Below are positions 1-64,000 of a stretch of DNA of 64,000 bases, in pieces. This DNA comes from Vicugna vicugna. Its lineage: Eukaryota. Location: NCBI GenBank assembly GCA_013265495.1, contig MU057744.1, positions 558,001-622,000 on the forward strand. Direction: 5' to 3'. The stretch's first letter is position 1; every line of letters starts with the position of its first letter. The position numbers and the translations under genes are program-made. The notes under the pieces are model-generated. The model saw only the letters and a program-made list of their open reading frames with translations, was not told the origin of the DNA and searched no databases.

Positions 1-1202
1 TAATGAAAACGTGCATCTTGGCTGCTCCAGCTACTAGGTGAGGGACTGAGGACGAGCTCTACAGTGGCTGAATCAGGCTGATGCCACAAAAAGCAAGCAG
101 CCAGACGTGCTCTGCCTCCTGCCATGATGTCACGGAAGGTGCAAAGCACCCCTCAGCCGATCATGAAATCGAGAACTGGGACCTAGTCCAGCCTCTAGAA
201 CTAGAGCCACAGGAACGCAATCAGCCAGATCCAGAGTGTGGGAAGTTCTACAGAACAAAGGGCCCAGTTTCACCAACAAGTAAAGGACATTAAAAAAAAA
301 GTGGTTGGGAGGGTGTCAGGGTTAAGAAGACGTGGCACACACCACACACGGCAATGCGTGGGCCTTGTCGGGACCCAGAATCAGGAGAACTGTTAAAACA
401 ATTATGACAAAACTGGGAAAAATTAGACAGTGGGGATGAGATGATCACAAGGAATTATATTACCATCACTGACTGTCGTAAGTTTAAAAAAAGTCCTGTC
501 AGTCAGAGGTACCTACTGAAGTATTCACAGGTAGAATGATTTGCTCCTTGACATTTGTTTCAAAACACCACAAAGAACAATTAAAGCTGGGCAATAGTCA
601 TGTGCGGCTCTCTTCTCTGATTGCTCCCAAGGTTTAGGTAAGTTTGAATGCTGCCAGAATACACTTAAGAAAATCGGACGCAGTAATCTGGTGGTCTGGA
701 GGTGGAGAGGAGGTGGTGCAGTGATCCGGGCACAAGGGCTGAAAGTCTGAATGAGGACAGGTGGGCAGACTGCAAGGGACGACGGCGCCGGACAAATGTC
801 TGGCCTTAGGGATGACGTGGACTGCAGAGACAGGAGTCACCCCTGGTTCCGACGCTTCCAGCAGAAAGCAGGTGGAGATGGGCAGGCGGAGAGGGTAGCG
901 GGGAGGGCAAGCGGCTGCAGACATCGGGGTTGGGTTTCGAAGGACGGCAGCTTTGCTGAGTATAAAGCAACGAAAGAACACCTCTTTGAACTGTCCACAG
1001 AAGGAAGCTACGGGGCGAGACACGCTCCTGCCTTGGAAAAGGGAAGACAACGCTCTCAGCCCACTGGAGAGAGTCTTAATACTGGAAAGAGCACCTAAAA
1101 GTACTACTTTAGAACTATCACCTTTTGGTTCCTAATACGATCCATCTGAGTTTCCCGGGGATATAACAGGGCCATCTGTCCTTCCTTCGGCATCATTTAC
1201 TA

Positions 1203-1830
1203 CTTTATTTACAGGGGCGTAATTTACATTCAGTACAGCACACAGATGTTAAAGTGTTCATTTCTATGGGTTTTGACAACTGCATACACCCATGTAACCA
1301 CCACCCAGAGTAAGGCACAGCACATTTTTATCACCCCATGAAATCTGTCTGTGCCCCCTTTTCTGGTCAGCTCCCCTTCTCACTGCCCCCACTCCTTGCA
1401 GGGACAGCTCCTGTCCTGAATTGACCACATCTCCACTTTGCCTGTCCTGGGGTTCCTGTGACTGGAACCACACAACATGTACCCTTTTGCCAACACCATG
1501 ATTCTGAGCTTCACCCTTACTGGCAGGTGTAGCAGTAGTCTGTAGTCTGTTCCTTTTTATTGCTGTGTAATAGTCCACTGTGTAAATACATCACAACTTA
1601 GTTATACATTGTCCCACTGACAGACATTCAGGTCATTTCCGGCTTTTGGCTGTTAGTAAAAAGGCTACCATGGATATTCTTGTACCAATCTTTTCATGGC
1701 CATATGTTTTAATTTCTCTTAGGTAAATACCCAAAAATGGAATTTTAGGGTCACAGGTTAGGGGTATGTTTAATTTTATAAGAAACTGCTAAACAGCCGT
1801 CCAAACTGGTTGTATCATTTAAATCCGCCA
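1203..1830 (-). mobile_element. Old L1 (L1M) 3' fragment
   Basis: Typical L1M 3' motifs in reverse (TTTATTGCTGTGTAATAGTCCACTGTG, TAGGTAAATACCC..GGAATT). Subfamily and ends approximate. Confidence 0.7.
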
Positions 1831-2297
1831 CCTATCACTCATTAAGTGACAGGATTTATAGACTCTGTAATTCTTTGAGTATTTTGGTTTTATCATTCCC
1901 AATGACCAACACATATTTTTCTGTATTAACTTACTGTAAACATTTTTGAAGTATGTTACACGTACTGCTGTTTAAGCTACTCAGGACAGATGTCTCATGG
2001 ATAATACACTGCTTAAAACAGTCTCCCCACAGCTCTTAAAGAAAACACTTCAAGATTTAGGAACAAATTGCAAAGGATCTTACACCAGCTCAGATGCAGA
2101 ACTTCTTACTGGGAAAAGGAATGGGAAATAAACAGAGAGGTCAGATTGAGTTCGGTAAAGAAAGATTCAGAAAGTATTTGTCTGGTAAGGCATTTGGCAA
2201 GAAAAAGCAGTTTAATTTCAGTCCTTGTTTTGTACAGCTTTATGTCTGACCTTTATGTCTGACCAATAGTTTTTACTTATGAAGCACTGACACTTAC

Positions 2298-2504
2298 TTG
2301 CAGGGATGGACTAAGACAGTCTCGTAGTATTTCCTGATGATTTGGTTCACGAACTATTTCAAAAATTTGTTTTCTCTCTTGTGAGGGGTGAGCTGGCGAC
2401 AAGATATGCACCAGCAGCCTCCCGAGCTGCATTCGGAAGGTCTCCCTGCAGGAGCCCAGGAGTTTAGCCCACTGCTGTCTGGGACCACTGGTTTTACTTG
2501 AACC
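2298..2504 (-). CDS. LYST: LYST exon 31 (207 nt)
   Basis: tttaag|GGT...[46 protein letters not shown]...DCLSPSLQ. Confidence 0.94.
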
Positions 2505-2624
2505 CTTAAATCAAAACAGGAATGAATTAGGATCAAACCTCTTAAGTAACAATAAACTAACATCAACACAGCCCTAAAAATCTAGGAATATGTTTTACAC
2601 AAATGGGAGTTTGAAAGAGGCAGA

Positions 2625-3135
2625 CAGACATGGATGTTTATTTATAGCAGCATTGTTCAAAATAGCCAAAACATAGAAACAATCCAAATATCCACTGCTG
2701 GATGAATGGATAAACAAAATGTGGTATATACATAGAATAGAATATTGTTGAGCCTTGAAAAGAAATTAAGTTCTGCTTCAGAATGGATGAACTTGAAAAC
2801 ATTACACTGAAATGAACAACGAAATAAGCCACGCACAAAAAGGGTAAGTAATGTTAAATATTGTGTAACTTATAAGAGGCATCCAGAGAGTCAAATTCAT
2901 AGAGACAGAAAGTACAACAGTGGTTATCAGGCACTGGGGGAGAGGCTGATGGGGACTTAGGTTGAAAGAGTACAGAGTGTCAGTTTGGGATAATGGAAAA
3001 AGTTCTGGAGATGGATACTGGTTGTGGTTGCACAACAACGTGAATATACTTAATGCTGCTGATTTATATACTTAAAAACAGTTAAAATAGTAAATTTTAT
3101 GTTACCTATACTTTGCCACAAGTGAAAAAAAAGAA
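2625..3135 (+). mobile_element. L1MB-like 3' end
   Basis: CAGCATTGTTCAAAATAGCCAAA, GGATAAACAAAATGTGGTATATACATA, AAAAGTTCTGGAGATGG, then an A tail. Confidence 0.8.
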
Positions 3136-3195
3136 TAGATAAAGAAGCTAAAGTCCTAAGTCACTTAACAAAATTACTTAGGGCTTGGAAACTTT

Positions 3196-3226
3196 AAAAA
3201 AAAGAAAGAAAGAAAGAAAGAAAAAA
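3196..3226 (+). repeat. A-run plus (AAAG)n microsatellite
   Basis: AAAAAAAAGAAAGAAAGAAAGAAAGAAAAAA. Confidence 0.9.
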
Positions 3227-4168
3227 CCATCAAAAAATAATAGTAGCTAAGTCTACATCGATTTTGCAATATAAAAGAGAAAGGAGCCATAATAAAGATC
3301 TGAATTAGGACTAAAATACTGAGCATAACTGTCACGAATTAAGAACTGCATGTAAACTGACTATCAACACCCCCAACAAATAACCAAGCAAGCTGCTTCC
3401 AATGTGGCCCCACTGAGACTAACCCAACCCTGATCAGATATCCTGTATCTGGTTTAAAACCTGGAATCAGTACACTTTAGAGTTCATTCTGAGTTTCGGA
3501 AATGGCTCTCCAGTCACTCCTAGTCCTAAGGACCCTGCATGAGTGATCTGGATCTAAGTGGAACCTACAGACAACATCGAGCTTAGGTCAGAGCCTGGCC
3601 CAGTCGTGACCGATGAGTTCTGCTGGAAGCAGAGCTGCCTCTGGTCTCCACGGAGCCTGCTGACCAACTGTCCCTGCGGCCAGCTGTGCGTGGCCCACAG
3701 AGACCCAGTGGGGTGGATGGAAAACGGAGCCTGACGCTTGTCAGTGCTCTCTGTGAAAATCTGAAGAAGCTGGGTATGTTTAAGCCAAGATCTAAACTTT
3801 GTAATTATTTGTAATAACAATAATAATTCTAGAGTAAGTAGCTTTAAATAAAGTCTTTAAAACACAGGTTATTAAACTCTCATAGTCACCATCGAGTTCC
3901 TACTCCTTTCTGATGCTGATCTGAGTTACTAAATCACAGTATTAGAAAACAACTTTCGGGTAAAGCCTTAAAAACTCACTGCAAGAAGTGAGCCCTTTTG
4001 GAAAAGGGAAGGTAGCAACATATTTTACTCCATTATTAAAATTCAAGTTGTCTGAGTTTCAGAAAACTGGGTGAAAGAGTAGAAAAGTGATTTTGAAAAC
4101 ATATGATGCACACAGAACCTCTGCTCTTTCTGTGTGAATGAGCACTTCCATGTGATTGGTTTACTTAC

Positions 4169-4350
4169 AGTAGATGTTTTGAATGCTTCTACCAGATAGG
4201 TGAACACCTCTTTCTGAAACGGGTTGACAGCAGAAGGCTGCTGTTCATGATGAATATTTTCTTCAGAAATTTCAGTCTCGGAAACTGAGGTCTGGCTTTG
4301 AGCAGCATTTTCTGGAGTACTCAAAATGTCAATAACGTCTGGATTAAACT
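4169..4350 (-). CDS. LYST: LYST exon 30 (182 nt)
   Basis: tcaaag|AG...ACT|GTAAGT; (E)[17 protein letters not shown]...[10 protein letters not shown]. Confidence 0.94.
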
Positions 4351-4748
4351 CTTTGAATTAAAAAAAAAAATTCAGTCAAATCACCAGGACCTAGCCATCA
4401 CAAATGGTAGTGATGCTGGTAAAAAATATTTTGTGTAACTACTAATTCGGTTATCACCCTGTAAATGTGTGGTAGGTGCATTAGATGTAGAAACTACAAT
4501 ACACTAGAGCAACAGAATTCACCTAAAGCAACGTAGACATTTAAACATACGTAAGACATGCAATTCTAAATTAAAGATTGATTTTCCTAATGACGATGAA
4601 TTAAACTGCAATACTGTTAAAGTCATGAGGTTCTTCTACAAATTAAACACAAACCTTGTGGTATTTACATTTGATGGACGTGCAGACCTGTTTCACTGCA
4701 CACGCTAGCCCATTAAATGCTGCATGTGATACAAATGGTTCAACTTCA

Positions 4749-4880
4749 GGGGAGGATATAGCTCAGAGGCAGAGCGTGTGCTTAGCATGCACGAGGTCCT
4801 GGGTTCAATCCCCAGCACCTCCGACAGACGAATGAATAAATAAACAAGCTTAACTATCCCCCACCAAAAAGACAAAACAA
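4749..4880 (+). mobile_element. tRNA-Ala-like SINE (Vic-1-like)
   Basis: GGGGAGGATATAGCTCAG (A box)...GGTTCAATCCCC (B box), A-rich tail, TSD AAATGGTTCAA(C/T)TTCA at 4733-4748 and 4881-4896. Confidence 0.88.
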
Positions 4881-5084
4881 AAATGGTTCAATTTCATAGT
4901 TTAGCCTGTTTGCCCCAAATATAAATTAGAAAAGTTAAAAGAAAAAACAAAAAACCTTGAACGTATTATATTTTTCTAGTGATCAACTTTCATGTATCTT
5001 TTACTTTTTCCTGCCCTTCTTAGGGTCATTTGAACATTTTTTAGAATTTTGACGTATTTGTAGCACTTTTGAGTAAATTTCTTT

Positions 5085-5204
5085 TTTGACGGGGGGATGA
5101 CAAGTAATTAGGTTTGTTTATTTTTTTAACGGAGGGACTGGGGATGGAACCCAGGACCTCACGCATGCTGGGCATGCACTCTGCACTGAGCTCTACCCTC
5201 CCCC
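5085..5204 (-). mobile_element. tRNA-Ala-like SINE (Vic-1-like)
   Basis: Reverse-complement tRNA head; approximate TSD TTGAGT..ATTTCTTT on both sides. Confidence 0.85.
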
Positions 5205-5289
5205 TCTTGAGTGTATTTCTTTGTACAGCTTTTTAGTGGTTGTTGTAGATATCAAATTTTACACATAAATATATAAATCACTAGCTACT

Positions 5290-6045
5290 ACAGAAACACA
5301 AATTAAAAGCACAATGGTCTATCCCTCCACTGTCAGAACGGCTAAAATTTAAAATAGTGAGGATTCCAAATACTGGTGAAGATGTGAAGAAAACTGGGTC
5401 ACTCATACATTGCCAGCAAGAATGTAAAATTACACTGCCACTCTGGAAGAGTTTGGCAGTTTCTTAACAAGAACAAAACACACAACTACGATACAATTCA
5501 GAAACCGCACTTCTGGACATTTATCCCAGAACAGCAAAGACCTATGTTCACACAAAAACTTCCATGTGAATTTTTATAGCACTAGCTTTACTTGTAATAG
5601 CCCATAACTGGAAAACACCCAGATCATCTTTCGACAGGCAAATGGCTAAACTGTGGTATCTCCACACCATGGAAGACTAGTCACCAAAGCCAGAAAGGAA
5701 CAAAATATTGACACACACAAGAACGGGCATGACTCTGCAGAGAATTGTGCTGAGTGAAAAAGGCCAGTCCTAAAAGGCCACGTACTGTATGATTCCACTT
5801 ATTAACATCCTTGACATGACGAAAATATAGAAATGGCGATCGCGGGAAGTGGGTGTGGCTGTAAGAGGTAACATAAGGATCCCTGTGGTGACGGAATGCT
5901 CTTTTTCTCAACAGTATCAGTGTCAATATCCCTGTGGTGATACTGGACCATTGGAGGAAACTGGATACAAGGTACATGGAATCTCTCTGTAATACTTCCT
6001 AATAATTGCATGTGAATCTATGATTATCTCAATAAAAGCTTAAAA
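5290..6045 (+). mobile_element. L1M (L1MC/MD-like) 3' fragment
   Basis: ORF2 3' and 3'UTR motifs ending TATCTCAATAAAA. Confidence 0.72.
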
Positions 6046-6284
6046 GATATACCAGAGGTGCTGTTCTGTTTCAAACTCAATGCTCAATCTAGCATTTAAC
6101 ATATTAAAAAGCAGAATTTTATTCATGGCTATTAGTCCCAAATAAAAAATTCTTGTAATAGTGTGTATGCTAAGAATAAAAATATAATGCTGTTTAAAAA
6201 TTTGAAGCCTAGTCAGCTCTTTCTTAAATTATTTCTCTTTTAATGCAATACCTGAGCAAGAACATATTTATTCTCTAGTCCTAC

Positions 6285-6476
6285 CTTGGTAAATTATCCT
6301 GTTAACTGCTAAAATGGCGAGCCTCTGCAGCCTCTGGGCAAGCTCCGTCTCGGTTGCCTGGACTGGGCTCTCCTGGCTCATCCTCCGTTGCATCATCATG
6401 TGAAGTTCATCACTTGCTACCGAGCGCATTTTCATCAGAAGAGAGTCAGTTTGCGCAAGAGGAAATTTTCGAGGAC
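6285..6476 (-). CDS. LYST: LYST exon 29 (192 nt)
   Basis: ctcgaag|GT...G|GTAGGA; (G)[24 protein letters not shown]...AVNRIIYQ. Confidence 0.94.
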
Positions 6477-9400
6477 CTTCGAGAATATGAATTAAAATGT
6501 CAAATGCCAGACTTAAGAAGGATGAAGGAAACTATTTTTGCTGTAACTTTTTGATTATCAGACCATGAAAAGAAGAGGTGATTCATACAAAGGAAAGAGA
6601 GCGATTGAGAGAAAGTGATGTTTCTCCCTCTCTGAAGAAGTGCAACAGTACTTCTGATTTCCAAGTCCTAAGCACGAATGTTGAAGCTTGTGACACAGCT
6701 TCATGGGATGGATATCATTTGGCAAAACTTTAATCTTCTGAAAAACTCAAAGATTTAGAAGGGTACGTGTATGTAGTTTCGAATGTTCTGACAAAATATT
6801 TTCAAATACTGTTTCACTTCCTTGTATTCCAGAATAATCAACAGATTTTAAGGCACATCATGTTTTAGTAAGAACATTATTCCTTCTGGGTAATTGACAT
6901 TGTTGAATTTTGTAGAGTAGTTTTGAAAAAGTGTGTAAGTGACAGAGTAGAAATCAGTCCAATGAAGGTGAAGAGGTCAGAAAGGAAAGCACCATTCCAG
7001 TAATTCATTATTAAAATGATTTGTTACGTAGGCACCCTACGAATTCAGTCCCACAGAGGCATTCCCTGAGAACCGTGTCCTCCGGTGGGGAGGTAGGGGT
7101 GCTGCTCCGGCACCATGACTGCACCTGCGCCGGGAGGTACCACACAGGTCGTGGATCCGGGAGAGATGGAGGGGACTGAGTCTTGGTGTAACGGACTGAA
7201 GGAGAAGGGCATCGGAAGTTGACCATAGGAACCAAAATGACGTCTGGGTATGTGAGGAATAATGGAGCCCTTCATTGGAATTGAACCTTTTTAAAATTAT
7301 GAAACCATGTATCAATTTCCATAAATAGCCTCTATAAATATTACTTAACATATGACTAAATTATGATAGGTTGTAATGACTCACCCTGCAAGATACACAC
7401 ACACATTTCAACAGCATTTCAGATTGCCCAGTATTTCAGATAATCTGTATTTTTCATCAGTTAATACATTTTGGTGGGTAGAGTCACCTTGGAGACAAAA
7501 ACGAACTAAGTGGGAAGAAAAAACTTCATATCTGGGACACATTCAAGAAAAATATTATCAGACTATGCTCTTAGTTTAAGAAGATTCTTGTAATGTCTGC
7601 ATCTCTGATGGCTTTCATGCTGGATAAGCAGCTGATAGTCACAATTCAGAGACACAGCAATAGGCCAGACCAGGAGATGTTAGGCCTCCTCCAGCGCCAG
7701 GCACCGGGAAGAGCGGGAGGGCGTCCCAGCAGCCAGCTGGGAGCTGCACTGAGCTGGCGTGGCCTGAAGGATGGTGCTTGTTTAGCCTCAGTTTCCTTAC
7801 ACGTGAGATGTGGGTTAGAAGGCAAAGTGCAGACCACCTCACAGGTGGGGACTTGTCACTATCTGACGCTACAGGAAATGCACTTGCTTACAGGCTTATT
7901 GACCATTTTCTCCAGTAAAACACAAGTTCCATGAGAGCAGATAAGGTAATGACTGGTACACGGCTGATGTTCAATAAATGTTTGATAGCTGAATGAACGG
8001 ATAAAGAGGTTTTTTATGCGGATTAAATAAGATAATGGATGTGAAGCACTGCCTGTCTCATACAAAGAATTAAAAGCTAACAGTTGGTATTGCTATTAAT
8101 GGTTGAAATATAAAGGAAATTCATTTGCATGTGAACTATGTCAATAACACAATATTTGTATACATATGCACACGCACATGTATGATTATTTATGACAGTT
8201 TAAACATACGTGTAGTACTTTAAATAATACTCTAACGCTTACTTCTTCCTTTGCGTACTAAGGTGATATGTAAAGGTTTTCATATTGATAGGTAGATAAG
8301 TGGAAAAAATACGTATATAAGAACTTACATTATAGCAATGTAATAATAACAAACCAAACAAACAAACCCCTTTGTTATTGATAATGGGGGGGGAGATCAT
8401 GGCAAATCAACGTAACAGATCGTTATGCATTCACTATAAAAATATATTACATGGAAAAGTGTCCACAGCACACTGATCGGAAACAGCAAGCAGTCTACAG
8501 ACAGAAGGCTGGAAACGACACTACCTAGGCAGCGTCCTCTCTCTCATACACGCCCACATCAAAGGCAGACACGGACCCACAGGAACCGGTGCTTTGTTCG
8601 CCGGGTAGGAGGCTCCATTGGAGCTCTGAGCAGAACGGTGCCCAGGAGTCAGGCTGAGAGAAGACTGAGCTGGCGGTAACACAGCAGCTCACGCCTCTAA
8701 GAGCATGAGAACTTACATCTAGATATGACGGAAGTGCTGCTGGAGAAACCCTGGCCCCATGCCACCGATGTCCCGGGTTCACAGCCTACGGTCAGAGGGC
8801 CTGGTGTGCGGGGCCAGGGGGCTGTGGGCTTGGAGACGCCACCTGTCTCAGCAGTTTTCAATAAAAACTAAGTGATTCTATTCAGGAAAAAACATCCCCC
8901 CTCCTTCAAAAAACATTTATCACTAATGAGAACAGCCAGTTTTGAATCTTTGAAGGAACAGTTCACCATCTAAATGATGGAGAAACAGACTCCGCTTAGT
9001 CACTGCAGCATCACGAACAAGTGGGCCGATGAGTTTGGTAACCACGCTGCTCAGAAGCAGGGAGCTTCAGCGCTGGGGACTTCGCATCAAGTGCACAAAG
9101 CCAATGCACTTTCGACAATAACTTTTGACTAACAGTGAGCTATTAAAACACAGTCTTCCCTAAATACATGCGTAAAACAACACGGGAGGAATTACCAAGC
9201 AACAGCATAACACACATGAAACGGAGTCATGAAGTCACTCCGTTTTATAAACTAGAGTCACGAAGACAGAATTTAAATAAGGCAGTACTCAAGGCAGGAA
9301 GAATTCTCAGGAGACCTGAGACGGAGGGTCCTGGAGACACGCCGAGCTGCTGCAAGGGGGTGGGCAGCAGCAGTGTCTAGTTCTAGGCCCCAGTACGTCT

Positions 9401-10269
9401 GAGGAATGGGAAGCTGCACTGGGTGACCTACAAAGTCTTTTATCAACTTCAAAACTTGCAGGAGTCTATAAGCCTCCTATGGCCCAGAGCGACTGCATTT
9501 CCTGAGACGGAGTAAAAGCATGAGCCCCAGGGTGAGGGGCGAGGAGTCAGGAAGCAGAGGCAGGAGGTTCAGAGAGAGGGCTGAAGGGTGCTTTCCACTT
9601 CTCTTCCACATCCAGAAACCCTGCAAAGGAGAGGTGTTCCAGAAGCGGCCTCCTGGCAGGCAGGGAGCTGGGCATGGCTGCCAGGCCTGGGGAAAGGCAG
9701 GACTCCGCCTGGCAAGGCAGGCCCACCAGGAGGGGCGCTCACGAGGAGGGAGTGTGTCCAGGCAAGAAATTAAGGAAGAAGGTACAGGGCAGTGGGTTAT
9801 GTGGATGTTTCAGAAGCTTTATTTACATAAGCTTTTCTTTCACATAATCTAAACATATTCCTGTGAGACCATGTATATTTAACAGCTTTTCTCTCCAGAT
9901 GAGTGTTTCTCATGGCTTTCAAATTTGGAACAGCACAAAACACAGTGACATAGTTCAGCACAGGTAGAGGAAAGATCTTGATTCAAAAGGCCTTAAGACT
10001 GCAAGGGTGATTAAACTTCAATTTACCAAGTATTCTGTTTGGAGATGTGTGTGTGTGCGTGTGCGAGTGCGTACACATATATCCACCATATTTACATGTA
10101 CATGTGTGTACACAGCCAATGTGTATTTGGGGGGCAGGATTTATGCTATATTCCTGGAATGTGTGTATAAGGGTCAGAGTGGATTTTGTGGAAAAAATAA
10201 GTAAGTCTAACAATGTTAGTGATTATTACTTGATGATAAGTCCTAATTTACAGCAAGCCCTAATGTCAC

Positions 10270-10900
10270 GTGCATTCTAACCTGACCCGAGCCACTGTCA
10301 CCTCTGCCTTCACTGTCGCAGCAGCCTCCTCCCTGCACTTCCCACTACCCTTCCCACCCTCCTCCAATCCACTCTCTATGCAGAAACCACAGCGGTCTGT
10401 GTAAAATGAAAATCTGGGTATGTCACGCTGCCTACTTAAAGACCTTTGGCACCTTCCCATTGGGATAAAACCCACACTCCCTAACGCGGCCTCTCTGACC
10501 GCACGTGAACCGGTCCGTGCCATCCTGTGCAGCCTCAGCCGGCCTCCCTGTCTCACGGAGCCCTGCGCTCTGGCCAAGTGGCTCTCTTCCCGTTCTCTGA
10601 GCAAGCGTAGCATTCTCCTGCCTCGGGGCCCGCACACGAGCTGTTCACCCCGCCTGAAACACTCTTCCTCTGACTCGGGCTACCTCCCATCTCCCTCCTC
10701 GTGCCTGTGCTGAAATCTCCTTCCTAACTCCAGGTGTGGGTCAGGTTGCCCCGTTCTGCTCTCTGTTCCTGCTCTCCACATATCTCTGCCATTTCATGGT
10801 CTCTGCAAGGCCAGAACCCGCGTCTTTATTTTCATCATTGTACCCTCAGCACTTACCGCAGTGCTCGGCACAGGGCGGGTGCTCGGCAGAGAGCTGACTG
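10270..10900 (+). mobile_element. L2 3' fragment
   Basis: Pyrimidine-rich L2-type motifs ending CAGTGCTCGGCACAG..GGTGCTC; heavily diverged. Confidence 0.55.
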
Positions 10901-11073
10901 AGAAGAGCACTGAAAAGAGAGCAGCAGGACAGTCTCCTCCGGGAGGAAAATCTCAGATTTTATAGTTTGACTTTTTAAACAAAGAAATGTTTTAAACATG
11001 TGAATGGCATCAGAACACAGGAGAGTCGAGCTACCTTCAATTTATGACGATTAAAATGTGATTTCGTGCTCAC

Positions 11074-11223
11074 CAGCAATGCTCCTTCGCTTCTGCAACA
11101 CTGCATGGTGGGGAGAAGGCGACTGGCACGAGTCTGCAAGGCTGTCAGGGTCATGGTTGGCGGTGGTCTTTATAAACTCCATGGCCGCCTGGAGAACTCT
11201 GAACTGCAGTGCGACAGCCATAT
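11074..11223 (-). CDS. LYST: LYST exon 28 (150 nt)
   Basis: tcctag|AT...G|GTGAGC; (N)[24 protein letters not shown]...QKRRSIA. Confidence 0.94.
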
Positions 11224-11899
11224 CTAGGAACAGAAGACACTAGAATGTTTTCACGCTATGTGGTTGTTAATTTTTTTACTGAATTGATTTTTATATTGAT
11301 GCAATATCTAAATTGTCAATAGTTTATTACTAGACATCACTTTTAAAAAATTTGATCAACATGGGTCCTTGATGGCAAAAACATTTAACTGTTCTTAAAA
11401 ACAATTCTAAAGCAAATTTCCAAATGATCACTACAAAAAATTCAATGGAAAAAACTAGCTCACAAACTGATTTCATTCTATGTAATTGTTTCAAAGAACA
11501 GGCTTTTTAACATATGAGGCAAAAGTTTAACCAGAAATCCTCACATTCTTCTGCCCCATATTCACTTTAATATTTGCCATTAAAGAAAACTAAAGGGTAT
11601 TATTATTCAGCAAACGTCTTCTGATTCTACTTGTAAGAAAAATCAGCAGCTTCCCTGAATAATGTGTTGCCAGCTACTAATTACATCAAGGAATCACTGT
11701 CTTATTTTTGCCACTTAAGGCTTCTTTTCAAAGCTGGTAAACAAAGTACAGGATGAACTTTTAGTAAAACAGTTTCTCTCTCTAACCCACTCTCTACACG
11801 GAAGCCGGAGAAAGAGGATTAAGTTCTAATAATAACATTTTTGGCTATTATACAACTCCCCCCGCCCCACCCGCCAAATCCATCAAAATTAAATCTTAC

Positions 11900-12066
11900 T
11901 TTGTGTCCTCTTGTTTTTGCTGTTTTGAAGATATCCAAGCAGTACAATGAGGTCTTCAATAACTCTAAAATACTGTGAGCCCGAGGAACTGCAAGCGTGG
12001 ATTGTAACTGCTATGAGGAGCTGCTGTATGTCACAAGCCAGCAGTCTGTGTTCATTCGAAGGAACG
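11900..12066 (-). CDS. LYST: LYST exon 27 (167 nt)
   Basis: ctgtag|C...[32 protein letters not shown]...NSKNKRTQ. Confidence 0.95.
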
Positions 12067-12641
12067 CTACAGAAAAAGGACAGATAACGTAAGGCGAAAA
12101 GAACTGGTCTAAACTCCTGCCCACCAGCACTGGCTCCTCGGCGCGTTCCCTTGGTGTGCATCCTGCGTACTCAATGGCGGGTCACCCGACCCACACGCCA
12201 GGAGCAGACATGAGATGACACCCTTGACTCCTGTCACAGCCGGGCTTGCAGAGGGCCCGACAGGTGACCAGGTGACTGTGAATGGTAAACGGCGTAAGTG
12301 TAACAACAAGAGGTGAACACAAGACGCTGAGGGAGTGCACAGGCATTTGTGCCATGCTGAACAGGAAGATTCTGGGGGCACCAACAGGGATGTTCTGAGA
12401 AGGCTTCTCAGGGATGGTGACTTTGACTCAATCAACCTCTCTGAGTCTCACTTACACAAATTATAGTTATTTTAAGGATTAAGTGAGATAATAGATTTGA
12501 ACATATATTAATCACTTATAAATACCTAATAAATATGAATTAGTTACTTCTGTCCCTCAATTTTTAAACTTATTTATAAAATCTACTTCAGTGTGTGACA
12601 TTAAGCCTCTCCATTTACTTTTCCAAAATCAGGCAAGAGTT

Positions 12642-12858
12642 GGGAATTTGAAATTTGTAGATACTGACAGTCACATGCAGAATAGATAAACAAGATTATA
12701 CTGTAGAGCACAGGGAAATATATACAAGATCTTGCGGTAGCTCACAGTGAAAAAGATGTGACAATGAATATATGTGTGTTCATGTATAACAAAAATTGTG
12801 CTCCACACTGGAATTTGACACAACATTGTAAACTGACTATAACTCAATTAAAAAAAAA
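12642..12858 (+). mobile_element. Lineage L1 3' end (5'-truncated)
   Basis: GACACAACATTGTAAACTGACTATAACTCAATTAAAA terminus; imperfect TSD AAAATCA....AGAGTT. Confidence 0.75.
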
Positions 12859-13885
12859 TCAAGTTAGAGTTAGAGATGGTAACTGCTTTGAGTCGATTAG
12901 CAGAGCAGCACACAGGGGCACTGAGTAAGCACAATTTATTCAAAACAGCACAGCAACAAACCACTTCCAGGAGCAGCCTGCAGCACTCCTCCTAAGCTCT
13001 GCCAGCATCACGCCCTGCACTGTAATCAAGGCTAAACGTCTGGAGGAGGTACAATACTTTGCACTTCTTTGTATTTCTCATATGCCTAGCACCCAGATCC
13101 TAAATAAAACAGGTGTCCAATAAAAATTAAACTGAGATAAGTACAAGGAGTCCTCCCAGAGAGCCTCCTTGGCCCACAGAATTACCAAGGTTATGATTCG
13201 TCTTCTCTGCAGAAATGTATTAAACATTTAATGCTTTAATGCGCAGTAAGATGATGCTTCTGGAGATTTGTGTCTTAACAATATGCCAGTAAGAATGCTA
13301 TGCTGTACATCATAAATGCAGACACTAAAGGCACAAAATTCAAATAAAAATATTAATCTACTAACATATTTTATAAAGCTGTTAATCAATTTGGAGGGCA
13401 GTCTTTGCTGACGTACTTTGGTCATTAGAAATTAATTTATGGCAACAGGACACGTGTGCTGAACGTGGGCAGCACCATGACTTCAGAGCACAGGCCTCTG
13501 TGGCGAGGCAGACTCAGTCTCCAGGTCTCTGCCAGCTGCATGATCACCAGCAAGCTGCTGGGTCTCTCTCACCCTCAGTCTCCTGCTCCTGATGGAGGGG
13601 GTCATTTTTGTAAGACTACAGTGGGAGCCTGGTAAATACATTTCAGCTTGTCTTTAGGTCCTAAATACCTAAAAGTACGTCATATAAACACCTTTTTGAA
13701 AAACCTTATTGAAAACAGTAGAAAACAGGCCCCCCTCATTCAATTTAATTTAATTCTATCAGTTTTGGAGGAAAGAAATTCTCTGAGTTTTCTGACACGT
13801 TAGACGCTTTCATGTAACCTGCTCAAGTTTTCCCCTTTCCAAAGTTTTCATCAGAAGCAGTTTTCAATAATGATGAAAAACTTAC

Positions 13886-14116
13886 TTCTTCTCTAACCCG
13901 TTCAGGGCTGCCACCGTGTTACACAACACATAGAGGAGCCCGTTATCCAGCAGCATGTCCGCCACCTTGGAGCAAGAATTCAGGATTTGCAGAAGCAGCA
14001 GGAGAGCGTTATGCAAGAGCAAGTTGTCATACAGGGAGGTCTCTATCAGCCCCAGCACAGGGATGACGGACCACTTCTGAAAAAGCTCTATGTTTTTCAC
14101 ATCTTCCAGATCAAAC
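13886..14116 (-). CDS. LYST: LYST exon 26 (231 nt)
   Basis: ttatag|G...[33 protein letters not shown]...ALNGLEK(N). Confidence 0.95.
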
Positions 14117-15007
14117 CTATAATAAGTAACACACAGTGAAAAACCACATTAGGAACAGTTAACCATGAAATAAAGAAAACTGATTGCAATATGGGCCGTT
14201 TGGCTGACCTGATTTTGAAGCTATGAAACATAAGTTAGGGTAGCAAGGATCCTTAACCTTTTTTTTAGCTCACAGACCCTTCCAATAACAAGATTAAAGA
14301 TGTTGCTAAAACTGTCCCAAGGTGAATATGCCAATATTCAAATGAAACATGCATATAATTTCGTGGTTTTAATTGACTCACTTTAATTTGTCCACGAACC
14401 CCTTAGGTGCCCAAAGAACTCCTGCTTCAGGGGTCTACATGACAGGTGCAGACAAAAACAAATCATTCAAGTGTTTGATACCTCATTTCCCTCATCTGTC
14501 ACTATGTGTGCTGATAAGTGCTCTACCTTCTTCTCGAGGCTGTTGTGAGAATCACATGAGATAACACAGAGCTGCTTTGAAAGAGGCAACAGCTGTACGT
14601 GGATGAAAAGTGTCACTGCTGCAGGTAACAAGTCAACTGATCACGGTCGGAGCTGACCACTTACAAATAAGCAGGAGACACTTAATAATAATAAAAAGAC
14701 ACACATTCCCCTCCATCATAGACAGAAATAATAGTTTAACTTTTCTGCCTAACTTTTGGTTTGGGAGAAAACTATTCTTTATTTTCTGTACGTATTGGCT
14801 AATCCCTCAGCATTACACCAGGGTCAAAGCTCAGTCACCAGTGCGCCAGAAACCCAGGGGAGGCATGGGTTCTTCTCCCGCAACCTGAGGCTCTGATCAG
14901 AGTGAGGAGCTTCCCTGGGGGCCACTCATGGAATCTGCTGCTGAGCATACAGGGGCCACCTTTCTTTTCAGTTAACCTTCTCAGGTTAGCACTATATGCC
15001 AGATCTT

Positions 15008-15272
15008 TTTTTTTAATTAAATTAAATTTTTTTAATTGAAGTATAGTCAGTTTACAATGTTGTGTCAATTTCTGGTGCACAGCATCATGTTTCAGTCATA
15101 CATATACATACATACACTTCCATATTCTTTTTCAGTATAGGTTTCTACAAGGTATTGAGTATAGTTCCCTGTGCTGTCCAGTAGGACCTTGTTGTTTATC
15201 TATTTTAAATAGAGTAGTTCATATCTGCAAATCCCGAACTCCCAGTTTACCCCTTCCCACCCCTTTCTCCCC
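15008..15272 (-). mobile_element. Lineage L1 3' end (5'-truncated)
   Basis: Same family in reverse; TSD ATATGCCA(G/A)ATCTT at 14994-15007 and 15273-15286. Confidence 0.8.
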
Positions 15273-15521
15273 ATATGCCAAATCTTAACCATCACCTTCT
15301 TTCACTTAATTCTTTCTAGTTCCTAGCTAGTGAATGAAATGCAAAGGAAGAAGTTATATTAGAAACAATATCAAATGGAAAATAATACATTGATTCACCT
15401 AGAAAATGACTTTCAGCAGATTTTTTTAAGTGACCAAATAATTTTGTTAGCAGTCAGTTTAATAAATTTTACATTTAAGACAAAGGATCCCAAATTATGA
15501 TGGATGGAAGGACCCACTTAC

Positions 15522-15691
15522 TCTTCATCAAGGCCAATGCGTCGGCCAAAGAACATTTCAATGAAGCATTCTAACAATTCCTGAGTTCCCCGATGAAGAT
15601 ACAACTGGTTTGCTAGCAAGGAAAAGCCACGATTCTTCAGAAATTTATCTTTTTGTTCCTTAGATGCTCTATTAAAATATGCATGCAGTAG
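15522..15691 (-). CDS. LYST: LYST exon 25 (170 nt)
   Basis: ccttag|CTA...[41 protein letters not shown]...IGLDE(E). Confidence 0.95.
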
Positions 15692-16129
15692 CTAAGGAAA
15701 AAAATTTAGACAATTTAGATAATGTATGAAAATTCTGTATGACATAAACAAATCAGACACTGTATTACACGTGTAGTTGGAAATTACTGTTTAATTTCAT
15801 TTAGAACATAGAAAGCTGAAAGGAAATGCCACCTCCACAGCAAAACAGAAATAAACCTCGTCCCTGACTACGCCGGAACGCTGACGACAACGGTCCTGGG
15901 GCTCTTGGCACACCTGTGAGGGGAAACCAGCTTTTTAGCTGAGCATGGACACCTAGTAGACTGGCAGTCTTGGTCGAGTACAGTAGAGTATTTGTGCCTA
16001 ACTTTGATTCTGAAGCAAGAAAAATCAGCCAACACTGTATTACGCTTTCTCTGAAAACATACATATATCCTAGACGTCTGGTTTTCAGACTTCTGGCCGA
16101 CTGTTTATCCTGGGCATCGGCCTACATTT

Positions 16130-16815
16130 CCACCCTTCCTCAGCATCTGAAATGCAGCACGGGTACAACCAAAGTAACCGTTTTCCCTTCCAGACTCACT
16201 GCTTCCGTGGCTCTGATCTCAGACACAGAAGCACCGGGCTCCTAGACTGTAAGTTCAGCCTCGCTTCTGGCTCTCCTCGTCCTGATTTCCCACCTGTAAC
16301 TATGAAGGCATCTCTCCTCCATCCCAGTTAACGTCTCTCAACTCCGCCTGTCTTCCACTCCCCGCCTCCCGGGTCAGGAAGGCATCATTTCTCCCCTAGA
16401 CTCCTGTGCTAGCCAAGAGCCGACAACTTCCACGTCTCTCTCCCTGCCATCCACTCTCTCACAGTGGTGACAGGCTCCTGTTCCCAAAACACACACCCAT
16501 GTACTGCCCTACTTAAAAAGCTTTCTAAGTTCACGGCATTAAACAAAAATACACCTGTGCATGAATCCGTCCCTGGTTCCCCCATGAGAATGAACTGCTT
16601 TCCCTACGCTCCCATGCTTCTCTGTTAACACTCCCACCGAAGCACTGGTCACAGAAGCCCTTACATTTTACTTAGCTGGGTACACGTCTCCCTCCTTGAT
16701 TAGACTATAAACGCTTGAATGCAGGGGCTTATATTATTTCCCTTTATATCCCACATAGCAACAAGCCCAGTGTTTTGCATAATGACATGGAAGCTAAGTA
16801 AATACTGGGTTGAAC
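16130..16815 (+). mobile_element. L2 3' fragment
   Basis: TTAGACTATAAACGCTTGAATGCAGGG and downstream L2-type terminus. Confidence 0.5.
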
Positions 16816-17271
16816 TGCAAGGGATTAAACAATACCCTACATCAAGACAAACTAGAAAATGAGAATCTTTAAAAGGCCATTTCAGTATTATGTCATTTTC
16901 TAATGAAAACTATTCATATTAAACATTTATTCATTCAACAATATACTTAGGACCTTTTATATATTAGACACAAGATTCTTACTCTCAGAGTTTATATTTC
17001 AGTGTGGGAGATTAAAATAACAAGTACACAAATAATTTAAGAGATAATTACAAGACTTGGCTAGGATGCTACTACAGAATAAACGAGGAGCAGGGCCAGA
17101 AGGAAGCCGTTCTGCGAGGTGGTCAGGGAAAGCCTCTTTGAGAAGGTGACACCGGGGCTGAAACCTGAAGTAAATGTCTAAGATTTGATGACACTACACT
17201 GCAGGAGAGGATCCTAATGAACTATGTGTTCCTTGTAATCAGTAGATGCAAAAAACACATTGACATGAGTT

Positions 17272-17404
17272 GGGGGGTAGGTATAGCTCAGTGGTAGAGC
17301 ACATGCTTAGCATGCACGAGGTCCTGGGCTCAATCCCCAGTCCCTCCATTAGATAAATAATAATAAAAAATTAAGTATATGGTTCAGTAATTTAAAAAAA
17401 AAAA
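17272..17404 (+). mobile_element. tRNA-Ala-like SINE (Vic-1-like)
   Basis: GTATAGCTCAGTGGTAGAGCACATGCTTAGCATGCACGAGGTCCTGGGCTCAATCCCC plus A-rich tail. Confidence 0.87.
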
Positions 17405-17615
17405 GAATACGTTGTTCTGAATCAATATATGGAGGAGAGCTGAATTGGATGATACTCCACATAAAAACATGAGTAAAAGGTAACAAACTGTATCAGTTCA
17501 TTAGGGTTAAGAATAAAAAAGCTTTAGGTCTATTTTAAAATGTATACCCAAATTTTAAGTTACACATATATTTATTTTTCCAAATTAAAACAGCATATTC
17601 AGGAGCTGCCCTTAC

Positions 17616-17793
17616 TTTAATAACTCCTCGCTGTATGGCAGGTGACGGGTGGTTAACGAGGACTAAGAGCGCGTCTGCTTGAATGAGCTTGTCCATCACG
17701 TCTTCCAGCATGGCGTCAGGCAGGATGAGAAGGACCCCGCTCAAGAGTTCGTACAGCCCACAGCATATGGGGACCAGGCAGTCTTCAGTCACA
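17616..17793 (-). CDS. LYST: LYST exon 24 (178 nt)
   Basis: ttccag|T...[28 protein letters not shown]...[12 protein letters not shown]. Confidence 0.95.
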
Positions 17794-18429
17794 CTGGAAC
17801 AGAGACCCCAAGAGCCTGACTGACACAGTGCCGGGGAGGGAAGCAGCGCACCGCAACCCCGAGAGCCACGACGAGCGGCAGTAATTTTAACACGTGAAAC
17901 AGAAGTCTGTAAGGTTTAAAGAGATGCTTCCTGACTTAGCTGTGATTAACAAGGCTGCCACCACTTTCTACCACCGGTCCTTTTTAGGTAAGCAGTAGTC
18001 TGTCCTACCTCTGTGATTTCCACGAGCCACGAGTGTTATTTAACTAAAGCTAAATAAAAATGCAGCTGCCCAGCTGCACATTTAGGCGCATGTGCCGACC
18101 CCAGGGGACGGCACAGGCGAGCATTCCCATCACTGCAGAGTCTCACTGACCGTGCTGGTGGAGATGCTTTTGGAAGGAATAAAAAATCGTATAATTTTCC
18201 TAAACTGAAGAGTCTGTCTCTAATAACCATATGGAATTAAACGAACCACAGATGTTTTTTCCTTCAAGAACTATTTATGGTTTAGCCTTTGGTTAAAAGT
18301 GGAATTCAGCATCACTCAGTATTAAAATGAGGAGGGAGGGACCTCTGTTACCAACACACATGCTGTATTTAAGAGGTCATGCGATAAAGCCGCTTCTACA
18401 AGCACGGAGGTTCTCCCCAGCGCAGTAAA

Positions 18430-19190
18430 GGGCAGTAGGGGGGGGAGCTGCGCATAAGAACACGTGAGCACCTGTGAGCGCCTGCGGCCCGGCGGCCCAG
18501 CGGCTCGCAGCGGAGAGGAAAGGCAAAGTTGTCCCAGTCCTCGGCGCTCCTGTCGGCCAGGCTGGGCCAGCGGCCCAGGGCGGCAGCTCCGTGCTGTGAC
18601 GGGAAGGCCAGCCCGAGGCTTGCGACGGTGCTGTGGCTGCGCTGGAACGAGGCCAGCCCCCTCAGGTGATCGGGCCGGCGCGGGCAGGGCTCGTCCCCGG
18701 GACCGGCGTCCTCGGATCCGGGCTCCGCCGCCGTTCCCGGGACGCCGGGGACAGGGGCCTGGGCTGGCAGGGCGGCCTCCGCCTCGCAGACCGTTTTCGC
18801 GGACTCGCAGCTGCTGAGGAAGGCATCTTCCCCGGCTCTCCTCAGCGTCTCGGAGCTCCCCGGCGGACTCTGCTTCTCTGGCCGGGAAGCCACGTAACTG
18901 TCCACGACCCTCTGCAACCCGTCGATGCTGCCCCCCACACTTCCGGGCGGCTTCCGTGGCCAAGTCCGAGGCGAGGAGGTCGGGAAGGCCGGCAGGCTTC
19001 GGGAACGCGGCATGCGGGCAGCCGCCTGCTGCGGGAGAGCCCTGCCGGAGCCGCTTCCTGGCGGGAGCAGACAGGGAAAGGCACTTAGGCGTCCGCCCGG
19101 TGGGGCCCCTTCTGCACACTCGGTCACCGCGGCAGCGAGAACCCCCCCGCGTCGTGACGGGGAAGAATCCCGACAGGTTAGCGTTCCCGG
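18430..19190. promoter_or_regulatory. Intragenic CpG-island-like segment covering exon 23
   Basis: Hand-counted 60-nt lines are about 67-83% GC with dense CpG; abrupt return to AT-rich sequence near 19195. Confidence 0.8.
18472..19057 (-). CDS. LYST: LYST exon 23 (586 nt), extremely GC/CpG-rich
   Basis: cccgccag|GA...AG|GTGCTC; (G)[28 protein letters not shown]...[16 protein letters not shown]...[22 protein letters not shown]...AGAH(S). Phase 1 to 2 fits both neighbours. Confidence 0.92.
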
Positions 19191-19409
19191 TAACTAGTGC
19201 TTAACATTCTTAAGAGTTAAAGCTATTTTTCTTTCAACTACTTGTTATTAAAATCTTCCGAAAATACAGGTCTTCTCCTGTCTCCTTAACAAAATACAGT
19301 ACTGCCTCAATGATTGAAAGCCGTAGGATTAATGGTTCTACCGAAGTGAAATTCAATGAACTGAGTGAAGCGTAGTTCGCCCTGGCGAGCGGTCTCCAGG
19401 CCGCAGGTG

Positions 19410-19625
19410 GACGCGGGGGGAAGAGTGTGCGCTCTGCAACTAGACACCCCTGGCTGCTCAGGTGGCCTCCAGTGAGTCATTTAATTATGTGAGTGCTAGT
19501 CTCTGCAAGTGTAAAAAGGGCGTTCAGAATTTCGACTCTGCAAGGTTGCTCTAAGGATTATGTGAGGTCACACGTGTGATGCAAAGCGCAGACTGCCTGC
19601 CGTAGGACAGGTGCTCAAGGACAGG
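19410..19625 (+). mobile_element. MIR relic
   Basis: Core-like GGTTGCTCTAAGGATTATGTGAGGTCA...TAGGACAGGTGCTCAA. Confidence 0.5.
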
Positions 19626-19699
19626 CAGTAACGGTCGTGCCTGGTGTTGCTATTACTGGACCAAACGGCCCTAGACTGTTCTCTCACTCCTCCAGGTCT

Positions 19700-19835
19700 T
19701 CTTTTTTTTCCCTTCAATTTTTTGGGGGAGGGGTAATTAGGTTTATTTATTTATTTAATGGAGGTACCAGGGATTGAACCCAGGACCTCGTGTATGCTCG
19801 AAAGACTCTACTACTGAGCTGTACGCCCCCCTCCC
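19700..19835 (-). mobile_element. tRNA-Ala-like SINE (Vic-1-like)
   Basis: Reverse tRNA head with T-rich tail; TSD CACTCCTCCA..TCT at 19685 and 19836. Confidence 0.85.
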
Positions 19836-19999
19836 CACTCCTCCAATTCTGCAGTCACTTTTTGCTCTGTTAGTGAGAAGAAAACGTTTTTTCTCTTCTT
19901 GCTGTGGCTCTCCACTTTGCTGCTTCTTATATTCTAAGTAGGAGGAGACAGAAAGTCACTCTCCTCCTCAGTGCATGGGCCATAAGTGACTGCCACTCA

Positions 20000-20178
20000 C
20001 AGTGTCGTCTGCGGGCCGGCCGCGCCCGGGGTCAGGAGCACCTGCGTGACTGCTAGCAATGCACACTCTCAGGCTCCAGATCGACTGAATCAGAACGGAT
20101 GAGGCAGGGCCCAGGGATCTGGTCTAACGAGCCCTCCAGGCAAGTTTTCGGCAGGCTAGAATGTTAGAGGCACTGAGA
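20000..20178. mobile_element. MER5A-like DNA transposon relic
   Basis: ACTGAATCAGAA...GGGCCCAGGGATCTG..TAACGAGCCCTCCAGG motif series. Confidence 0.6.
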
Positions 20179-21637
20179 CGGAGTAAACAAGCACCGAATG
20201 GACTGCTTAGAGCACAGGCTTTGTGATAATAAAGCAGCTCCATAGCTCAGAAGTTTTCCTACTTATTTCGGGACTTCGGCTGGAGGAATAAGGCTGCTGA
20301 AAAGATTCTGTTCAAACGACCGGGAAACAAAGGGGGCATGAATGTGCTTGAAAATGTTTCAGAGTGATGCACGACTATGTTAAAAATAACACTTCCTATT
20401 AAATTCCAAATAAAACTAATTAAACATAGCCTTAAAATATTCAAACAAAAGGCCATAAAATGTGCTAGAGAATAATTGAAACACTTTGGAGATTAATGCC
20501 CAGATATCCTGTCCTTTCTCGCCATCTCTCTATCTTACCAGCACTAGTTCATCATCTGTATCGGAGCTACAGACAAGACTAGGTGGGACTGATAATGAAA
20601 GGAATGTCTCAGTATGGAAGGGGACAGCAGTCAGGAGAGGAAAAGACACACAGTCAGTTCACAACCAGGAGATGTGCACGTGTTTTTTCTCTATAAAGAT
20701 AGAAATGAGGTAGTCTGTTAAGATAAACCAAGAAGAGAGGAACGTACTGTTAGCTTAAAGACTTGAATATACTTGCTACGGAAAAAGGGGGAATTGATTC
20801 TGAACATACAGAAAAATCACAGGGCAGCATTAAAGGGCCAACTACAGTTGCAGACCCTCCTGCGGTTGCAGGAGTTCTCAGCGGTGACTTTCTCGAGCAG
20901 CTTTCAGCAGTGTGAGGAGGGTTAGAGTGAGGAAAGGTTAGGGTTTTTCAGGTCAGGAGTGCATAAAAGGCCAAGGGGACAAGGAAAATGAAGAAGTAAA
21001 ATTATTGGCTAATGGGGACTAGGCTGGAGGGGAAAAAGGAAGGGGGAAATTGGGATGATGACAAAGAAACCAGAGAGACAGGAGGGTGTTGTCAGGGAGG
21101 GGGACACTGGAGGTTCAGAGGTGAGAAGTGTGTTCGGATGCTGTCCAAGGTCAAGGCAAACATACTGGTCAATAAAGTAGAGGGAAAGGTCCCCAGAGTC
21201 AAGGGACATGAGGCAGAGTGTGCGCGGCTGTTCACATGGCAAGTGATGTTGTCTAGAATGACTTCAGGTAGAAAGGAGACAGTGAGCCAAACAAAGCTGT
21301 TGGAGAAAACGGGAAAATAAATCAGAAGCTTACAGAAAGCCACGTGACTATGACCGAAAGGGACAGAGAGTTCCAGAGCAAGAGGGCAGGAGCCTCACCC
21401 GTCTCCTAGGCTCTCCTGAGCCTTTCTTGTGGTTTGGAGTGTGAGTTGCTGGTTCCAGAAAGTAGCGAAACGGATGCCTTCAACATGCTCCATAGTTTTT
21501 AAGTTTAGCCTTCCGTTTACTTAGTCTGAGTGTCAGGCTGACTATGCTGCTAAAACATGAACGATTTATCTATCTATTAACACCCAGAATTAGCTATACT
21601 TTCACTCTTGGGTTTTTATTTTTTAATTTTTTTTTAC

Positions 21638-21769
21638 CTTCGGGTGGTGAAGCAGTAAAAGCAGATGGGCTTATGACCGTCAGTCCAGGGCTGGTAACAG
21701 ACCTTCCTCCACTGCCAGAGCGCCTCTGGCACACAATCGACTGTACTTTCTCCTGAAAGATCTTGCCAT
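21638..21769 (-). CDS. LYST: LYST exon 22 (132 nt)
   Basis: tcctag|AT...G|GTAAAA; (D)[28 protein letters not shown]...ASPPE. Confidence 0.94.
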
Positions 21770-23995
21770 CTAGGATCAAAACGGTTTGAGAGAATTTTTA
21801 AAAAGTATAAAACAAAAATGTAACTTTAAAAGCAAATCATCAAATGCAAATGTTTATGAAAAGAAGTTCAAAGCAGACACACATGGCGCACCTTGTACGC
21901 GAGCGCGCCCTGCGAGTCCTGCCCTAGGCTCTCTGACTGCGCCTGGTCACAGCGACCTCTGCTGCTTTGCAGGCCCTCGGTACCTGCAGTCACTGCTGTG
22001 CTTCAGCAGCCTGACGCTTCACTTTGTATTTGCTAATATGAGCTCTCCGAGGACACTGCTCATCTCTTCACTCCTTGAGGAAAGGGCTGTGTGTTGTTTG
22101 TACAAAGGCCCTTCGATGTCCAATACGACTCCAAAATTGATACCTCCAGCTTAATCGTCCTTTCTGAGCTTCATATGCTTGTAAATTCAACTGCTTGATT
22201 CCTTAAATGCACCACAAATGTGCTAAATCTAAGCCTGAGCCATCCTTCTGCCCTGAATTCACTCCTGTTTTGCTCTCTGGTCCCTTTGGTGGATGCACCC
22301 ATCTCCCATGCAGGAACCAGAAGCCACCCTTGACCACAGCTCTCCTCTATTCATGACTTGTCAGTCTCCGGGTGCTACTGATTGCTGACTTGTGAACGCT
22401 TCTCATCCCCAGAGGAGTGCTATAATGCAGGTACTCTTCACCTGTCACCCGGATTCTTACCAGACTTCTAAGTGGTATCCGTGATGGACATCTGGTCATC
22501 CTCACCTCCTCAGAGCTACCAGAATTCTCTCCACCAAATGTCAGCCCTGGCTAAAAACCTTCCTGTGGCTCTCTGCTGCCTCCGTACCACCCTGGGCAAA
22601 GTCCAAGCTTCTCGTCTAACAGAGTCTCCACGATCTGTCTACACACCCCTTCTCCAGCCTTTTTTCTTACATTACTGCAGCAACATCAAGCTGTTTGCTT
22701 TGCTGGGAAGGCCCTTCCCTTCAACTCCCACTCAACCTTTAAGGCTCAGAGTAGGCGCCATGCCCTCACCATGCTCTGTGGGACCAGAAGACGGAATGCT
22801 GACAGCGCCGTGCCTTCCACGTGGTGTAATGACCTGTCACGTCCCCCTGCCTCTGCTGGACCGTGAGCTCCTCAAGGGAGGGGCCGCATGTTACTTGTCT
22901 TTGCAACCGCCTTGCTGCCAGGATCTTGGTTCACTGAATGTTTGTTGAACCTAACACACCTCACATGCTCATAATCCCACTTGGATTTTTACTGTGGCTG
23001 AATCATCGTATTCACTGATTACATTCCTTAAAATGGCTGCTTCACAACAGTTTCCCGTCTAAACTTGCAGTCTGCTCCCCCCCAGGCGCGCTCTCGCCTG
23101 CTTTCTCACCACGGCCCGCTCTCCTCACCCTCTGAGAACCTGGTCATCCCGCCTGTTCGTCACACCGAGGTCGCTCTTTCTCGTTCCCCCCTCTGCACAG
23201 CATTGCTGCCAGCAGTTCTGTCCTTAGCTTCCCTTTTCCTTCTGTCTCAGCGCTTTTCTTCAGTGGTCTCTTCTGTTCCCAGAGCTGCAACTCACTTCTA
23301 TGCAGGTCGTTTCTCTATACTGAATGTTACTGTAATAATTTACTTACAGCATGTTCCTTGGCTCAAAACAAACACAACAAAGCAAAATCCTTCAATTACC
23401 CCTAACTAGAATACAAGTTCAAACTCCCTGACCTTATAGTCAAGGACTCATTTAATATGACCTTGAGGGGGAAGTAATTGAATGTCCCAAACTATATTTA
23501 TGGTATTATTTCTCACTACTCCTTCATAAATCCCCTATACTTAGTTCATTATTCTTTATTTTCTTTTCCTATTTTTCCTCCTGTTTAAGTCATTCTCTTC
23601 ACCTGGAATGCTAATTCTCCAATCTACCCATGGAATTTTACCTAAAGTCTTCAATGCCCATGCCAGATACATAATCTATGAGGTCTCTCTCCACAGCTGT
23701 CTGATGAAGCCCTCACTCCTCTGACATCTGAGTACTTCTCCTTTTGCATGTACTGGGTACTTACCAGAAATCATTTCTTACTATAATCATTTGAGTGTAC
23801 ATCTCCCCTCACCTCTTGGCATTTAAGCTCATGTCTGGCTCATTTTAGCTCTCCGCTTTGGTCCCAATTCCACTGTGTAATTAGGGCAATTTCTAGCACA
23901 GAGACCATTTGATAAATACCCAACAAATGGAGATCAATTGGGAAAAGAAAAACAAAAGTGGAAAAGCCAAGATCTGCAAAGATGATTATACCTAC

Positions 23996-24194
23996 CTATG
24001 TGCAAAGAAAAGTAGAAGTTTGTGGGGTTGTGACAAACGTAAGTATTAGTAGGAGGGTGGACTGCTAAAAGGAAATTGAAGATAATTGTCAATAATTCCA
24101 AATCTGGAGGAGATCCAAGGACTTCTGCTATAATTTTCACAAATGATCTACAAACCTCGCGGGGCAAGGATGTGAGCTGCCCCTCTTTGTGTTC
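23996..24194 (-). CDS. LYST: LYST exon 21 (199 nt)
   Basis: tttcag|GAA...[37 protein letters not shown]...FYFSLHI. Confidence 0.95.
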
Positions 24195-27100
24195 CTGAAA
24201 AAATAAAAACTCTCTTTAGATTTAAAGAGAACTGTCAACTTAACATTTTTCATTTAAGCAAGATATTCCTCTTAAGATAGAAGTGTGTTGGCTTATCACT
24301 CTGGTCGGACCATATTCACAACACTGAGCTGCTATTTCTCAGTTCAGGCAATCCTGCTATAAAAATGCACGAACACCAGTGGCCCCACGTAAATGTCAGC
24401 TGCAATTAGCACCAGTACCACCGCTGGCACCGCTTCTGCTCCTACTGTGGGTTCAGGAGGGTCAAGTTCTGACGGAGTGCTGATCACGTTAACACAGTAC
24501 GTTCCACTTTACCAAGAGCTTTCTCACAACAGCTCTGAGAGGTTTTACCCTTCATTTCTAGAATATGAAGACCAGAAGTGGTTATATGACTAACTTGCTA
24601 AACCACACAGAAAACATGTCAGTTGTGCGTCTGAAACTCAAACCCAGACCTCTTGACTGCCTGGACCAGTGAGACCTGGTAGAATGCCAAGGAATTCCTG
24701 AAAATGAAGGCGGATATAAATACATTATTTATATTCTCCAATCCCACCTCCCCAGCGGGCAGCAGCCGGCCTCTAGAGCAAGGCCGTGGGGCGTAAACTT
24801 CCTTGTCTTTCCTCTCTCTGTCCAAACAGACACTGTGTCTCCACACCCAATCTTCTTCATTTACTCTTGTGCATCGCTGAATCAGAAAACGTAAAACCTA
24901 GACGATAACTGTGAAACACTTTAGTCTAACTACCTCGGATTTAAGAAGAGAACACCCAGTCTACAAAAGTAAGCAAAAACTCCCTCGTCAAGACCTCACA
25001 ACTGCCACGGGGCCGAGCCAGGCCAAGAGCACAGGGTTCCCAACTTCCGGGTCTTTGTCATCCCTGCTACAACCACCTGCCTCTTTTCTAAATCATCCCC
25101 GGGGTAACTTCCCAACTCTCCTGATTGTCACCTCAATGACTCACTCCTCACCCATCCCAGCCTGATCCACTGACTCCTTACAAATAGTCGATGGCAATCT
25201 ATTTCATTTCTTTAAAAAATCCTTTAACTTGGCCTGTTGGGAAATGCTTGCTAACACTTTTTGTCTTTCTCTTGCTGCTGGACTTTTTAATAATCATTTA
25301 TTCTCACTGCCTCCAATGATCTGCCACACATGCTGCCTAAAGTCCCCAGAAATCTGGTTCCTGCCTTCTTCACTCTACTGAAATTTCATCCGCCACTAAG
25401 AATTTCCAAGTTGGTGGCCCTTCACCTGTCCGCACTTTCCTGGAACTTTGTACATCATGCGGCCCTCACTCCTCCGCCTGGGCAGTTCTCTCCCCTCTGC
25501 CCACCCCTGGCTTTCACTTTGCTGAGCTTCCTGGTTCTTCTTCATCTCTTCAACCACCCACTTTTTTGGGGGTGGGGGGTGGAAATTCTTTCTACACCTC
25601 TCTCAATAGCTCCTTTTTCCGGTTTCACACCCTGAAAACGGCTGTCTCCTGCGATGCAAACCTCAGCTCTCTCTGCTCCTTCCGCTGCATGTGTTTATCC
25701 TGGAGTGCTTACCTACCCCCGTGGCTCCCCTGTTCATCAGTGCTAACAATGTCTGATCTCACTCTCGTCCGTCCCCTCAGCTCCCGCCTGGCACATCGCA
25801 GTGGCCTGGCGGTCACCGCCCCTGAACGCCCACGGAAACCTCAAGTGCAGAATGTTCCGTTCACGCTCACTCCTCCTCTCTGTGATGACGTGATCATTCT
25901 CCTAGTCTCCCAGCTCAAAATGTCCCCTATCTGACTTCTCTTGTGGCTCCTATCTGAACAGAATCTGGCCCTACTAACCCTACTAACCTTCACAGTCTTC
26001 CTCCTTTCTGTACACGCCCACTTTACAGGCTCTCGAAGCTCAGGTCTTTACGCTGTACTAGTGGAGAGATGAACCTGGCCCACGCCTAATTTTCTACTGA
26101 TTTCTTAATCTTCCTTAAATACTCTGAGATATCTGAAAGGCAACGACTAAGTTCATTTCTTTACATACTTCCCTCGATACCTAACATAAAGTTATCCTTA
26201 ATAAATAGCTGTTAATTCAAAAAATAGGCTCTCTGAATGCAGAAGGGTGAAGAAATACACCTTTCACGAAAAGGAATTGATACCTGGATTTTTCTAGCAT
26301 TTTAATTAATAATATGGAAGTGAAAAATATACTGAAAGCTCCAAGTTGATAAGTGCCACTTTTCTGACATGGAAAGAGTGAATAAGAACTTCACACTGTC
26401 ATATGAATTCATTAAAACTGGCCAACAAGTTTCAAAGTGGACAGACAAGGAGAAAGAAACTGAGTGATACATAAAACACTCGGTGAGCAAGGGGTCTGCG
26501 AGGTCACTGTACTGTATCCCTGAAGACAGCACTCTAATTTCCCACAGGGGCCAAGAAGGGTATGACGTATTTTTGTTTTGTTACTTCAGAATTCATTCAT
26601 TCCACAAGCGCTGACTGCAGGCCTCTGTGTTCCAGGTACTGGGACTACTGTGTGGTCAACAGAAAACCTCACTCATGCCCTCAGGAAGTCTGCAGGGGAA
26701 ATGAGCCATCAACTCATGAATGACGTAAAACTAACAAAACGTGCACGTGCAGAGGGAGACAGCGTGTGCTCTGGGGAAAGGGCGCGGAAGTCAGGTTTAC
26801 GCTCGGCATAACGCAGGAGCAGGAGCTGGCCAGGTCAGAAAGACCGTCACCTGTCCTGCCTGTCCTGCGCTGGGAAGCAGGCTCCCTTGTTTAGGGAAGA
26901 GAAGTAAGGCGGGGGCTGCGTGGCTGCAGGTGGGGCTGAAGTGCAGCCGATCACACAAGCCTTCTCACAGAAGTTGTAGGTTTTTAATTTTACCCCAAGA
27001 ACAGTGAGAAGGCACCAGCGCAACGGGAACAAAGGGATGTCAAATGAAGGCAACGCTACTGATCCCACGGGGCCTCTGGACTCCTCCGAGCGGATAAAGA

Positions 27101-27704
27101 CCTAACGTCTGCCTCGGGCAACGAAAATAAGCCGACTTGAAAACGGCCGAATTCACCAACCCCGCTGGAAAAAGGGAATCTGCGAAGGCAGAGAGAACCA
27201 TTCCACTAGAAGCCAGGCCACAGCACAGGCTCTGCAAAGCGCCTGGTGAAGGTAGGGCCACTTTTTGACATTATATTTGTGATATATTTTCAATATACTA
27301 AGTCTAGTACATAAAACAGATCTTCAACAAATACACTTATTAAAACAACACATACTTGTACTTGTTATTTAAGGAACATGGAACAAGTTAAAATTTCACT
27401 ATTGTTGATGTTCAAGAGACTATCAAATTATTATTTTAGCCCAACAGAAAGAAACATCTCAGAAATTCAGTAGCTGTTCTTTTTTCACTGAGTTAGGAAT
27501 GGTGACAACATAAAGGTCAAGCTACAAGAGGCAGGCGCTGAAAACCTCCGATACTATTCGTTGAAAGAGGGGATCCTGGAGAGAAGGGAACACAGAAAAT
27601 AACTTCATGGAAAGTCCCACAGAAGTCTGAGTGCACAGCACTGAGCTATTAAACATAAATGATTGCAGGAAATAACTCCAAAAGTAAAGTCACATGAAAA
27701 GTAC

Positions 27705-27842
27705 CTGCAAAACCTGACAGGTCAGCAGAAAGTGATGAACCACTCGCGCTTTCAGCAACTGCTTAATGTTAAACACCTGCTGCTGGTGGTCTGCTCGGAT
27801 GAGGACTTCCAGGGCTGCCAGCAGGCCTTCCCAGACACCTTC
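27705..27842 (-). CDS. LYST: LYST exon 20 (138 nt)
   Basis: cctcag|GAA...[28 protein letters not shown]...LLTCQVLQ. Confidence 0.94.
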
Positions 27843-30189
27843 CTGAGGAGATGAACACAGGCCCGTCAGCACACGGTCACCGAAAACCACGCTGCATGCT
27901 TGTTAGAAAGCATGCAATACAGCAGTTTAACACTGCGTGTACACGCAGGGCCAAAGATTAAATCTGTCTGAAAAAGCAAATCTTAAAAGTTATTCCCAGA
28001 CTATTATTATTATTATTTTTGACAACTGGTCATTTCTAAATACTTATGTTGAATGCAGTATTGCATTAGGTGCTTCATTTAGTACATTAACCTTTCTGCG
28101 GCATTAAATGATACACAATATTTTCAAAAGATAAATTATCTGGGGGATTTATTCACTATAGAGAAACACATTATCAATATTAACTGTTTACAAATAATTT
28201 ATTTTCAAGAGCATTATTAAAAATGTAAAGACTTCAATGCTACTTTGTGTATACAGCACTTAATCAAAAAATTTTAGACCAAACTATACTCATTGAAAAA
28301 AGCTACCAACAATGTAGAAACTCTCCACTTTTGGATTAATTTACGTTTAAGTCCAAATAACAGAATTCTCTGCACAATTACTAAATGTGCACTTTCAAAC
28401 AGTAGTTACTATTCTTTTAAGGTTCTTTAAAATGCTTCTCCTATGTTGAATCAATTTTAAATAATAATAGAGAAAAAGGAATCTTATCTAGATAAGTACT
28501 ACGGGAAGATAATCTTCACTTCATTTTATCACCGCAAATAATCTTTCAACAACGCTGTTAACAAAAAGCAAAACTAACTGGCTCGGGTTGCAGGCCTTGC
28601 TGTTTCTCCTGCCCTTGTCTGATGGAAATGTGTAATGAAAGGTCAAGGAGTTCACAGACTCAATCATGCTGTTCTAACCAAGGCCTCTCTTTTCATAAGA
28701 CAGGGCCAAAGTGCCCCAAAAGAGAGACATATGAAAACTGGGAGACAGGGCAGCCCAAGTATGAAAACTTTATTTATGCCTGAAGAATAGGAGCAAAAAA
28801 GAATAGAGCCGAAGCAAACAAATCACCCAAAACAAGAAACAAAACAACTCAGGCAAAAAAAATCATTAGGGAAGAAAATCTAATTTCAAGCCCACAGAAG
28901 TATTTGTGCATATCGCTTTCAAATTCAACAAAAAATGTTCTGTTTTTAAATCAAACCACCTCAAATTAGCTCTTTGGAAATACTAAGTTAAACAGCTGTC
29001 CAACTTTTAGTTAAGATTTGATCTTCCAATCTGTAATTTTATATTTTTACACACATTTATAGTTACACTGCCTTTGATCCAATTTGTTTGCATATAGTGT
29101 CTATGTTCATTTGCTTTCTCATCCTGCAGCCCTATGCATATTTTCATACATACACATATATGGATTTTTTTAAATTGTGAAAGTATTTATTCAGAATGAG
29201 AAAAGAAATCATAGCAAAATAGAAAGTTTTAAAAACTGACAAATACCACAAAATGCAGCAAAAGCAATAGTGAGCTGCTTGACACAGCTCTGTGAAGCTT
29301 CCTGTGTTTCTGGCAGCATGTTCTCTGACTGCTTCTTCATACAGCAGAAATTTTCTAAAATAACTTCATATAGGGAGAATAGAAAAATAGTTGTCTTTCC
29401 TCTAGCACGTTCAAAATTTATTTTCATTAATCATAGATTAGAAAAGTGTCTTTCAGCTTCATAACTGACCATTGATAATGAGTAAATCAGGGGGAACCGC
29501 TGCCAAATCTGAAATAACCAACTTTAAAAAAATCCTAAAGGCATACATACCCTTGGGATTGGTCCTCAGTTAGCTGTGCTTATGATGGCGCTGTCCCCTC
29601 TAAGCAGCTCTAGGACCTCCTCCAGCCTGGAGCTCAGGAGGCTCTAGGAACCAAACTCCGAAGACCGTGCTCAGCACAGGGCGGAGAGGCAGCAGCCCTG
29701 TGTCCATTCCCTGCTGCGACCCCGGGAGCCCCCGACCCATGCAGCTGTGGAGCTGCCTTGCCTGCACCTAAGACCAAGGAGGCGCCTTAGCTTGTGCCTG
29801 CGATGAAGCCAGGACTTCACAGCCTTGCCCTGAGTACTGGCCCCTCTATGACTTCCTGGCAACATGGCGCCCCTCCTCAGAAGTGTGCCCATTTCCCTCT
29901 GGTTGGTCCGACTCTTCACACTCCCGGCAGGATCCCGTCTCAGAGCTCATGGTAAAGGCAAGTCCCCTTCGAATGAGCCCCAGGTTCTCCAGCCGAAGAT
30001 CAGCTCTAGCTCTTCCCGGCAGCCCAGTTCTGGTGCTGACCCTCCAGCCCAGCGTTACCCATGGCTGTTCAAACCCTTGCACAGAAAATAATCTCCAGAT
30101 TCCATTTACATCTAACATTACACTGAAGTAGTTAATTTGTTCTGTTCTCCAGAAGAATGATAAGTGAATATTTAAAAGTACATGCCTCT

Positions 30190-31162
30190 CTGTACAGCAA
30201 AGGAAGCAATCAACAGAGTGAAAAGGTAACCTACAGAACAGGAGAAAATATCTGCAAACCATGTATCAGATAAGGGATCAGTATCTAGAATATATAAAGA
30301 GCTCCTGCAACTCACTAACAAAAACTCAAATAGCACAATTGAAAAAGGTCAAAGGACTTGAATAGATATCCCTCCACAGAAGACACAGAAAAGATCACTA
30401 AGTAGATGGAAAGACACTCATCCCTAATCAACAGGGAAATGCAAATCAAAACCACAAGCTCTTGCCTCAAACCCTACAGAATAGCCTCTATGAAAAAATA
30501 ACAATTATTGTCAACAAAGTAGAGAAATTGAAACCCTTGCACAGTGTTGATGGGACTGTAAAATGGTGCCACTCTTATGGAAAACAGTATGGACTTTCCT
30601 CAAAAACTTAAAAATAGAACTACTACCTGATTTAGCAATCGTGCTTCTGGGTATACATCTAAAATAACTGAAAATAGGATCTCGAAGAGGCCTCTGCATA
30701 TCCACGTTCACTGCAGCATATTCACAACAGCCAAGATGCGGAAGTGACCTAAGTGCATCCACGGAGGAGGAGATAAAAAGACGACTGTTGTCCACGCATC
30801 CAGTGGGGCGCTACTCAGTCTTAAAAAAGACAGACGTCACCTGGCACGCTACAACACAGATGGACCTGGGGGACACGAGGCTAAGCCAACAAGCTCGTCA
30901 CAGAAAGACAACGGAACCATCCTGCTCAAGTGGTCAGTATCTGGTGTGATCAAACTCACAGAAACAGAAAGCAGGATGGGGGGGCCAGGGCCTAGGGGCA
31001 GTGGACATGGGAGCTGCTGTTCAACAGGCAGCATTTCAGCCAAGCAAGATGAAAAGGTTCCGCGGAGCTCCTGCACAACGAAGTGTGCACAGCTGGCACT
31101 GCACCGTATGCTCACCGACTGCTAAAGGGGTAAACCCATGACAAGCGCTTTTCACTGTTAAA
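30190..31162 (+). mobile_element. 5'-truncated L1 (L1MA/MB-like) abutting the exon 19 donor
   Basis: ORF2 3' motifs (CAACAGAGTGAAAAGG..ACCTACAGAA, GGAAATGCAAATCAAAACCAC) and 3'UTR; 16-bp TSD at 30174-30189 and 31163-31178. Confidence 0.85.
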
Positions 31163-31174
31163 AAAAGCACGTGC

Positions 31175-31324
31175 CTCTGCCTTATTCCATATCTTCCAGT
31201 CAAGCAGGAGCTCCTCCAGCACTTTAGTGTCTTGGATGATAGCATTAGACTCTGCATCCAACTTAAATTCTCCATTCTCGTTGATGTGAATGATGTCTTC
31301 ACCACAGCAACCTTCAAGAAGGGT
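31175..31324 (-). CDS. LYST: LYST exon 19 (150 nt), GC donor
   Basis: ccatag|ACC...[59 protein letters not shown]. The GC donor keeps frame with exon 20; the nearby GT does not. Confidence 0.92.
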
Positions 31325-32237
31325 CTATGGGAAAAAGGCATTAACACAAGATGTGTGAATAATCAGCCCAAAAATTCAACAGAAATATTCAGCTTTCAAT
31401 CGTCACAGTCACAGCATAAAATTCAAAGGAAAACTAGTGAATAACAACATCTCACAAAGTAGCTTTAATTTGTTTTGCAACACAATTCAAATAATTAGAA
31501 AACCCTGAAATTTCAAATATTTATAAATGATTATTTAATTTCAAATATGGGGTAAAATAAACCACATCCTATTTTTATTTTTTAAATTTTTTCAAAAAGT
31601 ATTCATGCCATAAATATAAGTATCTTGATAGCCTGAAGGGCAGGGGTGCAGGAGCACGAGTGGAGGCGAGGTCTTCGCCTTCGTCCTCGTACCTTCAGAG
31701 ACAGACACTTCCACACCGTTACCAAACGCGTTAAGTCAGAAAGGTACTTAAACATGTGATGACTGCTGGGTCGTAATAAAAGCCAGCACAATATGGCTTT
31801 AGGAACCTAGCTCTGTAGCAGCACTGCCTAACGGGACTGGGACAGCACCAGGTGTCTGGGGAACTGCGTTCTCTTCCACGACTGCGGGAGCTGAAGCCAA
31901 CAGCAGTGTCTCCGTGGGTCTCAATTTCACTGACCTACAGAACGAGGGGCCAGCTGAGGAGACACCGCTGGCTCTTCAAGATCTAAAATCTCTAAGTTCC
32001 ATTTCTTCTTTTAGTCTTCTAAAATGTTTTAAAGGAAATTGAAATGTAATTGTTTAAATGATGAAAAAGACCCAGAAGAGCCTTCATTTGATTAAATACA
32101 TACTACCGGGTTTCCTTCATTTTCTTCAGGAATAACTGAAACACAAAACTCTACTGGAGACTTCACTGAAGCGGTAAGTACCACTGTGTATGAAACTATT
32201 TTCGTATACAGTGAAAATCAACTTTATGAGAACACAC

Positions 32238-32411
32238 CTTTAACATGTGAAAGCCAACAATACACTTCTGTTTGACCAGCACCTGGTGAATCATGGAAAG
32301 CCCATCACAATTCTCTAATTCACGTATTCTCTGTTGGTTGCACTTGATCAATGAGAGGATAACTCTCAGTGCTAATGCTTGAGTTTCTTCACAGCTACTG
32401 AGTTCCACAAC
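32238..32411 (-). CDS. LYST: LYST exon 18 (174 nt)
   Basis: ttttag|GTT...[28 protein letters not shown]...IVGFHMLK. Confidence 0.95.
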
Positions 32412-34448
32412 CTAAAAAAAAGTAGATATATTTTTTTCTAATTTGTTGTGATAAAAAATTTAACTTGTGTGGTTATCTATCATTATGTAATATCAATCCA
32501 TCAGTTTCATTTGAATGCTTGTCTTTTATTGCTGACACTGTTCATTATTATTTAAGAACCGTAAAGAAACAAAACTAAGAACATAAATTCCATGTTCTTT
32601 TGTCGCTTATTCAATAAATTGACTCTAATAACACTGATAACCTTAGAAGTCAGTAGCATTTTATTAGTGATCTGAAATGTCAGCAAAATGCCTCAAATTT
32701 TTGATGATTAGTCAGTCAGTCAACAAACAGGCTCTGTGTTATGCGCTGTGGGAGATGAAGTAGCAGGCATGTACCTGCCTCCAATGCAGCCTGCTGTCTG
32801 CTCAAAAGAGAAGATGTCTGTATAAAAGCTATGGACTGTACCTTGTACTTCAAGTCCCGCAGTGCTTTCTGGAAACTACTACATGTAAGAAATACACACC
32901 TTCTTCTCATGCAAAAAGCCAAAGGAGAGTGAGACAACATGAATGCCAGGAGAGCACACAAATGCGTCTGACTCCACTCCGCTTGAGCTGGGGAGCCTGC
33001 ATGGAGCAGATGGCCTGGAACGAGGGCGCCAGCCTAGGAGGTGGGGGTGAATGGGGCCGGGGGTGAGGCACGGCCAGGAGAGAGGGGAACAGCTAAACCC
33101 GGAAGCTCATGGTCCATCCAGGGGGCTGCAGCCGCCACTCTGGCTGGATGGTGGAGATGAGGCTCGGAAGGCAGCCTATGTGTGTAAGGATTTTAAGGGA
33201 CCAAATTTTATTTTTGTAGGAGAGGAAAGATACTGAACAAAGCTTTTAAGTATAAAGATATCCTTTAAAAGTCTTATTTATAAGATTCTATGTGTATGCA
33301 AGATAAAAAATTAACCATTTTCTCTCACATGTAGTCACTGTGTAACAGTGATCATAACACATTTATATTCAATAACTTGATGAAAGAGGAAAAACCAAGG
33401 ATATACATTTTAAAATTATACGCTATAAAAGTAAATCACAAAATGCTGACGAGAAGTTAAATGAAAAGCTTTTAATTTTAAGACACTAGGGTAAAATCTA
33501 TTCAACTAGATACTAGATGCAAAAAAAAAGTTTAAAAAAGTAAGAGGACGAAAAGAAAGACAGCGTAGAGCATGGTGGGTCAAATGCTCACAAAATGTTT
33601 ACAAGAACAGTACCACCAATAACGACCGCTGACATCTCTCGTTGCAAAATTAATCAAGTGTGGTCCCATTAAAGGAAGAAAGCCAGTCAGGGAGACAGCA
33701 TGATAATGTCGCAGAAGCTACACTTAAGGATAAAGTTCTGAGGCTGAAAGAAGATCAGGAATGCTTTAATTAAACAAGGACACAGAGCACAAGGAAGCAG
33801 AAACGATTTGTACTGAAGTGGGCCCATCTGCACCCCTGCTTGGATTGTAGCAATCCCTGAGCTACTGCCTGCCTGCTCTCCATCAGGAAGGACACTGCCC
33901 CTGCCCTCAGACGACCAAATAGAACTGATAATTAAACAAGTGTTTCTAAAACAGTACCCATGACAAGAGTCAAACTTTTTATTTCTCCTTCTCTTTTAAA
34001 AAGAACATGTCAAATCCGAATAAATTATTTTTGTACTTATTTGTTGCCCTTTGTCTTTGTTTCATGCTTCTGCAAACTTCAAGGGAAAAACAAGTTCCAC
34101 AAACCTTATTTCAAAGAATACGTTTCTCCTATATTTTTACTACAGTATGCATTTTTTTTCTCCATTGGCAATTTTAAGTCTTGTACATTTAACACTTAAT
34201 TGTTCTAACTATACATCTGGATAATAGAAAACTTTCAAAATCTTCATAAGTTAAAAAGAAATTTTAATCAAAAAATTATCTGTGGCAGAAAGCTTGATGA
34301 CATCCTAACCATAAACACTATGTACTTTTTTAAACTTTAAGGTTTAGTACAGTTGATGTACAGCTTTGTTACCAAAAAGAAGTATTAAAATTTATCACAA
34401 TAAAGAAGCAGCTTCTCTCTAGATGAAACTATCACCAGTGATCCTTAC

Positions 34449-34694
34449 CCTCGCAAAGAGAAAAACAAATATGCCAGTTCCACCGATCTCGTGCAGAATG
34501 CCCTGAACGGTCTTACACTCAGTGGGCCGGAGCGTCTTCAGATGGTGGGGTTCTAATAAGATGCTGTGAACTTCTTTCGAGCTGAAGGGTCTTTGAGAGA
34601 GCTGGGTTTTCATTTGACCTTTAAGTCTAATGACTGGCTCATAGATGGTGTACTGAGCAGGACAGTAAGTTGTATACACAACTGAAAGGCTTTC
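34449..34694 (-). CDS. LYST: LYST exon 17 (246 nt)
   Basis: tttcag|GAA...[33 protein letters not shown]...GIFVFLFAR. Confidence 0.95.
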
Positions 34695-35889
34695 CTGAAA
34701 CACAAATATTTTCCTTCAGTAACTAAACAAAGTTTAAAAAGCAAGCAGTCTACAAGGAGATGAATATTTCAAAGTGAAAAGACAACCAACAAATCTTTCC
34801 TTCTGTTTTAAAAAACACAGACACAAAAACACACTAAACAGAGACGTCTCCCCACAAAGGGAAAGATCAGTTCCATGTAGCAATGATCAATACGTGTAAG
34901 TGACAGCACGGCTGAGAACGTTCCAGCTTTGATCATTTTAGAATGAACATAAAATTACACCTACAATAAACTAATAACAACAGCTAAGTCACATACCACA
35001 CTCACTGTGTACCGGGCACTGTGCTCTGCGTTTATAAATAACAACCAATCTTGACAGCCCTGTGAGATGGGAATTCTGGGTCAAAGCATTCAAATGTATT
35101 TCGTCCGGAATTTGCTCCTGGGCTGGCTACTGATTTAAACATGACTCTAGATCATTCTACCAGAATTAAATTCCAAACTATTAGCATACCCAACTAAAAC
35201 TGAATAGAATTTTCAATATTGCTCCCACACAGGGGGTAGTTTTGATCAGAGTCTGGCTGTCAAGTATTCTATTAACTGCTTTAAGAACTATGGTCAACTT
35301 TAAATGCAAAATGGACTCTGAGGTGTTCTCAGCGGAGGCAGCTGCAGGAGCTGCGGCTTAGGGAAACCACGCCCTGTGCACTCAGGTCTCGCACAGAAGC
35401 CAGTGGGGGCCCTGGGCTTTGATCATTGTCGGCCCACGGTGATTTAAGCACAGTTTCATCGGGCGTCACTGAGCATCTCTGCACACCGACTGCTGGCTAC
35501 ACAGCCGACTGCGTGTGACAACGCTGCGTGAAACGAGCCCGCACACCTGCGACAGTCTCCACCAGAAGTCAGGTAAAACTCCTGATGACCAGAAGCAAGC
35601 AGCACCTGACCTAGCGCCGTGCCAGGTGGGCACCGTCTCTGCCTGGCAGCCCACTCATGCCTCACCCCAAATTAGGAAGTCAGCCTTAAAAAAACCTGCT
35701 TTCTAAGAAGAGTTTTCACATATAACCTGTATAATGTTCATTTGTGACCGCTGAATTTCATAACTCATAACCTATATTCTTTTCAGGCAAAATAAAAGGA
35801 TTAAGAATTTTTTTGTGTGAAAACAAATGGATTAACTAAAAACTAGAGAGTTAAAATCATTATCTCTACAAACACTTAGATGCCTGACG

Positions 35890-36030
35890 TATGGTTCCCA
35901 AACAGGAGCAGCAGCACCTGGAAATACGTTAAAAAACGCAAATTCCTGGTCAGACCTACTGAACCGGGAACTCTGGCCCAGCAGTCTGTGTGTGGCTCTG
36001 ACGTCACTCAGGTTTGAGAACCATGTCACT
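35890..36030. mobile_element. MER5A-like DNA transposon relic
   Basis: TGGTTCCCAAAC...CAGACCTACTGAA...GCCCAGCAGTCTGTG...GTTTGAGAACCA termini. Confidence 0.6.
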
Positions 36031-37123
36031 AAAGCATGTTCTGCCCACGGCGGGACATTTCGGGGGGCTGACTCTTGGCTGTGCACCATCGCCCAGGCAC
36101 CGGAGAACACTCAGAACCCTGGCCCGGACTCAGCAGGAGTGGACAGCCAAAATGCCCCCACCCCCAACTTTAAGTGCTCTCTAGGGAGAAGAAGATTGTG
36201 TGCCTGGAATCAGATCTTTAGTTAAATTCCAGAGGTATCTGTTCTATGTCTATTTTACCACAGGTATGTATTTAATACCACTTAAGACTTACACGTTTTA
36301 CAAAATAACTGATCTAAAACGTCTCCTTTACTTTAGTCAAATGTTACAGCTTTAAAACATAATTTATTTTGGTTGTGAAATATACACCTCATTAACAACA
36401 ACAACAACAACAAAATATACCCCCAAATAGCAGTGTCCTTCAAGTAAGAAATCTCTCGGACCTATAACTGCAGGTCCTCATCAGAAAGCAGGAGCCGGAG
36501 GAACATAGCTTCACGGCCAGATCCACCAGCTTTCAGTGGATGTTCTAAGACGGTGAAGGGCAGTTTCCTAGTTGCTATAATGGAAAGTATCCATCACAAG
36601 CCCCTAATCTGAATATTAGTATAAAAAAATATTAGAACAATGCATAAATGCGATCTGACAGTCTTACATAAGCAACGCTAGCAGTAATTTGAAAGCAAAA
36701 TTCCTAGTTGTAACCGATATTAGAGAATAGTCTAAAACCTGAATATATGCAATTAAAATTAATATAAATAAAAAATTAGTATTTATTTATAAGTATGGAA
36801 AGGAAACATACTGAGCATTTTTTATGCTAACATGTGTTATGTTTTCATTATACTATAAACATTTTTCTTGAATGATTAATAGGTTTAACCTAAACTAAAC
36901 TGATACTTAGTATAGAAATATAGTTTCAAGAAAAAGGAGATAAAAATTTGAAACCTGGAAACAAATTCTGAGGTCAAAGTATTTCAATTTAAAAAAATAT
37001 CTCTAAGGAAAGAAAATGCTGAGAAACAAAAAAAAGTTTAGAAAGCGAATTCACTGTTAATGACATATTCAATAAACATAAATAAGTTACTAAAAATTTA
37101 AAACTTATAAAATGAAAACTTAC

Positions 37124-37314
37124 AATTAAAAGACCAATGTCCACATCTTTGTTGGTCATAAAAAGTTCTCTGATTTCTTCACATCGCAAAATTTCCTTAT
37201 TAATGTACTTGGAATAGTCATTCACAGGTTTGCCATATTTACAAGGCATTATAGACGTATGGTTGGGTCCACAAGCATATAAATAAAATGCCTCTTGTGA
37301 ACCAAGCTTAGCTC
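37124..37314 (-). CDS. LYST: LYST exon 16 (191 nt)
   Basis: gttcag|GA...ATT|GTAAGT; (G)[29 protein letters not shown]...DIGLLI. Confidence 0.95.
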
Positions 37315-38082
37315 CTGAACAGCAGAAAAAGAAAGTTACTTATTTAAAACACGGCAACCAAAATTCTTCATAAAAAGCAAGAAACAAAGACTTGTGTGTT
37401 TTTTTTGCTAGATTCCTTTAGTCGTTCACTGTATCTTCAAAACTGCTAAAGCCTCAATTTCCAAATTAGTGTAATAAGCAAATAACCTATGGCAACTACA
37501 GACATAAGATGAATTGAAAAACAGATGCTAGAAAGCAGATTTTTTGTTTGGTTTTGCCTTTTTTCCGCCAGTAATTGGGAACTATACCTCAGTAAATTTG
37601 TTTTCAAAATGAAATGTGGATTGGTTTCTTTATTCTTTCCATCCATCCATCCATTCAATAAACACTGTCTGAATGCTACTATGGGCCAGGTTTAGAGACA
37701 TATTTTTAAAAATTATGTATTTCTTTTTCTCCTAAAATTTGGCATTTTAAAGCAATATACTAAAATTATAAATAGAAGAGACAACCAGTCTAAGCTCACC
37801 TGTCATGGGTTATAAAACTGGTTACCACAGGCGTCTCCTCTGGGGGTGGGGGAGGGGTGAGATGTGCGTCTCTACTTTAAATGTGTGTGTCAACTATAAG
37901 CAACATCTAGATTATAAAAATGTTAAGCTATTCAAAAAGTACACCTGGAATTTAGGAAATACAGTGCTTATTAAGTCCACGTGCAGGAACAGGGATTACT
38001 GTTTTGTCCAGGATAATTTACTTGGTTTAATACTTGTTAACTGAAAGAAAAATTTGGAATGCTTTGAAGGCAAAAAATATAC

Positions 38083-38243
38083 CACTGAAGAGGAGTAAAT
38101 TTCCTAGGTCCCATTTTCCAGCCAACTGTAAACACTCTTCTTGGGATGGCGAACAATGGCCGATCATGCAAAACGTTTTATTGCTGTCAGATGACAAACT
38201 CGTTTTTCTTGGAAGCATAAAATCCAAAGTAACATCAGGCTTC
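38083..38243 (-). CDS. LYST: LYST exon 15 (161 nt)
   Basis: atgtag|G...[37 protein letters not shown]...[10 protein letters not shown]. Confidence 0.95.
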
Positions 38244-39221
38244 CTACATTAAAAACAAAGTTAAATCAGTCACTTCAGCGTGGACTAAGTCTTTTTAAAA
38301 GTATGAATGTATAATACTGGGGAATTCTTGAACAGGTTTCTCGGTCAGTATCAGACAGCTGGTGACGGGGAGAGAGAGGAGGGCTGATTCTGTTGTCTCT
38401 TGGTCCAAGGTGCAGGCAGCACAAAGCCCCCAAGGAGGGGAGCGGAACCAAGATGCCGGTGACCCTACATCAGGCCACAGGAAGCCTGCGACCCGACTTT
38501 GCTGCAAGTTTTCTTGGTCTCCTGACTTCTGCATATTCGCCTTCTTGGTTTAAGATGCAACTCTACCCGCCTCCCTGATTTTATCACGAAGTCTCCCCTC
38601 TCGGAGTCCTAAACTCTCACGTCCTCTATGAGGGCTTCAAAAACTAAACAGGAAAAGAAAATCACTTCTTCAGGCTTTGCCCTGATGTGGCTCTGAAATG
38701 CCAATGCTTCTTTGCATTTTGTTTTTTCAGCCTAAGTCATTACAGAACTGTTGATTAGTCTCCTGCTTTTCTTCCTGGTACAGGAATCCTTACAGAAGGC
38801 AGAGCAGGAAAAGGTAAAGCAATGCTTTCTCCTAAGAGACCCACACGATGGGGAGTGTAGTTGAAACTGCAGAGTGACAAGCTCTACCCCCTTTTTACAA
38901 ATATTTTAACTCTATACTAAGAAAATTAAGGTAACTTACAGAGACAAAGTTTGTAAATAAGACAAAGGACTCAGAATAAGCTCAGTGGTTAGCTCTTAGT
39001 GAGAAATTCTATTTTGTTATATTTATTTAAAAACTTTCCCTAAGGCTTTCTGTTTCATATTTAACGTATAAATTTAACTATTTTAATAGGAATATTTTTA
39101 ATAAAAAAAGATGTAAGCTAACTTTTTAAAACTGAGGTATAACTGACATCCATTATCGTGAGGTAACTTCTGTTGCTGTACTGGCATCTCTTTCTTGAAC
39201 CAAGTGGCTGTAACTGAAACA

Positions 39222-39240
39222 GTACTGCCACCTGGTGGCT
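39222..39240 (-). promoter_or_regulatory. Candidate CTCF binding site (intron 14)
   Basis: Minus strand AGCCACCAGGTGGCAGTAC closely matches the CTCF core consensus CCACCAG(G/A)(G/T)GGC(A/G). Motif only, no binding data. Confidence 0.5.
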
Positions 39241-39809
39241 TTCTGACTTCATAGTTTTTAAGGGTAAAGAAAACATTGCAAGATGAGTTCAACAAATACT
39301 AAAATAATTCATGATCCACGATGTGCCATGTAGTCCTACCAGATTTGTGTGCTGTTCATTAAATAAAAAATAATAGAAACTACTAGTAAGTTATTTTTCA
39401 GTGTCATTTTGTATTATTAAAAGTGACCTCTTAAAATGTACCACTTGTAGAAATTATTCTACTAGGTCAGAGAGTGATAAAGACCGTGCCAAATTTAAAT
39501 CAACAGCATAATGCATTCATCCTTGGTCACCTGCTCATTGTCTATTAAAAGATAAATCATTAACTTGTACCAAATGGCAAAAAATTCCTTCAAAGTGGTG
39601 TGGAAGCAGGTGGGTGGGTTTGAAAAGCGAGTGCTCTGGAACCAAGGGCCAATGCTCACGTCAGAACTGGCCCTGGGGACACTCAGACGCTCCTGAGAAC
39701 GCCCAACGATTAGGTCATGACTCCTGTGTCTCGTTGGCTGGCATGATTTGCCGAAGCTCGGGGATGGCAGCACCCAGGGTTGGAACGTGGGCTCCATCCC
39801 GGGCGGGAC

Positions 39810-39985
39810 TCTAGGTGGGTCTCAGCCGTCCTCCTCCTTACTGTGGGTGTGACTTCGGGTCAGTCACCGTCCCCAGTCTGGGTGTCAGCTGCGTCTCGTG
39901 TAAAGTACACCTGCTGCCCAGAACGGCTGGGAGGGCGATGTGAGGTCATCTGGGTTGAGTGCTCACCGCGCTGCCAAGAGCTCAA
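39810..39985 (+). mobile_element. MIR relic, GC-shifted
   Basis: TGTGACTTCGGGTCAGTCAC...TCAGCTGCGTCTCGTGTAAAGT corresponds to the MIR core. Confidence 0.45.
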
Positions 39986-41587
39986 GAAACGAGGGTGCGT
40001 CGGGGAGAAGGCTGTCCACTTGCAGCCGCAGCCCAAGCCCAGCTGCTCTAACTCGGGTTCTGGGACGAACTCCCGGGTCTGGCTGCAGCTGCCACATAGG
40101 CTCAGGTGGTTGTGAAGACGGAACTTCTCAGAAAATACTTTATTCGGAAAGTGGAAATCAAGCTTCAATGATATATTTTCATGTATCTTTTTAGATGAAG
40201 AAATCGAAAGTGAAGCCTTGATTCTATTTCCTGTGGGACACAGTGTGGCCTGGCTGCCCTGAAGCCATCCCCCAGCCGGACAGCGGCAAGTGCGCCTCCG
40301 GCAGCCCCTCCCCTGCGGCAATGCCGGCCTGCCTTGCCCTGGTTCCCCAGGCCCTCTCCTCCGCCCACCCGGCTAGGCCCCACCTCCTCCCGCAGGCCTC
40401 AGCTTAATCTGCGCCTGGATAGGTCTTCCCTGATGTGTCTCTCTTAAGTAGCCTCAAACCTGATAGCCCCTGTCTCGGGACCGTTTGCTACCTTCATGGA
40501 ACTTGTCACAATTTGTATCCACTCATTTCACTGTGTATCCTCGGCATCTGCTTCCTCACGGGGCTGGGAGTTTGGTTACCACGCCCCCCGGCCTAACACA
40601 GCCTGAGCTTGGCGCACAGTAATTCCTCAATAAGTATTTGATGAACAAACAAATGAAAAACAGGTCCCTTTGTGCGAAGGGCACATGCTATCTCCATGGC
40701 CTAACCCACCTGGAGAGGTTTCTGAGAGAGCCGGAGGGTTATGCGAAGCCCCTGGCAGAAAGCCTGCAGCATGACGGGTATGCAGTATTTTACCGTCTGT
40801 CTGGTGAAATCTGGGCTCCTCGTCTTGGATCAGAGCCTGCTGGCACGTAGCTGCACTGAGTCCGTTCACTCCTTCTCGTGACTCAGCTCAGACTGGTCGC
40901 TCCAGCCAGCCTGCTCCTTGCTACACTAGTTTCCAATTCGGCAGCCCTCGGACGTCATTTTGTTCGGTGAAATACTTCCCACCTCTTACAAATCCAGGAC
41001 ACCTTATAGCTCAGGGTTAAATTTCACATGAAGACATTCCACAAAATGTTTCTTATGAACCTGACCCACAGTTCCCCTAGTTTGTGAAAATCATATAGTA
41101 GAATACCCAAACCTGTCACCTGGTATATTCTGAGAGCTCTGTCTTAATCTTATAACCTGTCATATTGGCTTATATTTTTCTCTAGTCATCCTAATTTCTT
41201 TTGAAACCCTATGATTTAATTTAGGTATTAGCTTTATTAGCCACCTAATTTAAATAATTCCTTGAGGATTCCCTTTATAATATGTAGGCCTGATGGACTA
41301 AATTATAGGTTCAGTTCCCTGATGGAATACACATTCTGCATAAACGTCTACATGTTCAGATTTCCTCTAAACCCAAACATTAATTTTCAACAATTATTTC
41401 TATGGGAAATGGATTTTGTATGAAAGCAGTATATAGGAAAAAATATCTAACTTTGGCAAAGATTCCTACATTATTATACAGTGAATTTTATCTATAGTTT
41501 TCTGTAATCTTCTTCAGAAACTACAATAATAATTAAACTTAAAATTGTCACTAAAGTTAGTAAGCATTTACCAAAAGTGTGTCCTAC

Positions 41588-41761
41588 CTCTGTCCCGAGA
41601 CCCACGTGGAGATTTTCCCATGGATGTTCTTTTTTCCCTGGGGCTGCTGTAAGTAGGTGAGTACTAAATGCTGCCACTTGCTTGGGAGGAAAATATTCTC
41701 CTGTGATTCAACCTGCGCTAGTAAAACAGCTTTCGCATCATCATTTGAATCCATGCACACA
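41588..41761 (-). CDS. LYST: LYST exon 14 (174 nt)
   Basis: gtgtag|T...[44 protein letters not shown]...WVSGQ(R). Confidence 0.95.
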
Positions 41762-42740
41762 CTACACAAAAAAAGAAAAGGTACAGGCTGAAAGCATGAA
41801 ATTTCTGATCTCAGTATTTAACATGCATAACAAATGTAATGTTAGAAATTTAAGTGAAATTAAAAAGCAGTTCTGTTTTTAAACCAACTTGAAAAGTCAG
41901 CAGGTCTTTGTTTTACACCATAATTTCTTTAGCTATTTCATTACACTGTTACTTTCCCTCATGAACTAAAAAATAGATTTGGCTCATTTGCTGGTGTTAA
42001 CAATTTGGGCAATAATTTTCAGAACTCAATTTGCAAAAAAAATTTTCTTCTTATTACATATATAGTCATTGCCCTTTTAGAAATTACAGTTTAATATCTG
42101 GTTCATACAAAAATTAATATATATTATACATAAGTGTCTAGATGCTATGATATATTGTTGCTCTAACCTACTTTGAGGGATTATGGAGAGAATTAAGATA
42201 TAATTTACATAAAGCACTCTGTAACTTTTACAGAGCATAGATCCCCAAGTAATATATTTATTTATTTAAAATTTTATGAAAACAGTATCGTACTATTTAT
42301 ACCAATACAAATGGAAGATTGTATCTATACTGGTTAACAAAGGAGATGGTGAAAAAAGACAAGATAGCAAGGAGAATCTAAGCTTATTAGATAATGACTA
42401 TTAAATATATAATCTGCATGAAAAAGTGATCTGATACCAACAACATTGTAAGACCATCCTATCAGATAATATCTAATAGGATATTTCCATAGATAAGAGG
42501 TCCGTAAATATTTAATCTAAAATGCAGTTGAAAATTAACATAATCTATTTTAGAGTCTAAGCATAGATTTTTAGATAGAATAATATATTGTTACAAAGAT
42601 TATATGAACAGCTGTATCTCTTTTAACAGGAATTTTCTTTCAGCTCTAATGATCTTTATTATGCGATGTCACTGTTATGTCTCTTACATAAATTATTTAA
42701 ATACATGACCTATTTGTGGGGAGTGGAGGAGAATCATTAC

Positions 42741-42885
42741 CGAAAGATAAAAGAGCCACTGGGGGGATCAGCCCACACTTGGATCATCAGCGCTTTGGAT
42801 CCCAGTGAAATCAGATGAACACAGCCATCTTCTAGGAGTCTTTCCCCAGGATTCGTGCACTCTGCACCTTCCGGTCTGTTGTCCT
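42741..42885 (-). CDS. LYST: LYST exon 13 (145 nt)
   Basis: tcatag|AG...CG|GTAATG; (E)[21 protein letters not shown]...SFIF(R). Confidence 0.94.
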
Positions 42886-44023
42886 CTATGACAAAGGATG
42901 TTAGAATGGTCAGTGAAGCAGCTGATAAAAACTGAGTGCAAAAGTGACTTTAAAAGAATATAAGGCACAGTTGTTCATGTAGTAAACTATTTACCTGGAA
43001 TGTCTGAACCTGACCTGGTCCAAGCAACATTTCCAAAGTTTAGATGTTAACTCCAAAAAAAAAGCACGAGGAGTGAAAACAGTAACTGATTGCATTAAAA
43101 ATTAAAGTGTTTTAAAATGTATGATAGCTGAAGGCTAGCTGCGGGAATGAACTGACTGCGGTGATGTCACTGCAGGGACCTGTTACCATCTGTGCCATGA
43201 TTCTTTGATTAGACGGGGCCACTGTGACATCACGGACCCTGGCCCAGAGAGCGCACCCTCGTCACATGCCTTGTGCTACCAAAAATCTCTGTAATTATGA
43301 TAGCATGAGTTTAAAAATTGATCATACTAAAATTCCTTTTAGAAGAATTGTGGTTTGAATATATTCTTTGTTTAGACTCCCTGAGGAGTGGTCTCTGAAT
43401 ATAACTGCTAAGTAGTTCTGAAACCAGCATGTTTCTCTAAGGTAAACGCTCTAGCTTTGGGCCATCTGGCTATTGATCCTGACTCCCCTTTCTCACCACT
43501 TAAAACCCAGCACTGCCTGAATACTCACCTCTGCCTACTCCTGTGATTCATGGCCTCAGGTAAAGCTACCTTATTTAAGATGTACCAAAATGTAAAACGC
43601 GGGTCCAAGCGTACAGACTTGTAGAGAAGGTAATCGCTATCCATTATCAGACTGCATGTATATAGATCGCCATTTTTCAACAGGTATAACCGCCACCAAT
43701 TTTTAAGAACACCACCCCCTGGCAATAGTCTTTTAAAAGAAGAGTTAAATTCATTGATTACTTTGAGGACTAAGATATAAGATATAAGATATACAGAGAA
43801 CTCATATCTGATGTGATATTAAAAAGTGTTTCCTAGTGAATAAATGAGAACAAACTTAAGCATATGATGGATTAATCCTAAATAAAGTTCTTAAATCACA
43901 AAAAAAATTAAAAAAATAAAAAATAAAAAATGTTTCCATATCCTGAGCTTGTACTAATAAAAGGCTAGAACAAAACCCAGTGCGTACCCAGGAACTCAGA
44001 GTAGTAATATTATAAATATTTCT

Positions 44024-44145
44024 CTTTTTTTAGGTTTATTTATTTATTTAAAAAAATTATTTACTTTAATGGAGGTCTTGGGGATTAAACCCAGCACCTT
44101 GTGCATGCTAAGCATGTGCTCTACCACTGAGCTATATCTTCCCCC
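44024..44145 (-). mobile_element. tRNA-Ala-like SINE (Vic-1-like)
   Basis: GCATGCTAAGCATGTGCTCTACCACTGAGCTATA on the plus strand, with (TTTA)n tail. Confidence 0.86.
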
Positions 44146-44701
44146 TATATATTTCTTAAGTTAGTGCTCGCGACAATCTTGAGAGGTAAACATTATATAT
44201 CCTCATTCCGAGGGTGACAGAATTGAGGTGCTGAGGTTAATAACTTGCTCATTGGCCCACAGCTGGTTTAGTGGCAAAGGATGTGTTATCACTGTAATAT
44301 TTTCTTCATCTCGCTCTTCAAAAATTTCTGTATGTAGACTACTTTTAAATGTTCTTTTCAAATGTCGATACAAAATCATCTTTCTGAAATACACATTTTT
44401 TAATATACCTTTACAATAAGAAATATTTTAAATGTTCCCAATACTTTTCTCAGGTCATTGTGTATGTTTATTCATTTTATAAGAAATGCTTTATATCATC
44501 ACTGTTTCCACTTAAAACATGAGAGAGAGATCTGCAGTGTATGGTGTGGTGGTGACATTTAAACTCTGGAGTTAAATACAGGTGGGTTTAAATCCCTTTC
44601 CATTACTTACCAGAGACATAAACTGGTCTAACATCTGCAAATACGGACAGTATGAGCACTCACTTGACTGAACTGCTGTGAAGATTAAAAATATATATAG
44701 A

Positions 44702-44796
44702 GGGGGAGGGTAGAGCTCAGTGGTAGCGCACGTGCTTAGCATGCATGAGGTCCTGGGTTCAATTCCCAGTCCCTCCATTAAAGAAAAAAATAAAAA
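44702..44796 (+). mobile_element. tRNA-Ala-like SINE (Vic-1-like)
   Basis: AGCTCAGTGGTAG...CTTAGCATG...GGTTCAATTCCC plus A tail. Confidence 0.86.
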
Positions 44797-45850
44797 GTAC
44801 AGAGAAAGACCTGAGCAAAGTGACGCAACACAGAAAGCATATCGTTCAGAGCTGTCAGTTCTTAGGTGGCAAAATTCAATTTAAAAAAAATGTTGTAACC
44901 ACCTGACACGTTACAAGTTATCTGCTAAAGTTTTTGAAAATGTTTGGCTTCCTAGGCTAACCCGTCAAAGTACGTAAGCAAACCATGCTGGTAACTTGGG
45001 AACATGTCTGGGGAACGCAGAAGCAGAGCTCCAGCTGTGGCTATCAGGTGGCATTTCCCAGCCTTCGCTCTTGACTGCCACTAAGGTCTTCCTCTCCAGC
45101 TCTAGGTCGGTGGTGGAGGACCTCCCCTGGGAGCCAGACACTAGCGAAGGCCCCATGTCCTGAGAGGAGCTCAGTGGGTGTGCAAGCTTTGTGGGATGAA
45201 GAGCCATTGAGGCCAGCACCTCCTATAATCACAACCCCCTAAACATCTGCCGTGTCCAGCCATTTGCTCATCCCATGGATCCTAAGAGTTGGCCTACCCA
45301 CTTCACTTCCCACCACCAGAAACTGCCTTTAGCCAGCACGTTCACTGTGCACAGCAGGTTCACAGCAGCATGGTGGTGATTCCATCCACCGTAGCAAGGA
45401 CTGGACTGAAACTTATCCTAACTCTGGAGGATGGCTGATGCGTATAAACCTGTGACAGGAAGGTGAGGGGCACAGAGGTGACACACAGCATGAGGAGGAG
45501 AGCCTGAGCTACAGACGGAGAGATGAAAGGCGGGGACTGCCAGGGGCTGGCCGCCAGGCAGCAGAGGACAGACAAGCGGCTGTAGGGTTTTATCCTTTCC
45601 TTTTCAAACATCAGGAGCCACCTTAACCCAGTGGTGGGACCAGGAAAGAGGGAGGAGGTGGGGCTGGTGGTCACCCTCACCTGCACCCCTACACAAGGCA
45701 AGAGTGCAGGAGAAAAGGGACTTTTCAAGGCTGTCTGCCGTTACTAAGGCTTCCCGTGAGAAACGCGTGGAGCGTAAGAGCATCGCATCTCAGTGCTCAA
45801 CCAAAGCTGCCGTCGGCAAGTCCTAGCGCAGTGCACGACGCCGTCCATAC

Positions 45851-46277
45851 CTGTTCCCTCCACACTGCTGCTGCGTAGCATTAAGGATCTGTTTCTTTTC
45901 TTTGTCTTCTTCCCTTTCTCTGCAGTGCTCACTGCTTCATGGAGACACTCCACATTAAACCACAGTGAGACGCTGAAGCCTTCCGCCAGGTGCGGCCAGC
46001 AGTTCTGCCCCAGCAGCGGCAGGTGGATGGGGGCGACGTGCCAGGAGGAAAGCAGCTGCTGGGGAAAGCCCTCCCTGCCGGCCTCTCTCCTGCGCCGTGA
46101 AATGCGTGCCCTTCTCAACAGCCCCATGGCCTTACTGCTGAGAACCCCAGCACACTTCTGTGATGAAACACCGTTGCTTAAATTCGGAGTATGCAGTAAA
46201 GGGAAGGTCAGGTACTGCAAAGGACTCATAGTAACGTCACTTTCAACAATTTTCAGAATGCCCAGAAGGAGAATTTC
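45851..46277 (-). CDS. LYST: LYST exon 12 (427 nt)
   Basis: gtctag|GAA...[36 protein letters not shown]...[11 protein letters not shown]...SSVEGT. Confidence 0.95.
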
Positions 46278-47633
46278 CTAGACAAAAAGAAAACCAAACA
46301 AAACTTTACAACCATCTTACAAAGTACATAATAATCTTGAAAGCCAGGTCATAAGTGAAAATACAAACACACATAGACATATCAGCCCGTTTAAATACCA
46401 CCCCGTCTACCACATCACTGACATGTTCTTTTTGTGTGTGTAGTTAAGATAAAATATGAAAAAGAGATTTCAGTCTGAAAATATATACTCTCTTGTGGTT
46501 AACTGGTTTTAGATTTAGATGCTTTTATGGCATAAACCTGAAAGTTACAAGTTGGTTTTAAGTAGGAGAAATCAAACACAGTTACACCACGGATCATCTC
46601 CACCAAAGAAAGACATTTACTTCCGAGTAGGCTACAGTCACTTCTCTGGTCTGTTTTTAAACAAGGGCTGGAACCAGAGACCCTGCAGATCCCCCAGACT
46701 TCTGAGTGGTATTTATACCGTGACTGTCTTCATAAAACAGAGCGCTCAGTTACTTTCCAGCTTATTTTACATAACTTTTCCCTAATCAAATGAATTTTCT
46801 TTCATCTCTGTTTGGTAAACTAAAATAAGATTTTTAGGTTTTATTTATGATTACAAGTTTTTGGTGAAACTGAAATGTAGAATGTCAAAAGGAGATGAAG
46901 AAACAATCCTTTAATTAAAGGGAAAAGCAATGACTGAGGAGATTAACCTAGTACAATGCCCTACCCCGGCCTAAAATGACGTCTAATGCTGATTATTACA
47001 ATGAGAGAAGAACTCAGAAAAACAGGACAGAAACACTCCATAAATTACAGTCGCCCTCAACCGTCTGTCCTGGAGGTCTGGCCCTCCTGCCGCACAGGCT
47101 CCCTCAGGTCCGCAAGGCTGCAGAGAGGGTGGAACGGGCGGGGCTCAGGAACGCCCAACTCTGCTTTGAAGCAAGGTGCGCCCAGGTTTCCTGTTTTATT
47201 TGCTTATGATTCTAGTCAAGATTTCATTATAAATGGGGTTCTCAGCGAAGAATGCTCAGTCATTAAGTTACACAATGGAGAAGTGATAAAAGATGAGTGA
47301 AGAGTGGTTCATTTTCTAAAAAGAATGGCCAATCCTCAAAATGGTTATAATTAAGTTACCATTAGTAACTAAAATTTAGCATTTCTTAAGCACAAAGACT
47401 TGGGGTGGGAAGGGGTAAAGGGACTACGACCCTAACAACACGGCTAGTTAGCCAGAACAGTAGTGAAATGATTAAAACACGTGCAAATGATAAAATAATT
47501 GAGAACTTCACACACAACAACGTGGACTTGATCGTACAATAATCACATTAAAAGAGGGAGCTTAGTGGTTTCTAAATAATGAAAAAACATTCTATTAAGT
47601 ATCAGTGAAAACGTTTAAGTATTGCATATTTAC

Positions 47634-47743
47634 TGTACAAGGAGATTTCTCCAGAAATACTCTCAAGAGAAGGATTAGCTCTTCTGAACAAGTTCTTGAG
47701 CTCATCAAAGATATCAAAAGATCCACCAATACTCTCTGGCATG
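47634..47743 (-). CDS. LYST: LYST exon 11 (110 nt)
   Basis: atttag|CA...ACA|GTAAAT; (A)[36 protein letters not shown]. Confidence 0.94.
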
Positions 47744-48030
47744 CTAAATTAGAGAAAGAGAGAGAGGAAAAAATTTAAAGCCAATACACAGTAATTAAAG
47801 GGACCGAATAAACAATTTCGCTGAAAGACATCAAATACTACTGTCACATCTTAAATGGATTATAAATAATCTAATAACCCAAAAATTTGCTAAAGAAATA
47901 GCAATATGATTAAATGCAGACCAAGTAATCAACTAACAAAAAACAACAACATTATTTTCTTTAACACTGGTTAGCTCCAAGTAAAATAAACATATTATTT
48001 AAGGAAATGTACATTAATACAGTATTTCTT

Positions 48031-48176
48031 CTTTTTTAAATTTATTTTTTATTTTTTTCTTTCTGGGGGGAGATAATTAGGTTTTGTTTATTTTTTCATG
48101 GAGGTCCTGGATATTGAACCCAGGACCTTGTGCACGCTAAGGCGGCACTCTACCACAGAGCTACACCCTTCCCCCT
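48031..48176 (-). mobile_element. tRNA-Ala-like SINE (Vic-1-like)
   Basis: 19-bp TSD CATTAATACAGT(A/G)TTTCTT at 48012-48030 and 48177-48195. Confidence 0.88.
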
Positions 48177-50169
48177 CATTAATACAGTGTTTCTTAAATA
48201 AGTTGACACTATTAGGTACCATGAAATAGTCTGCTATTCCTCATCTTGAAAATGTTTAATTTATGACTATAACTTTCTGAATACAAAATTAGATGACATA
48301 AATAAAAGTAGATATATTAAAGATTATGAAAACATTTAAATATCACAAACTGTTAGTTTGAACGCTTTCTGTATTCTTTCAGGGGTTTAGCATGAAATAT
48401 AACTGGTAGCACACAATTTATAAAAATGTTTAGAGTAAAATAATAACTAATACTTGTAGCATACATTACAGGGATCAAAGTACATTTACATGCATTATCT
48501 CAGCTGACCCTAATAAAAAAATCCTACAGATTATGTATTATCTGCATTTTGGACATGACACAAATTTCCTGATGTGAAACCAGAGAACAGAGGTTGTGTT
48601 TAAGCAACATTTGCTGCAGAAGTGGAGGAAATGATGCAGCAGTGTAACAGCACATATGCCTGGAAAGACACCTGCCATGAGACCACAGCATAGCATGCCC
48701 TTTATCCTGTAAGTTACAGGAATCTGCTCAAGGTTTAGAGTAAGAAGGCATATGATCAACATAAAGTGTATGTGCTTGGATTTTTTTTTTTTTTTCAGTT
48801 CAAAACTGACAGGTTCCAGTTCAAAATGTGGGAACAGAAATATACATACACACTCACACACACACATATATATTTGCCTCTGTCTACTACGGAAAAGTCA
48901 CTGAACTAAAGGAACAGAACTACAGAAAGAAAGAAACCTGTAACAGGGGAAGAAAAGTAGGGGAGGCAGGAGACACAGGGAGCACGCCAAGTGAGAGATG
49001 TAAAGATATTTCCTGAAGATGGAAGAAGAGATGGATAAAAGAAAAGGCCGCAGCCTGGAATCCCTGTGAATTACAAAGGGGCTCAGAGGAACGGACAGCA
49101 GTCTGCCCAGAGTGTGGAGAGGCGGTAAGAAGGGAGCTGCAGACACAGGACCGATAAAAGGTCTGTCTGTGAACACCTCCCTCTCTCCTGGATTCTGAGC
49201 AGAGAGCAGAGAGCAGAGAGAGCTCACCTCTTCCTTTATGCCCCAAACCTCTTCTCTAAAGAAACTGAATGGATGGCCAGGCAAAAGCTGAGATGTGCGG
49301 TGGGATGTTAGCACCAGGGCTACCAGGCATGGCTGGAAAGGCTGCAGACGGGCCAAGCCGCCTAACCAGGGGGAAAGGCGGGAACAGAATTCAAACCTGA
49401 ACGCCACTCACCAGGCCCTGCATCCAGGCATCGCGCTGTGCTGCCTGGATAAGGGGGTGCCTTCCGAGCACGAAGACGCTCTTCACTAGCCAAGCCCTAT
49501 GTGTGGAGGGTGGATTTTTCTAACATACACAAAATGCCACATGGGTAACAGTGGCCCTGAAGTCCCCCAGAAAGTAAAGCTCTCTTCGTTATGGTACTTG
49601 GGGAGCCCCTGTCACCCACTGGCACACCCACACAGAGCTTCCCAGCAGAATGCAGGTCAAAAAGAAAGACAGGTTGACTTTTAAAAACATTTGGGGAAGC
49701 CTCCAACAGCTTTCTTAAATAGAAATGGGCAAAAAAAGATTCACAAAATTCTCAAGAATCAGCAATACAGAAGAGAGAAAATCAAAGATATAAAAAAAAA
49801 CAGATTGATAAACTGAATGCAGAAGAAATGAGATAATTCAGGGGAGGGAAGAACCCTGTGAAACGCCCACTCCTATGCCCAGACACATGCACACGTACAC
49901 GTACACACGACGGATTCCACCCTCCCGTGAAAGTGGGACAACCGGAAAGCAACCGAACAAGAAGGGGCTCTTAAAGACCAAAAGGCAATTGCCAACCTTA
50001 GAAAATAAATAAAAGGTTGGAAGAGAACTGAAGAGATCTCCCAGAACACAGCACAGAAGAGCACAGACAATGTGAGGAGCGAGGAGACATACACAAAGTC
50101 AGTTCAAGAAGGCCCAGGATTATAATTAGATGTAAGAAAACGGGAGCAGAGAACACGAAGAGGAGAAAA

Positions 50170-53050
50170 TTACTCTTAAGAATAATAAATCTTTGTGAAC
50201 AGAGGCTGGACCTTCCTAGATGTGATACCAAAAGCATGGCAACAAAAGCAAAAGCAGGTAAGCTGGACTTCATCAAAACAAAACATTCATAACTCAAAGT
50301 GCACCACCAAGAAAGTGAGAAGACAGGACAAACAACAGGAGAAGGGATTTGCAAACCATGTATTTGACAAGGGGCTTTTATCTAGAATATATTAAAACTC
50401 TTACAACTCAATAATGAAAAACACAAATCATCCAATTTTAAAATGAGTGAAGGACTGGATAGAAATTCCTCCAAAGAAATCCAATGAAGATACACAAATG
50501 GCCAACTGGCACATGAAAATATGCTTAATATCATTAGCCATCAGGAAAACAAGCCAAAGTCACAAAGAGATATCACTTCACACCCACAAGGATGGATGCA
50601 ATCAACAAGACAAGTAAGTATCGGCAAGGATGTGACGAGAGCAGAGCCCTCATGCCCTGCTGCGGGGGTGTGAAACGGTGCAGTCACTCCGGAAACCAGT
50701 CCGGCACTTTCTCAAATGGTTAAAGTAACCATATGACCCCAAAGAAATGAAAATATATCCAAATAAAAACTTGTACATGAGTGTTCACAGTAGCATCATT
50801 CATAAGAGAAAAAAAATGAAACCAAAATGTCTAAATGTCCTTCAACTGACAGATAAATAAAACACTGAATACTATTCAGTGAAAGAAAGAACGGAGAAAG
50901 AAAGAAAGAAAGAAAGAGAGGAAGGGAGGGAGGGAGGAGAAGAGTAACTTTATAGGGAGGAAATCTAACAAACAGTCCTCAATTCAGGCGACCAAGGTCC
51001 ACAGTAACAGTCATCAGTCGTGCTGGAAGTATGTGCCCCTGATATGACGTGATGAAAATGGCACTTCACTTCTATACAGACCTTACTCCCAAAAGCCGCA
51101 CTGCAGTGTAATCATGACTTTTTGACAAAGGTGACAAAGAAAAAGGGGAAAAAGATTGTTTTTTCAACAAATGGTGCTGGGAAAATTGGAAATCCACATG
51201 CAAAACAATGAAGCGGATCCTTACTTAACACCATATAAAAAATGAACTCAAGATGAATCAAAGACCTAAAATTATAAAAACTCTTAGACGAAAACTCAGG
51301 AGAAAAGCTTCATGACATTGGATTTGGTAGTGATTTTGTGGATATAACACTAAAGGTACAGGCGACAAAATTAAGCAATACACAAACTGGACTTCATCAA
51401 AATTTAAAACTTTTGTGTATCAAAGGACTCTATCAACAGAGTAAAACGGCAACCCACAGAATGGGAGAGAATATTTGCAAATCATAACTTGATGAGGGAT
51501 TAATATCCCGAATACATAAAGAACTCCTAAAACTCAACAACAACAAAAGAAACACTCTGACTTTAAAAAGGATAAAGGATCTGAATAGACATTTCTCCAA
51601 AGTAGATACACAAACGGCAGATAAGTACACGAAAAGATGCTCAACATCACTAATCATTACGGAAATGAAAACCAAAACCACAGCGAGACACCATAATGAG
51701 AAAAACATCAGACAGATTCCCAAAGAGGGGTGTTCTGCGGTATGATCAGTCCTCCCCAAGACTCTGAAGGTCATCAAACAAGGAAAGTCTAAGACGTTGT
51801 CACAGTCAAGAGAAATCTGAGGAGACATGACAACTGAACGCAATGTGTGTCCTGGATAAGATCTGCTTAAATAGAAAAAGGATATCAGGTAAACACTAAG
51901 GCAACGTGAATAAACTATGGACTTCAGTTAATAATAATGTATCCATATAAGTTCATTAATTGCAGCAAATGTATTATAATAATATTAATCAGGGAACTCT
52001 CTGTACTATCTGCTCAATCTCTCTGTAAAGCTAAAGCTGTTCTAAAAAATAAAGTCTATTAATAAACAAATTAAAAAGCAATCCACACGAAACCAAAAAT
52101 AAAATGAAACAAATGATTTTTAAAACCCTGAAATATTGATACATGCTACAACATGGATGAAAACACTATGCTAAGTGAAAGGAACATGTCACAAAACCCC
52201 CCCATTCCGCGTCTATGCAATACCCAGGACAGGTAAATCTGTAAGACGGGGACTAGATGAGTAACTGCCAGGGGCTGGGGAGTGTGTGTGTGGGGAAGTT
52301 AACAGGAAATAGGGAGTGGCTGCTACAGGGTATGGGGTTTCTTTTGGGGTGACGAAAATGTTCTAAAATGGACAACTCTGAATCTGCTAAAAAACACCGA
52401 ACTGTATACTTCAAATGGGCAAACTGTATAGTACATGAATTACACCTCAATTATATCGCAAATATATCTCAAGTATATGAATTATATCTCAATAAAGCTG
52501 TTATTAAAAGACAATGGAATAGAATTTCTCAAAGCTGAGCTGGAACTAAGTCTTCAGATCACAAAGGTCCACTAAGTGCCTAGCACAGTGAATAAAAATA
52601 TGCCCATACGCTAAGTAAATAAGTGGGAGAGAAAGGAAAGCTTTCCTTATACTAAAATCCCAATTAATCAATGAAGGCAGAATGATGGGAAGAGAAAATC
52701 ACTATTTGGCAAACACCACAGCAGTGACCACTGACGTCAAGAATCACCTATGAACGCTAAAATCAGTGGGTTAAAGTAGGACGACAAAAGGGTATTAACG
52801 CAGTCTCAAGTTATCTCCCCACGAGATACTTACTAACTAGAAAGAGAACATATAACTTTACAATGGAGACACCTGGCAAGATGCCGCGTTAGCCAAGTGA
52901 TCAAAGTCGCGGTCACCAGCAATAAGACGCAGGCATCACAACTTCGAGACAAGGTGCACTGAAGAAGGCAGACCCCACGTCCGAGCTGTGCCTGCCCCAA
53001 TGATAACCTGAACTTAGTCATAAGGAGACGTCCGACAAGCCCAAGCTAGC
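50170..53050 (+). mobile_element. Cluster of nested L1 fragments in intron 10
   Basis: L1 ORF2/3'UTR motifs recur (e.g. CTGGACTTCATCAAAA at ~50263 and ~51387) with several 3' termini. Boundaries approximate. Confidence 0.78.
50890..50942 (+). repeat. (GAAA)n/(GGGA)n purine microsatellite
   Basis: GAAAGAAAGAAAGAAAGAAAGAGAGGAAGGGAGGGAGGGAGG. Confidence 0.9.
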
Positions 53051-53506
53051 CTTTTGTGATGTTAGCCTTAATCCCAATTAAAAGATAGGTTTCTCCAATT
53101 AAAATCTAGGTTTCTACACGGGGTGTGTCATATAATCATATTATACATTCATCATGAATTTCTCAAAAGTCTGTGAAAGGACAGAGCAGAGAGTAGGTGT
53201 GCAGTCGATATCTGATAAAGCAGCAACAGTGCTCAGACTGCGTTCCAGTCCCCGCAATGCCACCTCTATGTGCACAGCCCTGAACAACTCATTCAATCCC
53301 TTGGAATCTAGATTTTCCTCCCATGAACTTGATACTTATACTCTTATACTGCACTGGTGGTTCTGAGAAACAAGAGAGAATGCACATAAAGCTACCATGA
53401 AACCGCAGAGCACGGTGCCAACGGGAGTCATTACTGTCAACTCTTCATTTCACACAACAATAAATAGTTTCAAAGCTATTGTTTAAAACTAACAGTTTCA
53501 ACGCAC

Positions 53507-53573
53507 CTTGAAAATCAGAATCAGCCTGTGTTAAAATACTCAAGAACCCTCCTAAAAGAGTTTTCACAGTTCC
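53507..53573 (-). CDS. LYST: LYST exon 10 (67 nt)
   Basis: cttcag|GGA...[29 protein letters not shown]. Confidence 0.93.
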
Positions 53574-54071
53574 CTGAAGATTCAAAAACAAAACATTAGA
53601 AATTACATTTCTGACCTCATGAAAGCATGAAGCAACTGCAATGTCACAGTAAGTTACTCGATAGCCTACCATATATACATATATATATATTTAAAAATAA
53701 GCGGAAAGAATGCTAGATGTAGGATTACACATAATTTTCATTTTACTTTTCATACTGTTTTGTTTTCTGATTTTTTAAAAATAATGACCATAAGTTAAAA
53801 TTAAATGCAATTTAAAAAACGTTACCCATTCTCAGAACCATACTAGAATTCTTATTAGTTAGCCAATTACAACATTAATTTTTATGCTACTTCGGAGAAC
53901 TACAGAAATAGAAGACTTTAGAATTTCCACTTACAGGTAAAAAACATACCTTAAGGTACTATAAAAGACATAATAATTTTCAGACAAGTTGGGTTATATT
54001 TGAAAGGAAATGAGTACTTGGGGTATGAGCGTGATGGATACTGGTCACATTTAACTAAGTACATCTTTTAC

Positions 54072-54298
54072 CTGCTGCATGAGTAGGAAAACGTTCTTTT
54101 CTTTCTGCCTGATGATTTTCAAAAAACTCTCAAACACGTGGGCAAGCACATCAAGTTTGGCTTTACCAGCAGAGAGCAAATTTAATTCCAGCATACAAAT
54201 CTCGGGATAAATTATTTCCCCTTGAGTGAGGTTTTCAAGTAAGTCATTAGGACTGCTTGATGCACTGAAACTTTCTGCTTCAGGCTTTAAGTCCACCC
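54072..54298 (-). CDS. LYST: LYST exon 9 (227 nt)
   Basis: ttttag|GG...[17 protein letters not shown]...[14 protein letters not shown]...FLLMQQ. Confidence 0.95.
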
Positions 54299-54999
54299 CT
54301 AAAAGGGGAAAAGAAAAAACTTATTTTTATTTCCCAAACGGTGAATAAATATGTCAAATCTCACTCATCATTTAGAAGATCTAGTGGCAAAAGTGCTATT
54401 TATAAGAAGGTCTCATAAAACCTTTTCCTACTACCTGGCTTTTGATTACAGTAAGTATTATCAAGAATCAAGTCTTACGATATTTGAGTACTCAATGAAT
54501 GAGTAGCCCTAAAAGCAACTTTGATCTTCAACAGAGCCACAAATATTATCAACAGTCATTTTAATGGACATGTAATACAGATTTAACACACTCCTTTGAC
54601 AAAAATGGAAAAAAAATACTATCTCAAACTTTCTGACCCCAAAATACCTAAATCACAGGGTAGTTCATTTGCCTGCCCATACCCCTGTGAAAATAGTAGG
54701 TTTGGCTATTGGTTGCACGAATTTTATACTTTGCCTTCTTCATAAGGGAGAAACAGACACTGTCTACCTGAAAATTACATTTTGGAAAATTTAACTGTTA
54801 CACCCTTTAAAGAAGCCGCTATACTCTAGAACAAAACGTTCACATAGGAAACAAATTTATAAAGAAATTTATAGATTCTTTAAAATTCAGATCTAGTAAG
54901 CAAGCTTATAAAAAGGAGGAAAACTGCCATTATAAAATCATGTCTGTACTATGATAAAACCAATATCATTAAACCAGTATTTTTTCAAAAGCACCTGCT

Positions 55000-55325
55000 C
55001 AGGAGGTAGGGGGAAAGGTGAACTGCAGGAAGGTGGTCGAAAGGCACACACTTCCAGTTATAAGACACACGAGCACAAGGGATGTATTGCGCACGGTGAC
55101 TACAACCGCCACTGCCGCTCAACACACAGGAAAGTTACGAGAGGAGATTCTCATTACCAGGAGAGGTTTTCTCTTTTTCTTTTAAATTGTTATCTGTATG
55201 AGATGAGGGATGTTAACCCACTGTGGCAAACATTTGACAAAATATGTAAATCTAACCATCATGCTGTACATCTTAAACTTACAAGTGATGTAGGTCAACT
55301 ATTTCTCAATAAAACTGGAAAAAAT
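55000..55325 (+). mobile_element. L1MA9/L1_Art-like 3' end
   Basis: CTTCCAGTTATAAGA...ATGCTGTACATCTTAAACTTAC...CTCAATAAAACTGGAAAAAA. Confidence 0.75.
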
Positions 55326-56173
55326 AGTTTGTTTAATAAATCAAGTGACTGATACGAATATATACGTGTGACTTTCAGTTTGTGGCTGTTTCTTTGTTCT
55401 TTTCACTCTCTTTATGGTTAAAAAAAAAAAACCAAATAAACCCAAAGAACAAACGAAAAACACCTGCTGTGGGTCCATCAAGCCCTGTAAGTAGGACGTT
55501 GGTGATTACTCCCACTCACTCGGTGGGAGAGAGCAGGCAGACCTGAGGACGGTGAAGTGCTATACGCTCAGTGAAGACCCAGGGCGCTGGCACAGTCACA
55601 GGCCAGCACAGAAGCAGGTGGGGCCTTCCCAGAACCCTCCTGGCTCTGATCAGTCCACACGTTCCATTCTACCCAGATTATGCCCGGAAACAAAGGGTCA
55701 TAGCAACTGTAGTTTCATCCTAAGGACAAGCTGGGCCGCGTGAACTAAAAGGAAATCTGTGCTGCAGCCTCCCCGGATGCCACAAGACGTCTGCCTTCCT
55801 CGTAGTATTTATTCTTTGTAGCAGACTGAAAACATATCTTCAGAGGGGCCTTCTCTGACCGCCCGGGTGCTGTCAGACCACCTTGCTTTGTTTCTTCATA
55901 TGCTTATTTCTGATACTTACTGTCTTTTCCTCTAGAGTATCTATGAAAGCAGGGACTTCCTCTACCCTGTATTCTTAGGCACTCAGTCAACCGTGGTGAT
56001 AACAAAATACATTTTTGTTTTAAATTGCCTCCAAGGATGCCAGAATGTGTTGTCAAGATCAAAGCGAACGATGATGCAATGCATTTTTTAATGTAAGGCA
56101 ATACAAGAGCCTAACTTGCTAATTAATAAGCCGATTTGCAAATCCAATCTCAAGAACTTCAGTGATACTTTAC

Positions 56174-56330
56174 CATCATCTCGGGTTTCACTGTCCTCAG
56201 GGTTACTCTCACTGTCTGCTTCATAACCTTCTTCTTCCACCAACAATTTAAGACCACAACACTGAGAATCCTCGGCTTCTTCTGAAAAATCACCGGGCTG
56301 GGATGACAATTCTTCTTCAGACTGGTGACT
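56174..56330 (-). CDS. LYST: LYST exon 8 (157 nt)
   Basis: ttacag|AGT...[32 protein letters not shown]...ETRDD. Confidence 0.95.
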
Positions 56331-57417
56331 CTGTAAGATCAGTGTAATTGAAAGGCAAAAGTTGCAATGTTTGTTCACTTTTATTAATAAAGTATTTATT
56401 ACCCAAAAGTCATTTTAAGGACAGCTTCAGTATTTCCATTAAGAAAAAAAAATCTTAGGAATTGATATTAACCATTGCACATGATGAAATTCACACAGTG
56501 TAATTTTCCAGAATCTCTCAGACAACTTAACACCTCAAAAAATAGGTGTCCTAACAGATTAAGCTATAGATCATTTCAGTTTTACTGAAAAATAAGTCTA
56601 AGAAATTTCATTTCAGTACTATAATAGGAAATGAGTAAAACCCACAATTAGATAGAACTAGTCTTCTTACAACTTAATTACCTCTTAATTATACTTCTTG
56701 TAACTTAGTAAATATATCTTATTTTTACATGTTTGTTCATAGAAAAAGACTTTTTTCATAGGATTTTAATAAATAGTATGTTTCATAAACTAGATAACTG
56801 GAGAAGACGCGAAAAATTTTCGAGGAGATTAGTTCTAAGATTTCAGAATGCAATTGTCTACACAAACACCTCCAGAAATTCCAGCATTAACTCCCTGTGC
56901 AATATCCCACGGCAGGAAAGTTTTCTTTTCTTACAAAAACACTACTAATATCTCCACTTTAGAAAATGCACTTGAAGAAACCCAGAGCACTCAGTCACTG
57001 CAACATTAATAAAAGGTAGAATAACTTTTTAAAAATAGGTATGGTAGGTATTTTAACATTTTAGGTAAGTGTTTTAACGTTTTTCAGGTAACCAACTGAA
57101 ACCAAGTCAATAACATGATGAAGGCATTGTAGTTATCTCAGTAAGTTTTTAAGTTACGACAAGCAGTAATAAAAAATATTATGGCAGAAGATTATAAAAT
57201 GTCATATGTATGTCTAGACAAGGAATTAAAAGAGGAGTTACATAAAGGACAGGTGACAATTAACTAAATGTAAAAGAAACACGTAAGGAGGAGAAAATTA
57301 ATGAAGTATGTGTCACAGTTTCAGGAAAAAAATTAAAATAGTTCTCTTAGAAAAAAATGTCCTGGGCCCCACTCCCAGAGCCCTCCTCCTTGTGACCGAT
57401 GCGAGTCAAGTGTGCCA

Positions 57418-57575
57418 TCCTATAGTAACCTACTATGAAAAGGAATATAAGTATTCATATGGATGACTGCAACATACTGCTGTGCACCAGACACTGACAC
57501 ATTACAAAGTGACTACACTCTAATGAAAAAAATTCACTGTTCTAAGTCTTAAAAAAAAAAGAAAAAAATAAAAAA
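57418..57575 (+). mobile_element. Lineage L1 3' end remnant
   Basis: Similar to the 12642 and 15008 copies (TGCTGTGCACCAGA..TGACACA..TGACTA), with A tail. Confidence 0.6.
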
Positions 57576-58047
57576 TGTTAACACGAGCTGAAAAACCATG
57601 ATAGCCATTTTTCTATGCAAGAACTAGTCATTTTCATGTTGAATGATTTAAAATGAAAGTGAGTAGAGAGCTTTGGAAATATTACCTGTACCAGCAGGGG
57701 ATCAGATACGACATCGGGAGTCATCACCATCCCTGAATTAGCACTTAGTAAGCTATCAGTTATGCGTAAGACTTATCAAATAATAATTTCCATCTTACTA
57801 GAAGTAATTCCTGGTAAATTTACAGGTGAGATAAGGAGAAGCATGTCAGACTGCTCTCCTGTTTGTGTGAGACAGGCACTCAGTAAACAATGCTCATCCC
57901 AGAGGATGGAGACAGGACCCGTCCAACTCACTGGACCAAATCCTGGCCCATGTGTTTTTACCACATCCATTGGTGTCTTATTCCCACCCCACACACTTCT
58001 GCCTCTGCGAGTCACACCCAAACAATACCACCATGTGTCATTCATAC

Positions 58048-58209
58048 CTTGTCAGTCATGGCATCACTGGGTTCAAAATCTGCTGAATGATCCCCCAGAG
58101 CAACTCGAAGCAGGGCATCAAATAAAGGCTTTGCTAATTCTGTTTCAACCACCTTGGACAGGGAAAGACGGTCCTTCATTTCAAGCAATATATTTTCCAC
58201 TGACAAGTT
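58048..58209 (-). CDS. LYST: LYST exon 7 (162 nt)
   Basis: ccttag|AAC...[37 protein letters not shown]...AMTDK; not in the ORF track. Confidence 0.95.
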
Positions 58210-59858
58210 CTAAGGTAAAATAAAAGAGACTAAGAATATGAATAACATGCTTTTAGAAAAAAGTTAAACAGTGACAAAATAAATGATAAATACTTACTTA
58301 ACAAGTAGAAAGCTAGTCCATTTATTTGCAGTTGATATGAAATGAAAATGACTATAAATAGCTTTTACACACATGCTGTTACAATTAATAATAACATTTT
58401 AACCTGTCAAATGCTTTACTCATCTTCTTTGGTTTTGAATTTCAATGTATCATAAACTAACAATATTATGCAAAAAAAAAGATTTGTTGAAACTTCAGTA
58501 TTTTGATTAACCATCTCTAGATTTTACAAATTCCTTATTATTAGAGTTTCCTTTAGACTCTAAGAAGCCTACATTCTAACCCTTTTCTCTTCCTTCTTTA
58601 CTCCTTCCCTTCCTCCCTGATGGGAACCCTTGCCGCTTGCCTGTGTCCCTCTATTCAGGGCCGAGGCCGTAAGGATGGGTAGGAAGCTGACTTCTCCCTT
58701 AAGGGTTTCTGAGTCCAATGTGAGACACAGAGACACCCAGACAAGATATGATGACGAGCATACTGGAACCGTAAACCAAGTTCTCCCAGAACAGAAAAGA
58801 GAGAGGGTGCCTGAGAGGCCTGTCAAAGTGTCCAGAGGAGGGACTGGAGGAGGCGGACACTGAAGACCAGGTCAGAGGGGGGCAGGCACAGAGGCCGAGG
58901 GAGGGATGTGCCAGGCAGCGGAACATGTACACACGTACATAAGTAAAGACAAAGGATGGCATCTTGAGAAGCTGTTGGCTGGGTAGGGCTGACTGCAGCG
59001 TGACAGGAAATGAGGCTAAACATGGACGTGGAAGCAAGCGGTGAAGGGCTCTGCATGCTGCACTAAGAGGGGTCTACTTTAATTGTGAGTAACGTGGATG
59101 CATCAAGACATCTTAGACAGGAGGTGACGTGGGGGCTGGGACTGCAGTCGGGAGAGCCTGCTGGCTGGCACAGAGTTAGGGGTGGGTTCATAAGGAAATA
59201 AGCGATCCGCCGTATTCAAAGATTTCTGAGAAGCAGGGCCTGAAACTGAAGATTCCTTTTTTGCTGAGTTGTGCTCTGGGAGAAATTTGTGAAGGCATGA
59301 GGGAAACAAAATCTGTCAGGGAAAGAATCCAGGCAAAGATGTAGCTTCAGAATCAATGTCTAGGCACAGCCTAACTCCATGGGAAGCTGGAGAGCCTGCC
59401 CTGCACCTCAGGGCCCATCCCTACCCCTGGAGCCACACCCGCCAGTCACTGGCTCCAGCCCCCTTCCCTCGCCAGCCACGGGCACTGCTGGGAGACGTGT
59501 GCAGCTGTGAGTCCTGTGCGGCAAATGTCTGCAGCGGGTGGCGGACCTCCAGCCTGGCAGGGCACTGGACAGAATCACACCTCCTATAAGACGTTACAGC
59601 CTTGAAACACGACGTCCCCTCATCTGACTTTTAATGTGTATCTAATGCCTTTCAGGGTTGGTAGACCTGTCTCACATGGGTTTTGTGTGCCAAACTGCAA
59701 GCTTCCTGAGGGCAAGAACCGGGTCATGTCCTCCTCCACGTCCTCCACAGAACCTGGCAGCGGGCTAAGCGTCCAGGCGCTTCTCAAAACTTAGAATCTT
59801 TGGAAAATCAAAGTGACGTCAGCACTATGTGAGAAGCGGGACGAAGGCAAGTTATTAC

Positions 59859-60879
59859 CTGATGAGCTGGCTCCAGCTCCATCTTCTGCTGACTAGCTCT
59901 GGTGCCGTGGAGACAAATGGCCAGAAGAGCCTCCAAAAGTCGAATGCTCTGAAGCGAGGGCCCACTTTCTCCAGGCGTAAATACCTTTGCTTCCTCGGGA
60001 GCAGCCTCGGCAGCTGAAGTCTGCCCCACGTTTACGGAGGACAGGTGCTGTGACTCCAGCTCACCTGAACCACCAGCGCTCGTTTTCAGGCCGCCCAGTT
60101 CTGACGGAGCCAGGTGACCTCTTACAGTTAAACATAACAAATCTTCCTTCCCGGGGACCTCAGATTGAGAAGTTCTGCTTGAATCTTGGTTTTCGCCCAC
60201 ATTTATAGCTCCTTCCTTTTTCCCTTGCTCCTCTGCAGAACCTGTGAATAGTTTCTGGATTATCATAAATATCAGTGTATGGCATACTCGGAAACCACCA
60301 AGCCTGTGAAACTGTTTCTGGAAAACGGGACTCAGCATGTAGATCCACCGACACATGGCCCAGATGTCTGCCGCGCGGTGCATCTGTTCGGGCGAAGGCA
60401 GGACGAGGCTCTGGACAGACAAGCATGGCAGGACGCACTGCAGAGGCTCGCTGGCCGTGCTGTCGTAGCCGGAAGTGTCTTCCGACTCATTGGCTGACTC
60501 TCTCTCACACTCGGCTTCTTTGCTCACACACAAGAACGCCACGCAGAGGAACAGGTTGATCGTGCTGATATGGACATCCTGGGTGACAGACTTCTGTTTC
60601 TTGGGATAAGCGTCCTTGAGGCGGGCATAAAATTTGCTAAGACTCTGAGAATCTGAATAAGCGTGCTGGTCACGCAAAGCAGCTACACTGAAAGATGACG
60701 ACTCCTGTTCAGTGTCCATCCCATCAACAGCTGGAGTTGAAGAGCCTTTCTGCTGTTCCCCTAGGCTGATTATCAGAGTTTCAAACGCTTTTAGCGAGTG
60801 ATTTCGAATACCATCTAAGTAATTTAATTCAATTATTTGATTTACTCCATTACAGTTTAAAAACAAATCTCTTATTACC
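59859..60879 (-). CDS. LYST: LYST exon 6 (1021 nt)
   Basis: Acceptor ctcatag|G, donor CAG|GTAATA; (R)[11 protein letters not shown]...MELEPAHQ; phase 2 to 0. Confidence 0.96.
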
Positions 60880-62299
60880 CTATGAGAGGAAAAAAATACA
60901 AGAAATGTTACATATAGCAAAATCATTTATAAATAGGAACACATACTGCTTCAATATGCCGTCACCACAGACAGTAAACACTGCCTGTTCTAGCTCAGCA
61001 GTCACCTGGCTGCAGTCCCTGGTCAGACAGGACCAGGGTCTCAAGTTGCTTCCTCATTAGTTTCACGTCCCGCTTCAGACACTGCAGACACGACTTCAGC
61101 AGCATTTGAAAACAACACATTACATGCTTCTCAAGTTAAAAGAAGCAGATCAGGGAAGAATACTCTCCTCCAAACGGCAACTTTCTCTATAGAAATTCTC
61201 AAAGCCACAGCCACCACCAAACTTGAGATGGACACTCTGAAAGCAGGCAGGCATTTGTGTGTCCATCTGTCTGCCTGCCTGATGGTTCACTCAGGACTTT
61301 TCTTTATTTTCAATCTGTACCTCATAAAGGGAAAGAACCAAACCACAGATCTGAAGTTTCTCCAGCTCTATCTCAGGTGAGACTCGTGGGTCTGGATCAC
61401 TGGAATCTGAGTAATAACTTTAATATAAATTAGCTCAGCAAAAACCCAGGTTGTCCAAAAATATGCCAAGGAGTTATTAAACTTTCAAATCAAAGTCAGG
61501 TCTATGTAAACACTGTCACAATGACAGGAACTTTTTAAAAATGATTGTAAAGATAATGATCACAGGTAGGTTATATTTTAAGTTTTTTAAATGGTATTTG
61601 CATTACTTTCAAAGGCCAGACTATCTATCAGAAGCAACTTTATTTATAAAATTATTTTTTAAGTACCAGAGTTGACAATCACAAAATCTGGAAAACTCAT
61701 TGGTGGGATTCTAAGTAATTTTAATTTTCTTCTTTTGCTTACCTGATTTTCCACTTTTTCTACATATATTGCTTAGGTAATAAATGTAAATATGGTATTT
61801 AAAAAATAATAATCTCTTTAATTTCACTGCCATGATAAATAATCATTTTATATATGTGCATATTTTACATAATTGTAAATAAGTGGATATTTTAATTTTG
61901 TATATCTTATTAATAAAATATTATAAACATTTCCCCGTGTCCCAACATCTCTGTAAACACTTTTTAATAGCCAATAATATTTCATCAAGTAAATATAAAA
62001 TAACTAATCTTGCCCCTGCTGTTAAGATACCTGTGTTGTGTCTATTGCTTTCTCAGAAATATATTTAAAATGTTATTTTCCCCCAGAGAAATTAAAATCA
62101 ATGGTATTATCCTCTTCTCTATTACCATCTAGTAAAAAGAAACAAATTAACAGATAAATAAATGGTAAAAAGAATCTGACATGGGATGGGAACATTTTTT
62201 TGGTGTTAAACTAAAATGAAGTCCTAGGATAGAATAAAGGGTAAAGACATTCAAAAGCATGCAATATGAAAAAAAATTTATACACACACGCACACAAAC

Positions 62300-64000
62300 C
62301 TTGATTTAAGTAGGGTAGGTAGGGTTTTTAAATAAATCTGAAGCACTTCCTGGGGCAGACACTGATGATGATGGCTGCACACATGAGTCTGTGCTGAAGT
62401 AATGCCGAGCTGTTGACAGTGATGTGCTAGTCTGACTCCCCTTTGGAGCACAGGATTAAAGATGTAGTTATACAGTTTCCACTGAACAACTACATTGCCT
62501 TTCTGGATTAAACTGCAGATGTGATTTGCAATCTGTACACTCTGTAACCTGTCTTCCTCAAAAACAAAGTTCTGATAGGCCGCTAAGGCATCCCATTTCC
62601 ACAGCAAGTCTTCAGCGCCGCTGCTGGGCAGGATCCCTTGACACCTGTAAGAAGGACTGGATAAACCTGACGAAGGTTCGGCAGCACTGGAGTCTCCCTG
62701 CAGGGTCTCTTCTAACTTGGCGAGCTGATCAGCGTCCACGGTACAAATATTGCAAGCTGCCTTCTTGATTTTTTGTGGTATCTCGGCTCCTCCTAACTGA
62801 TCCAAAATTAGTTTGTTAAGAATATTCAGTATATGCTGCTGAAAGTTTTTCAGCGCTGGCAACTTAAAAGCGTGGAGCAAAGGAATGATCACGGACTTGG
62901 GGTCCATGCAACAGCAGATGCCGATGCTCTGAACCCCTGACAGGATGTGGACGCACGTGCTGCTCAGGGAGGCCTGCTGCAGGACGCGCAGGCACCGGTG
63001 CGCGCACACGGCGATGCAGCAGCACCGCTCCGGGTAATAAACGTCGCCATCTGCCGTCTCTTCGAATGGGTTTTTGGAAACCTGGTTTTTAAAAGCCGAC
63101 ACCAGAAGACCTGAGAGATCTCTGTGGTGATGCATAAAGTGGGAATATTCACAACGCCTGTGCCTTCTCCTTGTACACATCGACTGGTGAAGCTGCTCTG
63201 ATTTCACTTTTTTGACAGTGCTCATAATTTTCATCACGCTATTTATTAGGGCTTTCAGATGTTCTGAGGCCTCGGGAGGGACTCCCTCTCTTAAAACCAG
63301 CCATTCCATCTGAAGAACTGCTGTTTCAAATAAATTAAATCCGTGATGCTGAATGAACTCTTGAACCAGATCCATGGCCTGACTGAAGAAGAAAGGGTTT
63401 GAGGCTGCACTTTGAAGACTACAGATCAGAATCTGGAGAACTCCTTCCAGAAGCTCGGGCAGAAGAAGGGCTCTGTGGCGGTACCTGGGAAACACAAAGT
63501 CCTCCTGAACCTCCCGTAGTGTTTTCTTTTGTCTCGGTGCAAAAGGGTCAGGCTGCTTTTCTAGGCAGGTTCTAATTTTTAAAGCTGCTCTAAGCAATTC
63601 GGTTAAATTTTTTCTGAGACTTTCTGGCATTGTCTCTGCGGTACTAATATCTACCGACATGAGATGCAACACCGTGCGAAAAAGCATCCGTTGAATCAAA
63701 GCCACGGGTTCTTCGGTCCAACCCGCAGAAACCATCTGACTCTCCAAACTGTCGCTGAGATCACGGCAGTCCCCAAAACCTGCTAGGAACTCGGTCAGTG
63801 TCGGCACTACACTGGCTGCTAGGGCAGAACTATGATTCAAGGTAATGTCAAACTTACAAACTTTCTCTAATAAGGATAACAAAACATGACACAGGTCAAA
63901 TGGAGAATTGCTCATGTGCCTGATAATAGACAAGGCAGCCGACTCACTTAAAATGTCAGTGTTTGACTCCTGTCTTGGAATGGTCTCCCTGGAATTGTCC
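62300..64000 (-). CDS. LYST: LYST exon 5 (5' end outside window)
   Basis: Open frame [26 protein letters not shown]...[11 protein letters not shown](R); donor AG|GTTTGT, phase 2; covered by ORF 62278..63933. Confidence 0.96.

Follow-up and report, generated by a model that had tools for sequence, protein, structure and literature searches.

The window, by which we mean the whole 64-kb stretch of DNA analysed here, carries LYST on its minus strand. With a rhino LYST protein as the tblastn probe, 28 exon segments were found in order across it. The features in and around the GC-rich exon of this gene are as follows.

18430..19190, unstranded: GC-rich, CpG-dense block; GC 0.720, 84 CpG, CpG o/e 0.853; drawn as 18311-19250 by a 200-nt scan
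18472..19057, minus strand: LYST mid-gene exon, 586 nt, predicted from the open frame and splice signals; GC 0.732, o/e 0.854
19058..19190, minus strand: GC-rich 3' end of the upstream intron, 133 nt; GC 0.692, 15 CpG, o/e 0.943; polypyrimidine tract and AG acceptor
18430..18471, minus strand: GC-rich 5' end of the downstream intron, 42 nt; GC 0.643; GT donor at 18471-18470
21636..21779, minus strand: preceding LYST exon (tblastn, rhino LYST P0162 residues 2093-2140); GC 0.52, GC3 0.48
17550..17795, minus strand: following LYST exon (tblastn, rhino LYST P0162 residues 2349-2431); GC 0.47, GC3 0.51

The minus-strand frame is open from 18396 to 19193 and includes the motifs FQRSHST and AAGAH. 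Read by eye from the sequence, the acceptor is ...ctgctcccgccag followed by GA at 19058/19057, and the donor is CACAG/gtgctc at 18472/18471. The exon starts in phase 1, and its in-frame peptide (18473-19055, minus strand) has 194 aa. This peptide matches LYST of Grus and residues 2117-2295 of a full-length teleost LYST; its identity to the LYSTs of 21 eutherians is 52-63% (residues about 1377-2348, by gene model). No Pfam family covers the peptide and no PDB chain matches it. The large LYST exon at the end of the window is 98% identical to that of Camelus dromedarius (681/697 residues, with the differences scattered), 89% identical to that of pig and 88% to that of fin whale. The animal is therefore a camelid, and a protein difference of 2.3% from dromedary suggests a genus other than Camelus. 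Judged by the matches of its own peptide, the GC-rich exon is the orthologous mid-gene linker exon of LYST, with its neighbours in order on the same strand, an intact reading frame and predicted splice signals. It is the 19th HSP when the large LYST exon is counted as the first. It would be "exon 23" only if the large exon is number 5.

The block of 761 nt stands out sharply from the window, whose GC is 0.422 and CpG o/e 0.445. In 100-nt windows starting from 18400 to 19100, GC ranges from 0.66 to 0.81; at the upstream-intron edge it drops to 0.41 (window start 19150) and then 0.30 (19200), and at the downstream-intron edge to 0.44 (18300) and then 0.37 (18250). The GC enrichment thus extends beyond the exon, into ~135 nt of the upstream intron and 40-70 nt of the downstream one. 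The resulting tract of ~0.8-0.9 kb with sharp edges lies within the length of gBGC tracts (about 1-2 kb or less). In the 200-nt CpG-island scan, 20 merged segments of the window passed, and 18311-19250 (940 nt, GC 0.659, o/e 0.864) was the sole one longer than 420 nt. At 761 nt, GC 0.720 and o/e 0.853, the block itself exceeds the bounds of the sequence definition of a CpG island (at least 500 nt, GC at least 55%, o/e at least 0.65). When LYST exons are compared as HSPs, this one has GC 0.73 (GC1 0.71, GC2 0.66, GC3 0.82) and o/e 0.84, while the other 27 in the window have GC of 0.34-0.56 and GC3 of 0.28-0.65. These measurements bear out the initial annotation, which had described a sharply bounded, CpG-island-like block of ~760 nt, rich in GC and dense in CpG, covering its "exon 23" and ~130 nt of the upstream intron (133 nt as measured) in a gene whose introns and many of whose exons are AT-rich.

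A second copy of the block is present in the same genome, on another contig.

16920..24956, unstranded: segment with a second copy at G000:C5161:35603-43690; four LYST exons, including the GC-rich one

The two copies of this 8.1-kb segment are 92.4% identical over 8145 alignment columns. Their homology ends abruptly at both ends, inside the 187.5-kb contig C5161; these abrupt ends, together with a substitution divergence of 5.8%, led us to reject the copy as a haplotig or a contaminant. In the copy, the exon measures 572 nt and is frameshifted; it contains indels of 16, 1, 1 and 2 nt, and six indel events separate the copies within the 761-nt block. In the 2.03-Gb genome, the block matches only itself and this one paralogue. 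Its tandem repeats amount to no more than three arrays with 2-2.6 copies each, and it has no Rfam match. On these grounds, an origin of the block as a repeat or an insertion was rejected.

GC-rich stretches are often badly assembled, and the block might in principle be an artefact of assembly or contamination instead of real sequence of the animal. We found nothing specific that points to this, and we give it next to no probability. The frame is open, the splice signals are intact and the peptide aligns colinearly with orthologous LYSTs, and a diverged second copy of the block, together with its AT-rich flanks, is present on another contig. Moreover, 14 run rows from seven studies, under three organism labels, hold 0.74-0.84 of the words sampled from positions 17400-20000 of the window. 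RNA runs hold 0.12-0.21 of the words sampled from the same positions, and a sixth run, presumed to be RNA, reaches 0.28; this is no evidence of expression.

The exon peptide was aligned with 21 eutherian LYSTs, two marsupials, a tortoise, two birds, tuatara, frog and four single-exon fragments; the LYST protein search from the large exon covered proteins of up to 3695 aa. A eutherian consensus was built from the 21 eutherians with one vote per order. Glycine, alanine, arginine and proline make up 46.9% of the exon peptide and 25.5-31.9% in 17 of the 21 eutherians, namely six carnivores, five primates, two perissodactyls, a tenrec and three rodents, referred to below as undrifted. The window differs from the order-level consensus at 61 of 192 aligned residues, and 49 of these replacements are GC-raising, 5 GC-lowering and 7 neutral (binomial p = 3.9e-10 for 49 up vs 5 down). 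Traced along minimal nucleotide paths from the window codons, they amount to 60 W-to-S, 4 S-to-W and 11 other changes. The same direction was observed at conserved positions: at least 16 of the 17 undrifted eutherians agree in 98 columns, and the window differs from them in 19, with 16 GC-raising replacements and none GC-lowering. For this exon, the controls gave GC-raising to GC-lowering ratios of 3:8 in rhino, 10:6 in horse and 4:10 in chimpanzee. Constrained motifs, among them RWPSL and FQRSHST, are intact in the exon peptide, and 13 residues of other eutherians are absent in-frame from the window exon, between ...GVPGT and AAEPGS....

On this protein comparison, 17 of the 21 eutherians retain the ancestral condition, relative to which the GC-rich state is derived. 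The LYST models of fin whale, pig, peccary and dromedary are without this exon. Since no other cetartiodactyl protein in the comparison covers it, the change is placed between the laurasiatherian ancestor and this camelid, and no more narrowly. A metagenome scan for LYST DNA of other mammals returned one contig, with a teleost LYST, which is of no use as an outgroup. At the protein level, the outgroup check agrees with what had been proposed from the sequence alone: the changes favour GC-rich codons, FQRSHST and the other motifs named as fixed have been kept, and most eutherians have the lower G/A/R/P share. The human peptides given in the initial annotation match chimpanzee P0161, with the exception of LLTQSQKL, which reads LLMQSQKL in chimpanzee.

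The GC-ward change is not confined to this exon. We tested 24 further exon segments of the window; the remaining three of the 27 were dropped because their HSPs run into stop codons. In each species test, the species' own order was left out of the consensus. In 2296 residues of these segments, 203 replacements are GC-raising, 56 GC-lowering and 55 neutral (13.7% of residues changed), a replacement rate about twice that of rhino or horse. An exon-only scope of the change, as in the initial annotation, is thus too narrow. The corresponding ratios are 46:53 in rhino (Fisher p = 1.7e-8 for the window against rhino) and 62:64 in horse, and the GC-raising share of raising plus lowering replacements is 0.47-0.58 in primates and 0.60-0.72 in carnivores. 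Strong GC-ward drift was observed in Myotis (231:34), Miniopterus (182:42), Pteropus (202:90) and Perognathus (178:66). These three bats and Perognathus also drift in the GC-rich exon itself, which speaks against the drift being unique to one lineage: the ratio there is 59:11 in Myotis (G/A/R/P 42%), 34:12 in Miniopterus, 28:8 in Pteropus and 37:12 in Perognathus, and of the 19 replacements of the window in conserved columns, 7 are also seen in a bat or in Perognathus. The exon is only modestly more GC-biased than the other segments (odds ratio 2.7, p = 0.038). Its replacements are about 2.3-fold in excess over those elsewhere in the gene, and fox, a species free of drift, has an equal excess; weak constraint by itself thus accounts for some of the pattern.

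The silent and intronic sites of the block are rich in GC as well. GC3 is 0.82 across the exon and also 0.82 at the 135 conserved residues, four-fold sites are G or C at 100 of 122 positions (82%), and the intron margins have GC of 0.69 (upstream) and 0.64 (downstream). These values are compositions, and they stand in for polarised counts of W-to-S versus S-to-W substitutions. They bear directly on the possibility that positive selection remodelled the LYST linker of camelids into a Gly/Ala/Arg/Pro-rich sequence. The extent of the change, 61 of 192 residues including 19 of the 98 positions that are near-invariant in other eutherians, is what such selection could produce. However, the four-fold sites and intron margins shifted alike, the composition is shared by the frameshifted pseudogene copy, and the direction of change is the same throughout the gene and in unrelated lineages. 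Replacements in excess of silent change and independent of it, as positive selection would leave, were thus not found. We thus consider positive selection very improbable. The GC-rich silent sites and intron margins, together with the pseudogene copy, favour a GC-biased process that is blind to coding over selection on the protein.

The second copy gives an age to the GC-rich state. Substitution divergence between the copies is 5.8% overall (461/7980) and 9.0% in the block (67/744), and the GC of the block hardly differs between window (0.720) and copy (0.723). Equal GC in both indicates that the GC-rich state predates the duplication. The mammalian neutral rate is about 1-2.2e-9 per site per year. 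At this rate, 2.9% divergence per lineage corresponds to a time of the order of 13-29 million years. The differences between the copies within the block are symmetric, with S in the window and W in the copy at 24 sites and the reverse at 29, which gives no sign of continuing GC gain or of present hotspot activity. Outside the block, the LYST locus is richer in GC than the copy at differing sites (215 vs 123, p = 6e-7; 156 vs 91 when non-CpG sites are counted). Of the lineage-specific gBGC hotspot suggested in the initial annotation, the derived state, the GC-ward direction and the GC-rich silent sites have thus held; its restriction to the exon has proved too narrow, the same exon has drifted in other lineages as well, and the change is old.

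A coding-blind shift could also come from mutation, for example where a GC-rich stretch that is fragile or prone to breaks is repaired with errors, with no bias in fixation. Several observations are in line with locally raised mutation. At non-CpG sites, the copies diverge by 6.5% in the block (36/550) and by 4.3% in the flanks (293/6836), i.e., 1.5 times more in the block (p = 0.018); six indel events fall within 761 nt; and the window exon has the 13-residue in-frame deletion relative to other eutherians. Against this, the differences between the copies in the block are GC-ward in neither direction (24 vs 29). Known mammalian point-mutation spectra are, besides, AT-biased. We regard local GC-biased mutation as unlikely. 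The short tract and the gene-wide GC-ward replacements fit gBGC episodes as they have been described (PMC12290510).

The CpG dinucleotides of the block have been kept better than those of its surroundings. Of the CpGs in either copy, 67 of 98 are common to both in the block (with 13 found only in the window and 18 only in the copy) and 103 of 200 in the flanks (Fisher p = 0.006). A sequence-intrinsic escape from germline methylation would produce such retention, which lends the CpG-island-like character of the block indirect support, short of proof. CpGs are kept equally in the copy, which lies at another locus, and this argues that the retention is a property of the sequence, probably hypomethylation, rather than of the locus.

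The retention could also be read as the mark of an orphan CpG island, unmethylated in the germline, whose function as an intragenic promoter or enhancer keeps the GC and CpG content or even built it. The length of the block, its GC (0.72) and its o/e (0.85) are those of a CpG island, and its CpGs have outlasted those of the flanks despite the higher non-CpG divergence. Nevertheless, escape from methylation slows the loss of CpGs and is not a source of some 60 W-to-S changes at non-CpG codon positions. A local function also leaves the GC-ward drift in the remainder of the gene unexplained, and the equal retention in a pseudogene copy at another locus makes a locus-specific function unnecessary. 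In our judgement, a functional island as the cause is quite unlikely.

Taken together, the data are best explained by an old episode of GC-biased fixation, which was probably due to gBGC at a recombination-active spot and was superimposed on a weaker gene-wide drift. In this scenario, a weakly constrained linker exon of LYST would have undergone a long run of AT-to-GC fixations in camelid ancestry. The run would have lifted ~0.8-0.9 kb, consisting of the exon and short intron margins, to ~72% GC and to the CpG density of an island. About a third of the residues would thereby have become of G/A/R/P type, while the few strongly constrained motifs held; the effect of gBGC would be most visible where purifying selection is weakest. 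The episode would predate the 8.1-kb duplication, after which the CpG density was apparently kept in both copies. The data show the composition, the direction of the replacements, the richness of silent and intronic sites in GC, an age greater than that of the duplication and the retention of CpGs; gBGC as the fixation bias, a local hotspot and hypomethylation are the elements that we infer.

A more far-reaching version may be considered, in which camelids, bats and a heteromyid rodent each acquired a GC-rich version of the same LYST exon on their own, through a self-reinforcing loop. GC-ward conversion would produce CpG-dense DNA, which would escape methylation and serve as a default open-chromatin break site, and this would in turn attract more conversion. 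A coding exon could in this way run away into a new orphan CpG island, with possible promoter potential, and it would do so repeatedly and predictably at one site in several mammals. We put this forward as speculation with a low probability.

The old gBGC episode, if correctly identified, has consequences for comparative work. Comparative studies and selection scans make use of the sequence of LYST, the Chediak-Higashi gene. Unless gBGC is modelled, such scans would rate this exon of camelids, and likewise that of bats, as fast-evolving or "positively selected". GC-rich exons of this type will probably also tend to be missing from short-read assemblies and from gene models. For teaching and testing, the case is an unusually clean one, as a block of less than 1 kb in an AT-rich gene is dated by an internal pseudogene copy and is accompanied by parallel drift in other orders. 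Whether coding DNA that has newly become CpG-dense acts like a CpG island could also be tested on it.

Literature searches on LYST with biased gene conversion, or with positive selection in camels, returned nothing about this exon. A textbook case for comparison is the Fxy/Mid1 gene of Mus musculus, which moved into the pseudoautosomal region; high recombination there sharply raised the GC of silent, intronic and replacement sites in part of the gene. The boundary in Fxy/Mid1 is explained by a known change of recombination environment, whereas the LYST tract is far shorter and no such change is known for it. Like orphan (intragenic) CpG islands, the LYST block has the sequence characteristics of an island and loses CpGs more slowly than its flanks; it differs from them in being evolutionarily new inside a coding exon and not a conserved regulatory element.

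Extreme GC-rich regions are known from gerbils, where proteins such as PDX1 have diverged aberrantly (Dai, Pracana & Holland 2020, PMC7574485). According to that study, strong local GC-biased substitution made a conserved protein diverge, as in LYST, and this was attributed to biased gene conversion and not to positive selection. The high-GC regions of gerbils, as portrayed there, are scattered and comprise whole genes, while in LYST less than 1 kb is affected within a gene of 42% GC and the motifs remain intact. The closest parallel is with exon-scale gBGC episodes. In the published accounts, these are bursts of AT-to-GC change in one exon of one lineage, in which nonsynonymous AT-to-GC substitutions are raised even at conserved positions, and which confound tests of adaptation. 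The LYST exon is alike in these respects. It differs in reaching ~72% GC, change in a third of its residues and a full CpG-island composition, and also in the gene-wide GC-ward drift beneath it and its recurrence in bats and the pocket mouse. In those accounts, the substitutions are mapped on a DNA tree, whereas the LYST case is built from protein comparison and composition. With these differences, the LYST exon fits as a further case of the known exon-scale gBGC episodes.

The GC-ward bias of amino-acid replacements in camelid LYST spans the gene. Replacements were scored as raising or lowering codon GC relative to an order-level consensus of 21 eutherian LYST proteins. In the 24 exon segments besides exon 23 (window 2298-63999), 203 replacements raised codon GC and 56 lowered it. 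Relative to rhino or horse, the replacement rate was about double, and 13.7% of the residues in these segments had changed. By itself, the second large LYST exon (window 59859-60926) showed 54 replacements towards higher GC and 13 towards lower GC, with 85 of 351 residues changed. About 28 LYST exons lie within the 64 kb. After exclusion of the GC-rich block around exon 23, the CpG observed/expected ratio of the window was 0.427 (GC 0.418), which is higher than the 0.361 (GC 0.401) of positions 1-50000 of C5161, another contig of the same genome.

Exon 23 and LYST overall have also drifted GC-ward in the bats Myotis brandtii (P0230), Miniopterus (P0170) and Pteropus (P0178), and likewise in the pocket mouse Perognathus (P0176). 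Some of their replacements are the ones found in the camelid, for example the K to R change within LKGLASF and the N to S change within VDRN. The observation also takes in the protein fragments P0002-P0004.

Contig C5161 (G000:C5161:35603-43690) carries a second, partial copy of LYST, 8.1 kb long, which corresponds to window 16920-24956. The duplicated piece comprises four exons with their introns and diverges from the window by 5.8%; its copy of exon 23 is frameshifted. The left edge of the duplicate adjoins the sequence ggcaagatggcggagtagaagg, which resembles a LINE-1 5′ start. In exon 23 of the window, 13 residues are missing in-frame at about 18720-18760, between GVPGT and AAEPGS. The alignment showed that they read LGFPAVKVDHKEL in the consensus and are present in other eutherians. 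A 15-residue stretch is still readable in one frame of the pseudogene copy, so that some of the gene's deletion may be younger than the duplication.

A genome search with a 19-kb query that included the first repeat below turned up 14,945 candidates at first look; its scored matches lay almost entirely on the first two features listed here.

Window 12642-12859: ~220-nt repeat ending in an A-rich tail, present in very many genome copies at 91-94% identity.
Window ~15000-15270: second repeat matched in this search.
Window 4752-4823: tRNA-like match to the tRNA model.
Window 17277-17348: tRNA-like match to the tRNA model.
Window 44706-44777: tRNA-like match to the tRNA model.

The three tRNA-model matches are probably the heads of tRNA-derived SINEs.

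GC-rich exons such as exon 23 may be lost from assemblies or gene models. Two LYST models of Camelus dromedarius (P0146 and P0147) end at 1589 and 1702 aa, short of this exon, and the fin whale LYST model (P0149, 3094 aa) gave no match to the exon-23 peptide.

L019, a contig of 2975 nt filed under metagenome, is host DNA and contains teleost LYST exons with 88-93% identity to percomorph LYST proteins. Its homologue of exon 23 has a GC content of 0.52-0.68, and the introns on either side have about 0.35.
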